A stretch of DNA of 64,000 nt, from NCBI GenBank assembly GCA_964347975.1, contig CAYGAY010000007.1, positions 11,066 to 75,065 of the forward strand. Reading direction: 5' to 3'. Under the pieces are notes generated by a model. It had not been told where the DNA came from. It saw only the letters and a list, made by a program, of their open reading frames with translations, and searched no databases. Position 1 is the stretch's first letter. The number at the start of each line of letters is the position of its first letter. Shown one piece after another: positions 1 through 64,000 of the stretch. Made by a program: the position numbers and the translations under genes. The DNA comes from an uncultured Dehalococcoidia bacterium (GTDB lineage Bacteria > Chloroflexota > Dehalococcoidia > Lucifugimonadales > UBA3495).

Positions 1-1
1 C

Positions 2-220
2 TACGGCATCCGGGGAATCCGGGTAACGAAACAGGAAGAAGTAGCCGGCGCCATCCAGGAGGCCATGGAAACCCCCGGCCCGGTAGTCGTGGACTTCGTG
101 GTGAAAGAGGACGAATTCGTGTACCCGATGATACCCGCCGGCGAGTCGGTCCACGAAATGCTGGAAGAGCCGGAGGCCGGGCCGATCCCATATCAAGGAG
201 CGGGCTTTGAGCGCAGCTAA
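2..220 (+). CDS. ilvB: acetolactate synthase large subunit, C-terminal fragment (gene starts before the window)
   Basis: Frame 2 is open from the window edge to TAA at 218-220. The translation ...PVVVDFVVKEDEFVYPMIPAGESVHEMLEE looks like a ThDP-enzyme/ALS C-terminus. It overlaps the TTG start of the small-subunit gene. Confidence 0.7.
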   Translation, partial: YGIRGIRVTKQEEVAGAIQEAMETPGPVVVDFVVKEDEFVYPMIPAGESVHEMLEEPEAGPIPYQGAGFERS

Positions 221-809
221 CGCCGAACAACACACCATCATCGCCCTGGTGCAAGACCGGCCCGGCGTCCTGACCCGGGTGGCCGGACTGTTCCGCCGGC
301 GCGGGTTCAACATCGCCAGCCTGGCCGTGGGCGCCAGCGAGCGGAAGGGCCTCTCCAGGCTCACCTTCGTCGTAACCGGCGACCAGTACACCGTAGAGCA
401 GGCCACCCGCCACCTGGAGAAGCTCATCGACGTGGTGAAGGTGTCCAACATATCCGAGGAGGACGTGGTCGCCCGCGAACTCGCCCTCATCAAGGTGCGG
501 GCCACGCCATCCAACCGCAGCGAGATCCTGGAAATGGTCAACCTGTTCCGGGCCAAGGTGGTGGACGTGGGCACGCTGTCGCTGGTGATCGAGACCACCG
601 GCGAGGAGGACAAGATCGACGCCCTGTACGACCTGCTGCGCCCCTTCGGCATCCTGGAACTGATGCGCACCGGGCGCGTCGCCATGGTGCGTGGGAAATC
701 CGATGGCCGGATCAGCGACGACGTGGGTTCCGAACCGCTGCCGGCGGGACGCAACGGCGTAACGGCGGCGGCCGCCGGCTCCATGCCGGGCCACTACGAG
801 GGAGTTTAA
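207..809 (+). CDS. ilvN: acetolactate synthase small (regulatory) subunit
   Basis: ACT-domain N-terminus IIALVQDRPGVLTRVAGLFRRRGFNIASLAVG. It sits between the ALS large subunit and ilvC. Confidence 0.9.
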   Translation: MSAANAEQHTIIALVQDRPGVLTRVAGLFRRRGFNIASLAVGASERKGLSRLTFVVTGDQYTVEQATRHLEKLIDVVKVSNISEEDVVARELALIKVRATPSNRSEILEMVNLFRAKVVDVGTLSLVIETTGEEDKIDALYDLLRPFGILELMRTGRVAMVRGKSDGRISDDVGSEPLPAGRNGVTAAAAGSMPGHYEGV

Positions 810-836
810 ATCTGCGCCCGCCATCCCGACCCCTTT

Positions 837-944
837 CACGTCATTCCGACCCCATAACCGACATTCCGGCGCAAGCCGTAATCCAGCAACCCGCCAAACC
901 AATGACGCTCTCCTGGATTCCCGCGAAAGCTGGAATGACGAGAG
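837..944. repeat. palindromic repeat, family B (GTCATTCCGG...CCGGAATGAC type)
   Basis: Terminal inverted repeats cacGTCATTCC ... GGAATGACgag. The core 'ggattcccgcgaaagctggaatgac' recurs at 7637-7703, 14588-14619 and 25195-25222. Confidence 0.7.
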
Positions 945-965
945 AAGCTACAAGGATAAAACAGC

Positions 966-1976
966 ATGGCAGTGAACATCTACACCGAAAAAGACGCCGA
1001 TATGTCGTTCCTGGAAGGGAAGACCGTCGGCATGATCGGCTACGGCAGCCAGGGCCACGCCCACGCTCTGAACCTCCACGACAGCGGGATCACGGTCATG
1101 GTGGGCCTGTATGAGGGCAGCGCCAGCCGCCAGGTGGCCCGCGACGCCGGCCTTGCGGTCGGCAGCGTCGCCGAGGTCGCTCAGGCCGCCGACGTAATGA
1201 TGGTGGCCATCCCCGACCACGTGCAGAAGGACGTGTACCGGGATGAGATCGAACCCAACCTGGGGCCGGGCAAAGCCCTGATGTTCGCCCACGGGTTCAC
1301 CATCCACTACCAGTTCGTGGTGCCCCCGCCTACGGTGGACGTGCTGATGATTGCGCCCAAGGCTCCCGGACACCGGATGCGTGAGCACTTCGTGGAGCAG
1401 GGCATCGGCGTGCCGTGCCTCCTGGCCGTTCACCAGGACGCCACCGGCAACGCCAAGAACATCGGACTGGCCTACGCCGCCGGCATCGGCTGCGCCCGCG
1501 CCGGCGTGCTGGAAACCACCTTCAAGGACGAGACCGAGAGCGACCTCTTCGGCGAACAGTCGGTGCTGTGCGGCGGCGTGACCTCGCTGATCAACCTCGC
1601 TTTCGAGACGCTGGTCGAGCGGGGCTATCCGCCCGAAATCGCCTACTTTGAGTGCCTCCACGAGCTGAAGATGATCGTTGACCTGATCCAGCAGGGCGGG
1701 TTCAACTACATGCGCTACTCCGTCAGCGACACCGCCGAGTACGGCGACTTGACCCGGGGTACCCGCGTGGTGGACGACCACGTCCGCGAGAACATGCACC
1801 GGGTGCTGGACGACATCCAGAGCGGCTCCTTCGCCCAGGAATGGATGTCCGAATGCGACGAGGGTCGGCACAACTTCCTGCGCCTGCGCCAGGAAGCGCG
1901 CACCAGCCGCATCCACGAAGTGGGCCGCGGCCTGCGCGAACTGATGCCCTGGCTCAACCCCCGGGAGATTGAGTGA
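966..1976 (+). CDS. ilvC: ketol-acid reductoisomerase
   Basis: N-terminus [23 protein letters not shown] and class-I KARI length (336 aa). Stop is TGA at 1974-1976. Confidence 0.95.
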
Positions 1977-1997
1977 TAACCAATCCCACTGCCCTTG

Positions 1998-2090
1998 CGC
2001 GGAGCGAAGCGACATGGCAATCCCGTCGTTCTCACGAACGACCGGTACGCCAACCAGATTGCCACGCTGCGCTCGCAATGACAAAGTAGT
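1998..2090. repeat. degenerate copy of palindromic repeat family A (short form)
   Basis: Contains ...gcgaagcgacatggcaatccc... and ...gattgccacgctgcgctcgcaatgacaaagt, matching the arms of the copies at 16798-16946 and 23723-23888. Confidence 0.55.
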
Positions 2091-2321
2091 CATAGCCAAA
2101 GCAACCTTCGAGAAATCGAGGAGGTGACACCCATGGCAATGGAGGTACTGTGCAGAGCAGTTCACCATCGCAGGCTGGTCTTGGCAGGGCTGGCTGCGGT
2201 GGACTGCGTGGGCCTGCCCAACCTTTCCCCGACCAGCAGGATGTAACGGTTAACGCCACCGCGCCCCCGGCCCCTGACAATTCGGCGGCGCATCAACCCC
2301 CACGGAGGGAAAGGAAACGAA

Positions 2322-3881
2322 ATGGCTGCACATGTAAAATTCCTGGATACCACGCTCCGCGATGGCGAACAGTCCGCCGGCATCGGCATGACGGTGGACG
2401 AAAAGCTGCAAATCGCCCGGCAACTGGCCCGCCTCAAGGTGGACATCATTGAGGCCGGCTTCGCCGCCAGCTCCCCCGGCGACTTCCAGGCCGTCCAGCG
2501 CATCGCCGAGGATGTGGAAGGTCCCATCATTTGCTCGCTGTCCCGCGCCGTCCCCGGCGACGTTGACGCCGCCTGGAATGCCATCAAGAGCGCGGCCAAG
2601 CCTCGCATCCACGTGTTCCTGTCGTCCTCGGAGATCCACCAGATGCACCAGCTGCGCAAGGACCGGGAAGACGTGATGACCATGGCCGTGCAAATGGTCT
2701 CCCGCGCCAAGTCCTACTGCGACGACGTTGAGTTCTCGCCCATGGACGCTACCCGCACCAACCGCGAATATCTCTACCGGATGCTGGAAGAGGTCATCAA
2801 AGTCGGCGCGACGACCATTAACATCGCCGACACCGTTGGTTACGCCATTCCGTCGGACTTTCAGACCATGCTGGTGGACATTCAACAGAATGTCCGCGGC
2901 ATTGAGAACGTCACCCTGTCGGTCCACTGCCACAACGACCTGGGCCTGGCCGTGTCCAACAGCCTGGCCGCCATCGAGGTGGGCGCGCGGCAGGTGGAGG
3001 GCTGCATCAACGGCATCGGCGAGCGAGCCGGCAACGCTTCTCTCGAAGAGATCATCATGGCGCTGGACACCCGCAAAGACCTGTTCGGCGTCGATCTGAA
3101 CGTGGATACCACGCAGATTTACCCCAGCAGCCGCCTGGTCAGCCGCATCACCGGCATGAATGTCCAGGCCAACAAGGCCATCGTCGGCGAGAACGCCTTC
3201 CGCCACGCTTCGGGCATCCACCAGGACGGCGTGCTGAAGGACCGCTCCACCTACGAGGTCATGCAGCCTGAACGGGTCGGTCTGCCGCCGGACGTGCAGC
3301 TGGTGCTGGGCAAGCTCAGCGGCCGGGCCGGCCTCCAGGCGCGGCTGGAAGCCCTGGGCTACTCGCTGGACCGGGAAGAAGTCACCAGCGTGTACGAGCG
3401 GTTCCTGGAACTGGCCGACAAGAAGAACGAGGTGACCGACCGGGATCTGGAAATCCTGATGGACGAGGCGAACCGCTCCGCCTACGAGCCCATCAGCTAC
3501 GCCCTGGAAACCGTCCACTTCACCAGCGGCGACAAGGACATCCCCACGGCCACGGTGCGGCTCATCGGCCCCGACGGCAACGCCAAGACCGACGCATCCA
3601 CCGGCAACGGCCCGGTCGATGCCGTGTGCCGCGCCATCGACCGGGTGATCGGCGTCACCGCCCGGATCTCCGACTTCCAGGTGCAGGCGGTGTCGGAAGG
3701 CCGGGATTCGGTAGGATCGGTGTCCATACGGATTGAAAACAGCGGCCGCATCTTCTCCGGACGCGGCGCCAATACCGACATCATCGTAGCCAGCGCCCAA
3801 GCCTACCTGAGCGCGATGAACCGGATGCTGGCCGCCGACGAAGCGGAAACCCAGCCGGCCGTTGGAACGACGCCGGATTAA
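2322..3881 (+). CDS. leuA: 2-isopropylmalate synthase (LeuA/CimA family)
   Basis: N-terminus [15 protein letters not shown], HxH motif [12 protein letters not shown], and a C-terminal LeuA-dimer-type regulatory domain. It follows ilvC. Confidence 0.85.
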
Positions 3882-3897
3882 GTGAGCGAACCAGTCT

Positions 3898-3945
3898 GCA
3901 AATGGCGGCAGGGGCGGATGATTATTCGCCCCTGCCGCCATTTGC
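3898..3945. terminator. 19-bp perfect hairpin between convergent leuA and the DUF5131 gene
   Basis: gcaaatggcggcaggggcg - 10-nt loop - cgcccctgccgccatttgc. There is no clear U-tract on either side. Confidence 0.5.
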
Positions 3946-3967
3946 GGCGCATCGTGTCGCGTCACAG

Positions 3968-4684
3968 TTAGGCGGCGAGTGCGAGTGGCATTTCGTCCCA
4001 GGTTCTGCCGTCCAGTTCCCGGCCATTGCGTTTCTTGAACACGCCGCCCCATTGCTTGAAGTAGAAAGGCACGCCGGTGTTAATGCACTGATCGCGGATG
4101 TCGCGCGCCCAATCGGGTTGCATCGGACGAGCGCCGGGGCCGGATTCGCCGCCCACGATGACCCAATCAATGCCGGCGAGGTCCAGATCGGGCAAGGGGC
4201 CGAGCAAGGGTTCCAGTGAGAGGAACTTGACGGCGGCGTTGGTTTCGCGGAGCAGGTCGATCCGGCGCGCGTAATCCTGCTGCTCAACGCTGACGCCCTG
4301 CCAGATTTGGGCGGGCCAGGGCAGTCGCGAGTTGAGGCTGGCCACCCGCTCCGGTCGCTTGGTGAGCACCTGGTAACGATGCCAGTGGGCGCGGGTCATT
4401 ACGTCGAAAACCTCCGCGATGAAATCGTCGGGTACTTCTGGGTGAAATAGATCGCTCATGGAGTTGACGAAGATGGAGCGGGGCTTGCGCCAGCGCAGGG
4501 GAACATCCAGGGTGTCGGGATGCAGGGTTACGGCAAAGCCGTTGCGGTATTTCGCCATTCCGGTGGCCTTGAGACGCTTGGAGAGGCGCTCGGCATAACA
4601 ACGCTTGCAACCCGGGCTGATTTTGTTGCATCCGGTAACCGGGTTCCAGGTGGCGTCTGTCCACTCGATTTTGGAGGCGGCCAT
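3968..4684 (-). CDS. phage Gp37/Gp68-like protein (DUF5131 family)
   Basis: N-terminus [28 protein letters not shown] is the signature of this family. Confidence 0.75.
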
Positions 4685-4854
4685 GACTACTGACTCGTGA
4701 GCAACTTTTCAGGAAAACATCCTGATCTGCCCTTTTTCGGTTCTTTTGGTTACCTTATTCCAGAAATCTGCTCCTCGAGGGTTCTTGCTGGCGAACAGCA
4801 GACCGTATAAGGTGACGCGCCTTGAATTTTCTACGAATACGTTATCCCTGATGC

Positions 4855-4960
4855 TCATGCGTACCCACTTGGTAATTGCGAGCGTAGCGTGGCAATCTCG
4901 CCGGCGTGGCAATGGCCGTTCCGTCAAGGCTCTCACAACAGAAAGTGGCGACCGCCCGGT
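4855..4960. repeat. partial copy of palindromic repeat family A (long form, left half)
   Basis: tcatgcgtacccacttggtaattgcgagcg...ggcaatctcgccggcgtggcaatggccgttccgtcaaggctctc.caac.gaaagtggcgaccgcc aligns with 7754-7958 and 61511-61709. The right terminal arm is missing. Confidence 0.75.
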
Positions 4961-5007
4961 GGATGCCAAATCCCTAATGTGCCTTGTTCTTCTTATGCTC
5001 CATTTAG

Positions 5008-6174
5008 TTACAGCAACGGCATCTGGAATGCTTGGTCTGCCGCCGTTGCGCCCTTGCCCAGGTGGGTGGCGGCGTAGCCCATGCGCCGCAAGTGGGCGGC
5101 GAGGTCGGGGAAGCCGAAAACGGTGTACACCCGTTGCGGCCGGACGGCCTGGACGTAAGCCACCAGGTCGTTGAAATCGGCGTGATCGCTGTAGGGCAGG
5201 CTGGCGTCCCCCGGGCGTCCCCGGCCCCAGGGCTTGACGCCGGCTCCGGCGGCCCAGCCGGTCAGTTCCAGGTAGCGCGCCGATTTGCCCGGCGGGCGAT
5301 GAGCGGCGATCTGCTCGCGAGACTTCCGGCCCGGCGGGAACAGCAGCGCTTCGCCATCATGGATGTCGCCGTCGAAGACCCGGTATTCGCCGTTGAAAGT
5401 TATCCCGCCCGCCTCGTATCTGCGGACGGTCTCGTAGATGCCCTCCTCGCAAACGACCCGAAACCCGCCGGCCAGCAGGTGATGCAGGGCCTCCTGCGCC
5501 TTGCCCAGCCGCCAGCCCAGGATCACGGGCAGCGCGCCCTGCTCCAGCCACTGGGCGGTGACCCGGAGGGCCGTCCCTATTGCCTCCTCCTGGGGCGGGA
5601 AAACGTAATCGGGCCGGCCGTAGGTGCTTTCGATCACCAGCACGTCGCAGGGCACTGGCTCCGCCGGTTCGTTGATGGGCGACGGCTGTGTCCGCAGGTC
5701 GCCGGTGTACAGCAGTCGTTCTCCCGTGCTGCGTCGGGTGACCAGAGTTTGCGCCGAACCCAGGCAGTGGCCCGCCGGATGCAGCGTGATCGTGTAGTCG
5801 GCCGTTTCCAGCGCCTCGCCGTATTCCAGTACCACCGGCTCGGAACGCTTCAGGTAATCGCCCAGAAGCCGGCGGGTGCCGTAGGTCAGCGCCGGGCGAC
5901 GGTGGCGGGCGGTATGGTCGGAGTGCGCGTGGGATATGACCGATACATCCTGCTTGCGCCGGGCGTCCAGCCACAGGTCAAGTTCGGGAAGATAAATGCC
6001 TCTGTCGAAAACCACTTCCACCGGAGCAACCCAGGCCGCCGGTCGCGACGTCAGCGAGTATAGCACGCTATTCTGACGCTTGCGGTATAATTCCTGCCAT
6101 CCGCGCCGGCCCGGTATCTGCCGCACCAGGACAGCCGTCCGGCGCAAAACAGGAGATGCTTGATGCCAGGTCAA
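5008..6174 (-). CDS. MBL-fold / beta-CASP-like hydrolase, resembles ligase-associated DNA-damage-response exonuclease
   Basis: Motifs ISHAHSDHTARH, HPAGHCLGSAQ and VIESTYG. The annotated ATG at 6174 overlaps the divergent peroxiredoxin start at 6163, so the true start is probably internal (for example GTG at 6066). Confidence 0.6.
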   Translation of the reverse strand: MTWHQASPVLRRTAVLVRQIPGRRGWQELYRKRQNSVLYSLTSRPAAWVAPVEVVFDRGIYLPELDLWLDARRKQDVSVISHAHSDHTARHRRPALTYGTRRLLGDYLKRSEPVVLEYGEALETADYTITLHPAGHCLGSAQTLVTRRSTGERLLYTGDLRTQPSPINEPAEPVPCDVLVIESTYGRPDYVFPPQEEAIGTALRVTAQWLEQGALPVILGWRLGKAQEALHHLLAGGFRVVCEEGIYETVRRYEAGGITFNGEYRVFDGDIHDGEALLFPPGRKSREQIAAHRPPGKSARYLELTGWAAGAGVKPWGRGRPGDASLPYSDHADFNDLVAYVQAVRPQRVYTVFGFPDLAAHLRRMGYAATHLGKGATAADQAFQMPLL

Positions 6175-6627
6175 ATTGGCGACGTTGCGCCGGATTTCAC
6201 TCTTCCGTCACCCCATGACGGCGACATCACCCTCAGCAACTATCGCGGCAGCAATTCCGTCGTGCTGTCGTTCCACGTGCTCGACTTCACCAGTGGTTGA
6301 ACGGACCAGGCGACCTCGTTCCGCCGTTTCAACGAGCGGTTCCAGGAGCTAAATGCCCAGGTGCTGGGCATCAGTTGCGACCACGTTGCCGCCCACCGGG
6401 CCTGGACCACCACCATGGGCGGCCTGCCCTATCCGGAGCTGTCCGACTGGCATCCCAAGGGGCAGGTGACCACCGCCTACGATCTTTGGAACGAAGAGCG
6501 TGGCGCCGGAACCCGCGCCGTTATCATTGTGGACAAGGATGGCGTCATCCGGTACCGTGAGACGTACCAGCCGGGCACGCTTCCCGACCCGGAAACCATT
6601 TTGCAAGCGGTGGCTGATCTGGGCTAG
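6163..6627 (+). CDS. BCP/PrxQ-type peroxiredoxin with in-frame TGA (candidate selenocysteine) at codon 46
   Basis: AGGAG at 6151-6155 precedes ATG 6163. One frame reads MPGQIGDVAPDFTLPS...VVLSFHVLDFTSG-TGA(6298-6300)-TDQATSFRRFNERFQELNAQVLGISCDH... and continues into track ORF 6361-6627. Total length is 154 codons, the normal BCP size. The TGA sits where T-x-x-C has its peroxidatic Cys. Confidence 0.7.
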
Positions 6628-6637
6628 TGAACAAAAA

Positions 6638-6661
6638 GGGGCGGGGATTTCAACCCGCCCT
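6638..6661. terminator. bidirectional intrinsic terminator between the peroxiredoxin gene (+) and the GreA-like gene (-)
   Basis: Stem gggcggg/cccgccc with an 8-nt loop. It is flanked by an A-run upstream and T-rich sequence downstream, so it gives a U-tract on both strands. Confidence 0.65.
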
Positions 6662-6693
6662 TGAACTTTGACCAGCCCCCGCCGGCGGCTTTG

Positions 6694-7566
6694 CTATCCG
6701 CCGATTCCCTCAATGCGATACTGAACCGCCCCCCGGGGCGTGTTGATGGTGACTTCTTCGCCAGGGCTGCGGCCCATCAAGGCTTCTCCAATGGGGGAAA
6801 CCGTGGATATTTTGCCGGCCGACACGTCGGCCTCGCGCACGTCCACCAACGTAAAGACCCGCTCCTGTTGGGCAGTCAAATCGTGCAGGGTAACTCTTGA
6901 CCCAATGATCACCCGCTCCGTGTTGGCGTTGGAAGCATCGACGATCTCGACGTTGGCTAAATCGTTTTCCAACTGTCTGATGCGGCGTTCGGTCAACTGT
7001 TGCTGTTCGCGGGCGGCGTCCAGAGGAGCGTTTTCGCGCACGTCGCCGTCGCTGCGGGCCAGCCGGATGGCTTCCCGTATTTGAGGAACTTCACCCCGCA
7101 GGCGTTGCAGTTCAGCCTGTAGCTCGGTATGCCGTTGCTGGCTGAGGCGGGCGCTGGGGGTGCCGGTGGAGGCGCCGTTATGGTCGGCGTTCTGGAAGCG
7201 GCGGCGGTTGCGACGCGGCGCGGCGGCGTAACGAGCCAGGCTGTTCTCCGTCCAGCCGCGACGGTTGGCGAAGGTTAGAAACTTCTTGATGGGATCCAAA
7301 CGGGAGGACGGATCTTCCACGTTTTCCGTGGTCCACTTGGCGTATTCGCCGACTTCAATAGCGTGGAGCGTCGATATGAGCTTGTCCCGGCCGATTCTGG
7401 CCTGGAAACGCAACAGCTCCTGCTGGCCCTGCAATGCCTGTTTGCTCTCTTTGAGGTGATCCACGAACGCATTAATTGCCTGTGAAATCGAGAGGGGCTG
7501 ATCGTTGGTCAACTGTCCATCCTCCAGTTTAATCGCAGACTCAGGCTGCAAGGTGGCGATTATCAT
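6694..7566 (-). CDS. GreA/GreB-family transcription elongation factor with a ~140-aa N-terminal extension of unknown function
   Basis: The C-terminal ~150 aa carries GDVRENAPLDAAREQQQLTERRIRQLENDL (coiled coil) and ISTVSPIGEALMGRSPGEEVTINTPRG (GreA C-terminal domain). I do not recognise the N-terminal 140 aa. Confidence 0.75.
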   Translation of the reverse strand: MIIATLQPESAIKLEDGQLTNDQPLSISQAINAFVDHLKESKQALQGQQELLRFQARIGRDKLISTLHAIEVGEYAKWTTENVEDPSSRLDPIKKFLTFANRRGWTENSLARYAAAPRRNRRRFQNADHNGASTGTPSARLSQQRHTELQAELQRLRGEVPQIREAIRLARSDGDVRENAPLDAAREQQQLTERRIRQLENDLANVEIVDASNANTERVIIGSRVTLHDLTAQQERVFTLVDVREADVSAGKISTVSPIGEALMGRSPGEEVTINTPRGAVQYRIEGIGG

Positions 7567-7613
7567 AGCATTTGCCCCTTACCTGGGGCAATTGCTGACG
7601 CCGGCCCATTGGG

Positions 7614-7736
7614 TTGCAATTTAGGTGGTTTAGTTTTCTCGTCATTCCGGCGAAAGCCGGAATCCTGAAACACTACTGGATTCCGGCTTTCGCTGGAGTG
7701 ACGGATTATCAACCAAACCACCTGAATCCGATTCGG
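7614..7736. repeat. composite palindromic element (family B core with 'AGGTGGTTT' outer inverted repeats)
   Basis: ttgcaatttaggtggtttag...gtcattccggcgaaagccggaatcc...ggattccggctttcgctggagtgac...aaccaaaccacctgaatccg. The left ~45 nt recur at 14566-14610. Confidence 0.75.
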
Positions 7737-7753
7737 ACAATCTTGCCGGTGCG

Positions 7754-7958
7754 CTCACACGTACCCACTTTGTCATTGCGACCCCGTACCCCATGTCAGG
7801 CACGGGGCCGGCTTTGATACGGGGGTGGCAATCTCGCCGGCGCAGCGATGGCCGTTCCGTCAAGGCACTCGCAACATAAAGTGGCGACCGCCGGAACGAG
7901 ATTCCAGCGCCCGCCGGCAGCGGTCGTGGAATGGCCGGTTAAAGTGGGTACGCGTGAG
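7754..7958. repeat. palindromic repeat family A, long form (MITE/REP-like, ~205 bp)
   Basis: Terminal inverted repeats acgtacccactttgtcattgcga ... aaagtgggtacgcgtgag. An internal hairpin ccccgtaccccatgtcaggcacggggccggctttgatacggggg is present. Near-identical copies lie at 13490-13690 and 61511-61709. Confidence 0.85.
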
Positions 7959-8084
7959 TGACGGCGCGGCCTTGGTGATGTCCGAAGCTGAGTGGCGAAA
8001 TCTCCTCCCGGCCCGTTGCGTCAAGCTGACCACCCTATGCTATGCTACCGGCGCAGACCACACGGAGCGGAGGAAACGACCACC

Positions 8085-9050
8085 ATGAAGGCGATGCAGA
8101 TTACCGAATACGGCGGCCCAGAGGTGATGAAGTACGTTGACCTGCCGGATCCCACCGCCGGCCCCGACCAGGCGGTGGTGGATATCCAGGCCGTCGGCGT
8201 CAACTTCACCGATATTTACAGCCGCATGGGCGTCAACCCTCCGGGGTTGCCCTGGGTGGCCGGCGTTGAGGCGGCCGGCGTGGTGCGCCAGGTTGGCCCG
8301 GGCGTGGACCACGTCGCCGCGGGCGATACGGTGGCCTATTGCAGTCATCCGGGCTCCTATGCCGAGCAGCAGGCGGTGCCGGCCTGGCGTCTCATCAAGA
8401 TGCCCCAGGGCCTGTCCGCCCGCGACGGCGCTGCGGCCATGCTCCAGGGCATGACCGCTCATTATCTATGTTACGACACCTACCGGGTGCAGCCCGGCGA
8501 CCGGGTGCTGGTCCATTCCGGGGCCGGCGGCGTGGGCCTGCTGCTCATCCAGATGTGCAAAGCCCTGGGCGCTTACGTCTATTCCACCGTGTCCACCGAG
8601 GCCAAGGCGGAGCTGGCGCGCGGGGCCGGCGCCGACCACGTGATCCTGTACACCCAGCAGGACTTTGCCGACGAGATCAACCAGGCCACCGACGGCGCCG
8701 GCTTGCAGGCCGTGTACGACGCCGTGGGCAAGGACACTTTCGACAAGAGCATCGCCTGCCTCGCCCCCCGGGGCTACATGGTGCTGTACGGCCAGGCCAG
8801 CGGCCCGGTGGAATCCATGGACCCACGGGCGCTGGGCAACGGCTCCAAGTTCCTGACCCGGCCCGGCCTGGGTGATTACACCAGGGACCGGGAGGAGCTG
8901 GAGCAGCGGGCCGGGACCGTCCTGGGATGGGTCCAGTCGGGCGAACTGGACCTGCGCGTCGAGCACCTGTTCCCGCTGTCCGAGGCCCCCGAAGCTCACC
9001 GCCAGCTGGCCGGCCGCGCCACTACAGGGAAGATTATCCTGACGCCGTAA
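8085..9050 (+). CDS. NADPH:quinone oxidoreductase (zinc-type medium-chain dehydrogenase family)
   Basis: MKAMQITEYGGPEVMKYVDLPDP..., nucleotide-binding VLVHSGAGGVGLLL, and C-terminus GKIILTP. The start was moved to ATG 8085 because the upstream part of ORF 7992 is repeat-derived. Confidence 0.85.
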   Translation: MKAMQITEYGGPEVMKYVDLPDPTAGPDQAVVDIQAVGVNFTDIYSRMGVNPPGLPWVAGVEAAGVVRQVGPGVDHVAAGDTVAYCSHPGSYAEQQAVPAWRLIKMPQGLSARDGAAAMLQGMTAHYLCYDTYRVQPGDRVLVHSGAGGVGLLLIQMCKALGAYVYSTVSTEAKAELARGAGADHVILYTQQDFADEINQATDGAGLQAVYDAVGKDTFDKSIACLAPRGYMVLYGQASGPVESMDPRALGNGSKFLTRPGLGDYTRDREELEQRAGTVLGWVQSGELDLRVEHLFPLSEAPEAHRQLAGRATTGKIILTP

Positions 9051-9070
9051 CGTTTCAGGCTCGATGGTCG

Positions 9071-9107
9071 GTCAGAATCAGGGTTTCAGGCAAGCCCTGA
9101 TTCTGAC
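9071..9107. terminator. 13-bp perfect hairpin downstream of the quinone oxidoreductase gene
   Basis: gtcagaatcaggg - 11-nt loop - ccctgattctgac. There is no U-tract. Confidence 0.45.
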
Positions 9108-9116
9108 TACATAGCA

Positions 9117-9560
9117 ATGACGGGTTTGGACTCAGAAACCAACTGGCCGGCCCCCCGGGGCATCATCCTTTCCGACCTGGATTGGGTCGCCGATACCGCC
9201 CGGCGTTTTCAATTGGACGGGTTGGAGATACCCGGCGGGTCGGTGGTGCTGGAACGGATCTCCGCCACCGGAGGGCGCTGTTTCTGTTACCCTGACGGGT
9301 CGTGGCTGATTGGCCTGTCCCTGCCCCGGCTCCAGCGGAGCGGTCGGCGGGGGATGGAGGGCATACTGGCCCACGAACTGCTCCACGCGTGGCTGTGGTC
9401 GCTGCATCGGTACCAGGGACACGGGCCGGTTTTCGAGGGTCACGCTTCGGTTCGCGGCATTCCCCGGTGGTGTTCAGCATACGACGAGGTGCGCCGTCAG
9501 GGGCCGCAGCAGTTGGCGCTGTTCGACGCCGGCTCACGAAATCCGGCGTCATACCCATGA
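9117..9560 (+). CDS. SprT-like zinc-metallopeptidase domain protein
   Basis: HExxH motif in GILAHELLHAWLW, followed by HGPVF. Size is 147 aa. Confidence 0.45.
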   Translation: MTGLDSETNWPAPRGIILSDLDWVADTARRFQLDGLEIPGGSVVLERISATGGRCFCYPDGSWLIGLSLPRLQRSGRRGMEGILAHELLHAWLWSLHRYQGHGPVFEGHASVRGIPRWCSAYDEVRRQGPQQLALFDAGSRNPASYP

Positions 9561-9695
9561 TACGAAACTGCCATCCCGGTTTTCGGACCTTGTCGGTGTA
9601 ATTGAAGACGGTCAAGTTTATCAGGCAACTTCCATGAAGCCAAAGCGCGCAGCATTGCAGATTTTTTGAGTTTTTTCGCAAAAAACGCCTCAAAT

Positions 9696-9724
9696 TTGAC
9701 ATTAAGCCCAGGTCGGGCTAAACT
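9696..9724 (+). promoter_or_regulatory. near-consensus sigma-70-type promoter upstream of the panD leader
   Basis: TTGACA (9696-9701), a 17-nt spacer, then TAAACT (9719-9724). It lies in an AT-rich patch after a gttttttcgcaaaaaac palindrome. Confidence 0.6.
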
Positions 9725-9784
9725 GCCGCACAGTCAAACGCAGGTCTGCACAAACATCAACCTGCCCTTAAGCAAGGAGGCCAT

Positions 9785-9955
9785 ATGAGTGCAGCCGCGC
9801 TGATAGCGCAACAACAATTGTCGGAATCTGACTCTACGCGGCCCCGCCCGTTGCGGGACTGGCCGAGCGTCAATTTTGTTTCTGGATGCCTTCGCTCCTT
9901 CGGGGTGTACCCCGTCCGGGGTCGTGCGAGGCACCAGCTGCCCTGCGAGCCTTAG
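9785..9955 (+). CDS. possible small ORF (56 aa) in the panD leader
   Basis: AAGGAGG at 9774-9780 sits 4 nt before ATG 9785. Translation MSAAALIAQQQLSESDSTRPRPLRDWPSVNFVSGCLRSFGVYPVRGRARHQLPCEP, stop TAG at 9953-9955. It is below the ORF-track cutoff and has no recognisable domain. Confidence 0.25.
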   Translation: MSAAALIAQQQLSESDSTRPRPLRDWPSVNFVSGCLRSFGVYPVRGRARHQLPCEP

Positions 9956-10169
9956 CTGCTCCCAGCTTAAACCGGGCGGCGGAAGTAGCGTTCCGCCATA
10001 CGCCCTTCCCTTCGGGTTTCTGCCGCAACGCCGATTGCGGGAGCCTGCCGCGCCCCGGTGTCTAACCGCAGCGTGAGGCCCCCTTGGCCGCGACGGCTGG
10101 CCGGGCCGAGCCCCGGCCCAAATCCACATCCCGCCAATCATCATTGGCCCCAACCAACGAGGAGCGAAT

Positions 10170-10559
10170 ATGCGAGAAGTCTTGAAGTCAAAAATTCACC
10201 GCTGCTGGGTGTCCAGCGCCAACCTGGGCTATGTGGGCAGCATCATCATTGACCGTGACCTGATGGACCAGACGGACATCGTCACCTACGAAAAAGTCCA
10301 GGTGCTGAACGTCACCAACGGCCAGCGGTGGGAGACCTACGCTCTTCCCGGCGAGCGCGGCGGTGGAACCATTGCCGTTCAGGGCGCGGCGGCCCGGCTG
10401 TGCCAGGAGGGCGACTGCCTCATCATCCTCGCCTTCGACATCACCAACGAGCCGGCCGACCCGAAGATGGTCCTGGTTGACGAAAACAACAAGTTCCTGG
10501 AATGGATTGAAGGGTCGATGTATGCCGAACCACAGCCCGAGCCCGTCGCGCTTTTCTGA
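10170..10559 (+). CDS. panD: aspartate 1-decarboxylase (pyruvoyl-dependent)
   Basis: KSKIHRCWVSSANLGYVGSIIIDRDLM aligns with E. coli PanD [22 protein letters not shown], including the Gly-Ser self-cleavage site. NVTNGQRWETYA also matches. GAGGAG RBS is present. Confidence 0.9.
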   Translation: MREVLKSKIHRCWVSSANLGYVGSIIIDRDLMDQTDIVTYEKVQVLNVTNGQRWETYALPGERGGGTIAVQGAAARLCQEGDCLIILAFDITNEPADPKMVLVDENNKFLEWIEGSMYAEPQPEPVALF

Positions 10560-11382
10560 GCGAGAGACGGAACAATACTATGACGCCGAGGATGCCCTCT
10601 ACCGTTCCTTCTGGGATGCGGAGGGCAGTCTCCACTGGGGCATCTTTGAAGCCCCGGAACAGCCGGGAAGCGACGCCAATGTGCGCAGCGAATTCCTCGC
10701 CGCTTGCTCCCGGCTGAATGAGGTCATGCTGGAGAACGCGGGCATCAATGAGAACGCCCGCGTCCTCGACCTGGGGTGTGGCAACGGCAACACCACCACC
10801 TGGCTATGCCGGACCACGGGCGCGCGGGTCACCGGCATTGACCTCAGCGGCGTGCGCATCGCCAACGCCATCGCGGCTTTGGGGCAGACCCCCAACCTGG
10901 CGCCCCCCCTGGAGTTTCACAAGGCGTCGGCCACCGACCTCCCCTTCGAGGACGGAACCTTCTCCCACGTGTGGAGCCAGGCCACCATCTACCACATCCC
11001 GGACAAGGCCAAAACCCTGCAGGAAGCCTACCGGGTGCTGGAGCCGGGCGGCGTCATGGTCTTCGACGACCTGACCAAGCCCAAGCCCGACATCAGCGAC
11101 GAAGCCCGCGCCTTCGTGTACGACCGGCTGCTGTTCGACACCGATTACAGCTTCTACTCGTACATGGACGCGCTGCGTGAGACCGGGTTCAAGGTGCTGG
11201 AAGCCCGCGACCTGTCGTCGCACCTGGCGCGCAGCTACACCTGCCTGTCCCGCATGGCGGCCGCGGGAACCGACCCCGACCGCCGGGAACGCTTCGCCGC
11301 CCTGTCCGACGCCTATCTGAAAATGGTCAACGCCGTACACAACGAAGAACTGGGCTGGGCGCAGTACTTGTGCGTCAAATAG
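10522..11382 (+). CDS. SAM-dependent N-methyltransferase, sarcosine/dimethylglycine N-methyltransferase (SDMT)-like, paralog 1
   Basis: ATG 10522 overlaps the panD 3' end by 38 nt. Motifs: ETEQYYDAEDALYRSFWDAEGSLHWGIF, VLDLGCGNG, HVWSQATIYHIPDK, RVLEPGGVMVFDD, and C-terminus ELGWAQYLCVK. They parallel the SDMT motifs I recall from halophile enzymes (YY.SEDADNFY..WGGEDIHIGLY, VWSQDSFLHSPD, GYLTWGIFYFRK). Confidence 0.75.
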   Translation: MPNHSPSPSRFSERETEQYYDAEDALYRSFWDAEGSLHWGIFEAPEQPGSDANVRSEFLAACSRLNEVMLENAGINENARVLDLGCGNGNTTTWLCRTTGARVTGIDLSGVRIANAIAALGQTPNLAPPLEFHKASATDLPFEDGTFSHVWSQATIYHIPDKAKTLQEAYRVLEPGGVMVFDDLTKPKPDISDEARAFVYDRLLFDTDYSFYSYMDALRETGFKVLEARDLSSHLARSYTCLSRMAAAGTDPDRRERFAALSDAYLKMVNAVHNEELGWAQYLCVK

Positions 11383-11420
11383 GACCCCCAACTCAAAACT
11401 GCCCAAGGAGCTGAACAAAT

Positions 11421-12269
11421 ATGGTAATCGGGCACCGGTTCTCCGAGCAGGAAACCGAAAATTACTATGACGCGGAAGATGTGATCTACCGCTCGGTGTG
11501 GGACGCCGAAGGAACCGTGCACTGGGGCGTATTCGACCGGGAGCCCGCCGGGGATAGCGCCATCCGCGAGGAGTTTAGAGCCGCCGGTATCCGCCTCAAT
11601 GAGTTGATGGTGGAGTGCGCGGGCATCGGCTCGGGTTCCCGCGTGCTGGACGTGGGGTGCGGCAATGGCACCAATGTAATCTGGGTCGCCCGGAACACCG
11701 GCGCCCGGGCAACCGGCATTGACCTCAGCGGCGTCCGCATCGCCAACGCTGTCGCCTCCCTAGAGGAGCAGCCGGAACTTGCCGGCAAGATCGCCTTTGA
11801 GAAGGCTTCGGCCACCGACCTGCCTTTCGAGGAAGGCGCGTTCACCCACGTTTGGAGCCAGGCTACCATCTATCACGTGCCGGACAAGGTAAAGGTTCTC
11901 GAGGAAGCGTACCGTGTCCTGGAACCGGGCGGGCAGTTCATCTTCGACGACCTGATCAAGCCCACGCCCGACATCAGCGAATCGGCGCGCCAGTTCGTGT
12001 ACGACCGCCTGCTGTTCGACACCGATTTCAGCTTCTATTCCTACATGGACGCCCTGCGCGAGATCGGCTTCAAGGTGTTGCAGGCCCGCGACCTGTCATA
12101 CCACCTGGCCCGCAGCTACACCTACCTCTCCAACCTGGCCGCCATCGCCGAAGGCCCCGAAGGTTATCAGGAACGTTTCGACTACCTGGCCGATGCCTAC
12201 ATGAAGACCGTGGACGCCATCAACAACGACGAGCTGGGCTGGGCGCAGTACCTCTGCGTCAAGCGGTAG
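11421..12269 (+). CDS. SAM-dependent N-methyltransferase, SDMT-like, paralog 2
   Basis: Roughly two-thirds identical by eye to the preceding gene along its full length (ETENYYDAEDVIYRSVWDAEGTVHWGVF ... ELGWAQYLCVKR). AAGGAG RBS is present. Confidence 0.75.
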   Translation: MVIGHRFSEQETENYYDAEDVIYRSVWDAEGTVHWGVFDREPAGDSAIREEFRAAGIRLNELMVECAGIGSGSRVLDVGCGNGTNVIWVARNTGARATGIDLSGVRIANAVASLEEQPELAGKIAFEKASATDLPFEEGAFTHVWSQATIYHVPDKVKVLEEAYRVLEPGGQFIFDDLIKPTPDISESARQFVYDRLLFDTDFSFYSYMDALREIGFKVLQARDLSYHLARSYTYLSNLAAIAEGPEGYQERFDYLADAYMKTVDAINNDELGWAQYLCVKR

Positions 12270-12273
12270 ATTA

Positions 12274-12313
12274 CCCCCTCTCCCTTGATAGGAGAGGGCT
12301 GGGACGAGGGTGA
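12274..12313. repeat. short hairpin repeat (CCCTCTCC...GGAGAGGG...GAGGGTGA type)
   Basis: ccctctcc-cttgata-ggagaggg followed by ctgggacgagggtga. This is a widespread intergenic repeat type and lies between methyltransferases 2 and 3. Confidence 0.5.
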
Positions 12314-12341
12314 ATTACCCGCATAACGGAGCAGAACAACA

Positions 12342-12986
12342 ATGCCTGAAACAGGAAATATCAGTTCGGAAGACCGGGTTCAGTGGGTTTATTCATCCAC
12401 CACCAACGACGAGTTGGCCGAGCGGTACGACCAGTGGGCGAAGGAATACGACGACGACCTGGAGAACACCTTCGTCTGGCTGGCCCCGCGTATGGGAGCC
12501 GAAACGCTGGCCGAGCACGTAGCCAGGGATGCCCGGATCCTCGACGCCGGCGCCGGCACCGGCCTGGTGGGCGTGGAGTTGGAGCGCCTGGGTTACGGCG
12601 ACATCTGCGCCATGGACCTGTCCGACGGTATGTTGGAAGAAGCCCGCGCCAAGGGTTGCTACAACGACTTCCGCCGGATGGCCCTGGGTGATCACCTGGA
12701 CTTCGACACCGACGCCTACGACGCTGTAATCAGCATCGGCGTGTTCACCCCGGGCCACGCGCCGCCCGACTCCTTCGTGGAACTGTGCCGCGTCACCAGG
12801 CCCGGCGGCCACATCGTGTTCAGCATGCGCCCCGACACCCACGTCGAACTGGGTTTCAAGGACCAGCAGGACGCTCTGGTGGACAGCGGCGCCTGGTCCC
12901 TGGTGACGGTGACTGAGCCATTCCAGCCCCTGCCCAAGGGCGAGCCGGAGGTGATGCACCAGATCTGGGTGTATCGGGTGAACTGA
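12342..12986 (+). CDS. class I SAM-dependent methyltransferase (METTL27/WBSCR27-like)
   Basis: YDQWAKEYDDDL N-terminal motif, motif I ILDAGAGTGLVG, and DAVISIGVF. Size is 214 aa. It is the third methyltransferase co-directional with panD. Confidence 0.7.
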   Translation: MPETGNISSEDRVQWVYSSTTNDELAERYDQWAKEYDDDLENTFVWLAPRMGAETLAEHVARDARILDAGAGTGLVGVELERLGYGDICAMDLSDGMLEEARAKGCYNDFRRMALGDHLDFDTDAYDAVISIGVFTPGHAPPDSFVELCRVTRPGGHIVFSMRPDTHVELGFKDQQDALVDSGAWSLVTVTEPFQPLPKGEPEVMHQIWVYRVN

Positions 12987-12995
12987 AATCCGCGA

Positions 12996-13406
12996 TCACT
13001 CGCGGGTTTCCATGGGCAGACCCTGGTCGTGGACTTCCAGGATGCACTCCGGGCAGCGGTGACCGGGATCGTGCCCGGTGGCCGGCCAGATGTCCTCCCC
13101 CTTGACGCCGCAGAGGAAGAAGGGTTCCACTTCCTCGATCCCCAGGCTTTCCAGGTAATGAACCACGCCCTGCTTGTGGGGATTGTCGTACCACCATGGG
13201 GTGAGGGAGCGCGCCAGAGCCCGGATGTTCTCCTTGAAATCGTCCGCGTACTCTTCCGGGTCGTCAGGAATGTCCACCATCCAGCGGGTTCCATTGGGGC
13301 CGCCTTCCCTGGCGGCCGGCAGCTTGCCGTCGCGGACGTTCTTGCGGATGACGTCCTGCGAAACGTTCAGGATCCGTGAAGCTTCCTGGATGGTAACCCG
13401 GGGCAT
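12996..13406 (-). CDS. helix-turn-helix (excisionase/MerR-like) domain protein
   Basis: MPRVTIQEASRILNVSQDVIRKNVRDGKLPA is a typical Xis-type HTH. GAGG lies 6 nt before ATG 13406. The C-terminal part has CPEC. Confidence 0.55.
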   Translation of the reverse strand: MPRVTIQEASRILNVSQDVIRKNVRDGKLPAAREGGPNGTRWMVDIPDDPEEYADDFKENIRALARSLTPWWYDNPHKQGVVHYLESLGIEEVEPFFLCGVKGEDIWPATGHDPGHRCPECILEVHDQGLPMETRE

Positions 13407-13489
13407 AGCGCACCTCAATCAGCGACGATAATCAATCGGTTGCCCTATTTCTACCACTAACCCGGCGGGGCGGCAAGTCAATCGCTTTG

Positions 13490-13690
13490 CTTATGCGTAC
13501 CCGCTTTGTCATTGCGCCCCCGTACCCCGTGTCAGGCACGGGGCCGGCTTTGATACGGGGGCGCAATCTCGCCGGGGTAGCAATGACCGTCCCGGCAAGA
13601 CCCTCGTGTCAGCAGCCGACGCCGCCGGAACGAGATGATTCCATCGCCCGCCTGCGGCGGTCGTGGAATGTCGAAGAGGGTACGTGTGAG
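13490..13690. repeat. palindromic repeat family A, long form
   Basis: Aligns end to end with 7754-7958 and 61511-61709 (gcgtacccgctttgtcattgcgcccccgtaccccgtgtcaggcacggggccggctttgatacggggg...). Confidence 0.85.
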
Positions 13691-13721
13691 GGGCTGACCT
13701 GGGCCGGCGCCTCATTACTGC

Positions 13722-14462
13722 TCATTCCTCCGTGTCGTGGAGTTGCTCTTCCAGTTCGCGGACGCGAGCCTCGGCGGCGATGCGGGCTTGCCGCTCCAGG
13801 CTCAGCTCCGCCTCTGCCGCGGTAGCCCGCCTTTCTGCCGCTGCCCGCTTGTCGATGGTCAATCCGGTTTCCGGGTCCAGCGCGTCAAACTCTTGCCCAC
13901 CATCCCAATAAAACGACACCTCCAGCAACTCGCTGTACGACCGCGCCGAGCCGTCCGCGCCGTACTCCAGCGGATACTCCGCGTACTCTCCGTTCATCAG
14001 TCGCTCGCCCAGCATCGCTTGCCCGTACAGCGCGCCGCCCGTCGGGTCAAACCGCCAGTATTCCTGGATGCCCAACCGCTGGTACAACTCCCGCTTCCAA
14101 CCCAAATCATGCTCCGCTGTGCTCGGTGACGCCACTTCCAGCGCGAAGTCCGGCGCCTTGCCGATTTCCCAAATCCAGAAGTTCGGCAGGTTCGCGTAGA
14201 TGCCTGCTGCGTCAACGTCAAAGGCCATGAACAAGTCCGGCGCAACCCGACGATTGCCGTCGGTTACGTCGTAGGAGACGAATCCGCCACCGTTCACGAA
14301 CACGTCGGGGCAATCCTGATAACGCTCATAGAGCAGCCCGGATATTCGGAATACGGTGGGCCACTGCTCCATAGCGTCCTCAATTCGCTCCGGTTCTTCG
14401 TAGAAAATGTCCGGCAGGGTTCGTACCTTCCAGGCATTCGTGAGTATTCTGGTGGCGGCCAT
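13722..14462 (-). CDS. Uma2-family (DUF820) putative endonuclease with C-terminal coiled-coil tail
   Basis: PDLFMAFDVD...APDFALEVASPSTAEHDLGWKRELYQRLGIQEYWRFDP. The start was set to ATG 14462 (GGAGG upstream) because the longer ORF runs into the ilvB 3' end and a repeat. Confidence 0.75.
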   Translation of the reverse strand: MAATRILTNAWKVRTLPDIFYEEPERIEDAMEQWPTVFRISGLLYERYQDCPDVFVNGGGFVSYDVTDGNRRVAPDLFMAFDVDAAGIYANLPNFWIWEIGKAPDFALEVASPSTAEHDLGWKRELYQRLGIQEYWRFDPTGGALYGQAMLGERLMNGEYAEYPLEYGADGSARSYSELLEVSFYWDGGQEFDALDPETGLTIDKRAAAERRATAAEAELSLERQARIAAEARVRELEEQLHDTEE

Positions 14463-14565
14463 GGGAGTGCCTCCGGCGGCGGTATTCTCCGACGATTCTA
14501 CCCGATGTTCCTGCGCTTTGCATAAATAATCAGTTTTGGCAGCGATGCAATTCAGGCGGGTAGCG

Positions 14566-14619
14566 TTGCAATTTAGGTGGTTTAATTTCTCGTCATTCCG
14601 GCTTGCGCCGGAACGACGG
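14566..14619. repeat. partial copy of the composite family B element
   Basis: ttgcaatttaggtggtttaatttctcgtcattccggcttgcgccggaacgacgg matches the left part of 7614-7736. Confidence 0.7.
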
Positions 14620-14652
14620 TTATGGCGCGGCAACTGCGGCAGTTGGGCGGCG

Positions 14653-16362
14653 TTAGCGCGCAGCCGCCATGGTGCGCGGGTCTTCCAGCGTGTCGGCCAG
14701 GGAGCCGCCGGGGGGCACCATGGGGAACACGTTGGTCTCACGCTCCACCACGAACTCGATCAGGAACGGCCCATCGTATTCCCGGGCTTGACGCAGGGCG
14801 TCGGACACGTCTTCCTGGTGTTCCACCCGCAGCGCCGGGATGTCGTAGGCATTGGCCAGTTTCACGTAATCCGGGCCGGGCATCGGAACTTCTTTCAGGT
14901 GCCCCTCGAAGAACATCTCCTGCCACTGGCGCACCATGCCCAGGTAGCCGTTGTTGAAAATGGCGATCTTGATGGGCAGCTTCTCCTGCACTGCCGTCAC
15001 CAGTTCCTGCAGGGTCATCTGGAAGCCGCCGTCGCCGGCCACCGACCACACCGTGGCGTCGGGCCGTCCCACCTGGGCGCCCAGCGCGGCGGGGACTTCG
15101 AAGCCCATGGCCCCCAGGCCGCCGGAAGTTACGAAGGAATTGGGCTGGTCCAGGAACAGGTATTGCGCCGCCCACATCTGATGCTGTCCCACTCCCGTCA
15201 CCACGATGGCATTGTCGTCCTGCCGGAGCGCCTCGTTCATTTCCACCAGCACCTGTTGGGGCAGCAGCGCCCGGTTAGACGCGGGATCCGGGGCGGGTAT
15301 CGCCAAGGATGGATGCTGGGCCTTCAGGCTGGCGATGGTCGCCAGCCATGCGGGGCGTTCCACCCACTCGACCAGCGGCGTCAGAGCTTGCAGAACGGGG
15401 CGGGCGTCGCCCACCAGCGGCACCTCCGCGGGGACAATCCGCCCCACCTGGCTGGCCTCAATATCCAGGTGGATGATGCGCGCGTGGGGCGCAAACCCGG
15501 ACACGCGCCCGGTCACCCGGTCGTCGAAACGCATCCCCAGCCCGATGATGACGTCCGCCTGGTCAACTACCATATTGCACCAGTACATACCGTGCATCCC
15601 CAGCATCCCCAGGCTTTGCGGGTGGTTGCGGGGAAAGCCGCTGATGCCCAACAGGGTGTTTATCACCGGAATGCCGGAATGTTCCGCCAGGGCCAGCAGC
15701 TCATCGAAGGCGCGGGAGTTGACGATGCCGTGCCCGGCGATGATGACCGGCCGCTCCGACTGGTTCATCAGCGCCGCCGCCTTGTGGATATTTTCCATCA
15801 ACTCGTCGGACAGCGCCGGATCAGTGGCTCCAGCCGGCGTCGGGTAATCAAACTCGGCTTCCTCCAGCTGAACATCCCGGGGCACATCAATGAGGACAGG
15901 ACCGGGCCGGCCTTCCTGGGCAACTCGGAACGCCTCCCGGACGGTGCGCGCCAGGTCGTTGGCCGACATCACCAAGAAGGTGCGCTTGGTGCATACCGAA
16001 GCGATGCTGCAGATGTCGCATTCCTGGAATGCTTCGGTGCCCATGGCGGCGCGGGCCACCTGCCCGGTGATGGCCACCAGGGGGATGCTGTCGGCCTTGG
16101 CGCCCATGATGCCGGTGATGAGGTTGGTCGCGCCGGGTCCCGAGGTGGCCACGCAGACGCCGGGCTTGCCGGTGATGCGGGCGTAGCCGTCGGCGGCGTG
16201 GGCCGCGGACTGCTCGTGCCTTACCAGGATATGGCGCAGCTGCGGGTAGGCCCACAGGGCATCGTAAAAGGGCAGTATCGCCCCGCCGGGATGTCCGAAC
16301 AGTACCTCTACTCCTTCCCGGAGCAAGCTTTCGCAAATTATTTCAGAGCCTTTGAGTTTCAC
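14653..16362 (-). CDS. ilvB: acetolactate synthase large subunit (second paralog in the window)
   Basis: 569 aa. N-terminus GSEIICESLLREGVEVLFGHPGGAILPFYDAL, ThDP motif GLGAMGFEVPAALGA...GDGGFQM. GTG start with GGAG 8 nt upstream. Confidence 0.9.
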   Translation of the reverse strand: MKLKGSEIICESLLREGVEVLFGHPGGAILPFYDALWAYPQLRHILVRHEQSAAHAADGYARITGKPGVCVATSGPGATNLITGIMGAKADSIPLVAITGQVARAAMGTEAFQECDICSIASVCTKRTFLVMSANDLARTVREAFRVAQEGRPGPVLIDVPRDVQLEEAEFDYPTPAGATDPALSDELMENIHKAAALMNQSERPVIIAGHGIVNSRAFDELLALAEHSGIPVINTLLGISGFPRNHPQSLGMLGMHGMYWCNMVVDQADVIIGLGMRFDDRVTGRVSGFAPHARIIHLDIEASQVGRIVPAEVPLVGDARPVLQALTPLVEWVERPAWLATIASLKAQHPSLAIPAPDPASNRALLPQQVLVEMNEALRQDDNAIVVTGVGQHQMWAAQYLFLDQPNSFVTSGGLGAMGFEVPAALGAQVGRPDATVWSVAGDGGFQMTLQELVTAVQEKLPIKIAIFNNGYLGMVRQWQEMFFEGHLKEVPMPGPDYVKLANAYDIPALRVEHQEDVSDALRQAREYDGPFLIEFVVERETNVFPMVPPGGSLADTLEDPRTMAAAR

Positions 16363-16414
16363 GGCATTTCTCCGTTTTCAGTTTTCGTTTCCGCCCCAGT
16401 GGGGCGAACCAGGC

Positions 16415-16750
16415 CCTGCCGACGGTACGCTGACGGGAATAAAAAAGGCCCGCCCCCCATAGGGACGGGCCTTTTGGTCTGAAATCCGCATCGCCCGCGG
16501 TACCACCCTATTTGCTCGAAGCCGCCGCTCCAGCGGCAGCGTCAAACCACTCTAGCAGGACACCATCATGCCCCGTTGCTGCTAACGGGCAACGAATCCG
16601 GCCTGAGCTTACTTGCCGCCAGTATCGGACGGCGACTTTCAGCCGGCAGCTCCGGAGGGATTTTGGGCGGAGCAAACGCGCCTGCTTACACCGGACCAGG
16701 CTCGCTCAGGCGTTTGGAAACCGCTTACTCGTCTCCATCTCTGCTTTTCA
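16415..16750 (-). promoter_or_regulatory. T-box riboswitch leader controlling the second ilvB
   Basis: On the minus strand: T-box sequence AAAUAGGGUGGUACCGCGGGCG (16515-16492); an intrinsic terminator immediately after it, AAAAGGCCCGUCCCUAUGGGGGGCGGGCCUUUUUU (16476-16441); Stem I elements GAUGA, GAGUA, AGCGAG and the distal loop GGUGUAAG. The gene start lies 80 nt further on. Confidence 0.8.
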
Positions 16751-16756
16751 TCGGAA

Positions 16757-16785
16757 ACTGTATCACGGCCCACCAACAGCGTCAA
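16757..16785 (-). promoter_or_regulatory. candidate promoter of the T-box/ilvB transcript
   Basis: Minus strand TTGACG (16785-16780), a 17-nt spacer, then TACAGT (16762-16757), just upstream of the GAUGA start of Stem I. Confidence 0.5.
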
Positions 16786-16797
16786 TCGCGCGGCGGT

Positions 16798-16946
16798 CTC
16801 ATACGTACCCACTTTCCGCAAACTGTCATTGCGAGCGTAGTGGGGCAATCTCGTCGCCGGAGCAAACATCGCTCAGCCCGTGAGATTGCCCGATTTGTCA
16901 AAGATCGGGCTTCGCTTCCCGCAATGGCAAAGTGGGTAGGCGTGAG
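16798..16946. repeat. palindromic repeat family A, short form (~150 bp)
   Basis: ctcatacgtacccactttccgcaaactgtcattgcgagcg...ggcaatctcg...gagattgcccgatttgtcaaagatcgggc...cgcaatggcaaagtgggtaggcgtgag. Copies lie at 18159, 23723, 25251 and 54718. Confidence 0.85.
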
Positions 16947-17004
16947 CGCAACGCTACCTTCACTAGACCAGGCTCGTGCAAAATGTCATTCCGAGTCCGC
17001 TGGG

Positions 17005-17033
17005 TCTGACCGCCTGGATGGACATGTTATAAT
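17005..17033 (+). promoter_or_regulatory. possible extended -10 promoter for tRNA-Ser
   Basis: TCTGAC (17005-17010), a 17-nt spacer ending in TGt, then TATAAT (17028-17033). It lies about 55 nt upstream of the tRNA. Confidence 0.4.
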
Positions 17034-17089
17034 AGCCTTCGCCCAGCAGCCGGCTTGGCGTGTTCCGACCCAAGCGCTGCGTCTCCCGC

Positions 17090-17179
17090 GGAGAGGTGCC
17101 AGAGTGGACGAATGGGCGCGACTGGAAATCGCGTAGGGGTTAACGCCTCTCGCGGGTTCGAATCCCGCCCTCTCCGCCA
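17090..17179 (+). tRNA. tRNA-Ser (anticodon GGA), CCA encoded
   Basis: GGAGAGG acceptor stem pairs with CCTCTCC. Anticodon loop is cuGGAaa. The long variable arm gtaggggttaacgcctctc marks a class II tRNA. T-arm is GGGTTCGAATCCC, followed by discriminator G and CCA. Confidence 0.9.
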
Positions 17180-17365
17180 CTGTAGCAGCCTCTAACGATG
17201 TCTGCTCCGTCTGCCGGCGCTTGCCAGGTCAGCGTTACATCGTAGCCCCCCGGCAAAACCGGCCGTTTCCTGTCAAATTGAGTCCGGGTTGCCCGGCCCA
17301 ACTCCCGCTGCGCCTCCGGGTCAGCGCGTCTTCCCGCCGGCCATACGCTCAAACCGGTCGGCGGT

Positions 17366-18139
17366 TCACACCGCCATGATGTGGTAACCGGCGTCCACCG
17401 GGAGCACCGCTCCGGTTACCCCGCTGGACAGGTCGCTGCACAGGAACAGCGCCGTATTCGCCACCTCGTCGGCGGTGATATTGCGGCCCAGGGGCGCCTT
17501 CTCCGCGTGGGTGCGGCGCATATCCAGGAAACCGCTGATGCCCCGCGCCGCCAGCGTATCCACCGGGCCGGCGGAAATGGCGTTAACCCGGATGTTGTCG
17601 CCGCCGTATTCATACGCCAGTTGCCGGATCTCGTGCTCCAGCGCCGCCTTGGCCGTTCCCATGACATTGTAACCGGGATAAACCCGGCTGGCGGCGTGGA
17701 ACGTCATGGCGATGACACTGCCGCTTTCAGTCATCAGGGGCGCGGCGTAGCGGACCATGGGCAGCAACGTAAAGGCGCTGATCTCCAGCGCCAGCCGGAA
17801 GCCGTCGCGCCCGGTGTCGGCCAGGCGCCCGGCCAGATCATCCCGGTTGGCGAAAGCGATGCTGTGCACCAGCGCTGACAGCGAGCCCATCTCGGCCTGC
17901 ACACCCTCGAACACCGCCTGAATCTGTCCGTCGTCGGATGCGTCGCACGGGAAGATCAGGGCGTCGTCCAGAGTTCCGGCCAGCCGCGCCACCCGGCTCT
18001 TGAGGCGGTCGTTCTGGTAGGTCAGCGCGATGCGCGCTCCGGCCTCGGCCAGGGTGCGGGCGATGGCCCAGGCAATGCTGCGGTCGTTGGCCACGCCGAA
18101 GATGACCGCATTGCGGCCGGTCAAGTCGATGGGATACAC
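17366..18139 (-). CDS. fabI: enoyl-[acyl-carrier-protein] reductase (NADH)
   Basis: GVANDRSIAWAIA, YNVMGTAKAALE (Tyr/Lys catalytic pair) and ISAGPVDTLAA. The start was set to GTG 18139 (GAGG upstream). The longer ORF N-terminus (MPRFARNDKND) is translated from a family A repeat. Confidence 0.9.
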   Translation of the reverse strand: MYPIDLTGRNAVIFGVANDRSIAWAIARTLAEAGARIALTYQNDRLKSRVARLAGTLDDALIFPCDASDDGQIQAVFEGVQAEMGSLSALVHSIAFANRDDLAGRLADTGRDGFRLALEISAFTLLPMVRYAAPLMTESGSVIAMTFHAASRVYPGYNVMGTAKAALEHEIRQLAYEYGGDNIRVNAISAGPVDTLAARGISGFLDMRRTHAEKAPLGRNITADEVANTALFLCSDLSSGVTGAVLPVDAGYHIMAV

Positions 18140-18158
18140 GGGGGTTGCCTCGTTATCG

Positions 18159-18289
18159 TTTTTGTCATTGCGAGCGAAGCGCGGCAATCTCCTTACCGGA
18201 AGGATCCTCTCTCCGTCAGCAAGATTGCCCGATTTGTCAAAGATCGGGCAATCTCGCTCCTCGTAATGACAAGGTGGGTACGCATGAGG
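18159..18289. repeat. palindromic repeat family A, short form (left terminal arm missing)
   Basis: tttttgtcattgcgagcgaagcgcggcaatctcc...aagattgcccgatttgtcaaagatcgggc...ctcgtaatgacaaggtgggtacgcatgagg. Confidence 0.8.
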
Positions 18290-18316
18290 ATTGATTGTAC
18301 TGCGTCGGCAGTCGTG

Positions 18317-19303
18317 TTACAGACGGAAATCGGGCGCCACCTGCTCCAGGAAAGTCTGCATCTGCTCCTCCTGGCGATAGCTGGCGAACCGCACTACTAT
18401 CTGGTCGGCGCCGGCGGCGGCGTAGGCGTGGATGCGCTCCCGCACCCGCTCCGCATCGCCAAAGGGACCCCAGCGGTCTCCCCAGATGTTCGCGCCGTAG
18501 TAGCCCAGCAGCCAGTCCTCGGCCTCGGCCTCGCCCCTGGCGACATCCTCGTCCAGGTTCACCGTCAGGTACATCACCGAGGACATGTCATCGGGGTTTC
18601 GCCCGTACTCCGCGTAGTAGTCGCGCACGGTGTCGGTCATTTCCACGAACTCGTCGGGCGTGGCCGAAATGGAGATGATGCCGTCGGCCAGTCGCGCGGC
18701 GCGGCGGGCCTGTCGTTCCCGCTGCGCTCCCTGCCCGTCGCCCCGCCCGTGCCAGTGGACGCCCAGGTACACCGGCACGCCGTTGGATTGAACCGGCGTA
18801 GGTTCCATCACCACGTCGTCCAGCTGGAAATGCCGGCCGTTAAAGGTGAAGGGCTGGCCGGAGCCGAGGCCCTTGATCACCTGCATCATCTCTTCCAGGC
18901 GTGGGGCTCGGGTGCGCCGGTTCACGTCGGCGTTGCGCCACTCCGCCTGCTGCATGGCGTTGAACGCGCCGCCCACGCCGACGCCAAGTTGCAGCCGGCC
19001 GCCGGAAATAAGGTCCACCGTGCCCACCATCTGGGCCAGCAGCGCCGGGTGGCGCAGCGCCATCAGCATCACGGCGGTGCCCAGCCGAACCCGGGACGTG
19101 CGGGCGGCGATGGCCGCCAGGGTGGTCATCGCCTCCAGCCGGGGCTTGGCGGTCAGACTGTCGCCGACCCACACCGAGTCGAGGCCGGCCTCCTCGGCCC
19201 ACGTGGCCAGCCGCAGCGTCGATTCCGCGTCGGTGGGTTTGCGGTCTTCCAGCAGCAGGCCCCGGGTGGGCAGCAGGCAGCCCAGTTGTACTTTGTCAGC
19301 CAT
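18317..19303 (-). CDS. LLM-class (luciferase-like) flavin/F420-dependent oxidoreductase
   Basis: LATWAEEAGLDSVWVGDSL...LGTAVMLMALRHPALLAQ...DLISGGRLQLGVGVG. It is adjacent to the F420 biosynthesis genes. Confidence 0.8.
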   Translation of the reverse strand: MADKVQLGCLLPTRGLLLEDRKPTDAESTLRLATWAEEAGLDSVWVGDSLTAKPRLEAMTTLAAIAARTSRVRLGTAVMLMALRHPALLAQMVGTVDLISGGRLQLGVGVGGAFNAMQQAEWRNADVNRRTRAPRLEEMMQVIKGLGSGQPFTFNGRHFQLDDVVMEPTPVQSNGVPVYLGVHWHGRGDGQGAQRERQARRAARLADGIISISATPDEFVEMTDTVRDYYAEYGRNPDDMSSVMYLTVNLDEDVARGEAEAEDWLLGYYGANIWGDRWGPFGDAERVRERIHAYAAAGADQIVVRFASYRQEEQMQTFLEQVAPDFRL

Positions 19304-19309
19304 AAAACG

Positions 19310-19999
19310 TCACAATTGCAGGGGTTGGCGGTTGATGTTCCCGGGTTTCCGGCCCATCAGACGTTCCAGCAGGCCGGGTTCCATGTGCTCGTACTCATCC
19401 AGGTCGGAGCCGTCGTCCAGGTCGAATCCCATGCCCGAACTGTAGTAGAACGCCACGGACACCCCCATGCGGGCGGCGGTGGCGACGTGCTTGCGGAAAC
19501 TGTTGTTGCCCAACTCCGGCCGGAAATACGGTATCAGATCATAGGGCACCAGGATGGCGTTAGTGCCGCCGTCCCGCCGCGCCGGGGACAGGGTGATGTT
19601 GTGCTGGTGCTGGGCGCTGCGAATCAGCTGGTGAATGTCGCTGGGCTTGATGAAAGGCAGATCCCCGGGCAGGTACAGGGCCGACACGCCGCGCAGCCGG
19701 GCATTCTCGAATGACTTGGTGATCGTATCGTTGAGGTTGCGGCCCAGGTCCTCCATCCAGTTGGCCCCAAAGGTGCGGGCCAGGTTGCGGATGCGGTCGT
19801 CGCCGCCCACCACCCAGAAGGGATCGGCCCCGGCCCCCCGGATGGCCAGCAGCACCCGGCGGAGCATTCCCATGGTCAGGTCCTCCCGGTCCGGCACGGT
19901 CATCACCCGGGACAACCGGGTCTTGCAGTCGGCCAGCGGTTTCATCGGAACCAACGGCACCACGGTAGGGGTGGACTGATTTTCGGAATCCATCATCAT
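19310..19999 (-). CDS. cofC: 2-phospho-L-lactate (or PEP) guanylyltransferase CofC/FbiD
   Basis: VVPLVPMKPLADCKTRLS N-terminal signature. It overlaps the cofD stop. Confidence 0.8.
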   Translation of the reverse strand: MMMDSENQSTPTVVPLVPMKPLADCKTRLSRVMTVPDREDLTMGMLRRVLLAIRGAGADPFWVVGGDDRIRNLARTFGANWMEDLGRNLNDTITKSFENARLRGVSALYLPGDLPFIKPSDIHQLIRSAQHQHNITLSPARRDGGTNAILVPYDLIPYFRPELGNNSFRKHVATAARMGVSVAFYYSSGMGFDLDDGSDLDEYEHMEPGLLERLMGRKPGNINRQPLQL

Positions 20000-20979
20000 G
20001 CGGTCGCCTCTGCCGGGACGGCCAGTTCCAGGACCTGCCGCGCCAGCGCGATTTTGTCGTCGTCCGTCTCCATTATAGTGGGCATTACCGCCGGCTCAAT
20101 CCCCGCGGCGGCAACGGCGTCGGCCAGTCCCGCGTCCTGCGAATCCAGCGCCAGCGCGTCGCATATGCCGCGATACTCATGGGCCACCCCAACGGCGGAA
20201 ACCTCCACGCCCAACTCCGCCATTATCTTCCCCGCCGGCCCCCGCACGGCAGCCCCTCCCACGATTGGGCTGACGGCAATCCGCCGCCCGCCATGCCCGG
20301 CGATGGCGTCGCGGACGCCCGGGATGGCAAGGATTGGCGCAACGCTCAAGAACGGGTTGGATGGGCAGATGACGATGGCTGCGGCCTCCGCCAGGGCGGC
20401 GGCGAACCCGGGCGACGGTCGCGCCTCCTCGGCCCCATCGTAGCGGATGGAACGCACCACCGGCTCAGCCCGGCGCTTCACGAAATACTCCTGCATCGCC
20501 AGCGTGCCGGCGTCGGTTTCCAGCGTCGTGCGAACCGGCTGGTCGCTCATGGGCACGATGGCGTGCCGGATGCCCAGGGAGGACGTCAGTTGGGCCGTCA
20601 CCTCGGACAGCGTTCCCCCCCTGCGGAGCAAATCAGTGCGGCGGATGTGCATGGCGAAATCGCGGCTGCCCAGGTTGAACCAGGTGTCCGCGCCCAGCCG
20701 GTTGAGCATTTGGAGAGTCTCGAAGGAGTCGCCGGCAATGCCCCAGCCGGTCTCAGGGTTGTACAGTCCCGACAGGGTATAAGCCATGGTGTCCAGGTCG
20801 GGAGACACGTGCAACCCATGGAACTCCTCATCGTCGCCGGTATTGACGACGATTACCAGGAGCTCCGGCGGCAGGATTTTCGCCAATCCCAGGGCCAGCT
20901 TGGCCCCGCCGACGCCGCCGGCCAGCGCCAGTACCAACCCCTGCCCTCTGTTGCTTGCTTGATTGGGTTTTGTTGACAC
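19996..20979 (-). CDS. cofD: 2-phospho-L-lactate transferase CofD/FbiA
   Basis: LVLALAGGVGGAKLALGL N-terminus and ICPSNPFLSVAPIL motif. Confidence 0.85.
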   Translation of the reverse strand: MSTKPNQASNRGQGLVLALAGGVGGAKLALGLAKILPPELLVIVVNTGDDEEFHGLHVSPDLDTMAYTLSGLYNPETGWGIAGDSFETLQMLNRLGADTWFNLGSRDFAMHIRRTDLLRRGGTLSEVTAQLTSSLGIRHAIVPMSDQPVRTTLETDAGTLAMQEYFVKRRAEPVVRSIRYDGAEEARPSPGFAAALAEAAAIVICPSNPFLSVAPILAIPGVRDAIAGHGGRRIAVSPIVGGAAVRGPAGKIMAELGVEVSAVGVAHEYRGICDALALDSQDAGLADAVAAAGIEPAVMPTIMETDDDKIALARQVLELAVPAEATA

Positions 20980-20980
20980 T

Positions 20981-22300
20981 TTACGCCGGCTGCTCCGCCG
21001 CGGCCCGTTCGCGCTGGGCGCGGGGATGCTCGAAGCGGTAGGAATCCATCTGCACCAGCTTGTTATAGGAGCCGAAAATCTCCTCCACGTTGTCGCCCAC
21101 CAGGTCCAGAGGATCTACAACGTCGTCGGCTTCGCTGAAGACGCGGCGCAAGCCGTAGGTGGTGTAGCGTTCCGCCGGAGTCCGGCCCGCCTCGCGGATC
21201 ATGCCGCGAAACTCGGCCGGGCGCATCAACTGGCCGTGCATCGCGCCGGCCGAGGTCGATATGCTCTCGTTGATCAGGGTGCCCCCCAGGTCGTTGACGC
21301 CGGCGGTCAGCAGCAGCTGGGACATCCGGCTGCCCTCTTTCACCCACGACGCCTGGACGTTGGGGATCCAGTTGTTGAGCATAATGCGGGCAATGGCGTG
21401 AACCTTGATAACGTCCATGCCGGTGGGGCCGGAGCGCACGTTTTCCACCGTCCCCTTCAGGAACATGGGAGCTTCCGAGGCGACGAAACTCAACGGCACG
21501 AACTCGGTGAACCCGCCGGTGCTCTGCTGAATGTCCCGCAGCAGGGCGATGTGCCGCGCGATCTGCGCGTTGCTCTCCCGGTGGCCGAACATCACGGTGG
21601 AGGTGGTGGGTATGCCCAGGTCGTGGGCCGTGGTTATCACCTCAATCCACTGGTCAACGGTGATGCGGCCCGGCGAGATGATGTCCCGCAGTCCCTGGTC
21701 CAGAACTTCGGCGGACGTTCCCGGCAGGCTGCCCACGCCGGCGTCCTTCAGCCCCTCCAGGTACTCGCGGATGCTGCGCCGGGAACGGATGGAGCCGTAC
21801 AACACCTCCTCCGGCGAAAATCCGTGGATGTGCATATCGGGCAGCTCTTCCTTGATGGCCGCGCACAGCCGGATGTACAGGTCGCCCTCCATCTGGGGCG
21901 GCAGGCCGGCCTGGATGCAAACCTCGGTGGCCCCGTAGTCCTGGGCCTCCCTGGCCCGGCGGATGATTTCGTTCACCGGCAGAAAGTACCCTTCCTCCTC
22001 CCGGAAATCCCGGCTGAAGGCGCAGAAGCCGCACCGCTTGATGCAGACGTTGGTGAAGTTGACGTTCCGGTTCACCACGTAGGTGACCACGTCGCCCACC
22101 ACGCGGCGGCGCAGCTCGTCGGCCACCATGGTCATGGCAGCGAACTCAATCCCGCTGGTGGCGAACAGCGCATCGGCCTCGTCAACGGTGATGTCCTCGC
22201 CGGCCAGGGCTCGGTTCAACGCGGACGCTACAGCGGGGTCAACCCCCTTCATCAGCTCGGCAAGGGTTGCCGGAACGTCTTTATCGGTCATTGCGGGCAT
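20981..22300 (-). CDS. cofH: FO synthase (7,8-didemethyl-8-hydroxy-5-deazariboflavin synthase) subunit CofH
   Basis: Radical-SAM cluster NFTNVCIKRCGFCAF, and CofH-like length and context (cofG-cofH). Confidence 0.8.
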   Translation of the reverse strand: MPAMTDKDVPATLAELMKGVDPAVASALNRALAGEDITVDEADALFATSGIEFAAMTMVADELRRRVVGDVVTYVVNRNVNFTNVCIKRCGFCAFSRDFREEEGYFLPVNEIIRRAREAQDYGATEVCIQAGLPPQMEGDLYIRLCAAIKEELPDMHIHGFSPEEVLYGSIRSRRSIREYLEGLKDAGVGSLPGTSAEVLDQGLRDIISPGRITVDQWIEVITTAHDLGIPTTSTVMFGHRESNAQIARHIALLRDIQQSTGGFTEFVPLSFVASEAPMFLKGTVENVRSGPTGMDVIKVHAIARIMLNNWIPNVQASWVKEGSRMSQLLLTAGVNDLGGTLINESISTSAGAMHGQLMRPAEFRGMIREAGRTPAERYTTYGLRRVFSEADDVVDPLDLVGDNVEEIFGSYNKLVQMDSYRFEHPRAQRERAAAEQPA

Positions 22301-22372
22301 AGCGTTGGGTTCCCCCTTTCACGTAGGAACGTCTAAATCGTTTAGGTGCGCCGGAGACCGTAGCCCCTGGCC

Positions 22373-23692
22373 TTATTTGGTGGTTTCCTGGCTTGGGCCG
22401 GTTGCCTTATTAACCGTGGGCGGACCTTGCTCCGAAATCCCCATTGCGCGCATTTCGGACACGGCAACTTTCACGTATCCGTCCTGGTCGGTCAAGCGCA
22501 ATAGTTTGGCTTTCAAATCCGCCGGCAGGGGCCATTCCGACCCGTTGGCAAAGTATTCAGGATACACCGGCAGGCGGGGACGCAGCTCGTAGCCGGCCTC
22601 CTGCGTGCGCCGTTCCAACTCGGCCAGTTGCGGCCACGGCGCTTCCGGATTCACGTAGTCAATGGTCAGCGGCGAAACGCCGCCCCAGTCGTTGATGCCG
22701 GCGGCAATGTAGCGTTCGTAATTTTCGCTGAGGTTGGGCGGAACCTGGATGTTCACGCTCCTGCCCATGATGAGCCGGGCCACGGCGGTGGTCCACATCA
22801 GCTCGTCGGGCGCGGCGTCGGGCGTGTCGGCCATGGGCGTATCCGACTTGGCGCGGAAGTTCTGCACGATCACTTCCTGGATGTGCCCGTAGCGCTGGTG
22901 CAGTTCGCGAATCGCCAGCAGCGACTCCACGCGCTCGGTTCGGGTTTCCCCGATGCCGATGAGTATGCCCGTGGTGAAAGGTATGCCCAACTCGCCGGCC
23001 AACTCCATGGTGCGCAAACGCACGCGAGGCCGCTTGCTGGGGGCGAATTCGTGGGGGCCGCCGGCTTCGTACAGGCGCGGGCTGGAACTCTCCAGCATGA
23101 TGCCCACGGATGGGTTGGTGGGTTGCAGGGCCTCCAGCTCCCGGCGGCTCATGGTGCCGGGGTTACCGTGGGGCAGCAGGTCGGTCTTCTCAAACACCAT
23201 GCGGCACATCGCCGCCAGGTATTCCAGCGTGGTCCGGTAGCCGTTCCGGGACAGCCAATCGCCGGCCTCGGCGTAGCGTTGCTCCGGACGTTCCCCCAGC
23301 GTGAACAGGGCTTCGGTGCAGCCCAACCGCTGCCCGGCCGAGGCAACCGACAGCGTTTCTTCCGCCGTCAAGTACAGACTGGCGGCCTCGTTGGGCAACT
23401 GGCGGAAGGTGCAGTAACCGCAGAAATCACGGCACAACCGGGTCAAAGGAATGAACACTTTGGGAGAAAAGGTTATGACGCGCCCCCGTCCCCGGTCGCG
23501 CAGTTCGGCGGCGGCGGCGCAAAGTTCGCCCATCGCCGCGTCGCCCAGATCAACCAGCGCCAAGGCATCGCCCTCCGACAAATCGGCGCCGGCGGCCAGC
23601 CGGTCCAGGGATGGCCGGCGCAAAGTCGTTGCGCGGAAGGCAGCAGCGGAGGTCACGTCAATATATCCTGGAGCGGGCGCGGGGCCTTTCAT
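22373..23692 (-). CDS. cofG: FO synthase subunit CofG
   Basis: Radical-SAM motif LTRLCRDFCGYCTF. The start was set to ATG 23692 because the longer ORF N-terminus derives from a family A repeat. Confidence 0.8.
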   Translation of the reverse strand: MKGPAPAPGYIDVTSAAAFRATTLRRPSLDRLAAGADLSEGDALALVDLGDAAMGELCAAAAELRDRGRGRVITFSPKVFIPLTRLCRDFCGYCTFRQLPNEAASLYLTAEETLSVASAGQRLGCTEALFTLGERPEQRYAEAGDWLSRNGYRTTLEYLAAMCRMVFEKTDLLPHGNPGTMSRRELEALQPTNPSVGIMLESSSPRLYEAGGPHEFAPSKRPRVRLRTMELAGELGIPFTTGILIGIGETRTERVESLLAIRELHQRYGHIQEVIVQNFRAKSDTPMADTPDAAPDELMWTTAVARLIMGRSVNIQVPPNLSENYERYIAAGINDWGGVSPLTIDYVNPEAPWPQLAELERRTQEAGYELRPRLPVYPEYFANGSEWPLPADLKAKLLRLTDQDGYVKVAVSEMRAMGISEQGPPTVNKATGPSQETTK

Positions 23693-23722
23693 TTTCTGTC
23701 GGAATCCAAATGAGCGTTGCCG

Positions 23723-23888
23723 CTCATGCGTACCCACTTTCCGCAAACTGTCATTGCGACCCCGTACTTGATACGGAGGCGGCAATCGTACTCGTTGTCG
23801 AAGGATCCGTCGCTCAGCCGGCGAGATTGCCCGATTTGTGAAAGATCAGGCTTCGCTCCTCGCAATGACAAAGTGGGTACGCATGAGG
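23723..23888. repeat. palindromic repeat family A, short form, complete
   Basis: ctcatgcgtacccactttccgcaaactgtcattgcga...gcgagattgcccgatttgtgaaagatcaggc...ctcgcaatgacaaagtgggtacgcatgagg. Confidence 0.85.
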
Positions 23889-24053
23889 GACATTGCGCGC
23901 TTGAAATCACACGCCCGTCATTGTAAGCAGGCGGTAGTCGGGATTCAAGGCACGGACGCCGACGATTTGGCTGATGTTAACATTATGTCAATCACATCAG
24001 CCGTAAGTGCTGAAAATGCTGACTTGCCGCTGATCTGCATTGTGTCGATTATG

Positions 24054-25148
24054 TCAATTACGGAACAGCTGCGCCTGCGGTCCCGGGTCGGAAGCGCCGC
24101 CGCCCGCCCAGGGCCAACCCAGGTATTCGTAGGCCAGCCGGGTGGCTACGCGACCGCGAGGGGTGCGTTCCAGGAAACCCTGTTGCAGCAGGAACGGCTC
24201 CAGCACTTCCATCACGGTGCTGGTGTCCTCGCTCAACGCGGCGGAGAGGGTGTCCAATCCCACCGGGCCGCCGTTGAACTTGTGGATGATGTTGGTAAGC
24301 AGGCGGTGGTCGGTCTCGTCCAGCCCGCGGGCATCCACGCCCAGGCGGTCCAGCGACTCCCGGGCCACCGGGCCGGTGATGCGGTTGTCCGCCCGCACCA
24401 GCGCGTAGTCCCGCGCCCGTCGCAGCAGCCGGTTGGCGATGCGCGGCGTGCCCCGGGAACGGATGGCAACCTCCCGCAGACCCTCCTGGTCCGCCTCGAT
24501 GCCCAGGATGCGGGCCGAACGGCGCACCACCGTCTCCATGTCCTCATCAGAGTAATAATCCAGCCGGAACACCGAACCGAAACGGGCGCGCAGCGGCGCG
24601 CTGATCAGTGAGTATCGCGTCGTCGCGCCCACCAGCGTGAAGGGATTGATCCGCAGGTTGATGCTCCGCGCCGACAGCCCCTTGCCCACCACCCAGGAGA
24701 GAAAGAAGTCTTCCATCGCCGAGTGCATCACTTCCTCCACTGACCGGTTGAGACGATGAATTTCGTCGATGAACAGGACATCGTTGGGCTGTAACCCGGT
24801 GAGTATGGAGGCGATATCGCTGGCCCGTTCCACCGCTGGGCCGGAAGTCACCCTGATAGTGGACCCCATCTCATGGGCGATGATGTTGGCCAGGGTAGTC
24901 TTGCCCAGGCCGGGCGGGCCGTAGATAACTACGTGATCCAGCGCCTCGCCGCGCATCCGCGCCGCCTGCATTGCGATGCTCAGGTTCTCCCGAACCTGGG
25001 GTTGGCCCACGAAATCGTCCAGCCGGGCCGGGCGGATCCGCGCATCCGGTTCGCCGTCGTCATGCTGCGCCGCCGGCGATACCGCCCGCGCGCTGATCTC
25101 CGATGACTCGTCGGTTCGTTCTGCGCCGGATTCTTGAACGGAAGTCAT
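24054..25148 (-). CDS. ruvB: Holliday junction branch migration helicase RuvB
   Basis: [11 protein letters not shown], Walker [12 protein letters not shown], Walker [10 protein letters not shown] and [12 protein letters not shown]. Confidence 0.95.
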
Positions 25149-25194
25149 GCCCGCATTCTAGGGCCGGTATCGGAAAACGGTCAACCGCCGGCGC

Positions 25195-25222
25195 CTCCTT
25201 CCCACGAAAGCGGGAATCCAGT
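25195..25222. repeat. fragment of family B repeat
   Basis: ccttcccacgaaagcgggaatccagtgg resembles the ggattcccgcgaaagc / cggcgaaagccggaatcc cores. Confidence 0.45.
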
Positions 25223-25250
25223 GGCCGCATACGTCAATCACGTTTTCCTT

Positions 25251-25402
25251 CTCACGCGTACCCGCTTTTGTCATTGCGCCCCCGTACTTGACACGAGGGC
25301 GGCAATCTCGTTGCCCAGGGATGCGTCGCTCCGCCCGCGAGATTGCCCGCTTTGTCAAAGATCGGGCTTCGCCCCGCGCAATGCCAAAGCGGGTACGCTA
25401 GA
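25251..25402. repeat. palindromic repeat family A, short form, complete
   Basis: ctcacgcgtacccgcttttgtcattgcgcccccgtacttgacacgagggcggcaatctcg...gcgagattgcccgctttgtcaaagatcgggc...cgcaatgccaaagcgggtacgctagag. Confidence 0.85.
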
Positions 25403-25480
25403 GCCGGCGCGGGAATGGCACCGCCACCCGCGGGATGCTAGAATGGATAGCGTCGCAATTCGGGCCGGGAGTGTATTGCC

Positions 25481-26071
25481 ATGAGCGCCTCATCATCGTC
25501 ATCGCCGCGTCGCAAGCGGGTCTATACCAAGTACGGCGACCAGGGCGAAACCAGCCTGCTCTACGGCGGTCGGGTTTCCAAGGCGAACCCACACACCGAA
25601 GCCTACGGCATCACCGACGAGGCGGTCAGCCTGATGGGCCTGGCGCGCTCTCTCACCGATGACGACAAGGTGAAGAACATCCTCCGCGACCTGCAACGCG
25701 AACTCTTCATCGTCGCCGCTGAATTGGCGACGGACCCCGAAAAATACGACCTCTTCCACCAGCACTTTACCCCTGTTACCGAGGCGATGGTTGATAACCT
25801 GGAAGAAACCATCGACGAGCTGGAAACCCACTTCCAGATGCCCCAGGTATTCATCCTGCCCGGCGGCACTCCATCCTCGTCGGCCATGGACTCCGCCCGG
25901 ACGGTTATACGCACGGCGGAACGACGGGTGGTTGCCCTGTCTGAAGCCGACGGCTTGACCAATCCCTTGATACTTGCCTACCTGAACCGGCTGGGCGACC
26001 TGCTCTTCGTGCTGGCCCGATACCACGACCGTGACATTCCCATCGAACGGGCCACCGGCGACCGCGTCTGA
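25481..26071 (+). CDS. PduO-type ATP:cob(I)alamin adenosyltransferase
   Basis: VYTKYGDQGETSLLYGGRVSKANPHTEAYGITDE is the family N-terminal signature. Confidence 0.85.
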   Translation: MSASSSSSPRRKRVYTKYGDQGETSLLYGGRVSKANPHTEAYGITDEAVSLMGLARSLTDDDKVKNILRDLQRELFIVAAELATDPEKYDLFHQHFTPVTEAMVDNLEETIDELETHFQMPQVFILPGGTPSSSAMDSARTVIRTAERRVVALSEADGLTNPLILAYLNRLGDLLFVLARYHDRDIPIERATGDRV

Positions 26072-26078
26072 TTTGATA

Positions 26079-26717
26079 ATGGCCACCGACCCAACCGACG
26101 GGCCGCGCATCGTCATTATCGACTACGAATCGGGCAACCTGCGCAGCGTGGCTCGAGCCACGGCCTGGGCCGGCGGTTCGCCGTGGGTTTCCTCCGACCC
26201 GGCGTCGCTGGCGACTGCCGACGGGGTGATAATGCCGGGCCAGGGTTCCGGGCCGTCGGCCATGGCGGCCCTGCAATCCCGTGGCCTGGTACAGCCGCTG
26301 CTGGATTACATCGCCAGCGGACGACCCTACCTGGGCGTCTGTCTGGGCCTGCAACTGCTTCTGGAGGCCACCGACGAGGGCGATGCCGACTGCCTGGGAC
26401 TGGCGCCCGGCCGGGTGCGCCGGCTGCCCGACGGCCTGAAGGTTCCCCACATGGGATGGAACACCGTGCGGTTTCAGCGCCAACATCCCCTTTGGGAAGG
26501 CATCCCCCAGGACAGCCATTTCTACTTCGTCCACAGCTACTACGCCGACCCGGTGGCGCGAGAGAACGTGGCCGGCCTCACCGAATACGGCGTCCCATTC
26601 TGTAGCATATACGCCCGCGAAAACGTGGTGGCCACCCAGTTCCATCCGGAAAAAAGCGGCGAAAACGGCCTGCGCCTCTACGCCAACTTCATCCGTCAGG
26701 TTGCCAACGGCCGCTAG
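26079..26717 (+). CDS. hisH: imidazole glycerol phosphate synthase, glutamine amidotransferase subunit
   Basis: IVIIDYESGNLRSVARA, catalytic LGVCLGLQLL and FHPEKSG. The start was set to ATG 26079. Confidence 0.9.
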   Translation: MATDPTDGPRIVIIDYESGNLRSVARATAWAGGSPWVSSDPASLATADGVIMPGQGSGPSAMAALQSRGLVQPLLDYIASGRPYLGVCLGLQLLLEATDEGDADCLGLAPGRVRRLPDGLKVPHMGWNTVRFQRQHPLWEGIPQDSHFYFVHSYYADPVARENVAGLTEYGVPFCSIYARENVVATQFHPEKSGENGLRLYANFIRQVANGR

Positions 26718-26758
26718 TCGGGCAGCGGCGCCTCGCTGGGATCAGGGAGATAGCTACT

Positions 26759-27004
26759 ATGACGATTCCGGTCAATGACTACGCGAAGCGCAAAGCGCTG
26801 GGCCAAAGGATTTACGAGACCAAAATCAAGCGCCTGGTTGAGCCTCCGGAAAAGGGCAAGTTTGTGGTGATTGACCTCACGACCGAGGATTATGCCATCG
26901 GGCGCGACTGGGGCTATACAACACAGGAACTGCTCGACCGGCGCCCGGAGGCGGTTTTGCACAGCGTTAAAATTGGCCCACTGCCGGCGGAGATAAGCGG
27001 TTAG
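26759..27004 (+). CDS. small hypothetical protein (81 aa) inserted between hisH and hisA
   Basis: An intact ORF that fills the gap. The motif GKFVVIDLTTEDYAIGRD...LLDRRPEAVLHSVKIG resembles small proteins I recall next to retropepsin-like protease genes. That family assignment is not verified. Confidence 0.45.
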   Translation: MTIPVNDYAKRKALGQRIYETKIKRLVEPPEKGKFVVIDLTTEDYAIGRDWGYTTQELLDRRPEAVLHSVKIGPLPAEISG

Positions 27005-27008
27005 AACT

Positions 27009-27728
27009 ATGGAAATCATCCCCGCCATCGACCTGCGCGGCGGCAACTGCGTCCGGCTCTACCAGGGCGACTATGAGCGGGAAACGGTCTTCTCCGACAA
27101 CCCCCTGGCGGTAGCCCAACGATGGCAGGAAGAGGGCGGCCAGCGTCTCCACATCGTTGACCTGGACGGCGCCCACTCGGGGAACCCAGCCAACCTGGCC
27201 GCCATCACCGCCATCACCCAACGGCTCGCCATACCCGTCCAGGTCGGCGGCGGCATCCGCAGCGTGGACACGGCCTCCCACCTGTTCGATGCCGGCGCCG
27301 CGCGCATCGTGGTCGGCACCGCCGCCGTCGCCAATCCCGACTTGGTGGAAGAGTTGTGCCGTCGCTTCGGCAGCGAGCGCGTCGTCGTGGCCCTGGACGC
27401 CCGCGATGGCCTGGTAGCCATCCGAGGCTGGACCGAGACTTCCGAAATCACGGCCACGGAGTTGGCCCGGCGCATGGGAGATCTGGGAGTAGTGCGGCTG
27501 CTTTACACCGACATTTCGCGCGACGGCACGCTGGAAGAGCCAAACTACGCGGCGACCGCTCAATTGGTTCGGGACAGCGGATTGCGAGTGCTGTCCGCCG
27601 GCGGCGTGGGCACGGCGGCTCACGTGGCGAAGCTGGTTGCCACGGGCGCCGAAGCGGCCATAATCGGGCGGGCCCTGTACACCGGCGACATAACCGTCGC
27701 CGAGGCCGTGGCGGCCGCTCAATCGTAA
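27009..27728 (+). CDS. hisA: ProFAR isomerase (HisA)
   Basis: MEIIPAIDLRGGNCVRLYQGDY...LHIVDLDGA...GGGIRS. Confidence 0.9.
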   Translation: MEIIPAIDLRGGNCVRLYQGDYERETVFSDNPLAVAQRWQEEGGQRLHIVDLDGAHSGNPANLAAITAITQRLAIPVQVGGGIRSVDTASHLFDAGAARIVVGTAAVANPDLVEELCRRFGSERVVVALDARDGLVAIRGWTETSEITATELARRMGDLGVVRLLYTDISRDGTLEEPNYAATAQLVRDSGLRVLSAGGVGTAAHVAKLVATGAEAAIIGRALYTGDITVAEAVAAAQS

Positions 27729-27761
27729 CCGGCCCGCTAGAACCTGGAGGACGGTTGCCGG

Positions 27762-28412
27762 CTACGCTACCGCGGCGGCTTTGGCGTCCTCGTCATTAAC
27801 TGCTGCGCCCCCGCGGTTTTCCAGGTAACGTTGGCGAAGGGCCAGGCGCGCGTCGGATGTTGCCTCCCAATCGTCGCGGTGGACTTCCATCAGGATGAAG
27901 TCGTGGGACATCCGGCGGAGGCGGCGCACCGGGTTGAAGCCGGAACGCTCAAAGCACTTCTGCGCCCGGTGGTTCCATTCCAGCGTATGCAGATAAACGC
28001 GCTTGAGCCGCAGGTCGTCAAACATATGATGCAGCAGCGTCACCACGGCGTCGTACCCGTACCCACCACTCCAATAGTCCCGGTCGCCGATGACGATGCC
28101 CAGTTCGGCCTGTTTGGAAAGGCTGTCCAGATCGTAGTACATACAGTTGCCAATGAATTTCCCGCCGGCAGCTTCGATGGCGAAATGATGGGAACCCGGG
28201 GTCGGCCAGCGGATCTGGTCCTGGAAAAGTTTCAAGTATCGCTCGTATTTCATCGTCAGCGGATAAGCCGCGTCCAGCCGCGCTATTTCGGGGTCGCTGC
28301 GCCAGATGTAGTCTTTTTCGGCGTCTTCCATGCGCTTGCCGCGCAGCAGCACCCGGACTCCTCGCAGCACCAGGTCCTTTCTCTTGGCCTCGTTGGAGTT
28401 GGCAGTGCTCAT
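27762..28412 (-). CDS. GNAT-family N-acetyltransferase
   Basis: RimJ/RimL-like layout: AELGIVIGDRDYWSGGYGYDAV...VYLHTLEWNHRAQKCFERSGF. Confidence 0.7.
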   Translation of the reverse strand: MSTANSNEAKRKDLVLRGVRVLLRGKRMEDAEKDYIWRSDPEIARLDAAYPLTMKYERYLKLFQDQIRWPTPGSHHFAIEAAGGKFIGNCMYYDLDSLSKQAELGIVIGDRDYWSGGYGYDAVVTLLHHMFDDLRLKRVYLHTLEWNHRAQKCFERSGFNPVRRLRRMSHDFILMEVHRDDWEATSDARLALRQRYLENRGGAAVNDEDAKAAAVA

Positions 28413-28996
28413 ATCCCCCCGCCCTCCCGATAGGTTTCGATCAAGGATCTCGCCGCTTCCAGGACGCTGCGTTCATTATCATATTCGAGAAGTTCCAGCG
28501 CTTCCTCGTAGCGGCGCCACTCCACCACGTCAAACTCAGCGTCGTGGTCGGACGTGCTGCCGTCCAACGGCTCCATCAGGTAGAAATAGACCGTTTTATC
28601 GTAGCGAACGCCATCGTCGTGGCCCACAAAGAAATAGCGGATGCTGGTGATCGGGGCCAATACGTTGACGCGCACTCCGGTCTCTTCCTGGACCTCCCGC
28701 TGCGCGGTTTCCTCAACCGTCTCACCGTGTTCGGGCGTTCCCTTGGGCAAACGCCAGGTGAGCGGGGCATCCTCCCCCTGGTAGCCGGGCCGCGCCCGGG
28801 CGCACAGCAGCGTTTCGATCAACCCGCCGGACTGGCGGAACACCAGACCGCCGGCCGACGCTACCTTGACGTTGGAATAAGGTTCGGATGAGCAGGAATT
28901 GGATGGCCTCCCCGCCGCGCCGGCAGTGAGGCCAAAGGTCATGCCTCCGTCGGCAGCATCCGGTTCATCTTCTGGCGGGAGCGTGTAGTTAGTCAT
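28409..28996 (-). CDS. NUDIX hydrolase
   Basis: Nudix box LPKGTPEHGETVEETAQREVQEETGV. It overlaps the start of the downstream GNAT gene by 4 nt. Confidence 0.85.
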   Translation of the reverse strand: MTNYTLPPEDEPDAADGGMTFGLTAGAAGRPSNSCSSEPYSNVKVASAGGLVFRQSGGLIETLLCARARPGYQGEDAPLTWRLPKGTPEHGETVEETAQREVQEETGVRVNVLAPITSIRYFFVGHDDGVRYDKTVYFYLMEPLDGSTSDHDAEFDVVEWRRYEEALELLEYDNERSVLEAARSLIETYREGGGI

Positions 28997-29053
28997 CAGA
29001 ACGGCAACGGTCGGGGATTACGCCGGCCATTGTAGCTGTCGGGCCGGGACGGG

Positions 29054-29767
29054 TCAAACGGCGGGGTCGATGCCATGCTGCCGCAGACGCGCCTCCAGCT
29101 CCCGGACGCGGGACTCGGCGGTATCCGCGCGCTCCCGTTCCTCGTCCAGATTCAGAAGCCATACCCCAGCCACCGGGTCGTAAAACCGCAGCCGGCCGTT
29201 GTCCCAGCACAGGTCCAGCCCCAGAGCGGGGCTGTGCGTCCATATCATACCGTCGGGTTCCTCGTTTATGGAGAACTCACGGTACTCTCCGTTCACCAGC
29301 TGCTCCCCCACCAGGGGACGTTGGTAGAACTGGCCGCCGGTAGCATCGTAACACCAGTATTCACCGACGCCAATCACGGCGTACAGCGCGCGCTTGTCGG
29401 TTTCGTCATAATGTCCAGTGCTCTCCGAAGCGATTTCCAGCACGAAGTCCGGCGGTTTACCCACCCGCCAGATGATGTAGGAGTTCTCCTCCAGCATGGC
29501 CTCCACGTCCACGCCAAAAGCGACGTAGCAGTCGGGGGACACGAAACGGCGGGGATTATTCATTTCGTAGTAGATGAATGTGTTGCCGTTGACCGCGACG
29601 TGGGGCTGCGTTTTCAGGCGCGCTTCCAGAGTGGAAACAACCTCACGGTACAGGGGGGCTTGATGTTCACCATCTGGCAAGGGCAGACCGTCCGTTTCGG
29701 GATAGAAAATCGTCGGGTCCTCGTCGGGGTGGCGAACCGGCGCCAGGGGTTTCAGTTTGGCAACCAT
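29054..29767 (-). CDS. Uma2-family (DUF820) putative endonuclease with C-terminal coiled-coil tail (paralog of 13722-14462)
   Basis: FVSPDCYVAFGVD...PPDFVLEIASESTGHYDETDKRALYAVIGVGEYWCYD, then the tail ERERADTAESRVRELEARLRQ. Confidence 0.75.
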   Translation of the reverse strand: MVAKLKPLAPVRHPDEDPTIFYPETDGLPLPDGEHQAPLYREVVSTLEARLKTQPHVAVNGNTFIYYEMNNPRRFVSPDCYVAFGVDVEAMLEENSYIIWRVGKPPDFVLEIASESTGHYDETDKRALYAVIGVGEYWCYDATGGQFYQRPLVGEQLVNGEYREFSINEEPDGMIWTHSPALGLDLCWDNGRLRFYDPVAGVWLLNLDEERERADTAESRVRELEARLRQHGIDPAV

Positions 29768-29815
29768 TTTCAGAGGCTCCGTTGTATAGTCGAAAGGGCG
29801 GGGCGAGTATAATTG

Positions 29816-30079
29816 CTAGCCACCCCCAATGGCGGGCACGAAGTGGATCTCCGCGTCTTCTCCCACCCGTTCCAGCAAGCCCATACGGGCTACCTCGCCA
29901 TCGATCGCCACCGCCAGGTTTGAGCGGATTTCTCCATCCTCAGTCAGCCGTCCGGCGATGCCGGGAAACCGCTCGTCCAGCTGCTCGATGACCTGGCGCA
30001 CGTTGCGCGCCGTAACGTCCACTTCCTTGATCCCGCCCGTGCTGGCTTGCAGCATCGTCGGCACGAATACTCTCACCAT
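29816..30079 (-). CDS. MoaD/ThiS-family ubiquitin-like sulfur carrier
   Basis: 87 aa ending in ...HFVPAIGGG (C-terminal Gly-Gly). The start was set to MVRVFVPT. Confidence 0.7.
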   Translation of the reverse strand: MVRVFVPTMLQASTGGIKEVDVTARNVRQVIEQLDERFPGIAGRLTEDGEIRSNLAVAIDGEVARMGLLERVGEDAEIHFVPAIGGG

Positions 30080-30139
30080 ATCCTTGACCCCCTTGTTCAG
30101 GATTGTGGATCCATCATAATGCGCGACCAACTCATTGCG

Positions 30140-30601
30140 TCAGCATACCGTTGGCACAGCGTCGCCGGCAAATATGTCGTTGGCCCGCTGCAACTCGCGA
30201 ATGTAGCAGATTATCTGCTCAACTTGTTCTTCCGATACGCCGGGGACCGGGGGCATATTGCCAAAGTTCCAGTGGTGGGCCGGCACCCCCTGGCTGACGG
30301 CGTTGCGGAAGGTGAAATCGGCGTGATGGCCCGGTTCGTAGATCTCGTGCACCAGGGGCGGCCCCTGATTGGTTCCCGCCGCATTGACGCCGTGGCACAG
30401 GACACACGTGGTGTTGAATGCCTGCTGACCGGCCACCGCCGGCTTCGACAGGGCGGGGACGATGACGTCCGGTTGGCGGTCAGCGTTGTTGGCGGGGCTT
30501 CCGTACTGCGGGGTCTCTGCGCCGGAACAGCCGGCCAACGCCAGGAAAGCAAGCGCCGCGATGATGAACAACGCCTTGGGAAACCGGAATGGCGACGACA
30601 T
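30140..30601 (-). CDS. c-type cytochrome, lipoprotein
   Basis: Lipobox LALAGC, haem motif CVLCH, and a distal Met region NFGNMPPV. Confidence 0.75.
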   Translation of the reverse strand: MSSPFRFPKALFIIAALAFLALAGCSGAETPQYGSPANNADRQPDVIVPALSKPAVAGQQAFNTTCVLCHGVNAAGTNQGPPLVHEIYEPGHHADFTFRNAVSQGVPAHHWNFGNMPPVPGVSEEQVEQIICYIRELQRANDIFAGDAVPTVC

Positions 30602-30605
30602 AGCG

Positions 30606-31121
30606 CTAGTCCTTCACCTTGGCGTACAGAAACTGGTCCACAATCTGACCATCCTTTATGACATTCTTGCGCAGACGCCCTTCGCGCTCATAGCCGGCCT
30701 TTTCCAGCACACGGACGGAAGCCGGGTTAGTTACGTTGACGTAGGCATACAGGCGTATGAGGTTGTACTGGAAGAAAGCGTACTCGGTGAGGGCCTGCAA
30801 TGCCTCGGTGGCGATGCCTCGACCCCAGAACGGCTCGCCCAGCCAGTATCCGATCTCCGCCGAGCGGTAGAAGACGTCGGTTTGCAAGCCCAGGCCGATG
30901 TAGCCAATAGCCTCATCGGCAGAGGCGATGGCGAAATGGACTTCCGGCCACTGCCGGGTGGTCATGCGCAACCAGGAAACGGCGTCTTCCAGTCGATAGG
31001 GGTAAGGAAAGGCGTCGCGCAGGTTCAGCCATACGTTGCGGTTGTTGGCACACTTCGCCAATGCCTCCGCATCCTCGAGGTAGAAGCTGCGTACTTGCCA
31101 TTCGCCGATGTCGATGCGCAT
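30606..31121 (-). CDS. GNAT-family N-acetyltransferase (RimJ/RimL-like), paralog 1
   Basis: MRIDIGEWQVRSFYLEDAEAL...GYWLGEPFWGRGIATEAL...NPASVRVLEKAGYEREG. Highly similar to 31989-32504. Confidence 0.8.
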   Translation of the reverse strand: MRIDIGEWQVRSFYLEDAEALAKCANNRNVWLNLRDAFPYPYRLEDAVSWLRMTTRQWPEVHFAIASADEAIGYIGLGLQTDVFYRSAEIGYWLGEPFWGRGIATEALQALTEYAFFQYNLIRLYAYVNVTNPASVRVLEKAGYEREGRLRKNVIKDGQIVDQFLYAKVKD

Positions 31122-31146
31122 TGATGGTCTCCAACGCCCCGGGGGT

Positions 31147-31593
31147 TCAGTCCTGGCGTTCCCGCATCAGGACGTACACGGCGAAGGCGCGGCGTTCTTG
31201 GGCGGGGACGGTGTGGAAGTCTCTGATTATGTCCTCAGCTTGGGCAACGGAAGCCAGAACTTCCTGCCGGTCAAAACTGGTATCAGGATCATAGTCCGCT
31301 TGGTGGCGATGGCCTTGAGCAGTAACGAAATGGTCGGCCAGAGTTTGAATCGGTAAGGTGAACCGGGGGTTGCGCCGGGCCAGGATGCAACGTTGCCTGG
31401 CGTAGCCGTGTTCCAAAGCACGGTATGTTTGACGCCACGACAGTTGGTCGTGAGAGATCGGGTCATCGCCGACCAGGGTATCGGCGTTGCTTTGGCAAAT
31501 GGCGTGGAACAGCGCGTAATAAACACTGCTGACGGCGCGGCGCAGGTCAGTCTGCGTCGGATTGCCCTCCGCCAATCGCCGGGCGATGTCCAT
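31147..31593 (-). CDS. HEPN-like protein, module 1
   Basis: DLRRAVSSVYYALFHAI near the N-terminus and GHRHQADYDPDTSFDRQEVLASVAQAEDIIRDF near the C-terminus match the YYA.FHA / R..aDY pattern of COG1895-type HEPN proteins. The start is ATG 31593 (7 nt after the upstream stop) or TTG 31611. Paralog of 35346-35828. Confidence 0.6.
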   Translation of the reverse strand: MDIARRLAEGNPTQTDLRRAVSSVYYALFHAICQSNADTLVGDDPISHDQLSWRQTYRALEHGYARQRCILARRNPRFTLPIQTLADHFVTAQGHRHQADYDPDTSFDRQEVLASVAQAEDIIRDFHTVPAQERRAFAVYVLMRERQD

Positions 31594-31600
31594 CAGGTCG

Positions 31601-31933
31601 TCAGAAATCAAGGCCGGCAGCCTTATGGAACCACGCCCAATCGCTTTTTGGAATAAACGAATGGATGGTGTCCTGCGTAATGCCAAACAGCGCGAGGTTC
31701 GGCAGGATGTGCTCCGGAAGTAAGGCCCCCGAATCCCACCGTGGATACAGCAAGTCGTAATCCCCATCGACAACGATGTAGATATTCAGGCGTCGCTTCC
31801 CATTGTAGCCGTCCTCTTCTTGGACCCGGATGGGACCGAATGTCAGTTCACCCTGGTAATGGTCGTCCAGCGTGCGCTGCACAATGTCCGTGATTTGCTG
31901 CTCAAGCGTTTTATCGATGACGCCAAAAGCCAT
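31601..31933 (-). CDS. small protein of unknown function, partner of HEPN-like module 1
   Basis: 110 aa from MAFGVIDKTLEQQ. Shares LNIYIVVDGDYDLLYPRW with LQIRVVYDGDGDLLDPKW in 35013-35336. No GSx10DxD nucleotidyltransferase motif is visible. Confidence 0.5.
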   Translation of the reverse strand: MAFGVIDKTLEQQITDIVQRTLDDHYQGELTFGPIRVQEEDGYNGKRRLNIYIVVDGDYDLLYPRWDSGALLPEHILPNLALFGITQDTIHSFIPKSDWAWFHKAAGLDF

Positions 31934-31988
31934 TGGAACCACCCCGCGCTGAAACTGTCTATCTATATGATAGCGCAAAGAGGCGCGT

Positions 31989-32504
31989 CTAATCGCGCAC
32001 CATCGCATACAGCCACTGGTCTATGGTCTGTTCATCTTTGGTGATGCTCTTCCTCAACCGGCCCTCATATTCGTAACCGACTTTTTCCAACACGCGAGCC
32101 GAAGCCGGATTCCACTCGTACACATAGGCGTAAACACGTGCCAGGCCAAATTGAGCGAAAGCGTAATCGGTGATGGCCTGAAGCGCCAGCGTAGCTATGC
32201 CCCGTCCCCAAAACGGTTCGCCCAACCAATATCCCACCTGCGCCGAGCGTCGGTGGACATCATCGTACAACTCCAGCCCTATTCCACCGATGGCCTCGGT
32301 GTCGGACGCGATGGCGAAAATGGTTTCGTGGTCCTGCTCGCTGGCGAGTCGGATAAAAGCCTCCGCGTCCTCGATGTGGTAGGGAAAGGGGAAACGGTCA
32401 CGCAGATTACGGGACACGTTTCGGTTGTTGGCGTACTTCACCAGGGACGCCGCGTCACCGGGACGGAAGCTCCGCAACTGCCATTCGCCGATGTCGATCC
32501 TCAT
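31989..32504 (-). CDS. GNAT-family N-acetyltransferase (RimJ/RimL-like), paralog 2
   Basis: MRIDIGEWQLRSFRPGDAASL...GYWLGEPFWGRGIATLAL...NPASARVLEKVGYEYEG. Confidence 0.8.
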   Translation of the reverse strand: MRIDIGEWQLRSFRPGDAASLVKYANNRNVSRNLRDRFPFPYHIEDAEAFIRLASEQDHETIFAIASDTEAIGGIGLELYDDVHRRSAQVGYWLGEPFWGRGIATLALQAITDYAFAQFGLARVYAYVYEWNPASARVLEKVGYEYEGRLRKSITKDEQTIDQWLYAMVRD

Positions 32505-32598
32505 TGCCGATACTCCATGGGAGCTATTTCCATTATAAAGGGGGATGCAGCGCCGCATCCCCCTTTAGTATCCCTGTAATTTGCTGAGCGAGCGGCGA

Positions 32599-34872
32599 TC
32601 AACTACCGTTCCACTCCGCTTCCAGCACGTTGCCCGGCGTGATGGGCAGGCTGGTCAATCGCTGCCCCGTCGCCTCGCCCACGGCGTTGGCGATGGCGGC
32701 CAGCGGAGGCACGATGGGCACCTCGCCAACCCCGCGCACACCGTAGGGATGGCCGGGGTTGGCTACCTCTACAATCACCGTGTCGATCATGGGCAGGTCC
32801 AGCGAGGTGGGCATCCGGTAGTCCAGGAAGCTGGAGTTCATCATCTGGCCGTTGTCGCTGAAATAATATTCCTCGTTCAGCGCCCAGCCGATGCCCTGCA
32901 CCGCTCCGCCCTGGATTTGCCCTTCCACGTAGCTGGGATGCACCGCTTTGCCGGCGTCCTGGATGGCGGTGTAGCGCAGGATTTCGGTCTTGCCCGTATC
33001 CGGGTCAACCTCTACGTCCACCAGGTGGACGCCGAAGGAGTTGCCTTCGCCGGTGGGGTCCAGGCTGGCGGTGCCGGTGATGCCGCCGCCGGTGGTGTAG
33101 AGCTGGCGGGCCAGGTCCTTGAAGGTGAAACTGAGCTCCTCCGACCGGTGGCTGATGATGCCGCTATCGTATTCCACCTCTTCAACGGGCACATCCCAGA
33201 TCGACGCGGCCCGTTCCACCAGCTGCGTCTTGACATCCTCCGCGGCCAGGATAGCGGCCCAGCCGGTGGCGAAGGTGGTCCGGCTGCCGCCGGTGACCAT
33301 GGTGTAGCCGATGGAATCGGTGTCCACCACCTGGGGTTTGATGTCCTCGTAGGCGATGCCCAAAGTTTCCGCCGCCTGCTGGGCGATGGAAGCGCGGCTA
33401 CCGCCGATGTCCACGGAACCCTCAATCAGGTTAACCGTACCGTCCGGGTTCACCGTCATGTTGACGCTGGAGTGGAATCCCCGGTTCATCCAGAAGCCGG
33501 CGGCGACGCCCCGGCCCCGGTTAGGCCCGGCCAGCGGCGTCCGGTAGTGGTCGTGGTTGCGGGCGGCTTCCAGGCATTCCACCAGGCCGATTTTCTGGAA
33601 TACCGGGCCTTCCACCTTGCGGGAGCCTTCGGTTACGGCGTTGTTCAGGCGAAACTCCACCGGGTCAACGCCCAGCCGCTGGCACAGCTCGTCCACCACC
33701 TGCTCCACGCCGAAGGCGGCCTGCGGGGAACCGGGGGCGCGGTAGGCGGCGGTCTTGGGCTTGTTGACCACCACGTCGTAGCCTTTCACCGTCCCGTTTT
33801 CCAAATCGTAGCAGGCGAAGGCGCAGGTGGCGCCCTGCATCACTGGCGAGCCGGGATAGGCCCCGGCCTCGAAGGCCAGCTCAATCTCGGCGGCGGTAAT
33901 CTTGCCGGCAGAGTTGGCGCCCATCTTGACGCGCATCCAGCTGCCGGGGGCCGGGCCGCTGCCCTCAAAGACCTCGGTTCGGCTCATCAGAATCTTGACC
34001 GGCGCGCCGGCTTTGCGCGACAGCAACGCGGCCACCGGCTCCAGGTAGAAAGACACCTTGCCGCCGAAGCCGCCGCCGATTTCCATGGGCGTTACGCGCA
34101 CGTCGGACACGTCCACCCGCAGCGCGTCGGCGGTGTTGGCGCGGACGACGAATGCGCCTTGCGTGCTGCACCAGATGTTGATCTGCCCGTCGGCCCGCCA
34201 GTGGGCGGTGGCGTTGTGCGGCTCGATATAGCCCTGGTGCACCGACGCCGTGGTGAACTCGCGCTCTACGATAACGTCGGCTTTGGCGAAACCGGCGGCG
34301 GTGTCGCCCTTCTCGAATTTCATGTAGGCGGCGACGTTGCTGGGCTTTTCGGACATTTCGCCCATGGCCGAGGTGTGCAGGTCGTCGTGCAGCAGCGGCG
34401 CTCCTTCCTGCATGGCGGCGCGCACGTCGATGACTGGCTCCAAAACTTCGTAGTCCACGTCGATGAGGGCCAGGGCCGCCTCGGCGACGTGGGCATTGTC
34501 GGCGGCGACGGCGGCGACGGCGTGGCCGCGATACAGCGCCTTGTCGCTGGCCAGGAAGTTATCGCTGAGGAACTTGAAACGGTTGTAGTCGTTGCCCAGT
34601 TCCCCTTTGCTCATTGACGCGAAGGGCAGGTCGGCGGCGGTCACCACGGCGCGGACGCCGGGCAGCGCCTCCGCGTTGCTGGTATCCACGGACCTGATGC
34701 GGGCGTGGGCGTGGGGGCTGCGCAGGACACGCCCGTGCAGCAGGCCGGTCAGGTTGAGGTCGGCGCCGTACTGGGCGCGGCCGGTCACCTTGTCCACTCC
34801 GTCCGGGCGCACGGGGCGCTTGCCGACTACATCGTACTCAACTTCGGAAAGCACCTGGTTTGATGTGGTCAC
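32599..34872 (-). CDS. xanthine dehydrogenase/CO dehydrogenase-family molybdopterin-binding large subunit
   Basis: 757 aa. VGKRPVRPDGVDKVTGRAQYGAD N-terminus and GGGFGGK motif. Confidence 0.85.
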   Translation of the reverse strand: MTTSNQVLSEVEYDVVGKRPVRPDGVDKVTGRAQYGADLNLTGLLHGRVLRSPHAHARIRSVDTSNAEALPGVRAVVTAADLPFASMSKGELGNDYNRFKFLSDNFLASDKALYRGHAVAAVAADNAHVAEAALALIDVDYEVLEPVIDVRAAMQEGAPLLHDDLHTSAMGEMSEKPSNVAAYMKFEKGDTAAGFAKADVIVEREFTTASVHQGYIEPHNATAHWRADGQINIWCSTQGAFVVRANTADALRVDVSDVRVTPMEIGGGFGGKVSFYLEPVAALLSRKAGAPVKILMSRTEVFEGSGPAPGSWMRVKMGANSAGKITAAEIELAFEAGAYPGSPVMQGATCAFACYDLENGTVKGYDVVVNKPKTAAYRAPGSPQAAFGVEQVVDELCQRLGVDPVEFRLNNAVTEGSRKVEGPVFQKIGLVECLEAARNHDHYRTPLAGPNRGRGVAAGFWMNRGFHSSVNMTVNPDGTVNLIEGSVDIGGSRASIAQQAAETLGIAYEDIKPQVVDTDSIGYTMVTGGSRTTFATGWAAILAAEDVKTQLVERAASIWDVPVEEVEYDSGIISHRSEELSFTFKDLARQLYTTGGGITGTASLDPTGEGNSFGVHLVDVEVDPDTGKTEILRYTAIQDAGKAVHPSYVEGQIQGGAVQGIGWALNEEYYFSDNGQMMNSSFLDYRMPTSLDLPMIDTVIVEVANPGHPYGVRGVGEVPIVPPLAAIANAVGEATGQRLTSLPITPGNVLEAEWNGS

Positions 34873-35012
34873 TTTGGTTCACCTCATAACGGTTTCAGTT
34901 GGCGGGGATTATAGCGTATGTTGGGCAAAGGGCAGATGGCGACGATTTTGACGCGGGCCGGCGGCGGCTGTTAACATTGTTCCAATCGCGTCGCGCAACC
35001 GGAGACCGCATC

Positions 35013-35336
35013 ATGGCTAAATACGATTCCGTCAAGGAGCAGGTGGCGACCATCGTGCGCAGCCACCTCGAGAATAAATTCGGCGACCGGCTCTTGTTCG
35101 ACGAAATATGGGTTACACCCAAGCTGGACGAGTGGGGCGACGAGTACCTGCAAATCAGGGTCGTGTATGATGGCGATGGTGACCTGCTCGACCCCAAGTG
35201 GCTCAATGGCCTTTACCGGAGAATGCGACCGGAGTTCCTTGAGCTGGGAGTAACCAACATCCCGTCACAATCGTACATTGACAAGGCCGAAATCGCCGAG
35301 TGGACGGATGAAGAGAGGGCCAGGCTTTTCCGGTAA
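35013..35336 (+). CDS. small protein of unknown function, partner of HEPN-like module 2
   Basis: GGAG 8 nt before ATG 35013. 107 aa. Homologous by eye to 31601-31933. Confidence 0.5.
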   Translation: MAKYDSVKEQVATIVRSHLENKFGDRLLFDEIWVTPKLDEWGDEYLQIRVVYDGDGDLLDPKWLNGLYRRMRPEFLELGVTNIPSQSYIDKAEIAEWTDEERARLFR

Positions 35337-35345
35337 AACCGCGCC

Positions 35346-35828
35346 ATGAACTGGGAACAATTGATTGCGATTGCCCGGATGCTCGCATCCGCCCCCGGCT
35401 ACGGTGAGCGCCGCGGGCGGCCCCAGCAGATGCAGTTGCGCAAGGCGATCAGCTCCGCGTACTACGCTATGTTCCACGCCCTGGCAATGAGCAACGCAGA
35501 CACGCTGATTGGCGCGTCGCCGCGCTTCCGCGGCCTGCCGGCGTGGACACTGACCTACCGGGCACTGGACCACGGGTTTGCCAGAGGACAAATCAACCGC
35601 GGCCTGGCCGGCTTTGCGGTTGAGATTGAGGAATTCGGCAACACTTTCGTTGACCTGCAAAGCTGGCGTCATTTGGCTGATTATGACCCCACCGCCGAAT
35701 TTACCCGCGCTGATACGCTCCGCCTGATAAACCAAGCCGAGGCGGCAATCATCGCGTTCGAGACTGCTGATGCGACGGAGCGCAAGGTTTTCGCCGCACA
35801 CGTACTGTTTCGACTACGAACTCCATAA
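35346..35828 (+). CDS. HEPN-like protein, module 2
   Basis: QLRKAISSAYYAMFHAL ... LQSWRHLADYDPTAEFTRADTLRLINQAEAAIIAF. It starts 9 nt after the partner gene stop. Confidence 0.6.
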   Translation: MNWEQLIAIARMLASAPGYGERRGRPQQMQLRKAISSAYYAMFHALAMSNADTLIGASPRFRGLPAWTLTYRALDHGFARGQINRGLAGFAVEIEEFGNTFVDLQSWRHLADYDPTAEFTRADTLRLINQAEAAIIAFETADATERKVFAAHVLFRLRTP

Positions 35829-35875
35829 GACCTGTTGAGGCAGCGTTAACCAGCGAGGCTAACGTAGGTGTTTCA

Positions 35876-36991
35876 TTATTTCTGGATAATCTTGCAGTAG
35901 TCCATGACTTGGCGGAGGCCGTTGCTTTTCCACTTGGCTATTATGGCTGCCGGTTGTGCGGGTTCCTTCACGGTAGCCGTCATCATCTGCATTGTGTCCG
36001 CCAGGGGTTGCGGGTTTTCTATCCGGCGTAGCGTTGGCTTAAGCTCGCCTATTGTGCCGGCATTTATCTGGGAACGGGAATTGGACAGTACAACCCACTT
36101 GCTGCTGATGGTAGCCAGAACTGGCGGGCCGTACTTTCTCTTCTTGTCCGGGTCCAGCCTTTCCTCATAGAAATCCAGGTCAATCAGCGCGCTGCGGTGT
36201 TTCCGGTCACGCATACGCCGGATTAGTTCGTCCGGCGTCGCTTCTCGGAGTTGCCAGTGGTTGCGCACCTCATTCCAAGCTTCGTCCAGGTCATTCTCTT
36301 CGGCTGGGGAAAGACGCAGGTCTCCGGCAAACTCGGAGAGATTGGCAGTGTATTCAATCAAAGCGTCCAAGTCATCGTCCTGGTACTGCTTGACCGGGTT
36401 GCCGCGATAACTCCTGCTGATGTTTGACTCCGCGGTTGCGAGCGTGTGATGCCAGTCAATGTACATAGCGCGGTTGCCGGACGTATCGCACTGGTAGGTG
36501 ACTACCGGAGCATTGCCCGCCGTCTCGTATTTCACCGCCGCATTGCGGAACGATACAGAATCTCGCCCCCCGTAGGACACCCGCTCCATTTGCCAACTGC
36601 CGAATAGCGATTCCCCGGCAATTGGCGCTGGCGTGGCAATGGGCGCCGGGGTTGCGGTGGACAGTTCCGCCGGAGCATTTGTGCTTCCGGGCGTGGGCGT
36701 AACTGTCACGACGCGGGTGACTGGAACTTCGCGGGTTATTTCCACTGGCTGGAAAACCTTCACCGTGCGGGTGACAGGAATTTCTTCTGCGGTAACCACT
36801 TCTTTGACAACTGGAACCTCACGCGTGACTTCCACAGTCTTGACGGTTTCGACCACTCGCGTAACCGGGACTTCCTGGACCACGGAAACCTCACGAGTCA
36901 CTTCTACCTCACGAACCTCGGTCTGAGTAGAGCAAGCAATGACAGCGCCTAGAGTTACGGCTAGCAGAACCATCACAGTAGTGATTCTCAT
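35876..36991 (-). CDS. lipoprotein with N-terminal 'VTREVPV' tandem-repeat stalk and an unknown ~260-aa C-terminal domain
   Basis: Start ATG 36991 (GGGAG RBS). Signal and lipobox MRITTVMVLLAVTLGAVIAC. About 8 degenerate repeats follow: EVREVEVTREVSVVQEVPVTRVVETVKTVEVTREVPVVKEVVTAEEIPVTRTVKVFQPVEITREVPVTRVV. Confidence 0.6.
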   Translation of the reverse strand: MRITTVMVLLAVTLGAVIACSTQTEVREVEVTREVSVVQEVPVTRVVETVKTVEVTREVPVVKEVVTAEEIPVTRTVKVFQPVEITREVPVTRVVTVTPTPGSTNAPAELSTATPAPIATPAPIAGESLFGSWQMERVSYGGRDSVSFRNAAVKYETAGNAPVVTYQCDTSGNRAMYIDWHHTLATAESNISRSYRGNPVKQYQDDDLDALIEYTANLSEFAGDLRLSPAEENDLDEAWNEVRNHWQLREATPDELIRRMRDRKHRSALIDLDFYEERLDPDKKRKYGPPVLATISSKWVVLSNSRSQINAGTIGELKPTLRRIENPQPLADTMQMMTATVKEPAQPAAIIAKWKSNGLRQVMDYCKIIQK

Positions 36992-37129
36992 TGGTTGCTC
37001 CCTCGGCTGCGTGGTGAGTAGGTTCTGTTTTGCGCTTGATTGTTCGCTATCTGCCAAAAGGCAATGTCACCAAAACGGGGCGACCAGTCGGTCGCCCCTT
37101 CGTGTGCGCGTCTTGCGGCGGCGGAACGG

Positions 37130-37609
37130 CTATCCTGCCCGCATCTTCTCCCCCGCGTCCAGCACGGCGCGGACGATTTTGTCGTAGCCGGTGCAGCGGC
37201 AGAGGTTGCCGGCCAGCCAGTGGCGGATGCGGCCTTCGTCGGCGTCCGGCTCGGCGTCCAGGAGGGCCTTGGCGGCCACGATGAAGCCGGGCGTGCAGAT
37301 GCCGCACTGCAATGCCGCGTTCTCCAGGAACGCCTGCTGAATGGGGTGGAGACCATCAGCGGAGGCGACGCCTTCAATGGTATTCACCTGGGCGCCCTCG
37401 GCTTCGACGCCCAGCACCAGGCAGGAGCATACGATGCGGCCGTCGAGGTCGACGGTGCAGGCTCCGCAGTTGCCGTCGTTGCAACCTTCCTTGGAGCCGG
37501 TCATGCCGACGACGTCGCGCAGACACTCCAACAGGCTCTGCCGCGGCTCGCAGAGAAAGTGCGTCTCGTTGCCGTTGATGGTGGTAGTTACGTGGACAAG
37601 TCCGGGCAT
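37130..37609 (-). CDS. (2Fe-2S)-binding small subunit of Mo-hydroxylase (CoxS-like)
   Basis: CNDGNCGACTV and CGICTPG cluster motifs. Confidence 0.9.
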   Translation of the reverse strand: MPGLVHVTTTINGNETHFLCEPRQSLLECLRDVVGMTGSKEGCNDGNCGACTVDLDGRIVCSCLVLGVEAEGAQVNTIEGVASADGLHPIQQAFLENAALQCGICTPGFIVAAKALLDAEPDADEGRIRHWLAGNLCRCTGYDKIVRAVLDAGEKMRAG

Positions 37610-37611
37610 TG

Positions 37612-38493
37612 TTATTCCTCCCCTCGGGCGCGCCGGATGGCAATATTCAGGGTGCGGCGGGTCAGCACGTCCACCAGGTGGTGGCGCTGGCGGATGGTGC
37701 CGCGCATATCGGTGATGGGGGTAGCGGCTTCGCTGGCCAGGCGGCCAGCCTCGGCGATGGCCTCATCGGAAACGGCCTTGCCGGCCAGGCTGTCGCCGGC
37801 GGCGGCGGCCAGGATGGGCGTCGGGCCGACCGATGCCAGGGCGATGCGGGCCGAGACGAAGTTCTGGCCCGATGCGTCCAGCGCCACCGAGGAGGAAACG
37901 CCGGCCACGGCGATGTCCATCTCATTGCGGGGGATGAACCGCAGGTACGCGGTGCCGGAGTTGGCGGCCGGCGCCGGAATCTGAACGGCGACCAGCAGTT
38001 CGTCAGGCTCCAGAACGGTGCGGCCCGGTCCGGTGCAGAAATCTTCGGTGGGCACGGTGCGCCAGCCGTTGGGGCCGTTGACATGGGCCTCGCCGCCGAG
38101 AGTGATCACCGGCGGGATGGTGTCGCCGGACGGGGCGGCGTTACACAGATTGCCGCCAACGGTCGCGCGGCCCTGGATCTGGATGCTGCCGATCATGCCG
38201 GCGGCGTCAATGAGACCGGGATAAGCAGCGGCTACGGCCTGGTCCTGGTAGATCCGGTAACACGGTACGGCGGCGCCGAGTTGCAGGCCGCTATCGTTCA
38301 GGTTGAGGCCGTTCAACTCGGGAATCTTCTTCGTGTCAACCAGCACGTCAATCTCGCGACGTCCACCGCGCAGCTGCACCAAGATGTCAGTGCCGCCGGC
38401 CAACGCGCGGGCACGGTCGCCGTGTTGCGCCATTATGGACACGGCGTCGCTGAGGGAAGTAGGGGCTTGGTAATCAATAGCTCGCATGGGCAC
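37612..38493 (-). CDS. FAD-binding medium subunit of Mo-hydroxylase (CoxM-like)
   Basis: 293 aa. ALAGGTDILVQL and GNLCNAAPSGD motifs. Its stop abuts the small-subunit start. Confidence 0.85.
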   Translation of the reverse strand: MPMRAIDYQAPTSLSDAVSIMAQHGDRARALAGGTDILVQLRGGRREIDVLVDTKKIPELNGLNLNDSGLQLGAAVPCYRIYQDQAVAAAYPGLIDAAGMIGSIQIQGRATVGGNLCNAAPSGDTIPPVITLGGEAHVNGPNGWRTVPTEDFCTGPGRTVLEPDELLVAVQIPAPAANSGTAYLRFIPRNEMDIAVAGVSSSVALDASGQNFVSARIALASVGPTPILAAAAGDSLAGKAVSDEAIAEAGRLASEAATPITDMRGTIRQRHHLVDVLTRRTLNIAIRRARGEE

Positions 38494-38665
38494 CTCCTGC
38501 GGCGCAGATTATAGCACGAACGACGGCGCTGTCAGCCGCCCGTTTTCGTGCCGGGCGGCTATGCTGCCGCGGGCGCGCCGGCCCGTGGGGACGGCGCGCC
38601 AGGGAACGGCGGCTATGATACCCCCGTACCCGGCGCGACGCAAACGGAACGGCGCGGCTTCTCCA

Positions 38666-39919
38666 TCAAACTGCGCCCTCTGCTTCCAGTTCCGCTAACT
38701 GTTCCGTCGTCAGGCCACCCAGACTGCACAGGATCTCCGCGTTGTGCTCCCCCAATCTCGGAGGAGTGCCGGTGGCGGCCGGCCGGCACGCCGTCAGTTG
38801 GATCGGCGTCGCCAGCGACCGGAAAGTCCCGCCCAGCGAGTCCCCGATGTCAACGTACATCCCCCGCGCTTCGAGCTGTGGACAGTTCGACAAATCAGCT
38901 ACGTTTTGCGCCACGCCCATGGAGAACCCCAGCTCCGTCAACCGTCCGGCTACTTCCCACTTGGGCCGCTGCGCCGACCATTCCTCAATCGCCGGTATCA
39001 CTTGCTCGAAAACAAAGTCGGCGTCGGGAAACTGTTGCAGGTATCGCTCGTCCTGCTCCGGCAGGTCGCTGCGCCCGACCAGCTCCCACAGCGCTGTCAA
39101 ACGCTGTGGGCTGCGCACGCCGGCCATCACGACGTAACCGTCGGCGGCCCGGAACACCAGGCCCGGGCCCAGGGACGCCTGACGAGTGCGCCCGGCCAGC
39201 CGTCCTGATTCTTCCCCGGTAGCCTGATATGCGTTCATGTTGCTGACCAGGTGAGAGACCATGCACTCGTACATTGCCACATCGACGTGCTGACCGACTC
39301 CCGTCTGTCTCCGCGTTTCCAACGCCAATAAGATGCCGAGGGCAGCCCAGACGCCCGGCACCGAGTCGCCGATGTTGTCTCCCACGGCCTGGGGCGTGCC
39401 ACCGGGCTCCCCGGTGACCTCCATCCAGCCCGACATTGCCTGGATCGCCAGGTTGTTGGCGGGCCAGTCGGAGTAGGGCCCCCGCGCGCCGTCGCCGTAG
39501 CCGGTTATTTCAGCGTAAATCAGTCGCGGGTTGATTTCACGAAGCCGGTCGTAGCCCAAACCCAGCCGCCGGAACGCCCCCGGCCCCCAGTTGTCCAGCA
39601 GCACGTCCGAATTAGCTGCCAGCTTTTCAAATGCGCCCTTGCAGACGTCATTCCGCAAGTCCAGCGTCACCGATTTCTTGTTGCGGTTCACGCCCAGGAA
39701 CCGGCTGCTTACCCGGCCCGTAGCGTCATCTCCGATGAACGGTTGCCGGCCCCGCGCCGCATCCCCCGTCCGAGGCCGCTCAATCTTGATAACCTCCGCG
39801 CCCATGTCGGCGAGGATGAGAGAGCAGAACGGCCCGGCCACGATGTGCGTGGCGTCCAGCACGCGGATGCCGGTCAGGGGGAGGGGAAGGTTCGCGGGAG
39901 TGCCGGAGTTGGCAGACAT
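38666..39919 (-). CDS. CaiB/BaiF family (type III) CoA-transferase
   Basis: GIRVLDATHIVAGPFCSLILADMGAEVIKIERP N-terminal signature. Confidence 0.85.
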   Translation of the reverse strand: MSANSGTPANLPLPLTGIRVLDATHIVAGPFCSLILADMGAEVIKIERPRTGDAARGRQPFIGDDATGRVSSRFLGVNRNKKSVTLDLRNDVCKGAFEKLAANSDVLLDNWGPGAFRRLGLGYDRLREINPRLIYAEITGYGDGARGPYSDWPANNLAIQAMSGWMEVTGEPGGTPQAVGDNIGDSVPGVWAALGILLALETRRQTGVGQHVDVAMYECMVSHLVSNMNAYQATGEESGRLAGRTRQASLGPGLVFRAADGYVVMAGVRSPQRLTALWELVGRSDLPEQDERYLQQFPDADFVFEQVIPAIEEWSAQRPKWEVAGRLTELGFSMGVAQNVADLSNCPQLEARGMYVDIGDSLGGTFRSLATPIQLTACRPAATGTPPRLGEHNAEILCSLGGLTTEQLAELEAEGAV

Positions 39920-39968
39920 TGTTTGATACTCACTTGCGAGGCATGATTAGGAAGATCGAGTTATGCGA

Positions 39969-40377
39969 TTATCGGCTGAGGGCACGGTCGGCGGCACGCA
40001 TTAGCAACTGCGCGTATGCAGTGGCGACGCCGATACTGTGTTGAAGATCCTGGAGTGTCAAGTTGAGGTGGTAGAAGTGGTTGTGCAACTGCTGCTGTCT
40101 ATTGTAAAGGCACGAAGCGATCTGACCCTCGGAAAGAGTGAGTCCTGTGATTCGGCGAATGGCACTAGAGAAAGTGGCGCTGGTATTGGGGGGCTAGGTG
40201 AGGATTGCCAAAGCGGTCCGGAGGCTGCATTTCGTGGTCAGGGTCGGCGGCGCTGACGGCGTGGACAATGACGCCCCATACGAATTCACCAGCAGCAAGA
40301 TACTGGCCAAGGTTAAAAAGCTCCGCGGCCAGCGCCGTCAGGTTACGGGATTCGTTGAGATGCGTTAGCGCATCCAA
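39969..40377 (-). pseudogene. PaREP1/HEPN-like gene interrupted by a frameshift at a G6/C6 run
   Basis: ORF 40165-40377 (MDALTHLNES...EFVWGVIVHAV...QYQRHFL*) continues in another frame as ...IRRITGLTLSEGQIASCLYNRQQQLHNHFYHLNLTL...AADRALSR* ending at 39969. The frames change near the homopolymer at 40188-40193. The LHNHFY motif parallels LHENFYE in 47674-48033. Confidence 0.55.
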
Positions 40378-40868
40378 ATGGATGGGGCCCTGGGTTGCGC
40401 CGTTTCTACCTTTTCGATGAGCTCTCGGACAGCAGGCAAAAATATAACGTATTCGTCGGGTTGCCAGTGGGTAAGTTCGGCGGGAGATTCCCCATGCCGC
40501 TTGAATTCTTCCGCTACGTTGAAAGCCCCAACGAACTCGGGTATCGGCAGTTGGGGCGCTTGGTCATCAGTGACCCAATCGAAAATTGCGGTATTTCGCG
40601 GCCAATCGCCAGGTTCTGTGGGCAAGCCGTCCAGCCATCGGACGAATTCTCGAGCGTCTGCCACGGTTTTGCAGTGCCGGTTGTGCCGCCGCGCCGCATC
40701 AGCGACCGCCCGGAATGCGGCATCATAGGCCAGGCGCGCGCCTTCCTGGACGCGGCCGGCCGCGATGTGGTCTGCGGCCGCGTCCAGCGTTTCCATGGGG
40801 GTAGGCACCGCTGCTGCTCTCTCCGTTGGCGGGGGCCGGCTGGTGGAATTATCGGTCATCGCAGGCAA
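40365..40868 (-). CDS. hypothetical protein (helical, possibly PaREP1/HEPN-related)
   Basis: 167-aa ORF overlapping both neighbours by 13-20 nt. AADHIAAGRVQEGARLAYDAAFRAVADAARRH resembles the N-terminal helix pair of the neighbouring PaREP1-like genes. The start is uncertain (alternative ATG 40796). Confidence 0.4.
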   Translation of the reverse strand: MPAMTDNSTSRPPPTERAAAVPTPMETLDAAADHIAAGRVQEGARLAYDAAFRAVADAARRHNRHCKTVADAREFVRWLDGLPTEPGDWPRNTAIFDWVTDDQAPQLPIPEFVGAFNVAEEFKRHGESPAELTHWQPDEYVIFLPAVRELIEKVETAQPRAPSIWMR

Positions 40869-41286
40869 CCTCTACCGGGGTTTCCAGTGCTACTACGGAG
40901 GGCAGATGCACAACCGCCGGCTCCAGACTCTGCCCGTCCGGGGCAACTTGCAGCGCAAAAGCCGACAGCGCCGTCCGCCCCAACACATACCGACCTTCCG
41001 GTCCAAATATGACCGGGCAAGGCCACTGCTCACCCCCGATTTCCAACAGCGCCGTGCCTTCATAGTATTCCGCAACGCTGCCGTCGCTCCGCTTGAACGT
41101 TGTCCGCTCCCGCGGTTCGACGCCCAGACCAAGCAGGAGTGACTCCGGAAGCATCGTAAAGGACGCCTTGCTGCCTGCCAGCGCTGATATTGGCGCCAAT
41201 TCCCCGTTTCCCATTTTCCCATCAAAAGTCGGCGCGTATTTTCCGACTTTGATCGGCACATGAAAAGCAGCCACGATCCACCTCAT
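40849..41286 (-). CDS. retropepsin-like (clan AA) domain protein lacking the catalytic DTG
   Basis: The fold-typical pattern ...ISALAGSKASFTMLPESLLLGLGVEP...GGEQWPCPVIFGPEGRYVLGRTALSAF aligns with 41222-41515, but DTGAS is replaced by AGSKAS. Confidence 0.45.
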   Translation of the reverse strand: MRWIVAAFHVPIKVGKYAPTFDGKMGNGELAPISALAGSKASFTMLPESLLLGLGVEPRERTTFKRSDGSVAEYYEGTALLEIGGEQWPCPVIFGPEGRYVLGRTALSAFALQVAPDGQSLEPAVVHLPSVVALETPVEVACDDR

Positions 41287-41515
41287 CTTTTGCCGCGTGT
41301 GCGAACTGTCCGACCGCGCCTAGAGCATACTCCACCCGCCTGCCGTCGGCTACCGAAAACCCGAGTCTTCGCGTTCCCTCGGCGATTCCCAGCCTTCGCA
41401 AAAGCGATGCCGGCACCATCGAATAACTTGCCCCGGTGTCAACCAGCGCCGACACGAAAACCATACCACCGCCCGCCGGGTTGCCGACCCCAATCCTTTC
41501 GTAAAATGTCCCCAT
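41222..41515 (-). CDS. retropepsin-like (clan AA) aspartic protease, possibly 3'-truncated or frameshifted
   Basis: MGTFYERIGVGNP...FVSALVDTGASYSMVPASLLRRLGI has the DTGA active site. The C-terminus (…DEVDRGCFSCADQSRKIRADF) does not look like the family. It overlaps the next ORF by 65 nt in another frame. Confidence 0.5.
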   Translation of the reverse strand: MGTFYERIGVGNPAGGGMVFVSALVDTGASYSMVPASLLRRLGIAEGTRRLGFSVADGRRVEYALGAVGQFAHAAKDEVDRGCFSCADQSRKIRADF

Positions 41516-41541
41516 CCTGTGCCCCGACGAGTTTGGCAGCC

Positions 41542-42405
41542 CTAATCATCAGCCGTTTCGCGTTCTGCTATAACCCGTCTGATAACGCGGAGATAATTGG
41601 ATAACTGCTCGTGCAACCAGTCCGCCATCTGAGGCCAATTGTCCCGGTCATAGACTTTCTCCACCGCCAACCACGACTCGGCATCAGGGTCATTGCGCAA
41701 CGCCGCGTTGCAATCTTCCGGCCGACTATGTTGCAGATATATGCCAACTCCGCTTTGAGCAATGTACTGCGAGATTACCACGCCGGCATCGAGGCGGTGA
41801 AAGACATTGCTGTTGACATGGTTTGGGCGCAAATCTATGTCATCAGGGTGACGCTGGGCGTAAAACTGCCAGAAGCCTTGCCGCAATTGGCGAAGTCGAG
41901 CCGTGCGTTCTGTCGGTTGCCGCACGGATTCGCGGACTTGCATATCCCAATCGATGGGCCGTTCCAACACGTCGAAGACAGGTACCATTGGAGAGTCCGC
42001 AATTTGCAGGACACGAACTCGCACGGCAAAAAACGCGAACGGTTCTACCGTATGCTCGTTCAACCAGCGAATAGCGGAGAGGTGGGCTTCGGTAAAATGC
42101 TGGGAAATCCAGACAATGGTTTGTGCTTCCAGGCCGGCGAGGTAGGTAAGAACCTTACCCAAGTGATCGTGGTCCGTCCACCCGTATTGATTCTCAATCA
42201 ATACCCGGCTGCCGTTCCCTGGGTTTGTGGCAAGAATATCGGCGGAAAATTGCTCCACCGCAACCTCGGTGCCTTCCAACTCTAACCTAATCCCAATCAC
42301 TTGCGAAAGATACTCCAGATTGTCGGCCAGCCACGGCGTGAAGTTGTGAGCCTCATGGGGCCACACGTCACGCAAATTCACATCTTTCAGTTCGCCGAAT
42401 TCCAT
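41542..42405 (-). CDS. PD-(D/E)XK-like nuclease / DUF4268-type protein
   Basis: LRDVWPHEAHNFTPWLADNLEYL...DILATNPGNGSRVLIENQYGWTDHDHLGKVLTYLAG matches the family pattern as I recall it. The start was set to ATG 42405. Confidence 0.5.
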   Translation of the reverse strand: MEFGELKDVNLRDVWPHEAHNFTPWLADNLEYLSQVIGIRLELEGTEVAVEQFSADILATNPGNGSRVLIENQYGWTDHDHLGKVLTYLAGLEAQTIVWISQHFTEAHLSAIRWLNEHTVEPFAFFAVRVRVLQIADSPMVPVFDVLERPIDWDMQVRESVRQPTERTARLRQLRQGFWQFYAQRHPDDIDLRPNHVNSNVFHRLDAGVVISQYIAQSGVGIYLQHSRPEDCNAALRNDPDAESWLAVEKVYDRDNWPQMADWLHEQLSNYLRVIRRVIAERETADD

Positions 42406-42431
42406 AACAGCACCCCCGTAATTGTCGTTGG

Positions 42432-43217
42432 TTATGACACATACTCCGCCAGCGACCGCAGCGCCGCCCGCGCTCCCTTCCGCATCGGCTCGAAGTGGCT
42501 GAAGCATATCACCTCAAAATCCAGCAACGCCAGTTTCCGCACCGACTCCTTGGCCGCCTCCATATCGCTGGAAAACCACCGTGAGGGCAGCGTCAGCTGA
42601 TCCTGATAACGCTGCACCGCGTCGGCCACCAGCAATGCCCCTTCGTTGGGAAAGTGCAGGCTGATGCTCCCCGGTGTATGACCCGGCGTATGCACCACCC
42701 TTGCGCCACCCAGCAGAGGCAAATGATCGCCGTCATCCAACGTGCGCGCCACCGGCACATGAGCCGGTTTCGTCGGCGCAAGCAAAGGCCACAGCAATGG
42801 ACGCAGCCACTTCGGCTTTACGGGATTCGGCATTCCTCGCCCGGGCTCTCCCGCCAGATGCGGGGCCTCTACTCGATGTGCCGCCACCGGCGCCTTCGTG
42901 GCGCGGTGCAATCTCGCCATCCCGCCCACGTGGTCCGGATGGAAATGCGTTGAAATAAGGCTGCTGACCGACTGCGGCCCATACCCCAGCCGCTTCAGAT
43001 AGCTCAGTACGCGGCCGTCGTGAAAGTATCGCCATCCCGAATCTATTATGGTTACCGACGGCTCCCCGGTTTCGGCATCCGGCGTAATTACCAGAAAGGC
43101 GCTGGTGGTCAGCATACCGCGCTGGTACAATCCCGGCATCACCTCGCCCACCCGCGCCCTTGGGCCCGGTATGCTGGGTCGCCGGTAGATGGAAACGTCA
43201 GGAGGCGGCCAGTCCAT
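42432..43217 (-). CDS. MBL-fold metallo-hydrolase
   Basis: ISTHFHPDHVGG motif and a later HTPGHTPGS. Confidence 0.8.
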   Translation of the reverse strand: MDWPPPDVSIYRRPSIPGPRARVGEVMPGLYQRGMLTTSAFLVITPDAETGEPSVTIIDSGWRYFHDGRVLSYLKRLGYGPQSVSSLISTHFHPDHVGGMARLHRATKAPVAAHRVEAPHLAGEPGRGMPNPVKPKWLRPLLWPLLAPTKPAHVPVARTLDDGDHLPLLGGARVVHTPGHTPGSISLHFPNEGALLVADAVQRYQDQLTLPSRWFSSDMEAAKESVRKLALLDFEVICFSHFEPMRKGARAALRSLAEYVS

Positions 43218-43248
43218 ACATCATGCAGATCCGGGGCATCGATGTAGA

Positions 43249-44649
43249 TCAGCCCCGCAGGTCAATCACCCGCCGCGCCTTGAACTGGGTACGCTCGAAC
43301 TCCCCCTCCGGTTTCAGGTCCACCGAAACCCCGACGCCCAGCGCCCGTCGCAGCGTATCCGCCCATTGGTTTCGGAGCGCTTCCAGACCCGCCGGCCCGC
43401 TTTCGCCGGCCGACGCCCATACTCCGGCGGCCACCTCAGTCTGCACCGTCAGCCGGTCCAGGTAGCCGCGTTCCCGTTCCACCACCAGCCGGAACTCGCC
43501 GCCGAACTCCTCGAGTCCGCGCAGCACGTCTTCAATGCGCGACGGAAAGACGTTCTGGCCCCGGATGATCAGCATATCGTCCGCCCGTCCGTAGATACCC
43601 CGGGTCAGCGTCGGATACGTCCGCCCGCAGGGACAGTCCACCATTTCCCATTGCGCGATGTCCCCGGACCAGTACCGGATCATCGGCTGCGACTCCCGCT
43701 CCAAGTGTGTGTACACCGGCACGCCTTCGCCGCCCATGGGGACAGGTTCGCCGGTCTCGGCGCCCACCAGCTCGGTGTACACGATATCCTGCCACAGGTG
43801 CATTCCCCGTTCCAGGTAGCGGCAGCCCGCATTGGTCATCCACGGTGTCATCTCGGCCATGCTACCCTGATCCACCACATAGCATCCGAAAGCGTCCTCG
43901 ATGGCCTGCCGCGTCGCGGGTACGCTGGCCCCCGGTTCGCCGCTGAAGAACATCAACCGGAAGGCGAAATCCGTTCCGGGATCAACCCCCATCTCCCTTG
44001 CCGTTTCCGCCAGGTACAGCGCGTAGGACGGCGTGGCGTACAGCGCCTCCGGGCGGACCAGCTGCGCCCATTCCACCGCTCGCTCAGTCTGACCCGGCGC
44101 GCCGGCGCCGAAGGGAAAACACGTCGCGCCGAGCCGTTCTGCTCCAACCAGCGCGCCCCAACTGCCCACGTACAGGCTGAACACTGCCGCGACCATCACC
44201 GTATCCCCGGGTCGCACTCCCGCGGCCCACAGGATCCGCGCGTGGGCCGCGCCGATGCGTTCCCAGTCCCCCCGGCTGATGCCGAACACCGTCGGCCGGC
44301 CCGTGGTGCCCGACGTCCCATGAATCCGGTACACCTCCCTGGGATCAACGCACAAAAACCTCCCGTATGGCGGATACGCCTCCTGCTCGACGCGCACCTC
44401 CTCCTTGGTCAGTATCGGCAGCTGCGCAAATTCCTCGAGGCTGCGCAAGTTTCCCGGGTCAACCGGCGCATTGCGCCAGAACTCCCGGTAGAACCCCGAG
44501 CGTTCCCAGGCGTACCGGACCTGCCCGCGCAATTTCTCCAGGATGACGCCATCTCGCTCCGCTAGCGGCATCGTTTCCAGCCGGGCGTCCCAATGCTCCG
44601 CATTCCCGACGGGCACGTAACTGGGATGGTAGGTCGGCGGCCAGGTCAT
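43249..44649 (-). CDS. phenylacetate-CoA ligase family (PaaK / F390-synthetase-like) adenylate-forming enzyme
   Basis: HGTSGTTGRPT AMP-binding motif and the C-terminal NVFPSRIEDVL. Confidence 0.8.
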   Translation of the reverse strand: MTWPPTYHPSYVPVGNAEHWDARLETMPLAERDGVILEKLRGQVRYAWERSGFYREFWRNAPVDPGNLRSLEEFAQLPILTKEEVRVEQEAYPPYGRFLCVDPREVYRIHGTSGTTGRPTVFGISRGDWERIGAAHARILWAAGVRPGDTVMVAAVFSLYVGSWGALVGAERLGATCFPFGAGAPGQTERAVEWAQLVRPEALYATPSYALYLAETAREMGVDPGTDFAFRLMFFSGEPGASVPATRQAIEDAFGCYVVDQGSMAEMTPWMTNAGCRYLERGMHLWQDIVYTELVGAETGEPVPMGGEGVPVYTHLERESQPMIRYWSGDIAQWEMVDCPCGRTYPTLTRGIYGRADDMLIIRGQNVFPSRIEDVLRGLEEFGGEFRLVVERERGYLDRLTVQTEVAAGVWASAGESGPAGLEALRNQWADTLRRALGVGVSVDLKPEGEFERTQFKARRVIDLRG

Positions 44650-44655
44650 GCTGCA

Positions 44656-45093
44656 TCAACTCGCCAGGCGTGATCGGATAAACTCCACCATTTCGCCGGT
44701 AAAGCTCCCCACCGGAAACACGCCATCCACGCCGATTTCGCGGAGCCGACCCACGTCAGCATCGGGAATTGTCCCGCCAACCAGCAGCATCACGCCGTCC
44801 TCATCGTCATCGTCGCTCCCGCGCAGACCGTGCCGTTCCAGGGCGTCCACCATCCGGGGCATCAGCCGCATATGGGCTCCCGACAGGATGCTGATGCCAA
44901 CCACGTCCACGTCCTCCTGCGCCGCCGCCGCGGCCACCTGGTCGGCAGTAACGCGCATCCCCAGGTACACCACCTCCATGCCGGCGTCGCGCAGGGCGCG
45001 GGCGATGACCTTCACGCCGCGGTCATGCCCGTCCAGGCCCAGCTTGGCCAAGAGGACGCGCGGAGGAGCGCCGGTGTCGTGCGTAGTTGTCAT
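44656..45093 (-). CDS. methylmalonyl-CoA mutase family, B12-binding small subunit
   Basis: VLLAKLGLDGHDRGVKVIARALRDAGMEVVYLG (DxHxxG B12-binding motif). ATG 45093 overlaps the upstream stop in an ATGA junction. Confidence 0.85.
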   Translation of the reverse strand: MTTTHDTGAPPRVLLAKLGLDGHDRGVKVIARALRDAGMEVVYLGMRVTADQVAAAAAQEDVDVVGISILSGAHMRLMPRMVDALERHGLRGSDDDDEDGVMLLVGGTIPDADVGRLREIGVDGVFPVGSFTGEMVEFIRSRLAS

Positions 45094-45431
45094 TGGGCAG
45101 GTTTGGGGCGGGAAATTATCCATTCGCCGGAGGGAGTTTCGGAGAGAGTCAGACCGCGATTGGGTACCAAATCTTGCAGCGACTGCATTGTCGGCGCCTT
45201 ATGATAAATCAGCCGCAGGTCATTGTCGCCCGTCTCCGCGATGATTTCGTTGAAGACCAGCAGAGCCTCGTCAAAAAACGACACGCCAATCCGCAGGATG
45301 CCGTCGGTGTCCAGTGTAATCTCGCCATCACCGGACGCTTCCTGCATCGCCTGGGCCATAGCACGCGCCGCCGGGCGCGTTATGAGCACTGTCTTGCCAG
45401 AGTATTTGGACAAGTTGATAGTTGTCATCAT
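45090..45431 (-). CDS. STAS-like DUF4325-type protein
   Basis: 113 aa. GEITLDTDGILRIGVSFFDEALLVF fits the DUF4325 pattern (ldf.gv..issSFldE). It is translationally coupled to the B12-binding subunit gene. Confidence 0.45.
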   Translation of the reverse strand: MMTTINLSKYSGKTVLITRPAARAMAQAMQEASGDGEITLDTDGILRIGVSFFDEALLVFNEIIAETGDNDLRLIYHKAPTMQSLQDLVPNRGLTLSETPSGEWIISRPKPAQ

Positions 45432-45492
45432 TACTCACGCTGGAATCGATATGGTTACCACAACCACCGTACCAGCAAGCCGATTTGCCTAG

Positions 45493-45681
45493 TTATCTGC
45501 CGTCTGCCGACCCGTCGCCCAATATGCGCAGCACCACTCCGGCTATAAGCAAAGTCATAAAGCCAATTATCGCCACCGGCTGAGGACCTTCGTCAGTGCC
45601 GATGCTAATTATCACAGCTGCAATCAGGATCGCCGCTACGCCCAGGCACATCGTGCCCAAGTCCCCGAATATCTTTCTCAT
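45493..45681 (-). CDS. small membrane protein (62 aa, two predicted TM helices)
   Basis: MRKIFGDLGTMCLGVAAILIAAVIISIG...VAIIGFMTLLIAGVVLRIL. Its ATG overlaps the upstream stop (ATGA). Confidence 0.45.
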   Translation of the reverse strand: MRKIFGDLGTMCLGVAAILIAAVIISIGTDEGPQPVAIIGFMTLLIAGVVLRILGDGSADGR

Positions 45682-45887
45682 CGGTGGAGTTTCACGGCGA
45701 TTATAGCCGTGATGAACGCTATGGACAGCCCGGCGCCAACGTAAGCCAGGGGCAGCAGTTCCCCAACCAGATACTGATCCGTGCTGAACGCGCTGAACCC
45801 CAGCCAATTCCCGGCCAACATGGCCCAGCTGATCCCGAAAAATACGGTGAAATACACTATGGCGAAGACTAAGAGCGGGCTTTTCAT
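45678..45887 (-). CDS. small membrane protein (~69 aa, two predicted TM helices)
   Basis: MKSPLLVFAIVYFTVFFGISWAMLAGNWLG...LLPLAYVGAGLSIAFITAIIAV. AAGGGGA lies 5 nt before ATG 45887. Confidence 0.45.
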   Translation of the reverse strand: MKSPLLVFAIVYFTVFFGISWAMLAGNWLGFSAFSTDQYLVGELLPLAYVGAGLSIAFITAIIAVKLHR

Positions 45888-45952
45888 CTCGTTCCCCTTG
45901 CTGAGCATCACCCTGCCGTACCGACACTATACCGCACATCCGTCTTGCCCGT

Positions 45953-47638
45953 CTAAAACACCCCCGGGTCCACGTACTCCCCCCATTCCTCCCGCAGCGC
46001 ACCCATAATCTCGCCCTCCGTAACGCCTGCCGCCACCGCCGTCAGGATCGCCGGCATCAGGTTCCCGTCGTCACGGGCTGACTTTACGATGTCCCGCAGT
46101 CCGGCCGCCGCGTCCGCCTCGCTGCGGCCCTGACGGGCCGTGGCCAGCCGCTCGATCTGCCGTTCCTCCTCGGCGTGGTCAAACTCGAACAGCTCCAGCC
46201 CGCCGGCGTTGGTAGCGTCGCCGCTGTACTCATCGTTCACTCCCACGATGGTATAGTCGCCCGACTCCACCCGCTGCTGGTAGCGGTACGACGCCTGGGC
46301 GATTTCGCTCTCGATGTAGCCGTTGCCGATGGCCGCCAGCATCCCGTCCAGCATACTCCCGTTGCCCATGGTGTCGATGCGCTCGATGTAGGCCATGGCC
46401 GCCTCTTCCAGTCGATTGGTCAGCGTCTCCAGGTACGCCGAACCGCCCAGCGGGTCCGGCGTGGCGGCCACTCCCGACTCGTGGGCCAGTATCAGCTGCG
46501 TCGCCAGGGAAATGCGCATGGCTTCCTCAGAGGGTATATCGTAAGCCTCATCGTAGCCGCTCACGTGCAGCGACTGGGTGCCGCCCAGCACGGCGGCCAG
46601 CGCCTGCAACCCGCCGCGCAGGATGTTGTTCAGCGGGTCCTGGCGCACCAGGGTGGAACCCAGGGTCTGGGTGTGGAAACGCATCCGCATCGACTCCGGT
46701 TTGGTCGCGCCGTAGCGGTCCCGCATCAGCCGCGCCCACATCCGGCGCGCCGCCCGGAACTTGGCGATCTCCTCGAAGAAGTCGTTATGCACCCCGAAAA
46801 AGTGGGACAGCCGCGCCGCGAAGGCGTCCACCGGCAGCCCCCGTCGCAGGGCCGACTCCACGTAGGCCATTCCCTGGGCGACGGTGAAGGCCAACTCTTG
46901 CACGGCGTCGGAGCCGGCCTCCCGGGTGTGGTAGCCGCTGATGGATATGGTGTACCAGTTGGGTACGTGTTTCGTGCTGAACTCCACCACGTCCGTGGTC
47001 AGTTTCAGCGCCGGCGCCGGCGGCAATGCAAAGGTCTTTTGCCCGTGAAACTCCTTCAGCGAGTCGTTCTGCACGGTCCCCCGCAGCGACGCCCAGGGCG
47101 TCCCCCGACGCTCGGCGGTATGCAGGAACATCGCCAGCAGCACGATGGCCGGATGGTTGATGGTCAGGGACACGCTGGCCTGGTCCAGCGGTATGCCGTC
47201 GAACAGCTCGCCCAGGTCGGCGGCGGTGTCAATCGCCACGCCCAGCCGTCCCACCTCGCCCTCGGCCAGCTCGTGGTCCGAATCGTACCCGGTCAGCGTG
47301 GGATGGTCGAAGTCAGTGCTCAACCCGGTCTGCCCGTGAGCCAGCAGAAAGCGATACCGCTCGTTGGTAGCCCGCGCCGTCCCGAACCCGGCAATCTGCC
47401 GCCGCGTCCACAGCCGCCCCCGGTACATGGTGGGATAGGCGCCGCGCGTGAAGGGAAACTCGCCGGGGTTGCCCAAATCCGCCGCCGCCTCAAACCCGCT
47501 GGATGCCAGTTGCTCCGGGGAGTAGAGAGGGGCGATGGGGAGGTTGGATAGGGTGTGTGGGTTATCGTTGCTGCTACCGTTGGCGGTCATGGTATGCCTG
47601 CCTGATTGCCAAGGGTTTCCATGGGTATGTTCGCCCAC
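45953..47638 (-). CDS. methylmalonyl-CoA mutase family, large catalytic subunit
   Basis: FPFTRGAYPTMYRGRLWTRRQIAGFG, SISGYHTREAG and RARRMWA motifs. The start may be the internal ATG at 47590. Confidence 0.9.
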   Translation of the reverse strand: MGEHTHGNPWQSGRHTMTANGSSNDNPHTLSNLPIAPLYSPEQLASSGFEAAADLGNPGEFPFTRGAYPTMYRGRLWTRRQIAGFGTARATNERYRFLLAHGQTGLSTDFDHPTLTGYDSDHELAEGEVGRLGVAIDTAADLGELFDGIPLDQASVSLTINHPAIVLLAMFLHTAERRGTPWASLRGTVQNDSLKEFHGQKTFALPPAPALKLTTDVVEFSTKHVPNWYTISISGYHTREAGSDAVQELAFTVAQGMAYVESALRRGLPVDAFAARLSHFFGVHNDFFEEIAKFRAARRMWARLMRDRYGATKPESMRMRFHTQTLGSTLVRQDPLNNILRGGLQALAAVLGGTQSLHVSGYDEAYDIPSEEAMRISLATQLILAHESGVAATPDPLGGSAYLETLTNRLEEAAMAYIERIDTMGNGSMLDGMLAAIGNGYIESEIAQASYRYQQRVESGDYTIVGVNDEYSGDATNAGGLELFEFDHAEEERQIERLATARQGRSEADAAAGLRDIVKSARDDGNLMPAILTAVAAGVTEGEIMGALREEWGEYVDPGVF

Positions 47639-47673
47639 TTAACTCGTAAAGCGTAAATGATTTCAACGGGGTG

Positions 47674-48033
47674 TCAGCTTGTTTGCAGCAGCGGCGCGAT
47701 CTTGTCTACCAAGGACTCCACGTCGTCCAGGCCCTCGGCGATGTCATGGGCCGACAGTTCGTTCTCGTAGAAATTCTCGTGCAGCAGGCTGGCGGTGGCG
47801 AAAAAGCGAACGACGTCCCGGTCACCTACCTCGGAGCGCAGTCGGCTGGCAATGCGGGAAAGGTGCCGGTGGCGGTTATGTTCCCAGCCACGTTGCTCGG
47901 CGATGGCTTTCAGCATTTGGGCGACGGCGCCCCAACCTTTCTCGGACGCCTGCTGCAAGTCCCCCATCGCCAGTTCCGCCCGGGCCTGGGCGAGGAAGCG
48001 TTCGCAGTGAACCTGGTAATCGGATGAGGTCAT
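47674..48033 (-). CDS. PaREP1-like (HEPN-superfamily) protein
   Basis: FLAQARAELAMGDLQQASEKGWGAVAQMLKAIAE ... ASLLHENFYENEL. The start was set to ATG 48033 (GGAG 6 nt upstream). Confidence 0.55.
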   Translation of the reverse strand: MTSSDYQVHCERFLAQARAELAMGDLQQASEKGWGAVAQMLKAIAEQRGWEHNRHRHLSRIASRLRSEVGDRDVVRFFATASLLHENFYENELSAHDIAEGLDDVESLVDKIAPLLQTS

Positions 48034-48286
48034 GTCATTCTCCATACCGTGGTCAAGGTTATCAGGCCAGTTGGCGGGACAGCAACCAGGTCCGCACAAA
48101 TCTTATTTTCATTTCTTCGTCCTCCTGTGCAGGATGGTTCTGCCGCCTATAAGGAAGTCAATTCGGCTCAATGACGTTAGTTTGCAATCCTAACCATTCT
48201 CCTTTTGTAGTGTCGCATTTTTAGCGCACCGACCTCCAGACAGACGGGCAAGGATTGATCTAATCTTAGGCAAATGGGGGCAGATT

Positions 48287-48583
48287 TCACGGCTCACGCT
48301 CAATGATAGCAACTTCATCAGGCATACAGGCCAGCCAGGCTCGAATCCTGGCTTCGTCCGCCGCACCGATACCACGTCTTTGCAGATAATCCGCCAACGC
48401 ATCCTCAAGAACGACCTTCTCAACCGGCGTCACCACGTGTGGCGGGAGCATATCAGCGCAGATTGCGTTGACCTCCCGGCTGTGAGTGAACCCATAAACT
48501 GCATCCTGGCTTTCCACGTCGGGCCAGAAATAGTCATACTTGATGATGTCCACGAGGACATTTCCGATGTCTCTGCTTGTCAT
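48287..48583 (-). CDS. hypothetical protein (98 aa)
   Basis: Intact ORF 12 nt downstream of the wHTH ORF, in the lower-G+C island. No recognisable motif. Confidence 0.35.
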   Translation of the reverse strand: MTSRDIGNVLVDIIKYDYFWPDVESQDAVYGFTHSREVNAICADMLPPHVVTPVEKVVLEDALADYLQRRGIGAADEARIRAWLACMPDEVAIIEREP

Positions 48584-48595
48584 TGCTATCCTCTG

Positions 48596-49036
48596 TCAAG
48601 TCAAACACCAGCGGTTACCATCGCGGACGATAGTGCCGTCACGCCGCAATTGAACCTGCGCGTTTCGCACTTGGTGTTTCCAGCGCCGTCCGAACGATAC
48701 CCCATTTATGACGCGGTGAACGCTATCGTCGCACATATCGGGGTACAACCCTTGCACCAGCGGGTTAATGTCGCGGGTGCTCAAAGGGCCGTACTGTCGC
48801 AAAATGTACCGCACGGCACGGGCGAATATCGCAGTTGTAGATTCCCCCGGTATCGTCCGCAAAAGCTTCAGCCACTCATCAATGTCGTCCATAACAGCAT
48901 CTATATCCGCTTGTACGGTATTCGGAACGGAACTAACGGCGGTGCCCTGCCTCTGCCTGGCGTCTTTGGTCTTATCCTCCAATTTAATAAGAGCATCCGG
49001 GGGTACAATACTGCCCAGATGTCCGTACTCCTTCAA
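48596..49036 (-). CDS. Mrr_N-like winged-helix domain ORF (probably the C-terminal part of the PLD nuclease gene)
   Basis: AVRYILRQYGPLSTRDINPLV...RRWKHQVRNAQVQLRRDGTIVRDGNRWCLT fits the Mrr N-terminal wHTH pattern. It begins with TTG without an RBS and overlaps 48984-49454 by 53 nt in another frame. Confidence 0.45.
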   Translation of the reverse strand: MKEYGHLGSIVPPDALIKLEDKTKDARQRQGTAVSSVPNTVQADIDAVMDDIDEWLKLLRTIPGESTTAIFARAVRYILRQYGPLSTRDINPLVQGLYPDMCDDSVHRVINGVSFGRRWKHQVRNAQVQLRRDGTIVRDGNRWCLT

Positions 49037-49454
49037 AATCGTCCGCTATTTCGCTAACGTTCTGTGGGTTAGTGATTGTGATGCCCAGTTCATAATTGCG
49101 AATCAAGCCCCCATGCGTAAGGTTGGCGGACGTTACGATGGCAGTGTGTCCGTCGGCGACATAGGCTTTGGCGTGCAGTCCGGGCAAATGACGTATGGTC
49201 GCCCCCGGAACCTGCTGGCATAGCCATGTCAATGCTCCGATGTCCAACGAGCCGGCAACCAAACTGTCCGGGTGCAAGTTGGTCAGGACATCGAGGCGAA
49301 CCGATTTACACCGCGAACGCAGTTGCCTCGCCAATCGCTCAACAGGCTGGCGGGTAATAAATGGGGCGGCGATGATTGCCGTCTCTTGAATCGAGGCTGC
49401 AAACTGGTCGAAAGTGGACCCCCACGGCGATTTGACTGACTGCATGGCTATCAC
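48984..49454 (-). CDS. PLD-family (HKD) nuclease domain protein
   Basis: HKD motif GLHAKAYVADGHTAIVTSANLTHGGLIRNYE. Confidence 0.65.
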   Translation of the reverse strand: MIAMQSVKSPWGSTFDQFAASIQETAIIAAPFITRQPVERLARQLRSRCKSVRLDVLTNLHPDSLVAGSLDIGALTWLCQQVPGATIRHLPGLHAKAYVADGHTAIVTSANLTHGGLIRNYELGITITNPQNVSEIADDFEGVRTSGQYCTPGCSY

Positions 49455-49522
49455 CTCCCTGACGACAGTACATTAGTGCTGATACATCGGCGCGTCAACC
49501 CCGCCGGCGTCACTACTTTGTC

Positions 49523-50009
49523 CTAGCTTTCAGCTACCTGCAATCCGCCATAGGGTGCGACTGCAAGGATTGCCCCGCTGTACTTCACGAGCTTATCGCC
49601 AAGAACACCATCCCCACCTTCCCATCCCCAAAATTTCTGACTCCTGCCCTCCTTCGCCGGCACCGATTGCTGTTTCAGCGTGATTGCGAGGCTGCCGTCC
49701 GCCGGTGAACGACGCCTTCACGGATATTTGATGGCCGTCCACCACAATATCCTCGTCGCTCAAGTCCAACCCCCTGGCCCGCGCATTGGCGATTCCCACA
49801 CAGCGCATCGTAGTCGCCAGTATCCGCTCCGTAGCCCCGCCGGCGATAAAGCGGTTCTCCCTGATGCTGGTGTCATACTCGCTGATGAGCAGGCCGAGGG
49901 CACGGAGCAATTCGTCCAAGACATCAGGGGAGTTGGTTAACCCATTACGCAGCTGTCTGTAAATGCCGCGATGTGGTGCATAAATGCTGTTTGAGCTGTT
50001 CTGCGTCAT
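49523..50009 (-). pseudogene. PD-(D/E)XK-like nuclease gene with apparent frameshift
   Basis: From MTQNSSNSIY... to ...DLSDEDIVVDGHQISVKASFTGGR, the frame decays into low-complexity sequence. Another frame continues plausibly (SLAITLKQQSVPAKEGRSQKFWGWEGGDGVLGDKLVKYSGAILAVAPYGGLQVAES*) to the stop at 49523. Confidence 0.4.
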
Positions 50010-50047
50010 CGCGATTCCTCTGGAGTGAACGATGCAAAAATTCAGTG

Positions 50048-50209
50048 CTAGCGTGTCGCACTGTAGCAAGGTCGCTCGCAGCCGTAATTTTGGTGCTTAT
50101 CGAAGCAAGCCTCTCTAGGGTTAGTCATGATGTCGCACAAGTCTTGACCACAGCGCATGCACCTTACTGTCATCGTCCATTTCCCGCACCGTTGGCATCG
50201 GTCTGGCAT
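50048..50209 (-). CDS. possible small zinc-ribbon protein (53 aa)
   Basis: MPDRCQRCGKWTMTVRCMRCGQDLC has two CxxC pairs. It lies upstream of, and co-directional with, the nuclease genes. Confidence 0.3.
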   Translation of the reverse strand: MPDRCQRCGKWTMTVRCMRCGQDLCDIMTNPREACFDKHQNYGCERPCYSATR

Positions 50210-50240
50210 AGTTGAACTCCTATGTGTGTGCTGAGGGTTA

Positions 50241-50630
50241 TCAATCTGATGCTGCGGCGGGCGCCGGATGCGCCGGGGATTTGAGTAACTCTTCGACCGT
50301 AATGTCAAAGTGCTCTTTTAGCAGTTGCGCCAACTCCGGCGTGATCTCTTTTCGGCCAGCAATTATGGCGTCAAGGCTGGCGTTACTGCCTGCCAATGGG
50401 AGCAACTGTTCCCGTGTTACGATTTCCTGGTCCAAGAGAAACTCGACAAGCGCATCCGGAGTGGGGCTTGCTATCGGATAGTGCTCGTCTTCGTACTGTA
50501 TAACCAGGTCGGATATGCGGTCGAGTTCGGCGCCTTCCTCGCTGCCAGGTGCCGAGTCAATCAGCTCGTCGATGCGGGCCAACGCCGCCTCGTAGTCTGC
50601 TTTAGTTTGAACTTGCGTGATTTCCGGCAT
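50241..50630 (-). CDS. higA: HigA-type antitoxin
   Basis: TKADYEAALARIDELIDS...YEDEHYPI N-terminal region typical of HigA partners of HigB. It lies 2 nt downstream of higB. Confidence 0.65.
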   Translation of the reverse strand: MPEITQVQTKADYEAALARIDELIDSAPGSEEGAELDRISDLVIQYEDEHYPIASPTPDALVEFLLDQEIVTREQLLPLAGSNASLDAIIAGRKEITPELAQLLKEHFDITVEELLKSPAHPAPAAASD

Positions 50631-50632
50631 AC

Positions 50633-50926
50633 CTACACCTCCTCCGCGTTGATAGCGTCGTATTCGGCGTGCGTGCCGAAAAACCGGATATAGACTTTGT
50701 GATATTGATAATGAATACTAACCACTAGCCGGTAGGTGTTGCCTTTGATGTTGAACACTACCCGGTCGTTGGCGATGATACTTGCGTTGGGATAGTCATC
50801 CTTTATCCGGGCCGGGGAGTCCCAATCGGCTTTTCTGGCATTTAAATACCAAGCACGCAACGCTCGCTCGGCATCTGGACGTCGTTCCCAGAACTCTTGC
50901 AGCGTCTTTTTCTTGACAACCCACAT
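50633..50926 (-). CDS. higB: HigB-type toxin (RelE superfamily mRNA interferase)
   Basis: KKKTLQEFWERRPDAERALRAWYLNARKADWDSPARIKDDYPNASIIANDRVVFNIKGNTYRLVVSIHYQYHKVYIRFFGTHAEYD is the classic HigB pattern. The start was set to ATG 50926. Confidence 0.8.
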   Translation of the reverse strand: MWVVKKKTLQEFWERRPDAERALRAWYLNARKADWDSPARIKDDYPNASIIANDRVVFNIKGNTYRLVVSIHYQYHKVYIRFFGTHAEYDAINAEEV

Positions 50927-51098
50927 GAACGCCCGCCAACCTTCCGGCGAGTATAGCATCATTATCCAATTCACCGCTTCCGAAAACCCTGCCTCTGGCA
51001 AAATCACCGCCGGGGCGTATGGGGAATGCCATCCGCTCACCTTAAGAATTCGGGGCGGGTTATGGACCCGCCCCGCTGCATCCGTATGCAAGCGCCGC

Positions 51099-52226
51099 CT
51101 ACAGGAAGTCGAACTGCTCGTACACGCCGTGGACGATGGGAACCGGGTCCAGTTCCAGCCACCGGTTGAGGATGGTAGCGTAGGTGGAGCGGAAGTCGTT
51201 GGTGAAGTGGAGGTCGCCTTCCGAGTGGTCTTCGGGGCGCAGGGACGGATATTCACCGTAGAGGCCGCCGTTGACCGACCCGCCGATGACGAAGGCCACG
51301 CCGCCGGAGCCGTGGTCGGTGCCGGTGCCGTTGTCTCGGATGCGCCGGCCGAACTCGGAGAACACCAGGATCAGCGTGTCGTCGGCCAGCCCGTGCTCCT
51401 CCAGGTCGCTGGTGAAGTCGGCGATGGCGGTGGACACGTCGGTCCACAGCTTGGCGTGGGCCGGCAGCTCGTTGCTGTGGGTGTCGAAACTGCCGTGCTG
51501 GGTGTAGTAGATGCGGGTGCCCAGACCGGCGGACATCACCTGCGCCATGTTCTTCAACGACTGGCTGATGGGCGTGTCGGCGTATTCGACCGTTGACGAA
51601 TACAGTTCCGGCGCGGTGCGCAGGCGGTCGGCGCCCTTCAGAGCGTTGGAACCGGTCTCGGACAGCACCTGGGCCACCACGTCCTTGCTCTCGGTGGGGC
51701 CGTAGATGCGGCTGAAAGCTTCCAGGGCGTACTGCCGCGACTTCTCGTCCTGGATGTCAGGCATCAGGCCGTAGGTCTCCAGGTTGGCCACCGAGGCCAC
51801 CGGCACGCCCTTTGCCACCATGGCCCGGGGCAGGCCGCGCCCGAAGTTCACGCCGGTCAGCACGTTCTCGCCCCGGGCGTCAAGGTCGCGGATGGCGGCG
51901 GCCAGCCAACCCTCGGCGCCGATCTTCTCGGATTCGGCGGTGTACCAGACGTCACGGGAGCGGAAGTGGGATCGGTTGGGGTTGGGATAGCCGATGCCGT
52001 TGATTACGGCGAAATTGCCCTGATCCCACAGGCGCTTGACGGGGGCCAGGTTGGGATTGAAGCCCACCTCGTCGTCCAGGTGCAGCACCTCGCCCTCAGG
52101 TATCCCGACGTTGCTGCGGAAGTCGTAGTAGAGCGGGTTATTGTAGGGGATAACGGTGTTCAGAGCGTCATTGCCGCCCTGAAGCTCAATCACCACTACG
52201 TTCCGTTCCTTCTTGGTGGAAGTCAT
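51099..52226 (-). CDS. DUF1501 (sulfatase-fold) protein
   Basis: VVIELQGGNDALNTVIPY and FSEFGRR...GTDHG motifs. No twin-arginine signal is visible. Confidence 0.75.
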   Translation of the reverse strand: MTSTKKERNVVVIELQGGNDALNTVIPYNNPLYYDFRSNVGIPEGEVLHLDDEVGFNPNLAPVKRLWDQGNFAVINGIGYPNPNRSHFRSRDVWYTAESEKIGAEGWLAAAIRDLDARGENVLTGVNFGRGLPRAMVAKGVPVASVANLETYGLMPDIQDEKSRQYALEAFSRIYGPTESKDVVAQVLSETGSNALKGADRLRTAPELYSSTVEYADTPISQSLKNMAQVMSAGLGTRIYYTQHGSFDTHSNELPAHAKLWTDVSTAIADFTSDLEEHGLADDTLILVFSEFGRRIRDNGTGTDHGSGGVAFVIGGSVNGGLYGEYPSLRPEDHSEGDLHFTNDFRSTYATILNRWLELDPVPIVHGVYEQFDFL

Positions 52227-52230
52227 CGGG

Positions 52231-53283
52231 CTATCCTCCTTTCGCGCCGGGCTGGTACACCTGGATGCGGTGCCGGTTGCTTTCGGTTACGTACAGGTTG
52301 CCCTCCCGGTCCAGTTTGATCGACACGGGAGACCAGAAATACTTTTCGATGTGGGACGATTCCTCGTGGGGTTCGTCCACGAAATATGCGATTTCGGGTT
52401 CCAGGTTGGCCCGGGAGCGGGCCTCCCCTTCCTCTACGTTCACGGCCAGGAAGTTGGCCGCCCACGCGGACAGGGTGGCTTCGCCGCGCAGCTTCTGCAC
52501 GAAACCGCCGTTCGGGTCCAGTATCTGCACCCTCTCGTTGCCCCAGTCGGCCACGTAGATGTAGCCGGCCGCGTCAACGGCCACGCCGGACGGACGATGG
52601 AACTCGCCGTCGCCCCGGCCGGAGGTCCCGAAGGATCCCAGATGCGCGCCGTCGGGAGAAAATTTCTGGACCCGGTCGTTGCCCCAATCGGCTACGTACA
52701 CGTTGCCCTCTGGCCCGACGGTCAGGCCCCAGGGCAGGTTCAACCCGGCGTCGCCGTTGCCCTCGCGCCCGCCGGATCCCTTGACCAGGCACGCCAGGAA
52801 GCGGCCCTCCGCCGTGAACTTCTGCACCCGGTGGTTGTAGGTGTCCGCTACGTACAGGTTGTCGCCGGCGTCAAAGGCCAGTCCGGAGGGGGTGTCCAGC
52901 TGTCCCTCGCCGGAACCGTGCTCGCCCCAGGTGGACAGTAGCGTCCCTTCCCGGTCGAACACCGAGATGCGGTGCGTAGCCTCGTCGCTGACGTACACGC
53001 GGCCCCGGCTGTCCAGCGTGCAGGCCGAGGGCCAGATGAACTGGCCGGGAGATTGGCCGTAGGCCGCAAAAGTGCCGTAGTAATCGCTGTTGATGTCGCA
53101 CATGGTGACGCGCACGCCCCGGGTCACATTCTCCAGCGAGCGGTTCGCAACGTACATCCGCCCGTCATCGGCGATGGCGGTATCGGTAGGATAGTAGAAC
53201 CCCCGACCCTCCATCGTGGTCATGCCCAGGGTCATGCGGTATTCGAGAAACCGGATTTCGGGAGTGTCTTGCGCTGTGGCCAT
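52231..53283 (-). CDS. NHL-repeat beta-propeller protein
   Basis: Repeated YV(A/S)D..N.R(V/I)Q(K/I/V)(F/L/Y) blades (for example YVADTYNHRVQKF, YVADWGNDRVQKF, YVADWGNERVQIL, YVTESNRHRIQVY). Confidence 0.8.
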   Translation of the reverse strand: MATAQDTPEIRFLEYRMTLGMTTMEGRGFYYPTDTAIADDGRMYVANRSLENVTRGVRVTMCDINSDYYGTFAAYGQSPGQFIWPSACTLDSRGRVYVSDEATHRISVFDREGTLLSTWGEHGSGEGQLDTPSGLAFDAGDNLYVADTYNHRVQKFTAEGRFLACLVKGSGGREGNGDAGLNLPWGLTVGPEGNVYVADWGNDRVQKFSPDGAHLGSFGTSGRGDGEFHRPSGVAVDAAGYIYVADWGNERVQILDPNGGFVQKLRGEATLSAWAANFLAVNVEEGEARSRANLEPEIAYFVDEPHEESSHIEKYFWSPVSIKLDREGNLYVTESNRHRIQVYQPGAKGG

Positions 53284-53297
53284 GGTCGGTTCACCCC

Positions 53298-54704
53298 CTA
53301 CGCCCGCTGGAATTCGTGGGTTGACGCCACCATCTGCAATACCTCGGCAATGCGGGCGGCGCCGGCGCCGCCGGCCACCGCGGCGAAATCAACCAACTCC
53401 CGACGGGTGTCCTCGGAGACCGTGATTACGCCCACCTGATCCAGGCAGGCGTCCACCAGCAGTTCGGGAGAGGCGGCCGACGGGTTTCCGGCGATGCGTT
53501 CCACCATAGCGCTGACGCCCGGCTTGGCGACGTCGCCCAACTGCTGAGAGGCGAAGTTGACGCGTTCCACCAACGAACCGGTATCGATCCAGTCGGTGCC
53601 CTGGTGCCATCCTTCCACGCTGGGCGGGTTGTTGAGGAACTGGCCCATGAATATGGCCTGCTGATAGCGCTCCAGTATCTCCTTGCGGGGCCGGTCGAAC
53701 TCGCCGGTCAGGCGCAGCACGCCGGCTACCAGCTCCACCGGGCTCTTCACCTTGCGATACCAGACCGCCGGGTCCTTGAAGAAATCGGAGTTGAACAGGG
53801 TGCGCAGCATGGCGCTGGTGTCGTAGCCGCTTTCGAAGTACGCCTGAACCAGGATGTCAATGGCCGCCGCGTCCTGCGGCTCAGTGTAGGGCCAGTCCGG
53901 CACCGGCGGTTCGTCGGCCACGAAGAAGCTGTACAGATGGCGCGAGATGAACCGGGCGGTGGCTTCCTGCCGGCAGATGATATCCACGATATCGTTGCCG
54001 TTGAACGCGCCTCGCTGACCCAGGAATTCCTTTTCGCCGAAGTCGTGGTCATCCTCCTGGAACTCGAAGTGCCAGGATATCCGGCCATAGGGCCAGTCGG
54101 AGTCCCGCATGGAGCGCAGCTCCATGTATTCCCGGTTGCCCAGGGTCCAGCCGGTGAAGGCGCGGGCGCACTCCTGAACGTCCTGCTCGGTGTAGTTGCC
54201 CACGCCCATGGAGAACAGTTCCAGCAATTCGCGCCCGTAGTTTTCGTTGATGGCGTCCTTGTGGTTGTCCTGGTTGTCCAGCCAGATGATCATGGCCGGA
54301 TCCCGGGACAGTTCCACCAGCAAGTCCCGGAAACTGCCCATGCCCCGGTACCGGAACATACGGACCTGATCGGACAGGGCCTTGCCGTGGATGACCTTGG
54401 GATAGCCGGTGGCGAAGATGCCATGCCAGAACAGGGCGACCTTCTCCCGAAGGGGCGTGGTGGTCGTCGCCATCCGGTACAGCCAGTTCTCCCCGGAACC
54501 CAGCGTGCCCATCATGCCGGACAGCTCGGGATGGAACCGCCGGATGAGGTCGTCGCCCATGCGCCCCTCGGCGCTCTGGTCCAGCAACTGCTCCACCGTC
54601 GCCTCGTATCCCTGGGCGGCCAGGGTTTCCAGCTGCTCACGGGTCGCGCCGAAGCCGGCCCGGCGCATCAGGTGCGCGATAAGTTCAATGTCTTGGTTTG
54701 CCAT
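53298..54704 (-). CDS. DUF1800 protein
   Basis: AHLMRRAGFGATREQLETLAAQGYEATVEQLLD N-terminal signature. It is the usual partner of DUF1501. Confidence 0.75.
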   Translation of the reverse strand: MANQDIELIAHLMRRAGFGATREQLETLAAQGYEATVEQLLDQSAEGRMGDDLIRRFHPELSGMMGTLGSGENWLYRMATTTTPLREKVALFWHGIFATGYPKVIHGKALSDQVRMFRYRGMGSFRDLLVELSRDPAMIIWLDNQDNHKDAINENYGRELLELFSMGVGNYTEQDVQECARAFTGWTLGNREYMELRSMRDSDWPYGRISWHFEFQEDDHDFGEKEFLGQRGAFNGNDIVDIICRQEATARFISRHLYSFFVADEPPVPDWPYTEPQDAAAIDILVQAYFESGYDTSAMLRTLFNSDFFKDPAVWYRKVKSPVELVAGVLRLTGEFDRPRKEILERYQQAIFMGQFLNNPPSVEGWHQGTDWIDTGSLVERVNFASQQLGDVAKPGVSAMVERIAGNPSAASPELLVDACLDQVGVITVSEDTRRELVDFAAVAGGAGAARIAEVLQMVASTHEFQRA

Positions 54705-54717
54705 AACTCTTACCCCC

Positions 54718-54840
54718 GGTCATTGCGAGCGCAGCGTGGCAATCTCGTCGATGTAACAAGTGCGTCAGGGCACGGCTGGCAAGTATTAGAACAGGATTGC
54801 CGGATTTGTGAAAAATCGGGCTGCGCTCCTCGCAACGACA
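54718..54840. repeat. palindromic repeat family A, short form (terminal arms degenerate)
   Basis: ggtcattgcgagcgcagcgtggcaatctcg...ggattgccggatttgtgaaaaatcgggctgcgctcctcgcaacgac. Confidence 0.75.
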
Positions 54841-54873
54841 TTGTCGGAATGGTCTAACTCCCTTGCCGATGGC

Positions 54874-56475
54874 CTAACTCCCTTGCAGAATAAACTCGGA
54901 GACCCGTTCCCCAATCATCATCGTCGTGACGTTGGTGTTGGCGCGGATGCAGTCGGGCATGATGGAAGCGTCCACCACGCGGATGTTTTCCAGGCCCCTG
55001 ACGCGACCGTACTGGTCAACCACGGCCATGGGGTCCGAAGCCGGCCCCATCTTGCAAGTGCAGGAAATGTGCTGTGCCGTGGAGACGTTGCTGCGCAGCC
55101 AGTGGTCCAGGGCTGCATCGGATTCGAGGTCCGAGTCCAGCGGTTCAGTCCGCTCCACGATGATGTCGGCGAAGTCGCTGTGATTGCCCAGTTCCACGGC
55201 GATGCGCACGCCGTCCCGCAGCCGTTTCCGGTCGAACTCTTCCTGGAGGTAGTTGTAATCGAGATAAGGCTGATCGTGAGGATCGGTGGACTGAAGCCGC
55301 AACTCGCCGGCCCCCACGGCCAGGTAGATGGAAACCGATGCGCGGATGCCCAGGGGCTCCATACGACTCCCGCCCCGGATCACCTGCTCGGTGGCAAAGG
55401 ACGAGAAAATCATAATCATGTCGTTGCGCAGGTCGGAGCCTTCGGCGGTGTACTTCAGGCACGTTTGGATCCGGGGCGCGAAACCGTCCAGATCAAACCC
55501 CGGCCTGGTGCGCCAGGTGACGGGAACGATGGGGTGGTCGCGAAGGTTCTGGCCCACGCCCGGGCTGTCGTGCACCACCGGTATGCCCAGGCTGCGCAGG
55601 TGGTCGGCGGGACCAACGCCGGAGAGCATGAGCAATTGCGGAGAGGCGATTGCGCCGCCGCTGAGGATGATCTGACCGCCTGCCACGGTGAAGACTTCGC
55701 CGCCGCTTTCCACCACCACCCCGGTGGCCCGGTTGCCGTCGAATATGACGCGATGCACGGTGCAATTGGGGCGCAGGGTGAAGTTCAGGCGGTGCCGCGC
55801 CAGGTCGAGATAACCGAGAGCGGTGCTCCAGCGGATGCCGTTGGGATTGTTGAACGGCGTGGGGCCGATGCCCGTGGAATCGGGGCTGTTGTGGTCGTCG
55901 GTATGCGGGAAACCGTAGGCCCGGGCGGCATTGTAGAAAGCGTGCTGCGCCGGGAGCCATTCCTCCCGTTTGAAGCGGCGGGCGATGATGGGGCCGTCGT
56001 TGCCGTGGAAGTCGTCGGAGAAGTCGGTGTCAGTTTCCAGGCGGCGGAAGCAGCCCAGCAGGTTCTGGAAGCTCCACTGGTCGTTGCCCATGGCGGCCCA
56101 ACCGTCATAGTCTTCCGGGACGCCCCGCAGGAACATCTGGCCGTTGATGGCGCTGGAGCCGCCGGTTACCCTGCCGCGGGGCACCATGATCTCCGGGTTC
56201 TCGGCGGTGCCGTGGCCGGTGAACTGCCAGTTGTGGTCGCTGGTCATCACGTCGGTGGCGGTGGCATAACCAAACTTCACCTCGTCGGGCAGGTGTTCAA
56301 TGTTCGGATAGTCCGGCCCGGCTTCCAGCAGCAGCACCGACCGGCTGGGGTCTTCGCTCAAGCGGGTGGCGACGATGGAGCCGGCAGAGCCGGCTCCGAT
56401 GACGATTACATCGTACTTCACAACGTTCCTCCTAATATCAGGAGCGTGCAGCCGCAGATTTGCGGATTTCCGCAA
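54874..56475 (-). CDS. GMC-family oxidoreductase (choline dehydrogenase-like)
   Basis: YDVIVIGAGSAGSIVATRLSEDPSRSVLLLEAGPD and the C-terminal HISCTCKMG. Confidence 0.85.
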   Translation of the reverse strand: MRKSANLRLHAPDIRRNVVKYDVIVIGAGSAGSIVATRLSEDPSRSVLLLEAGPDYPNIEHLPDEVKFGYATATDVMTSDHNWQFTGHGTAENPEIMVPRGRVTGGSSAINGQMFLRGVPEDYDGWAAMGNDQWSFQNLLGCFRRLETDTDFSDDFHGNDGPIIARRFKREEWLPAQHAFYNAARAYGFPHTDDHNSPDSTGIGPTPFNNPNGIRWSTALGYLDLARHRLNFTLRPNCTVHRVIFDGNRATGVVVESGGEVFTVAGGQIILSGGAIASPQLLMLSGVGPADHLRSLGIPVVHDSPGVGQNLRDHPIVPVTWRTRPGFDLDGFAPRIQTCLKYTAEGSDLRNDMIMIFSSFATEQVIRGGSRMEPLGIRASVSIYLAVGAGELRLQSTDPHDQPYLDYNYLQEEFDRKRLRDGVRIAVELGNHSDFADIIVERTEPLDSDLESDAALDHWLRSNVSTAQHISCTCKMGPASDPMAVVDQYGRVRGLENIRVVDASIMPDCIRANTNVTTMMIGERVSEFILQGS

Positions 56476-56531
56476 TCATACTGGAAACAGCGCGGCAATT
56501 CCAGTTTGCCGGCGTAAGGCAATCGCTTCAT

Positions 56532-56583
56532 AGACTACACACCCGCCACTCCTGCTTCCGCAGGAGTGGCGGGTGTGTAGTCT
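56532..56583. other. 24-bp perfect inverted repeat (hairpin)
   Basis: agactacacacccgccactcctgc-ttcc-gcaggagtggcgggtgtgtagtct, between the ykgJ-like gene and the GMC oxidoreductase start. No U-tract. Confidence 0.8.
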
Positions 56584-56733
56584 GCTCTATTTGAGGAAAC
56601 GGAGAGGTGACTAACGAATTTGTATGATAGTGCTATTCACATCCCCCGCTATTAGGGGGCAATATGGCAAAAGTGAACCTGTACGCCGGTGGCCGCCTCA
56701 AAGCCGCGGCGCCGATATTGGGACGGACGCCGG

Positions 56734-57066
56734 TTACGGCGTGATCCACTCCGAGATGGCGCAGCCGGGTTCCCGCTTGCGAGGGAACTCGCGGCAGACC
56801 CGCGGGCGCGCGTCATAAATTCGACAGGCCGAGGTGTCCGGATCAAGCATGGGGCAATGCTCTCCAGGCTGGTCCAGGAACAGCACGTTTCCCCCGCCGT
56901 CGGCGGCGCGATTGACCCTTGCCTCCGTACCCAATCCCGCCGCCGACCGGTAGAAACCGGTCACTTCGTCCGGATCCAGCCGCAGGATGATGGGACCGCG
57001 GCAGCACATGGCCCGGCATTCATCCATGCAGATGCGGCTGGCGACTTCCGGATTGAGGCGGAGCAT
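56734..57066 (-). CDS. YkgJ-family cysteine-cluster protein
   Basis: CMDECRAMCC ... CPML ... CRIYDARPRVCREFP. Confidence 0.7.
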   Translation of the reverse strand: MLRLNPEVASRICMDECRAMCCRGPIILRLDPDEVTGFYRSAAGLGTEARVNRAADGGGNVLFLDQPGEHCPMLDPDTSACRIYDARPRVCREFPRKREPGCAISEWITP

Positions 57067-57125
57067 TGGTCCGAATTGCGAAACCGGCGCGGGCAGTGAC
57101 GAATGATTATTCGCCCCGACCCGGG

Positions 57126-57470
57126 TTACTTCCCGTCGTCGATGCTGACGGTGATGATGGCGTTGGCGATCAGCGTGCCGTCGCTGCCGTCCTCGTTGAG
57201 CAGTTCCAGGCCGCCCACCACGACGTCCACGTTGGCCCGACCGTGAGGCAGCGAGTCGGCCACTTCGTCGGCGTTGACCTGATCGGGCCGGGGCGCGCCG
57301 ATGGTCACGTTGACCGTCATATCGTCGGCGGTCGCTCCCACGAGGCGGGTGAATCCGAGGCTGCTGTGGTGGATGGCGTCAAAGACGGCGCGCTTGGCGG
57401 CCAGCGTGTAATCCAGGCCGTGAACGTCCACGCCCATGCCCATTTCGGTAACGCAACGTACGAGAGCCAT
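57126..57470 (-). CDS. Lin0512-family protein
   Basis: TEMGMGVDVHGLDYTLAAKRAVFDAIHHSSL matches the E.GMG.D.HGQD.T.AA.RAV..AI signature as I recall it. Confidence 0.6.
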   Translation of the reverse strand: MALVRCVTEMGMGVDVHGLDYTLAAKRAVFDAIHHSSLGFTRLVGATADDMTVNVTIGAPRPDQVNADEVADSLPHGRANVDVVVGGLELLNEDGSDGTLIANAIITVSIDDGK

Positions 57471-57635
57471 GTCGTATCCTCCTGACCGCTCGGTTCGGTT
57501 GTCTTCTACAGGGTTTCACGTTGGCCGACACAACCGCCGGCCGCGTTGTTCGAGCCATTTAACGGCAGCGGGCGTAGCGAGTCAAGCAGCGCCGGGCCGA
57601 CTTATCGCAGAGACGCAGAGGATATTGTACCGCCT

Positions 57636-57644
57636 TGCTATAAT
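57636..57644 (+). promoter_or_regulatory. possible extended -10 element immediately upstream of modA (leaderless or near-leaderless mRNA)
   Basis: TGcTATAAT at 57636-57644, with ATG at 57654 only 10 nt downstream. No Shine-Dalgarno sequence lies between them. Confidence 0.35.
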
Positions 57645-57653
57645 GCGCCGGCG

Positions 57654-58532
57654 ATGATTTCCCCGATGTTTTCGCTAGCCGCCGTCTTGCTGGTCGGGAT
57701 GCTTGCCGCCCTCGGGTGCGCGGCGTCTGCTACCATTGACAGCCACAGTTCCGGCCCCACCGTGACCGTCTTCGCCGCGTCGTCGTTGGCTGAATCCCTG
57801 CCGGCGGTCGCCGACGCTTTCGAGGCTGAGCATCCTGACGTGAGCGTGGTTTTCAACTTCGCGGGCAGCCAGACCCTGCGCACCCAGCTGGAGCACGGCG
57901 CCGCCGCCGACGTGTTCGCATCGGCCAACTGGGAGCACATGGCGTCGGTCAAGCGGGCGGAACTGCTGGGGAACACTCCGGAATACTTCGCCGCCAACCG
58001 CCTGGTGGTAGCGACGCCAGCCGGATCGACCGCCGTGCCAACCCTGGAGGACCTGGCCGGCGCCGGCGTCAGTATCGCCGTGGCCGCCCCGGAGTCGCCG
58101 GCCGGCGCCTACACGCGCAATGCCCTGGACCTGATGGCTGCCTCGCCCGATTTTCCGGACGACTTCGCCGCTGCGGTACTGGACAACGTGGTCACCAACG
58201 AGACCAACGTGCGAGCCGTGGCTCAGAAGGTGGCGCTGGGAGAAGTGGACGCCGGCCTGATATACGAGACCGACGCGGCGGCGGGCCAATACGCCGGGGC
58301 GTTCCGCCTCATCGAGATACCGCTCCGGTTCAACCCGGCGGCGCAGTATCCGATTGCGTCGCTGGCGACGGCGGTTCATCCGGAGGTTGTCCAGGCGTTC
58401 ATCGCCTTTATCCAGAGCGATGCCGGGCAGGCCATCCTGAGGGATCACGGATTCGCTCCTCCGGCCAACGTCGCCTGTCCCTGCGGCAAGGCGAGATTCG
58501 ACGTGGCATCCGTCGCTGCACCGAAGCCGTAA
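57654..58532 (+). CDS. modA: molybdate ABC transporter substrate-binding protein
   Basis: Lipoprotein-like signal MISPMFSLAAVLLVGMLAALGCAAS, then VTVFAASSL...NFAGSQTL...DVFASAN. Confidence 0.85.
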   Translation: MISPMFSLAAVLLVGMLAALGCAASATIDSHSSGPTVTVFAASSLAESLPAVADAFEAEHPDVSVVFNFAGSQTLRTQLEHGAAADVFASANWEHMASVKRAELLGNTPEYFAANRLVVATPAGSTAVPTLEDLAGAGVSIAVAAPESPAGAYTRNALDLMAASPDFPDDFAAAVLDNVVTNETNVRAVAQKVALGEVDAGLIYETDAAAGQYAGAFRLIEIPLRFNPAAQYPIASLATAVHPEVVQAFIAFIQSDAGQAILRDHGFAPPANVACPCGKARFDVASVAAPKP

Positions 58533-58534
58533 GA

Positions 58535-59380
58535 ATGCTTGTGAGATTCCTGCGCCGGGGGCGGAAGGCGGGTCGCCCAACCGAAACCTCGCTGGGGGCG
58601 CTGGCTCCGGCCGGTACGGCGGCGACGGTCATCTACGTCTTGTTCATTGGGTTGCCGGTGGCGGCGCTGCTGGTGCGGGCCGGGCAGCAGGATGGGTTCC
58701 TGGCCGGATTGTCCGGTGACCTGGTGTTGCAGGCGCTGCGCGTTACGGTCGTGACCAGCGTCATCAGCCTGGCCATCGTGGTGGTGGTGGGCACTCCATT
58801 TGCGCTGCTGTTGGCCCGGCGCAAGTCGCCGGCGCTGCGGGTGATCGACACCTTTGTCGAATTGCCCATCGTATTGCCCCCGGTGGTGGCCGGCGTGGCG
58901 ATGCTGATGGCTTTCGGACGCAACGGCCTGCTGGGGCCGGCGTTGGCCGGCGTCGGGATAACGCTGCCGTTCACCACGGCGGCAGTGATATTCGCCCAGA
59001 TTTTCGTGGCCGCGCCTTTCTACATCCGGGCGGCGCGGATCGGCTTCGCCGCCGTTGACCCGGCATACGAAGAGGTCTCGCAGACGCTGGGGGTTTCGCC
59101 CTGGGCCACCTTCTGGCGATTGACGCTCCCCGTGGCCTGGCCGTCCCTGCTGACCGGCGTTACGCTGGCCTGGGCGCGGGCCGTGTCGGAGTTCGGAGCG
59201 ACGATCATGTTCGCCGGCAACCTGACCGGACGCACCCAGACCATGCCGTTGGCGATAATGACCGCGATGGAGTCCAGCCTGGGCGCTGCGCTGGCGCTGG
59301 CGGTGCTGCTGCTGGCGATGTCGGCGCTGGCGCTGGCCGCCTTAAGCGCGCTGCTGCGCCGACCGGGCGCGCCGGCATGA
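58535..59380 (+). CDS. modB: molybdate ABC transporter permease
   Basis: EAA-loop-type region SQTLGVSPWATFWRLTLP and multiple TM segments. The true start may be internal. Confidence 0.85.
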   Translation: MLVRFLRRGRKAGRPTETSLGALAPAGTAATVIYVLFIGLPVAALLVRAGQQDGFLAGLSGDLVLQALRVTVVTSVISLAIVVVVGTPFALLLARRKSPALRVIDTFVELPIVLPPVVAGVAMLMAFGRNGLLGPALAGVGITLPFTTAAVIFAQIFVAAPFYIRAARIGFAAVDPAYEEVSQTLGVSPWATFWRLTLPVAWPSLLTGVTLAWARAVSEFGATIMFAGNLTGRTQTMPLAIMTAMESSLGAALALAVLLLAMSALALAALSALLRRPGAPA

Positions 59381-60510
59381 CGGAACAAACTGGCGCGGCG
59401 GCGTTTGGCCGGTTTGCGGTGGGCTTGGGCGCCTTCCGCCTGGAGTTGTCCTTCAGTGTGGCGGCGGGCGATGTCCTGGTGCTGTTCGGGCCCTCCGGAG
59501 CGGGCAAGACCACGGCGTTGCGGGCCATCGCCGGCCTGGCCCGGCCCGACGACGGTCATATCGCCATCGCGGGGCGGACCGTTTTTGCGGCGCCGGATTT
59601 TCGGGATAATCCCGGCGCCGAACCGGATGAAATTTGGGTGCCGCCGCACCGGCGCGGGGTGGGCTACGTGACCCAGCAGAACCATTTGTTTCCTCATCTA
59701 ACGGTGCTGTGGAACATTGCCTACGGGCTGCGGGACCGGCGCGGAGCGTCGGCGCAAAGACGGGTGGCCGAGTTGATTGACCGCCTACGACTGAAGGGCC
59801 TGGAAGAACGTCAGGTCTGGCAGCTATCGGGCGGGCAACAGCAGCGGACGGCATTGGCCCGGGCGTTGGCGCCATCGCCCGACCTGCTGCTGCTGGACGA
59901 ACCCTTCGCCGCGCTGGACATGGAACTGCGCCGGGAGTTGGGCGCGGAACTGCGGACGACAGTGCGGCAGCTGGACGTGCCGGTGATCATGGTGACCCAC
60001 AGCCGCGAGGAAGCGTTGGCGCTGGGAGACGTGGTGCAGATAATTGACGCCGGGCGGACGGTGGCCGTGGGGCCCCCTTTGACGGCGCTGGAGCAGCCGG
60101 GCCGAGGCCGGGTGGCGCGGCTGGTGGGTGTGGAGAACCTGCTGGAAATGCGGGTCGCCGCCCGGCTGCCCCAGGACGGGACGATGGTATGCGACGCGGG
60201 AGGGCATTCATTGGAGACGCCCCTGGCCGACGGGTGCGCGGTGGGGGACACCGTAACCGTGGGGGTACGGGCGTCCGACATCATCCTGGCGTCGGGGCCG
60301 CTGCCGCAGTCATCGGCGCGCAACACCTGGGCCGGCGCCGTTTCCGCCGTAACGCTGCGTCCGCCGGGCTATGAGGTGGCGCTGGATTGTGGCGGCATCG
60401 TGTTGCGGTGCCACATAACGGGGGCGTCCCTGGAGTCGATGAGCATTGCGCCGGGTATGCCCCTGTGGGCGATCTTCAAGGCGTCCTCGTGTTTCCTGCT
60501 GAGCGGGTAA
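59377..60510 (+). CDS. modC: molybdate ABC transporter ATP-binding protein with C-terminal TOBE-like domain
   Basis: Walker A GPSGAGKT, signature LSGGQQQR and Walker B LLLLDEP. It overlaps the modB stop. Confidence 0.85.
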   Translation: MTEQTGAAAFGRFAVGLGAFRLELSFSVAAGDVLVLFGPSGAGKTTALRAIAGLARPDDGHIAIAGRTVFAAPDFRDNPGAEPDEIWVPPHRRGVGYVTQQNHLFPHLTVLWNIAYGLRDRRGASAQRRVAELIDRLRLKGLEERQVWQLSGGQQQRTALARALAPSPDLLLLDEPFAALDMELRRELGAELRTTVRQLDVPVIMVTHSREEALALGDVVQIIDAGRTVAVGPPLTALEQPGRGRVARLVGVENLLEMRVAARLPQDGTMVCDAGGHSLETPLADGCAVGDTVTVGVRASDIILASGPLPQSSARNTWAGAVSAVTLRPPGYEVALDCGGIVLRCHITGASLESMSIAPGMPLWAIFKASSCFLLSG

Positions 60511-60599
60511 GTCCGGTAAGGTTTGGATGGGCCGCAAGGAATTGGGTGATACAATTTGCGCGGTTCAGCAGAGTCTGAAGCGTCGGTTCCGGTCCGCGG

Positions 60600-60633
60600 T
60601 CAATACCCGCGCTCAATACCCGCGATCAATACC
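60600..60633 (+). repeat. three tandem direct repeats of TCAATACC(CGCG) with 13-nt period in the SDR gene 5' region
   Basis: tcaatacccgcg-c-tcaatacccgcg-a-tcaatacc, immediately followed by the AAGGAGA RBS. Confidence 0.8.
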
Positions 60634-60646
60634 AAGGAGAATGAAA

Positions 60647-61438
60647 ATGCCCCGTCTGGAAGGAAAAGTTGCGTTGATCACCGGGGCCACCGGTGGCATC
60701 GGCCGGGCCGCCGCGGCGTTGTTCGCCGACGAGGGCGCGCGGGTGGCGCTGGTTGACCTGGACGAAGGGGCCTTGCAGGAAGTGGCGCGCTCCATCGGCG
60801 AGGACCGGGCCAGTTACACCGCCGCCGACGTGACGCAACCCGACCAGACGCAAGCCTTCGTCAACGCGGCGGTGGAACGCTGGGGCCGCATCGACGTGTT
60901 CCTGGCCAACGCGGGTATTGAAGGCGCTCTGTCATCCATACCCGACTATCCCATCGACGTCTTTGACCGGGTGATGGCCGTCAACGTGCGGGGCGTGTGG
61001 TTGGGCATCAAGTACGTGGTGCCGGTGATGCGGGAACAGGGCGGGGGCAGCATCGTCATTACGTCGTCCACCGCCGGAATCAGCGCAGGGCCGGATATGT
61101 CGGCATACACCACCAGCAAGCACGCGGTCATCGGCCTGATGCGGACCGCCGCCATGGAGGGCGCGCCTTTGGGCATCCGGGTCAATACCGTGAACCCGGC
61201 GCCCATCGAGACGCGCATGATGCGCTCCATCGAGGAGCAGCGGGTCGCGGCGCTGGACGATCCCAATATCACCGTGGCGCAGACTTATCGGGCCACATCG
61301 TCGAGGATTCCGCTGGGACGTTACGGTTACCCCGAGGAAGTGGCCCGGCTCATGCTGTTCCTGGCCAGCGACGACAGCAGCTTCTGCACGGGTGGAGTGT
61401 ACATGGTGGACGGGGGCAGGTCCGCCGGAGGTCGGTAG
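60647..61438 (+). CDS. SDR-family oxidoreductase
   Basis: GKVALITGATGGIGRA, NAG, and the catalytic YTTSKHAV. Confidence 0.85.
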   Translation: MPRLEGKVALITGATGGIGRAAAALFADEGARVALVDLDEGALQEVARSIGEDRASYTAADVTQPDQTQAFVNAAVERWGRIDVFLANAGIEGALSSIPDYPIDVFDRVMAVNVRGVWLGIKYVVPVMREQGGGSIVITSSTAGISAGPDMSAYTTSKHAVIGLMRTAAMEGAPLGIRVNTVNPAPIETRMMRSIEEQRVAALDDPNITVAQTYRATSSRIPLGRYGYPEEVARLMLFLASDDSSFCTGGVYMVDGGRSAGGR

Positions 61439-61510
61439 GCTCCAGATGATGGTTCGGCAGGCTCGCCATGAGTGGATGAGAGATGACGGACGTAAAGGGG
61501 CTCCCACTGC

Positions 61511-61709
61511 GTAAGTCCCATGTCATTGCGACCCCGTACCCCGTGTCAGGCATGGGGCCGGCTTTGATACGGGGGCGGCAATCTCGCCGGCGTAGCAATG
61601 GCCGTTCCGTCAAGGCTCTCGCAACGGAAAGTGGCGACCGCCGGAACGAGATCCCATCGCCCGCCCTATGGCGGTCGTGGAATGACCGGTCAAAGTGGGT
61701 ACGTATGAG
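61511..61709. repeat. palindromic repeat family A, long form
   Basis: Aligns with 7754-7958 and 13490-13690 over about 200 bp. Confidence 0.85.
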
Positions 61710-61722
61710 CCGAATGCTGCGG

Positions 61723-61752
61723 TTGACAGTTTTGCGGTGATGGCAGTAACAT
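61723..61752 (+). promoter_or_regulatory. candidate promoter of the rpsL-rpsG-fusA operon
   Basis: TTGACA (61723-61728), an 18-nt spacer, then TAACAT (61747-61752), about 50 nt upstream of rpsL. Confidence 0.5.
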
Positions 61753-61802
61753 AGTGCCTTGTTGTGTCGGATTCCAGCCGGCACCTTACGAAAGGACGCA
61801 AT

Positions 61803-62213
61803 ATGCCTACGGTTAATCAATTGGTACGCAAGGGGCGCAAGCCAGTGCGCAAGGGGACCAAGGCCCCGGCGTTGCACTGGGTGCAGAACTCGTTGAAGAA
61901 CCGCACCAAGTGGGGTCCGGGCTGTCCGCAGCGTCGCGGTGTCTGTATCCAGGTGCGCACCATGACTCCCAAGAAACCCAACTCCGCCCTGCGGAAGATC
62001 TGTCGAGTGCGGTTGACCAACGGGGTGGAGGTGACGGCATACATCGGTGGCGAAGGCCACAACCTGCAAGAACACTCGGTGGTGCTGATCCGCGGGGGGC
62101 GCGTCAAGGACCTTCCCGGCGTGCGCTACCACGTGGTGCGCAGCAACCTGGACACGGAAGGCGTCAACGGACGCCGCCAGGGTCGCAGCAAATACGGTAC
62201 TCGCCGGAACTAA
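61803..62213 (+). CDS. rpsL: 30S ribosomal protein S12
   Basis: [13 protein letters not shown]...[11 protein letters not shown]...[29 protein letters not shown]. Confidence 0.95.
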
Positions 62214-62313
62214 CCCCGGCCCACCCGGAGAAATACGCTCACGTCACCCCCCCATCGCCGGGGGGTGGCTGACTCTCACAAGCCCGGATCGCCAGATCAA
62301 AGGTAACAACGCC

Positions 62314-62784
62314 ATGTCACGCCGACGCCGCGCCGAACCTCGGGTAATCAAGCCCGACCCGCGCTACAACAACCTGGAACTGGCCAAGTTCATCAACCGG
62401 GTCATGATCAAGGGCAAAAAGTCCACCGCGCAACGGGTCGTGTACGACGCGCTGGAGCTGGTGCGCCAGGACTCCAACCAGGAGCCCCTCGGCGTTTTCT
62501 CCACAGCGCTGCGCAACGCCACGCCCCTGGTGGAAGTGCGGCCCCGTCGCGTGGGCGGCGCAACCTACCAGGTGCCCGTGGAACTCCGCACAACCCGCAG
62601 CGAGGCGCTGGCCATGCGCTGGATAATCCGCGGCGCCCGCGCCCGCAACGGTATGCGAATGGCTCGCGGGCTGGCCAACGAATTCATGGACGCCGCCCGT
62701 GGCGAAGGCTCCGCCGTGCGCCGCAAGGATGAACTGCACCGTATGGCGGAGGCCAACCGCGCTTTCGTACATTACCGCCGCTAG
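62314..62784 (+). CDS. rpsG: 30S ribosomal protein S7
   Basis: MSRRRRAEPRVIKPDPRYNN...VEVRPRRVGGATYQVPVE. Confidence 0.95.
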   Translation: MSRRRRAEPRVIKPDPRYNNLELAKFINRVMIKGKKSTAQRVVYDALELVRQDSNQEPLGVFSTALRNATPLVEVRPRRVGGATYQVPVELRTTRSEALAMRWIIRGARARNGMRMARGLANEFMDAARGEGSAVRRKDELHRMAEANRAFVHYRR

Positions 62785-62865
62785 CTCCGCCCCCTACAGG
62801 CGCCGGTCCAGGGCCGGCGCTTTAGTTTGTACTCGCCACTTTCCCAACATTCCCCAGGTACAGGT

Positions 62866-64000
62866 ATGACCGCCCTGCAAACTCCCGCCCGGCAGATCCG
62901 CAACATCGGTTTCATCGCGCACATTGACGCCGGCAAGACCACGGTTACCGAACGTGTCCTCTATCTGACTGGGCGCATCCGCAAGGTCGGCGGCGTGGAC
63001 GAAGGCACCACAGCCATGGACTGGATGCCCCAGGAGAAGGAACGGGGGATCACCATCACCGCCGCCGCCACCACCGCCTACTGGCGGGACTATCAGGTCA
63101 ACATCATCGACACGCCGGGCCACGTGGACTTCACCGCCGAAGTGGAACGCAGCCTGCGGGTGCTGGACGGCGGCATTGTCGTCCTGGACGCCGTGGCCGG
63201 CGTGCAGCCGCAGTCGGAAACGGTGTGGCGACAGGCTGACACCTACAACGTGCCTCGCATCTGCTTCGTCAACAAGATGGACCGGGTGGGGGCCTCCTAC
63301 GAGCGGACGATAGAATCCATACGACGTCGTCTGAAAGGAAACCCCGTGCCGGTACAGGTGCCGATTGGGGCGGAAGACGAATTTCGCGGCGTGGTCGATC
63401 TGATTGAAGGCCAGGCCGTTATGTATTCCGACGGGAGGGACGACGTGGCCGATCCTCCGGAACTCATTCCGGTGCCGGCGGAATACGAAAAGGCTTATCA
63501 GGACTACCGGCAGGAGATGGTCGAAAAGATCGTCGAAACCGACGAGGATCTGCTCATCAAGTACCTGGAGGGCGAGGATATTTGCGCGGACGACCTCCGC
63601 TTGGCGCTGCGCAACGCTACCATCAACCGGCAGTTGGTGCCGGTTCTGTGCGGCAGCGCCATGCGGGGCAAGGGCATCGACCCCCTGCTGGACGCCATCA
63701 TCTGCTACCTGCCGTCGCCGCTGGACGTCCCCGCCGTGGCCGGCGCTGTGCCGGGCACCGACGACGTTGAAATTCGCGAGCCCCTGGAAAGCGAGCCGCT
63801 ATCGGCCCTGGCCTTCAAGGTGGTGGTCGATCCCTACGTGGGCCGGCTGGTGTTCCTGCGCATTTACTCGGGCAAAGTGGATTCGGGCGCGGCGGTGCGC
63901 AACGTGACCCGGGGCAACCGGGAACGCATGGGCCGACTGCTGCGGATGCACGCCAATCGCCGGGAAGAACTGCCCGACATCACTGCCGGCAACATCTGCG
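62866..64000 (+). CDS. fusA: elongation factor G, N-terminal part (gene runs off the 3' edge)
   Basis: ATG 62866. IRNIGFIAHIDAGKTTVTERVLY...DWMPQEKERGITI...IIDTPGHVDF. The frame is open to the window end and is not in the ORF track because no stop is reached. Confidence 0.95.
   Translation, partial: MTALQTPARQIRNIGFIAHIDAGKTTVTERVLYLTGRIRKVGGVDEGTTAMDWMPQEKERGITITAAATTAYWRDYQVNIIDTPGHVDFTAEVERSLRVLDGGIVVLDAVAGVQPQSETVWRQADTYNVPRICFVNKMDRVGASYERTIESIRRRLKGNPVPVQVPIGAEDEFRGVVDLIEGQAVMYSDGRDDVADPPELIPVPAEYEKAYQDYRQEMVEKIVETDEDLLIKYLEGEDICADDLRLALRNATINRQLVPVLCGSAMRGKGIDPLLDAIICYLPSPLDVPAVAGAVPGTDDVEIREPLESEPLSALAFKVVVDPYVGRLVFLRIYSGKVDSGAAVRNVTRGNRERMGRLLRMHANRREELPDITAGNIC

Follow-up and report, generated by a model that had tools for sequence, protein, structure and literature searches.

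The window analysed here is a 64,000-nt stretch of DNA from a marine or sponge SAR202 (Dehalococcoidia) bacterium, and the gene under study lies within it as a single frame that opens at ATG 6163, closes at TAG 6625–6627 and is interrupted solely by a TGA at codon 46 (6298–6300; Table 1). As the original prediction proposed, the start codon is preceded by an AGGAG ribosome-binding site, 45 sense codons ending in LDFTSG lead up to the TGA, and 108 further codons complete a read-through protein of 154 residues. The position of the ATG is common to all orthologs, several of which carry a stop codon as the triplet just before it, and a GGAG-type motif occupies the equivalent upstream position in 37/37 orthologs.

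Table 1. Features of the peroxiredoxin locus, in window coordinates.
Feature	Position	Strand	Basis
Ribosome-binding site AGGAG, 7 nt 5′ of the start codon	6151..6155	+	Sequence
Complete coding sequence of AhpE-type peroxiredoxin with predicted Sec, 154 aa plus TAG	6163..6627	+	Translation, PF00578, AhpE match, model, dN/dS
Val39 codon, at the Pro position of PxxxTxxC; His38 precedes	6277..6279	+	Residue counts in Sec and Cys forms
Active-site motif T43-S-G-U46; TGA 6298–6300 is the predicted Sec codon at the peroxidatic position	6289..6300	+	Alignment with TGIC45 of M. tuberculosis AhpE
Proximal hairpin H1, best SECIS candidate	6309..6350	+	MFE fold, covariation, synonymous shuffles
Distal hairpin H2, perfect 8-bp stem AUGCCCAG/CUGGGCAU, loop GUG	6353..6371	+	Pairing, compensation, synonymous shuffles
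Cys72 codon (TGC), directly after strand β4; possible resolving thiol in the genus	6376..6378	+	Residue counts, model
Arg118 codon, conserved peroxiredoxin active-site Arg	6514..6516	+	Invariance; aligns with AhpE Arg116
7-bp hairpin rich in G+C, lying between prx and the convergent greA-like gene; resembles a terminator whose T-run is on the minus strand	6639..6660	.	Stem and T-run

Read through the TGA, the protein matches the AhpC-TSA family PF00578 over residues 5–131 and profile positions 1–123 of 124 (120.7 bits, E 4.5e-35; gathering cut-off 26 bits). Its closest solved relative in a search of PDB sequences is M. tuberculosis AhpE (E 5e-27, residues 5–151), whose chains score 91–98 bits, against at most 72 bits for Prx1-type and at most 59 bits for BCP entries. 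The likeness to AhpE (Rv2238c; PDB 1XXU, 1XVW, 4X0X) extends to a length of 153–154 aa, 35–36% identity and the lack of a C-terminal extension; the predicted structure (pLDDT 95.4) superposes on it over the whole chain with TM-scores of 0.94–0.95 in both directions and an rmsd of 1.2–1.5 Å, and the top structural matches of the model in the PDB are all peroxiredoxins. The AhpE entry with the best sequence match is an engineered F37H mutant (5C04). BCP/PrxQ proteins, to which the gene had originally been assigned, share with it a small, monomer-sized chain, the thioredoxin-like fold and the TxxC motif; however, BCP structures are matched at E 1e-10 to 5e-15 only, the resolving Cys five residues past the peroxidatic residue is absent, and the PRK09437 score of 51.1 bits falls far below the cut-off of 140, so that the earlier label gives way to the stronger AhpE matches. 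The gene product is an AhpE-type peroxiredoxin, its subfamily being AhpE-like rather than BCP/PrxQ.

In the model, which has a thioredoxin-like fold, helix α2 spans residues 44–62 and U46 sits at its start, in the first turn. The TGA codon aligns with the peroxidatic Cys45 of M. tuberculosis AhpE and T43 with AhpE T42, which bears out the earlier placement of the TGA at the Cys of a T-x-x-C active site. Both T43 and position 46 (U or Cys) are invariant across 80 Sec forms and 6 Cys forms, as is Arg118, which likewise has its counterpart in AhpE. The Pro of the peroxiredoxin PxxxTxxC motif is near-universal; here the corresponding residue of PxxxT/SxxC is missing, position 39 being occupied by Val in 76 of the 80 Sec forms and in 5 of the 6 Cys forms, and by Pro in a single Sec form (1/80), and a Cys paralog in the same genome retains it. 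Because this canonical active-site Pro is missing, we can only infer peroxidase activity. Relative to AhpE, His-Val thus takes the place of Phe-Pro before the motif, predicted Sec takes that of Cys45, and most members of the clade have an extra Cys72, which is found in 70/80 Sec forms, is T, V or S elsewhere and is missing from deeper branches. This residue directly follows a strand formed by residues 65–71; the peroxiredoxin fold would bring it near U46. AhpE of M. tuberculosis is a 1-Cys peroxiredoxin, and its reductant system, mycothiol plus mycoredoxin-1, is actinobacterial.

The machinery for Sec insertion is complete in this genome. All four components on which the original prediction hinged are present: selA (547 bits), selB at C41:9794–11650 (351 bits) and a Sec-type selD (378 bits), each above its curated cut-off, and a tRNA-Sec detected by Rfam (69 bits) and called by ARAGORN as SeC(tca), anticodon TCA. 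The selD gene has an in-frame Sec of its own (SHCAG-U-AAK), and in at least eight genes besides the peroxiredoxin a Pfam domain spans a redox motif at which a TGA stands in frame, bringing the genome to at least nine selenoprotein genes with the AhpE-type peroxiredoxin included. These genes were found by combining a redox-motif filter with Pfam, since ranking in-frame TGAs by coding potential alone proved too noisy at 62% G+C. Candidates rejected as selenoprotein genes were C13:59069–60865, which has nothing but TPR repeats after the TGA and no domain spanning it; C19:16566–18896, where an acyl-CoA synthetase-like gene is followed in the same frame by an ABC ATPase-like gene; and window positions 29816–30601, where a cytochrome c-like gene is likewise followed by a ThiS/MoaD-like gene.

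Comparison with orthologs shows that the TGA occupies one shared alignment column in related loci (37/37 and 80/80) and in 21/23 class-wide orthologs. This conservation still holds at ~39% identity and extends to Entotheonella, which belongs to a second phylum; the position of the codon is identical in >130 independent assemblies, closed chromosomes included. The frame is under strong purifying selection on both sides (dN/dS 0.079 before the TGA and 0.061 after, at dS ~1.2), and codons 47–66, from the TGA to GTG 6361, are constrained as strongly as the remainder. Over the first 25 codons that follow the UGA, synonymous divergence falls to 0.45, compared with 0.64 elsewhere, which points to selection on the RNA. 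Cys-containing homologs carry their Cys in the TGA column, establishing the U/C correspondence that the original prediction had envisaged; one database homolog (P0005) has Leu at this position, and several metagenome gene calls show W. Sec appears to be ancestral in the AhpE-like clade and to have reverted to Cys repeatedly, at least four times independently.

The RNA that follows the UGA contains two hairpins. H1, the proximal one, begins ~12–15 nt after the UGA and comprises a lower stem (6312–6318/6342–6348), a symmetric UU/UU internal loop (6319–6320/6340–6341) and an upper stem (6321–6325/6335–6339), with an apical loop starting at ~+27 after the U of UGA. If the upper stem is conservatively limited to 4 bp, this loop is CGUUUCAACGA, its second and third positions being GU. 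In bacterial SECIS elements of the E. coli fdhF type (bSECISearch consensus), the apical loop lies 16–37 nt downstream of the UGA and carries a G near its start. The imperfect stem-loop drawn in the original prediction is a real hairpin, at the canonical SECIS distance and with compensatory changes, and the statement that its loop lacks a G no longer holds for the 4-bp upper stem.

Support for H1 comes from an explicit-structure covariation test and from synonymous shuffles. Eight of its 12 pairs have changed on both sides, 72.5% of cells are paired, and the covariation score of 0.227 compares with 0.129 for shuffles, none of the 500 attaining it, and with no more than 0.101 for slid controls. 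Over the 80 Sec forms, RNA after the UGA is ~10 kcal/mol more stable than synonymous-codon shuffles (mean z −3.05), the values for the window gene being −28.1 vs −17.4 kcal/mol with 0/100 shuffles as stable; H1 by itself has a mean z of −2.34, and −2.73 in the window gene. This excess structure is lost in 4/6 Cys forms (z −0.1 to −0.8), and two Cys forms still carry ‘fossil’ SECIS hairpins. H1 is significant only with comparative data: the single-sequence fold of 6298–6360 does not surpass dinucleotide shuffles in stability (z −0.93) and so is no evidence by itself, and RNAalifold, run on a codon-anchored fixed-column alignment, returned the distal hairpin only, because the register of H1 shifts between lineages. 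H1 resembles a bacterial SECIS in its distance from the UGA, its covariation and, with the 4-bp upper stem, a loop that starts with CGU in the genus; this start and the hairpin’s position also recall the SECIS-like hairpins of the genome’s other selenoprotein genes. It departs from one in its invariant UU/UU internal loop, which also encodes two conserved Phe codons, in the second hairpin 4 nt further on, and in matching neither a SECIS nor any other credible Rfam family at permissive E-values. No loop motif universal to all orthologs was found across the clade, so that the SelB contact can be placed only tentatively.

In H2, whose arms are 6353–6360 and 6364–6371, 98.9% of cells are paired, one pair shows G-C to A-U compensation in 8 sequences, and the mean synonymous-shuffle z is −1.96. 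H2 is not Sec-specific, as Cys forms keep 6–8 of its 8 pairs, which they do because the A/T-Q-V-L-G codons are self-complementary; it may be an auxiliary element or a by-product of the AQVLGI codons.

We conclude, with a probability of about 0.94, that 6163–6627 is one functional gene for a 154-residue AhpE-type (putatively 1-Cys-type) peroxiredoxin whose predicted peroxidatic Sec is specified by UGA 6298–6300. In the mechanism we envisage, H1 would remain folded at the mRNA entrance while the ribosome stands at the UGA, and would recruit SelB-GTP-Sec-tRNA(Sec), so that Sec would be inserted in place of termination. A selenolate at the N-terminal end of helix α2, activated by Thr43 and Arg118, would then reduce the peroxide, and the resulting selenenic acid intermediate would be recycled by an external thiol or, in the genus, possibly via Cys72.

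A different assignment of the recoding signal retains the selenoprotein and has SelB bind H2, with H1 as a folded spacer that brings H2 near the ribosome in a two-hairpin SECIS. H2 is the most strictly conserved structure, its G+C-rich stem and GUG triloop match the SECIS-like hairpins of the genome’s two UGSC genes and resemble that of selD, its shuffle score favours a role, and the base of H1 would be only ~4 nt away if H1 stays folded. We nevertheless consider this arrangement unlikely, because the H2 loop lies 63–65 nt after the UGA, compared with ~+20 to +32 for the loops of the genome’s other selenoprotein genes, and because Cys forms share H2 whereas the excess stability of H1 is Sec-specific. 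Much less probable still is that the UGA does not specify Sec, being passed by low-level near-cognate read-through (Trp/Cys) or terminating a 45-aa peptide that is followed by separate translation from GTG 6361. Gene callers do yield an 88-aa ORF at 6361–6627, and many database entries are only 87–104-aa fragments; yet the peroxiredoxin fold is a single domain in the model, and pieces of 45 and 88 aa cannot each form it, and the codons upstream of GTG 6361 share the selection acting on the rest. The UGA moreover falls exactly on the catalytic residue, in a genome with the full Sec machinery and its other UGA-containing redox genes, and selection on RNA structure is tied to UGA retention, as its loss in 4/6 Cys forms indicates.

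Seen in a single genome, the TGA could also have arisen recently as a nonsense mutation, or be a TGC/TGT that was miscalled, and the Leu of P0005 is an instance of a point change or error at this very codon. The original prediction had left the choice between local recoding and a pseudogene; recoding is borne out by the Sec machinery and the conserved TGA, while neither half of the frame is unrelated or degraded. Pseudogene and sequencing error are excluded by the purifying selection on both halves together with the conserved TGA column and its recurrence in independent assemblies, and by these sequence comparisons we regard this reading as already refuted. The least probable account is a reassigned code in which TGA means Trp or Gly genome-wide. 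It could appeal to the W calls of homologs in several metagenomes, which reflect pipelines that picked a TGA=Trp table for those contigs and are artefacts of table choice on short contigs. TGA is instead the commonest ordinary stop of this genome, closing 1132 of the 2628 open frames that are 300 codons or longer, and ends a 336-aa ORF at 966–1976 of the window, in line with the earlier remark that it is a genuine stop elsewhere; tRNA-Trp has the anticodon CCA, and the only tRNA with a UCA anticodon is tRNA-Sec. Code reassignment is already refuted for this genome, and the selenoprotein with H1 as its candidate SECIS stands as the preferred reading.

A bacterial selenoprotein family Prx has been defined by pfam00578/COG1225 and the motif T/SxxU (Zhang et al. 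2006, PMC1794560; Zhang 2022 review, PMC9312934) and is prominent in marine metagenomes (PMC9312934); its founding member, as cited there, is PrxU of Eubacterium acidaminophilum (Sohling et al. 2001). The present gene shares with this family the PF00578 domain, Sec (predicted here) at the peroxidatic TxxU and the existence of Cys homologs, and it is almost certainly a genuine selenoprotein gene, a member of the known “Prx, TxxU” family in an AhpE-like clade that lost the active-site Pro. It is not an equivalog of PrxU itself, the Sec-peroxiredoxin of Clostridia (NF040737, 67.9 bits vs a cut-off of 270; a profile of 233 positions vs a 154-aa protein), and its short AhpE-like, Pro-less branch sets it apart within the known family. 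Whereas the 2006 survey inferred only Cys-to-Sec events for Prx (PMC1794560), Sec looks ancestral in this clade, with changes in the opposite direction. Our literature searches turned up no account specific to a Sec-AhpE of SAR202 or Chloroflexi.

It is doubtful that the clade forms a separate lineage of Sec-peroxiredoxins, distinct in mechanism and recoded by an unusual signal. Such a view draws on an active site of the form H-V-x-x-F-T-x-x-U without the near-universal Pro, on the apparent ancestry of Sec with its Cys reversions and two fossil hairpins, on the movement of the gene between sponge symbionts of different phyla (SAR202 to Entotheonella), and on recoding that may use a two-hairpin element (H1 plus the GUG-loop hairpin) over a single canonical SECIS. 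Comparable selenoproteins have been described before, so the finding chiefly corrects an annotation; both the protein type and the way it is recoded are textbook material, and current understanding is unchanged.

In summary, standard gene callers report a 45-aa stub and a separate 87–104-aa fragment in place of this gene, or translate its TGA as Trp, and public collections are full of the pieces. Recognising it restores a predicted catalytic antioxidant enzyme to the annotations of SAR202 and Dehalococcoidia, and identifies these bacteria, abundant in the sea and in sponges, as organisms that actively use selenium. The clade also provides matched natural Sec and Cys orthologs, suited to testing what Sec contributes in a Pro-less peroxiredoxin.

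The peroxiredoxin (prx) gene opens at ATG 6163, preceded by an AGGAG ribosome-binding site (6151-6155) evident on inspection of the sequence, and reads through 45 sense codons to ...LDFTSG, a TGA at 6298-6300 (codon 46; U46 in the product) and 108 further codons to TAG 6625-6627. Calling under table 11 breaks this frame into ORFs of 46 and 88 aa; the 154-aa read-through product matches PF00578 (AhpC/TSA) end to end (E 4.5e-35). Sequence and translation thus bear out the start, the in-frame TGA and the full-length peroxiredoxin of the original prediction, and we consider prx a genuine, intact gene for a predicted selenoprotein (probability about 0.94).

The genome to which the window belongs (G000; 3.64 Mb in 75 contigs, with the window on contig C7) holds all four components whose search had been proposed as a check: selA (547 bits), selB (351 bits) and selD (378 bits), each over its curated cut-off, and a tRNA-Sec (Rfam, 69 bits; ARAGORN call SeC, anticodon TCA). 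An in-frame TGA lies within selD itself. The view that TGA is a true stop elsewhere also holds: it is the most frequent stop of long open frames (1132/2628) and ends an ilvC-sized ORF (966-1976). Since, in addition, the anticodon of tRNA-Trp is CCA, the code is standard and the recoding local.

Within the window, prx stands alone between divergent and convergent neighbours. The longest reading of the upstream hydrolase ORF would overlap the start codon and ribosome-binding site of prx; the real start of the hydrolase gene probably lies inside this reading. Between this gene and a leuA-like gene (2322-3881) lies a gene for a DUF5131 protein (3968-4684, minus strand; E 6e-105). Pfam domains of the GreA-like gene span only residues 141-288, leaving about 140 N-terminal residues without a family match; the same neighbour adjoins L143, a Cys-form locus of the peroxiredoxin.

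Features around prx (window positions) and further likely selenoprotein genes of G000 (contig:positions; U, in-frame TGA)
Feature	Position	Strand	Remarks
MBL-fold/RMMBL hydrolase ORF	5008-6174	-	upstream, divergent; longest reading, TTG start 6174
H1, proximal hairpin 3' of UGA	6309-6350		lower stem, invariant UU/UU internal loop, upper stem, 9-11-nt loop
H2, distal hairpin 3' of UGA	6353-6371		perfect 8-bp stem, GUN loop
G+C-rich hairpin	6639-6660		between prx and GreA-like gene
GreA-like (GreA/GreB-family) gene	6694-7566	-	downstream, convergent
SelD	C4:6504-7556	-	SHCAG-U-AAK
Trx-like/NHL protein	C13:3205-4725	-	WTYC-U-VNC
SelW-like Rdx protein	C4:142015-142302	-	C-V-P-U
DUF3179 protein	C2:18249-19895	-	Y-U-TLCG
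GrdB-like protein	C3:35646-36851	+	T-U-PLC; Pfam match ends at residue 160, U at 161
UGSC-family protein	C18:27506-28129	-	in-frame TGA at redox motif
UGSC-family protein	C4:84481-85074	-	in-frame TGA at redox motif
DsbA-like protein	C5:37973-38629	-	U-PWC

The TGA is conserved far beyond this genome. All 24 other species of the genus with an ortholog (84-99% identity) show exactly one in-frame TGA, as do orthologs as distant as about 39% identity in the order's other families. In 37 extracted loci it occupies one alignment column (context F-T-x-G-U-T-x-Q), 44-45 codons 3' of an ATG preceded by a GGAG-type ribosome-binding site, and a scan with one genome per species yielded 80 further loci, all with TGA at this position; their hosts are SAR202 or Dehalococcoidia MAGs, many sponge-derived, together with Candidatus Entotheonella of another phylum (71% identity). 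An even, class-wide sample of 150 genomes contains the ortholog in 23, with TGA in 21. Within the genus, dN/dS is 0.079 5' and 0.061 3' of the TGA (dS near 1.2), and both halves are conserved, rather than degraded or unrelated, among orthologs. With the TGA conserved and purifying selection on both sides, prx cannot be a pseudogene, a product of sequencing error or a pair of unrelated ORFs.

Every ortholog carries two hairpins 3' of the UGA, the proximal of which, H1, is the stem-loop drawn in the original prediction. With 33 distinct sequences aligned without gaps on a codon anchor, 83% of cells are paired, and the covariation score of 0.227 is reached by none of 500 shuffles (0.129) and exceeds that of slid controls (at most 0.101); both sides change at 8/12 H1 pairs, and in H2 98.9% of cells pair and G-C to A-U compensation occurs. 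Because both hairpins overlap conserved codons, stability was compared with synonymous-codon shuffles within each gene: among 80 distinct Sec forms, the region +13 to +76 folds at -27.7 versus -17.2 kcal/mol (mean z -3.05; 94% below -2), and prx of the window at -28.1 versus -17.4 kcal/mol, with none of 100 shuffles equally stable. Synonymous divergence is likewise 0.45 across the 25 codons 3' of the UGA versus 0.64 elsewhere.

H1 is probably the SECIS of prx. The excess structure is absent from 4/6 Cys forms (z -0.1 to -0.8), the stability lost being H1's share, and the H1 loop, which begins CGU at about +27, fits the other selenoprotein genes of the genome, where hairpin loops lie at +20 to +32, mostly with GU (GUG, CGUGU, CGUGA). 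That H2 is auxiliary, or itself the element bound by SelB, appears unlikely: its GUG loop fits this pattern in form but lies at +63, and the 6-8 of its 8 pairs retained in Cys forms are explained by the self-complementary A/T-Q-V-L-G codons. The two remaining Cys forms, L143 (1501-1962) and L146 (521-979), both with TGC, keep both hairpins (z about -3.6), which look like "fossil" SECIS elements from recent Sec-to-Cys conversion.

Database homologs are mostly fragments of 87-104 aa, and several "full-length" entries (P0002-P0008, P0010, P0011 and P0111) have Trp at position 46, since gene calling on short contigs used a TGA=Trp table; P0005 has Leu. The proposed alignment to Cys-containing orthologs recovers true Cys forms (46-66% identity). 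T43 and R118 are invariant across the clade; where the PxxxTxxC motif has Pro, 76/80 Sec and 5/6 Cys forms have Val, with His before it in 76/80, while a Cys paralog in G000 (C1:371243-371704, 39% identity) retains F-P. Cys72, right after strand beta4, is present in 70/80 Sec forms and replaced by T, V or S in deep branches, and is therefore not essential to Sec use. In a maximum-likelihood tree rooted with the Cys paralog of G000, the Sec clade contains Cys forms at four separate points, which suggests, in agreement with the fossil hairpins, that Sec is ancestral and repeatedly reverted to Cys. Of the four Candidatus Entotheonella/Entotheonellaceae sequences, L124, L131 and L134 are nested deep in the SAR202 group (support 99/94) and L139 also lies inside it, suggesting that the selenoprotein gene was transferred horizontally along with its SECIS. 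Entotheonella is also sponge-associated.

As originally predicted, U46 lies at the peroxidatic position, in register with Cys45 of M. tuberculosis AhpE (Rv2238c), but the BCP/PrxQ label does not stand. The product scores below all NCBIfam equivalog cut-offs, including Bcp (51 bits versus 140) and PrxU (67.9 versus 270; credited to Sohling et al. 2001 in PMC9312934). AhpE chains are the top PDB matches by a clear margin (residues 5-151, E 5e-27 to 6e-25), followed by Prx1-type (5e-19) and BCP-type chains (5e-15 to 4e-10). An AlphaFold model made with 33 orthologs (pLDDT 95.4, pTM 0.91), in which U46 falls among the opening residues of helix 44-62, also has AhpE chains as top Foldseek matches (TM 0.94-0.95 in both directions, rmsd 1.2-1.5 Å, 35-36% identity). 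The protein is accordingly AhpE-type.

A scan of G000 for selenoproteins by motif-filtered coding potential, then Pfam, ranked selD 2nd and prx 14th among 8104 candidates and gave seven more likely selenoprotein genes, or eight counting selD; the TGA lies within a Pfam domain in 7 of the eight, the GrdB-like protein being the exception. A further candidate at 29816-30601 (minus strand; C7:40881-41666) joins a cytochrome c-like ORF (CVLCHG) and a ThiS/MoaD-like ORF (...AIGGG) in one frame with a single TGA within C-U-R; the latter part has its own Met shortly past the TGA, which makes two genes the likeliest reading, rather than a selenoprotein.

The family to which prx belongs, "Peroxiredoxin (Prx), TxxU", is established among bacterial selenoproteins (PMC1794560; tabulated in PMC9312934); for its AhpE-like Sec clade in SAR202, a literature search found no specific description. 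The families recovered by the scan from this selenoprotein-rich SAR202 genome are those that PMC9312934 finds prominent among marine metagenomes.

Follow-up and report, generated by a model that had tools for sequence, protein, structure and literature searches.

A panD-linked methyltransferase operon of Dehalococcoidia as a probable bacterial route to beta-alanine betaine

A set of four genes coding for an aspartate 1-decarboxylase (PanD) and three class I SAM methyltransferases (MT1, MT2, and MT3) is probably a bacterial route to the osmolyte beta-alanine betaine, as the same gene set is present in ocean bacteria, sponge symbionts, cyanobacteria, and mycobacteria. The genes are located in a 64-kb stretch of DNA from an uncultured Dehalococcoidia bacterium (the window), where the segment from about 9696 to 13005 is likely, although by no means certain, to be a single operon making an N-methylated beta-alanine, for which the compatible solute beta-alanine betaine is the best candidate. 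A reading made earlier from the sequence only had proposed this conversion, from aspartate through beta-alanine and N-methyl-beta-alanines to the betaine, and suspected that no bacterial pathway had been described. Each feature that it named is present where it was placed, the conversion gains support from conserved linkage, gene fusion, and operon partners, and the literature searched contained only the plant enzyme and no bacterial beta-alanine betaine pathway.

In the proposed pathway, PanD would convert L-aspartate to beta-alanine, an activity predicted from its family assignment, and three SAM methylations of the amino group would then be divided between the MT1/MT2-type methyltransferases (labeled MT_A across loci) and MT3. 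This division of labor is suggested by gene context and is comparable to that of GSMT and SDMT in glycine betaine synthesis; more speculatively, the steps may be divided further through the MT1/MT2 duplication in this lineage.

Organization of the operon

All of the genes are on the + strand, and a candidate sigma-70-like promoter (9696 to 9724, + strand; TTGACA, 17 nt, TAAACT) matches 10 of 12 consensus positions in a consensus scan. Both hexamers are invariant in an alignment with loci L001 and L002, and on visual inspection most other loci have similar TTGACA boxes upstream of the leader ORF.

The first structural gene, panD (10170 to 10559), codes for a predicted pyruvoyl-dependent decarboxylase of 129 aa, the proposed source of beta-alanine. 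By sequence criteria it is a genuine family member, because it scores 120.4 bits with the curated NCBIfam equivalog TIGR00223 (cut-off 106), contains the Gly-Ser self-cleavage site (YVG-S), and keeps the residues equivalent to E. coli K9, H11, Y22, R54, T57, and Y58; it also passes Pfam Asp_decarbox, in keeping with its initial description as a canonical enzyme with a Gly-Ser site. Gln replaces the active-site Asn72 of solved PanDs, a change shared by 116 of the 120 closest protein clusters, and this clade could conceivably use a different acidic amino acid (for example, cysteate or cysteine sulfinate) and feed synthesis of a different onium compound, for example, taurine betaine, which is known from marine invertebrates. 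We consider this very unlikely, as the protein lies above the equivalog cut-off and retains Lys9, Thr57, Tyr58, and Arg54, the last of which we take to bind the side-chain carboxylate of aspartate; moreover, PanDs linked to a fused methyltransferase (see below) keep Asn72 and adjoin enzymes with relatives that use carboxylate betaines. The Asn72-to-Gln change counts to some extent against the betaine reading; for PanD activation, Asn72 has been reported to be dispensable (N72A; PMC3975893). As first noticed, panD is not beside panB or panC, and neither these nor a second panD were found in the 64-kb window using the precomputed Pfam calls of the source contig (Pantoate_transf, Pantoate_ligase, and Asp_decarbox; window positions 1421 to 64000).

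MT1 (10522 to 11382; 286 aa) starts with an ATG 38 nt within panD, the stop codon of which ends at 10559, and its GAAGGG RBS is 8 nt upstream of the ATG, inside the panD C-terminal codons. In each of three loci compared (the window, L082, and L086), the panD 3' end has a G[G/A]AGGG RBS at the equivalent position, and this arrangement would couple MT1 translation to that of panD. MT2 (11421 to 12269; 282 aa) is a tandem paralogue of MT1 with 68% identity, and the sequence-only reading was thus correct as to both the 38-nt overlap and a pair of paralogues about two-thirds identical.

Sequence and structure comparisons place MT1 and MT2 in the SDMT/MitM/RebM/PEAMT fold subfamily. MitM is the top solved sequence match, and AtmM/RebM, SDMT (2o57), MitM, TleD, GPPMT, and PEAMT are about equal as fold matches. 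Membership in the SDMT family itself is ruled out (96 bits with SDMT model NF041675, cut-off 550), and the motif set originally associated with SDMT therefore holds at the level of the fold subfamily but is not SDMT specific. The solved relatives (23 to 30% identity) range over N-, O-, and C-methyltransferases, with even a cyclase among them, and homology thus does not fix the acceptor atom; because MT1 and MT2 are outside the SDMT family, it is solely the gene context that points to the methyltransferase substrate, and MT1 is proposed to be a beta-alanine N-methyltransferase.

MT3 (12342 to 12986; 214 aa) is METTL27-like, as had been recognized, with human METTL27 as its top solved homologue (7qcb, 91.6 bits, E = 5.7e-25), and is the proposed second N-methyltransferase of the pathway. 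There is no GNMT-like gene in the panD-MT1-MT2-MT3 cluster, also as previously noted. The probable operon end is a GC-rich hairpin (CCGCGA-TCAC-TCGCGG, 12990 to 13005, annotated without strand on a weak consensus match) between the convergent MT3 and HTH genes; it begins 4 nt past the MT3 stop on the + strand and is assigned to the - strand by a terminator-like scan. The operon has no linked osmolyte transporter or osmotic regulator in the window, which counts against beta-alanine betaine synthesis.

Linkage and fusion in other genomes

The adjacency of panD and the methyltransferase genes, which the sequence-only reading had singled out for checking in relatives, is conserved: panD with an overlapping MT_A gene and then MT3 is present at 16 of 16 places sampled by protein look-up and in 10 of 11 loci in a genome scan anchored on MT_A (≥50% identity), with panD directly upstream of MT_A in these 10. 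All nine P0116 and P0040 places have panD, MT_A (once or twice), and MT3, and all seven PanD-anchored P0159 and P0211 places have panD, MT_A (with a 20-nt overlap), and MT3; P0159 comes from a Dehalococcoidia MAG and has a sister protein cluster with a Tara Oceans source tag. The sampled places and scan loci derive from Dehalococcoidia (including marine-plankton assemblies), a Hyphomicrobiaceae MAG (L009) with MT3 on the opposite strand and a trehalose-6-phosphate-synthase-like gene downstream, and a sponge cyanobacterium (L010) with the gene order MT_A-MT3-panD. The exceptions are L003, with MT_A and no panD, and L118, with the leader ORF, MT_A, and MT3 and no panD. The MT1/MT2 tandem is directly visible in L171 to L175, MT1-type and MT2-type matches have equal longest-contig sizes in at least 13 cases, and MT1 is reduced to an 81-aa remnant in L002.

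These linkages make it highly improbable that panD simply serves pantothenate and coenzyme A synthesis next to unrelated methyltransferases with other substrates. The window PanD is a normal coenzyme A pathway family member, housekeeping genes flank the operon, and the window has no second panD in view, but the panD/MT_A overlap and embedded RBS are kept across distant lineages, the linkage is seen in four phyla with differing flanks, L006 has a duplicated unit that comprises the leader ORF, panD, and MT_A, and none of the loci examined has panB or panC adjacent.

L010 and more than 100 protein clusters have MT_A and MT3 fused as a single protein of ∼465 aa, with hosts including many cyanobacteria, Thalassomonas, Mycobacterium, and Streptomyces, and the fused methyltransferase adjoins panD in cyanobacteria, Thalassomonas, and Mycobacterium marinum. 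The fused module and panD are in operons with GBBH-like Fe/2OG dioxygenases in L010, Thalassomonas, M. marinum, and Moorea. Among solved proteins, the L010 dioxygenase is most closely related to human gamma-butyrobetaine dioxygenase, DfmD, and the trimethylaminoethylphosphonate hydroxylase TmpA; the M. marinum operon continues with a gene of the carnitine-acyltransferase family, and the genes overlap by 4 nt. Known characterized GBBH-like and carnitine-acyltransferase family members bind trimethylammonium substrates, and beta-alanine betaine is gamma-butyrobetaine minus one CH2, so these genes in module operons of three further lineages independently indicate a trimethylammonium carboxylate product.

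It is unlikely, then, that the pathway halts at N-methyl- or N,N-dimethyl-beta-alanine, or that MT_A performs all three methylations and MT3 acts elsewhere, although several observations would fit. The tight linkage with translational coupling is that between panD and MT_A, and successive methylations by one SAM-dependent methyltransferase have been described (PMC9321204). The MT3 family is broader than the proposed pathway: the majority of 80 metagenome loci with MT3 at 50 to 63% identity are without panD and MT_A (roughly at least 20 of these with enough upstream DNA to judge), and among such panD/MT_A-free loci no other conserved neighbor of MT3 was found. One methyltransferase can also suffice, as in the case of the plant beta-alanine N-methyltransferase, a trifunctional member of the plant O-methyltransferase (COMT-like) family that consists of a single protein. 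However, MT3 keeps with panD and MT_A despite altered gene order (L009 and L010) and is widely fused to MT_A, and characterized relatives of the GBBH-like, TmpA-like, and carnitine-acyltransferase-family partners use fully trimethylated amines.

A conserved leader ORF and C-rich spacer

A conserved leader ORF followed by a C-rich spacer is a new finding and resembles an arrest-peptide attenuator of the TnaC/SpeFL type. The ORF (9785 to 9955, + strand; MSAAALIAQQQ...RGRARHQLPCEP-stop), a candidate regulatory nascent (arrest) peptide, has an AAGGAGG RBS, is annotated on the source contig as a gene of 56 aa, and ends with Pro-Cys-Glu-Pro-stop. The 16-mer CCCTGCGAGCCTTAGC (9941 to 9956), the last 16 nt of the leader, occurs once in the window; 14 of 170 loci contain it, in every case on the same strand as panD and preceding the methyltransferase genes. 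Leader peptides vary from 32 to 56 aa, and different clades have unrelated N-terminal parts; what is conserved, in 26 of 31 upstream regions, is the C-terminal ∼10 aa, with the consensus [R/K]-x-[H/Y]-x-[L/V]-P-C-E-P-stop. The ORF is mainly in Dehalococcoidia and is not in fused-type clusters. The 214-nt spacer (9956 to 10169, + strand) is rut-like with 39% C and 29% G, most related loci have 34 to 41 C versus 14 to 20 G in the first 100 nt past the leader stop, and the terminator-like scan identified no intrinsic terminator on the + strand of the spacer, which also lacks an Rfam match.

TnaC is a ligand-sensing arrest leader peptide (PMC8429421, PMC8450073). Like TnaC (tnaCAB) and SpeFL (speF-potE), the window leader is a short ORF upstream in the same transcript, its relatives are conserved only at the C-terminal residues, and the spacers behind them are 146 to 318 nt and usually C-rich and G-poor; as in TnaC, Pro is the last sense codon. 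SpeFL is likewise a ligand-sensing arrest leader peptide, and both it and the window leader precede an amino-acid decarboxylase operon. Beyond the terminal Pro there is no sequence resemblance to either peptide. The leader peptide probably controls the operon. Its conserved end would stall the ribosome at termination, and the stalled ribosome would mask a Rho-loading site in the C-rich spacer, as it does in tnaC and speFL.

We think it quite unlikely that the element is instead a small functional protein, for example, one that matures or regulates PanD, or a protein or RNA binding site with a fortuitous reading frame. Some PanDs do require an accessory protein (PanZ/PanM) for activation, and the L082 to L085 group has no ATG, GTG, or TTG start in the Pro-Cys-Glu-Pro frame. 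However, a folded protein is disfavored because conservation is confined to the last ∼10 residues, with length and N terminus varying freely. The variable bases of the 16-mer are synonymous third positions of Pro-Cys-Glu-Pro-stop and nonsynonymous in other frames, which favors translation over a pure DNA or RNA site. The element has no Rfam match. A leader that senses a metabolite would be unusual for an osmolyte synthesis operon, and this counts against the betaine reading.

Comparison with known systems and implications

Glycine betaine is synthesized via GSMT and SDMT in Aphanothece halophytica and Halorhodospira halochloris, and the two enzymes are fused in Actinopolyspora halophila. The route proposed here would similarly N-methylate an amino acid stepwise to a betaine with two different class I methyltransferases, both systems have their two enzymes fused in some lineages, and MT1 and MT2 are in the SDMT fold subfamily (TM-score 0.77 to 0.83 to 2o57). 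It differs in its proposed substrate, beta-alanine from a dedicated, translationally coupled PanD, in the ∼24% identity of MT1 and MT2 to SDMT, below the curated cut-off, and in having a METTL27-like rather than a GNMT-like partner.

The proposed chemistry, three SAM methylations from beta-alanine to beta-alanine betaine, is identical to that of the Limonium latifolium beta-alanine N-methyltransferase, the plant route (PMC6657504, PMC9321204). MT1 to MT3 have no family matches beyond generic class I methyltransferase models, and we therefore read this likeness as convergent. Limonium beta-alanine is thought to derive from polyamine or other routes and not from PanD. Plasmodium PMT and plant PEAMT are in the same fold subfamily as MT1 and MT2 and perform three successive N-methylations to a trimethylammonium group, as proposed for the window operon, and the PfPMT catalytic His motif, judged by eye, presumably matches the invariant WSQATIYH of MT_A; however, they have a phosphate-ester substrate, are only ∼20% identical to MT1 and MT2, and are unlinked to any decarboxylase.

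Homologues of BBOX1 and carnitine acyltransferases are in panD-fused-methyltransferase operons of L010, Thalassomonas, Moorea, and M. marinum but are absent from the window operon, and their likely substrate in the fused-module operons would be the C3 rather than the C4 betaine. Hypothetically, these operons would yield 2-hydroxy-3-trimethylammoniopropanoate ("nor-carnitine") and its esters. MT3 shares the N-terminal YDxWAxxYDxD motif with METTL27 (WBSCR27), a match that transfers no function to MT3; conversely, if our reading is true, small-amine N-methylation would be a lead for the METTL27 family provided by the bacterial context. In North Pacific communities, 13C methyl groups are incorporated into beta-alanine betaine, for the synthesis of which the plant enzyme alone is cited (PMC9321204). 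It is thus produced in the sea without known genes, for which the panD-methyltransferase set is a candidate.

The panD-methyltransferase operon and its conservation

The features described for the cluster at 9696-12986 in the sequence-only reading are confirmed. A sigma-70-like promoter identified by consensus scan (TTGACA-17-TAAACT, 9696-9724, + strand) precedes a leader ORF of 56 codons with a strong AAGGAGG ribosome-binding site (9785-9955, +), a 214-nt spacer, panD (10170-10559, +), and three SAM methyltransferase genes, MT1 (10522-11382, +), MT2 (11421-12269, +), and MT3 (12342-12986, +). As first described, MT1 starts inside the 3' end of panD, with an overlap of 38 nt, and MT1 and MT2 are tandem paralogs about two-thirds identical (68%); their methyltransferase type is referred to here as MT_A. 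The operon is flanked by housekeeping genes (ilvC, leuA, greA, ilvB, fabI, and F420 cofactor genes), and panD is, as also described, not beside panB or panC, neither of which is in the Pfam calls precomputed for the source contig (ENA ERZ21848999 NODE_46) across 1421-64000 of the window; these calls contain no second panD either.

MT3 shares a GC-rich hairpin (12990-13005) with a convergent gene for a small HTH protein (12996-13418, - strand; weak HTH_17 match), which is in the same position at the related loci L002, L005, L008, and L171-L177 and could be a regulator or mere lineage synteny. Among 12 loci searched for transporters and regulators beyond the operon, the shared neighbors amount to lineage-specific synteny alone, namely ilvB, a quinone oxidoreductase, and a small HTH gene. 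The MT2-MT3 spacer (12270-12341) contains a perfect 8-bp hairpin (CCCTCTCC-CTTGATA-GGAGAGGG) without a T-run, which might affect mRNA processing or stability inside the operon. Elsewhere in the window, a peroxiredoxin (AhpC-TSA) gene (6163-6627, +) has an in-frame TGA at 6298-6300, exactly at the expected peroxidatic Cys (LDFTSG-TGA-TDQ); gene callers split it in two, both here and in L171-L175, and it probably codes for a selenocysteine enzyme rather than being a pseudogene. Two Uma2-family endonuclease genes (13722-14741, - strand, and about 29000-29800) and a tRNA gene (17090-17176) appear to have no relation to the operon.

The adjacency of panD and the methyltransferase genes is kept in relatives. 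When one genome per species was scanned with an alignment of MT1 and MT2, 11 loci reached at least 50% identity, with panD directly upstream in 10 and MT3 also present in eight; they come from MAGs of Dehalococcoidia and, in one case (L009), Hyphomicrobiaceae, and from Candidatus Paraprochloron terpiosi (L010), the cyanobacterium that lives in symbiosis with the sponge Terpios hoshinota (PMC9298193). The linkage also holds in all 16 places where homologous proteins were looked up: in seven of seven for the PanDs P0159 and P0211, panD is followed by a 272-aa MT_A gene (20-nt overlap) and a 210-aa MT3 gene, and the same arrangement is present in nine of nine for the MT_A proteins P0116 and P0040. 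The source of P0159 is a MAG of Dehalococcoidia, and a Tara Oceans tag marks the origin of a sister cluster. At the three loci compared (the window, L082, and L086), a G[G/A]AGGG ribosome-binding site lies within the codons for the C-terminal Leu/Ile-Glu-Gly of PanD. The gene order is not rigid, as MT3 of L009 is on the opposite strand, still near panD and MT_A, and L010 has the order MT_A, MT3, panD. The flanking genes vary by lineage, so that it is panD, MT_A, and MT3 themselves on which selection acts; that panD and the methyltransferases share no pathway is a highly improbable reading. The gene after MT_A in L009 is GT20 trehalose-6-phosphate-synthase-like (otsA-like), which fits a compatible-solute setting.

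Variants lacking panD are also present. L118 (2467-4292) has a leader ORF ending in Pro-Cys-Glu-Pro and then directly MT_A and MT3, and L003 has MT_A alone (6001-6810), after which comes a fragment resembling ATP-grasp proteins (6882-7073). ATP-grasp (D-Ala-D-Ala-ligase-like) genes also adjoin the module in L009 (2211-3218, - strand) and L161 (18-803), these two sharing 70% identity, and could ligate a beta-alanine derivative to another molecule.

PanD and the three methyltransferases

PanD passes the curated equivalog TIGR00223 (120.4 bits, cut-off 106) and PF02261 (134.9 bits, cut-off 25), and the Gly-Ser site for which it was called canonical aligns as YVG-S at Gly24-Ser25. Alignments to the PanDs of M. 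tuberculosis, E. coli, and T. thermophilus show that YVG-S, KSKIHR, and NGQRWETY are all present, and residues matching E. coli K9, H11, Y22, R54, T57, and Y58 are kept. PanD is thus predicted to decarboxylate L-aspartate to beta-alanine. A feature of note is residue 71, corresponding to E. coli Asn72, which is Gln (context IAVQGAAA); solved PanDs have Asn at this position. Among the 120 closest PanD protein clusters (58-95% identity, mostly 122-129 aa), 116 have Gln here, and the operon-linked PanDs form a clade with Gln replacing the active-site Asn72. The cleavage site and the NGxRxxTY motif are intact in all 120, and most retain a [YFW][LI]EG motif at the C-terminal end; the names of the cluster members gave no usable taxonomy. 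PanDs encoded beside a fused methyltransferase (described below) retain Asn and extend further at the C-terminus. In the E. coli PanD zymogen, Asn72 makes a hydrogen bond to Ser25, but from the N72A substitution it is reported to be dispensable for activation (PMC3975893); Gln is therefore not taken to argue against PanD membership. The substitution leaves a small chance of a different PanD substrate, and a PanD acting on something other than aspartate is judged very unlikely.

MT1 and MT2 were labeled SDMT-like in the sequence-only reading, which is correct as to fold subfamily but not as to family membership: they score 96.5 and 95.8 bits, respectively, against the SDMT equivalog NF041675, whose cut-off is 550. 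Their best solved sequence match is the aziridine N-methyltransferase MitM (102 bits), and the Galdieria SDMT structure 2o57 scores 70 bits. Foldseek comparison with an AlphaFold model (pLDDT 84) matches 2o57, N-terminal helical cap included (E = 6e-21, TM-score 0.77-0.83, 24% identity), but about equally the sugar O-methyltransferases AtmM/RebM, MitM, the C-methyltransferases TleD and GPPMT, SpnF, and PEAMT. The modeled fold thus places MT1 and MT2 in the SDMT/MitM/RebM/PEAMT fold subfamily, and because N-, O-, and C-methyltransferases all occur among the best matches, neither acceptor atom nor substrate can be read from homology or fold. By their gene context, MT1 and MT2 are putative N-methyltransferases of a small amino acid. 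The top NCBIfam match of MT1, the DVU_1556 family, was set aside as having no bearing on the operon; the Desulfovibrio paper deals with another aspartate decarboxylase, which is PLP-dependent, and makes no reference to DVU1556. The plant beta-alanine N-methyltransferase belongs to the COMT-like O-methyltransferase family, which we take to be Pfam Methyltransf_2, whereas MT1-3 lie outside that family; their Pfam matches at E <= 0.001 are Methyltransf_11, _12, _23, _24, _25, _31, and _9, Ubie_methyltran, CMAS, MetW, and TPMT, with no plant O-methyltransferase family among them.

The MT1-MT2 tandem is seen directly in L171-L175, and in the homologue search MT1-type and MT2-type matches have equal longest-contig sizes for at least 13 sizes. 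In the closest genome (L002), MT1 has shrunk to an 81-aa remnant (5750-5992), and in L006 (5658-9160) a unit of leader ORF, panD, and MT_A occurs twice in tandem before a single MT3, suggesting that MT_A copy number is evolving quickly.

MT3 is METTL27-like as proposed, its best solved relative being human METTL27 (7qcb; E = 5.7e-25, residues 28-194). MT3 is less exclusive to the panD operon than MT_A: a metagenome scan with an MT3 alignment recovers 80 loci (49-63% identity), only 13 of which have both panD and MT_A, and the operon is present in roughly a quarter of those with enough upstream DNA to tell. In a neighbor-joining tree of MT3, the operon-linked members mostly cluster together. 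A large sister group (L089-L168, e.g., L101, L103, L112, L120, L122, and L127; 50-60% identity) is without panD and MT_A, and no conserved partner was found for the MT3 paralogues of this group. MT3 is nonetheless tied to the pathway by its location near panD and MT_A even where it is inverted (L009) or reordered (L010), and by its fusion to MT_A in L010. A partly methylated product, or an MT3 taking no part, as its wider distribution would allow, is accordingly a minority possibility, and we regard it as unlikely. As with GSMT and SDMT, two different SAM methyltransferases, here MT_A and MT3, are genetically coupled, and they are fused in some lineages.

A leader ORF upstream of panD

The leader ORF is a finding beyond those of the earlier reading. 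Alignment of the 600 nt before panD from the window, L002, and L001 reveals conserved blocks as strong as those in the coding region. The strongest, CC[C/T]TG[C/T]GAGCCTTAGC, is found at a single place in the window (9941-9956) and in 14 of 170 loci, one copy per locus and in every case on the strand of panD; it codes for Pro-Cys-Glu-Pro-stop, with variation limited to synonymous third positions. An ORF of 32-56 codons ending [R/K]-x-[R/K]-[H/Y]-x-[L/V]-P-C-E-P-stop is present in 26 of 31 upstream regions, as well as in L171-L179, with PCEH, PCDP, PCKP, PCVP, PCGT, LCGH, and PFGP as variant endings. Conservation is confined to the last ~10 residues; toward the N-terminus, the peptides of different clades are unrelated. 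Loci with the ORF are the window, L001, L002, L005-L008, L082-L088, L092, L104-L118, L121, L138, and L171-L179, although the L082-L085 group has no canonical in-frame start codon; it is missing or doubtful in L004, L009, L011, and L161, and the fused-type clusters lack it.

The leader stop codon is 146-318 nt upstream of the next gene at the loci with the ORF. At most loci the first 100 nt after it are rich in C and poor in G, thus rut-like (34-41 C versus 14-20 G), an excess that is modest in the window spacer (39 versus 29) and missing in L002, L005, L007, and L121. A scan found no intrinsic terminator on the + strand. A riboswitch in the 570 nt upstream of panD was considered and rejected, with no Rfam 15 match at the gathering score in the window and none at E <= 5 in 9400-10300; the reading is also displaced by the leader ORF, whose coding accounts for the nucleotide conservation.

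This anatomy, a short upstream ORF with a conserved C-terminal end and, at most loci, a C-rich spacer after it, resembles that of TnaC and SpeFL, the latter of which precedes a decarboxylase operon. The TnaC peptide, while still being made, prevents its own release at a Pro-stop, so that the ribosome stalls there and masks a site where Rho would load (PMC8429421, PMC8450073). By this likeness, we propose a termination-stalling leader peptide upstream of panD, which would stall the ribosome at termination and act as a candidate arrest-peptide and Rho attenuator. The operon is thus probably under leader-peptide control of a new type. No panD leader peptide was found in the full-text literature, outside whose coverage most subscription journals lie.

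Fused clusters and a proposed beta-alanine betaine pathway

In L010, MT_A and MT3 form one ORF of 468 aa. With this fusion as query, more than 100 protein clusters are recovered at 98-100% query coverage and 44-85% identity, with named hosts that include many cyanobacteria (Symploca, Moorea, Okeania, Hormoscilla, Spirulina, Tolypothrix, Scytonema, and Aetokthonos) as well as Thalassomonas viridans, Mycobacterium marinum, M. simiae, and Streptomyces albireticuli. The neighbors of the fused gene are informative. Ca. Paraprochloron terpiosi (L010, 5998-11477) codes for the fusion, panD, an asnB-like amidotransferase (4-nt overlap), a cupin, and an Fe/2OG dioxygenase resembling gamma-butyrobetaine hydroxylase (GBBH). 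T. viridans (L180, 3356-9895) has an NRPS-like A-T-C protein, a GBBH-like gene, the fusion, and panD, and a Moorea sp. (L183, 8001-14216) has the fusion, a cupin, panD, and two GBBH-like genes. In M. marinum (L181, 2126-7228, and L182), the fusion, panD, a GBBH-like gene, and a member of the carnitine-acyltransferase family (PF00755) are joined by coding overlaps of 1-4 nt, with an MFS transporter on the opposite strand.

For the L010 dioxygenase, relatives with solved structures are limited to three: human gamma-butyrobetaine dioxygenase (BBOX1; 129 bits), DfmD, and TmpA, a 2-trimethylaminoethylphosphonate hydroxylase. BBOX1, TmpA, and carnitine/choline acyltransferases all recognize a trimethylammonium group, and beta-alanine betaine is gamma-butyrobetaine minus one CH2. 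That GBBH-like, TmpA-like, and carnitine-acyltransferase-family genes share operons with the module in four other lineages gives indirect support, through these partner genes, to the idea that PanD, MT_A, and MT3 would deliver a trimethylammonium carboxylate. In the fused-module lineages, this product is presumably hydroxylated and acylated further, and the clusters suggest an undescribed carnitine-like C3 betaine pathway. The window operon is without GBBH-like and carnitine-acyltransferase-like genes, and its end product would therefore be the betaine itself.

The proposed route from Asp through beta-alanine and N-methyl-beta-alanines to beta-alanine betaine is thus supported as far as comparative genomics goes, and we hold it with reasonable though not strong confidence. 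Beta-alanine betaine is the probable product of the operon, which would be a case of amino-acid betaine synthesis by non-orthologous enzymes with a dedicated precursor-supplying decarboxylase.

The suspicion that no bacterial pathway had been described is consistent with the full-text literature, in which, with most subscription journals outside coverage, no bacterial beta-alanine betaine genes were found and the sole biosynthetic enzyme cited is that of Limonium, a salt-marsh plant (PMC6657504). The cluster goes unmentioned in the paper on the Paraprochloron genome. Beta-alanine betaine is routine in marine particulate metabolomes, corals, radiolarians, and other holobionts (PMC9321204, PMC11965087), including radiolarian symbionts themselves (PMC11965087), and in North Pacific incubations it acquires 13C from the methyl groups of glycine betaine, a result for which the authors cite the plant pathway alone (PMC9321204). 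A more tentative joint reading, doubtful as a whole, is that the module is both the missing bacterial route to beta-alanine betaine and a main microbial source of it in oceans and sponges (Dehalococcoidia, including SAR202-like lineages of marine plankton, and sponge symbionts), is switched in Dehalococcoidia by a new arrest peptide (Pro-Cys-Glu-Pro-stop) that senses a metabolite or an ion, and, in cyanobacteria, Thalassomonas, and Mycobacterium marinum, supplies substrate to GBBH-like hydroxylases and to an enzyme like the carnitine acyltransferases, yielding an undescribed C3 carnitine analogue and its acyl esters.

If the pathway reading is true, this conserved bacterial gene set would be a marker for tracing the makers of beta-alanine betaine, a nitrogen-containing osmolyte, and METTL27-like proteins would have a first biochemical lead. 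Where the fused genes adjoin homologues of butyrobetaine hydroxylase and carnitine acyltransferase, they hint at carnitine-like compounds yet to be explored, Mycobacterium marinum being one such case. The Pro-Cys-Glu-Pro-stop leader, if it acts as proposed, would be a new arrest peptide of a kind rare outside Proteobacteria and Firmicutes, and the pathway reading would give a function to an operon widespread in Dehalococcoidia.
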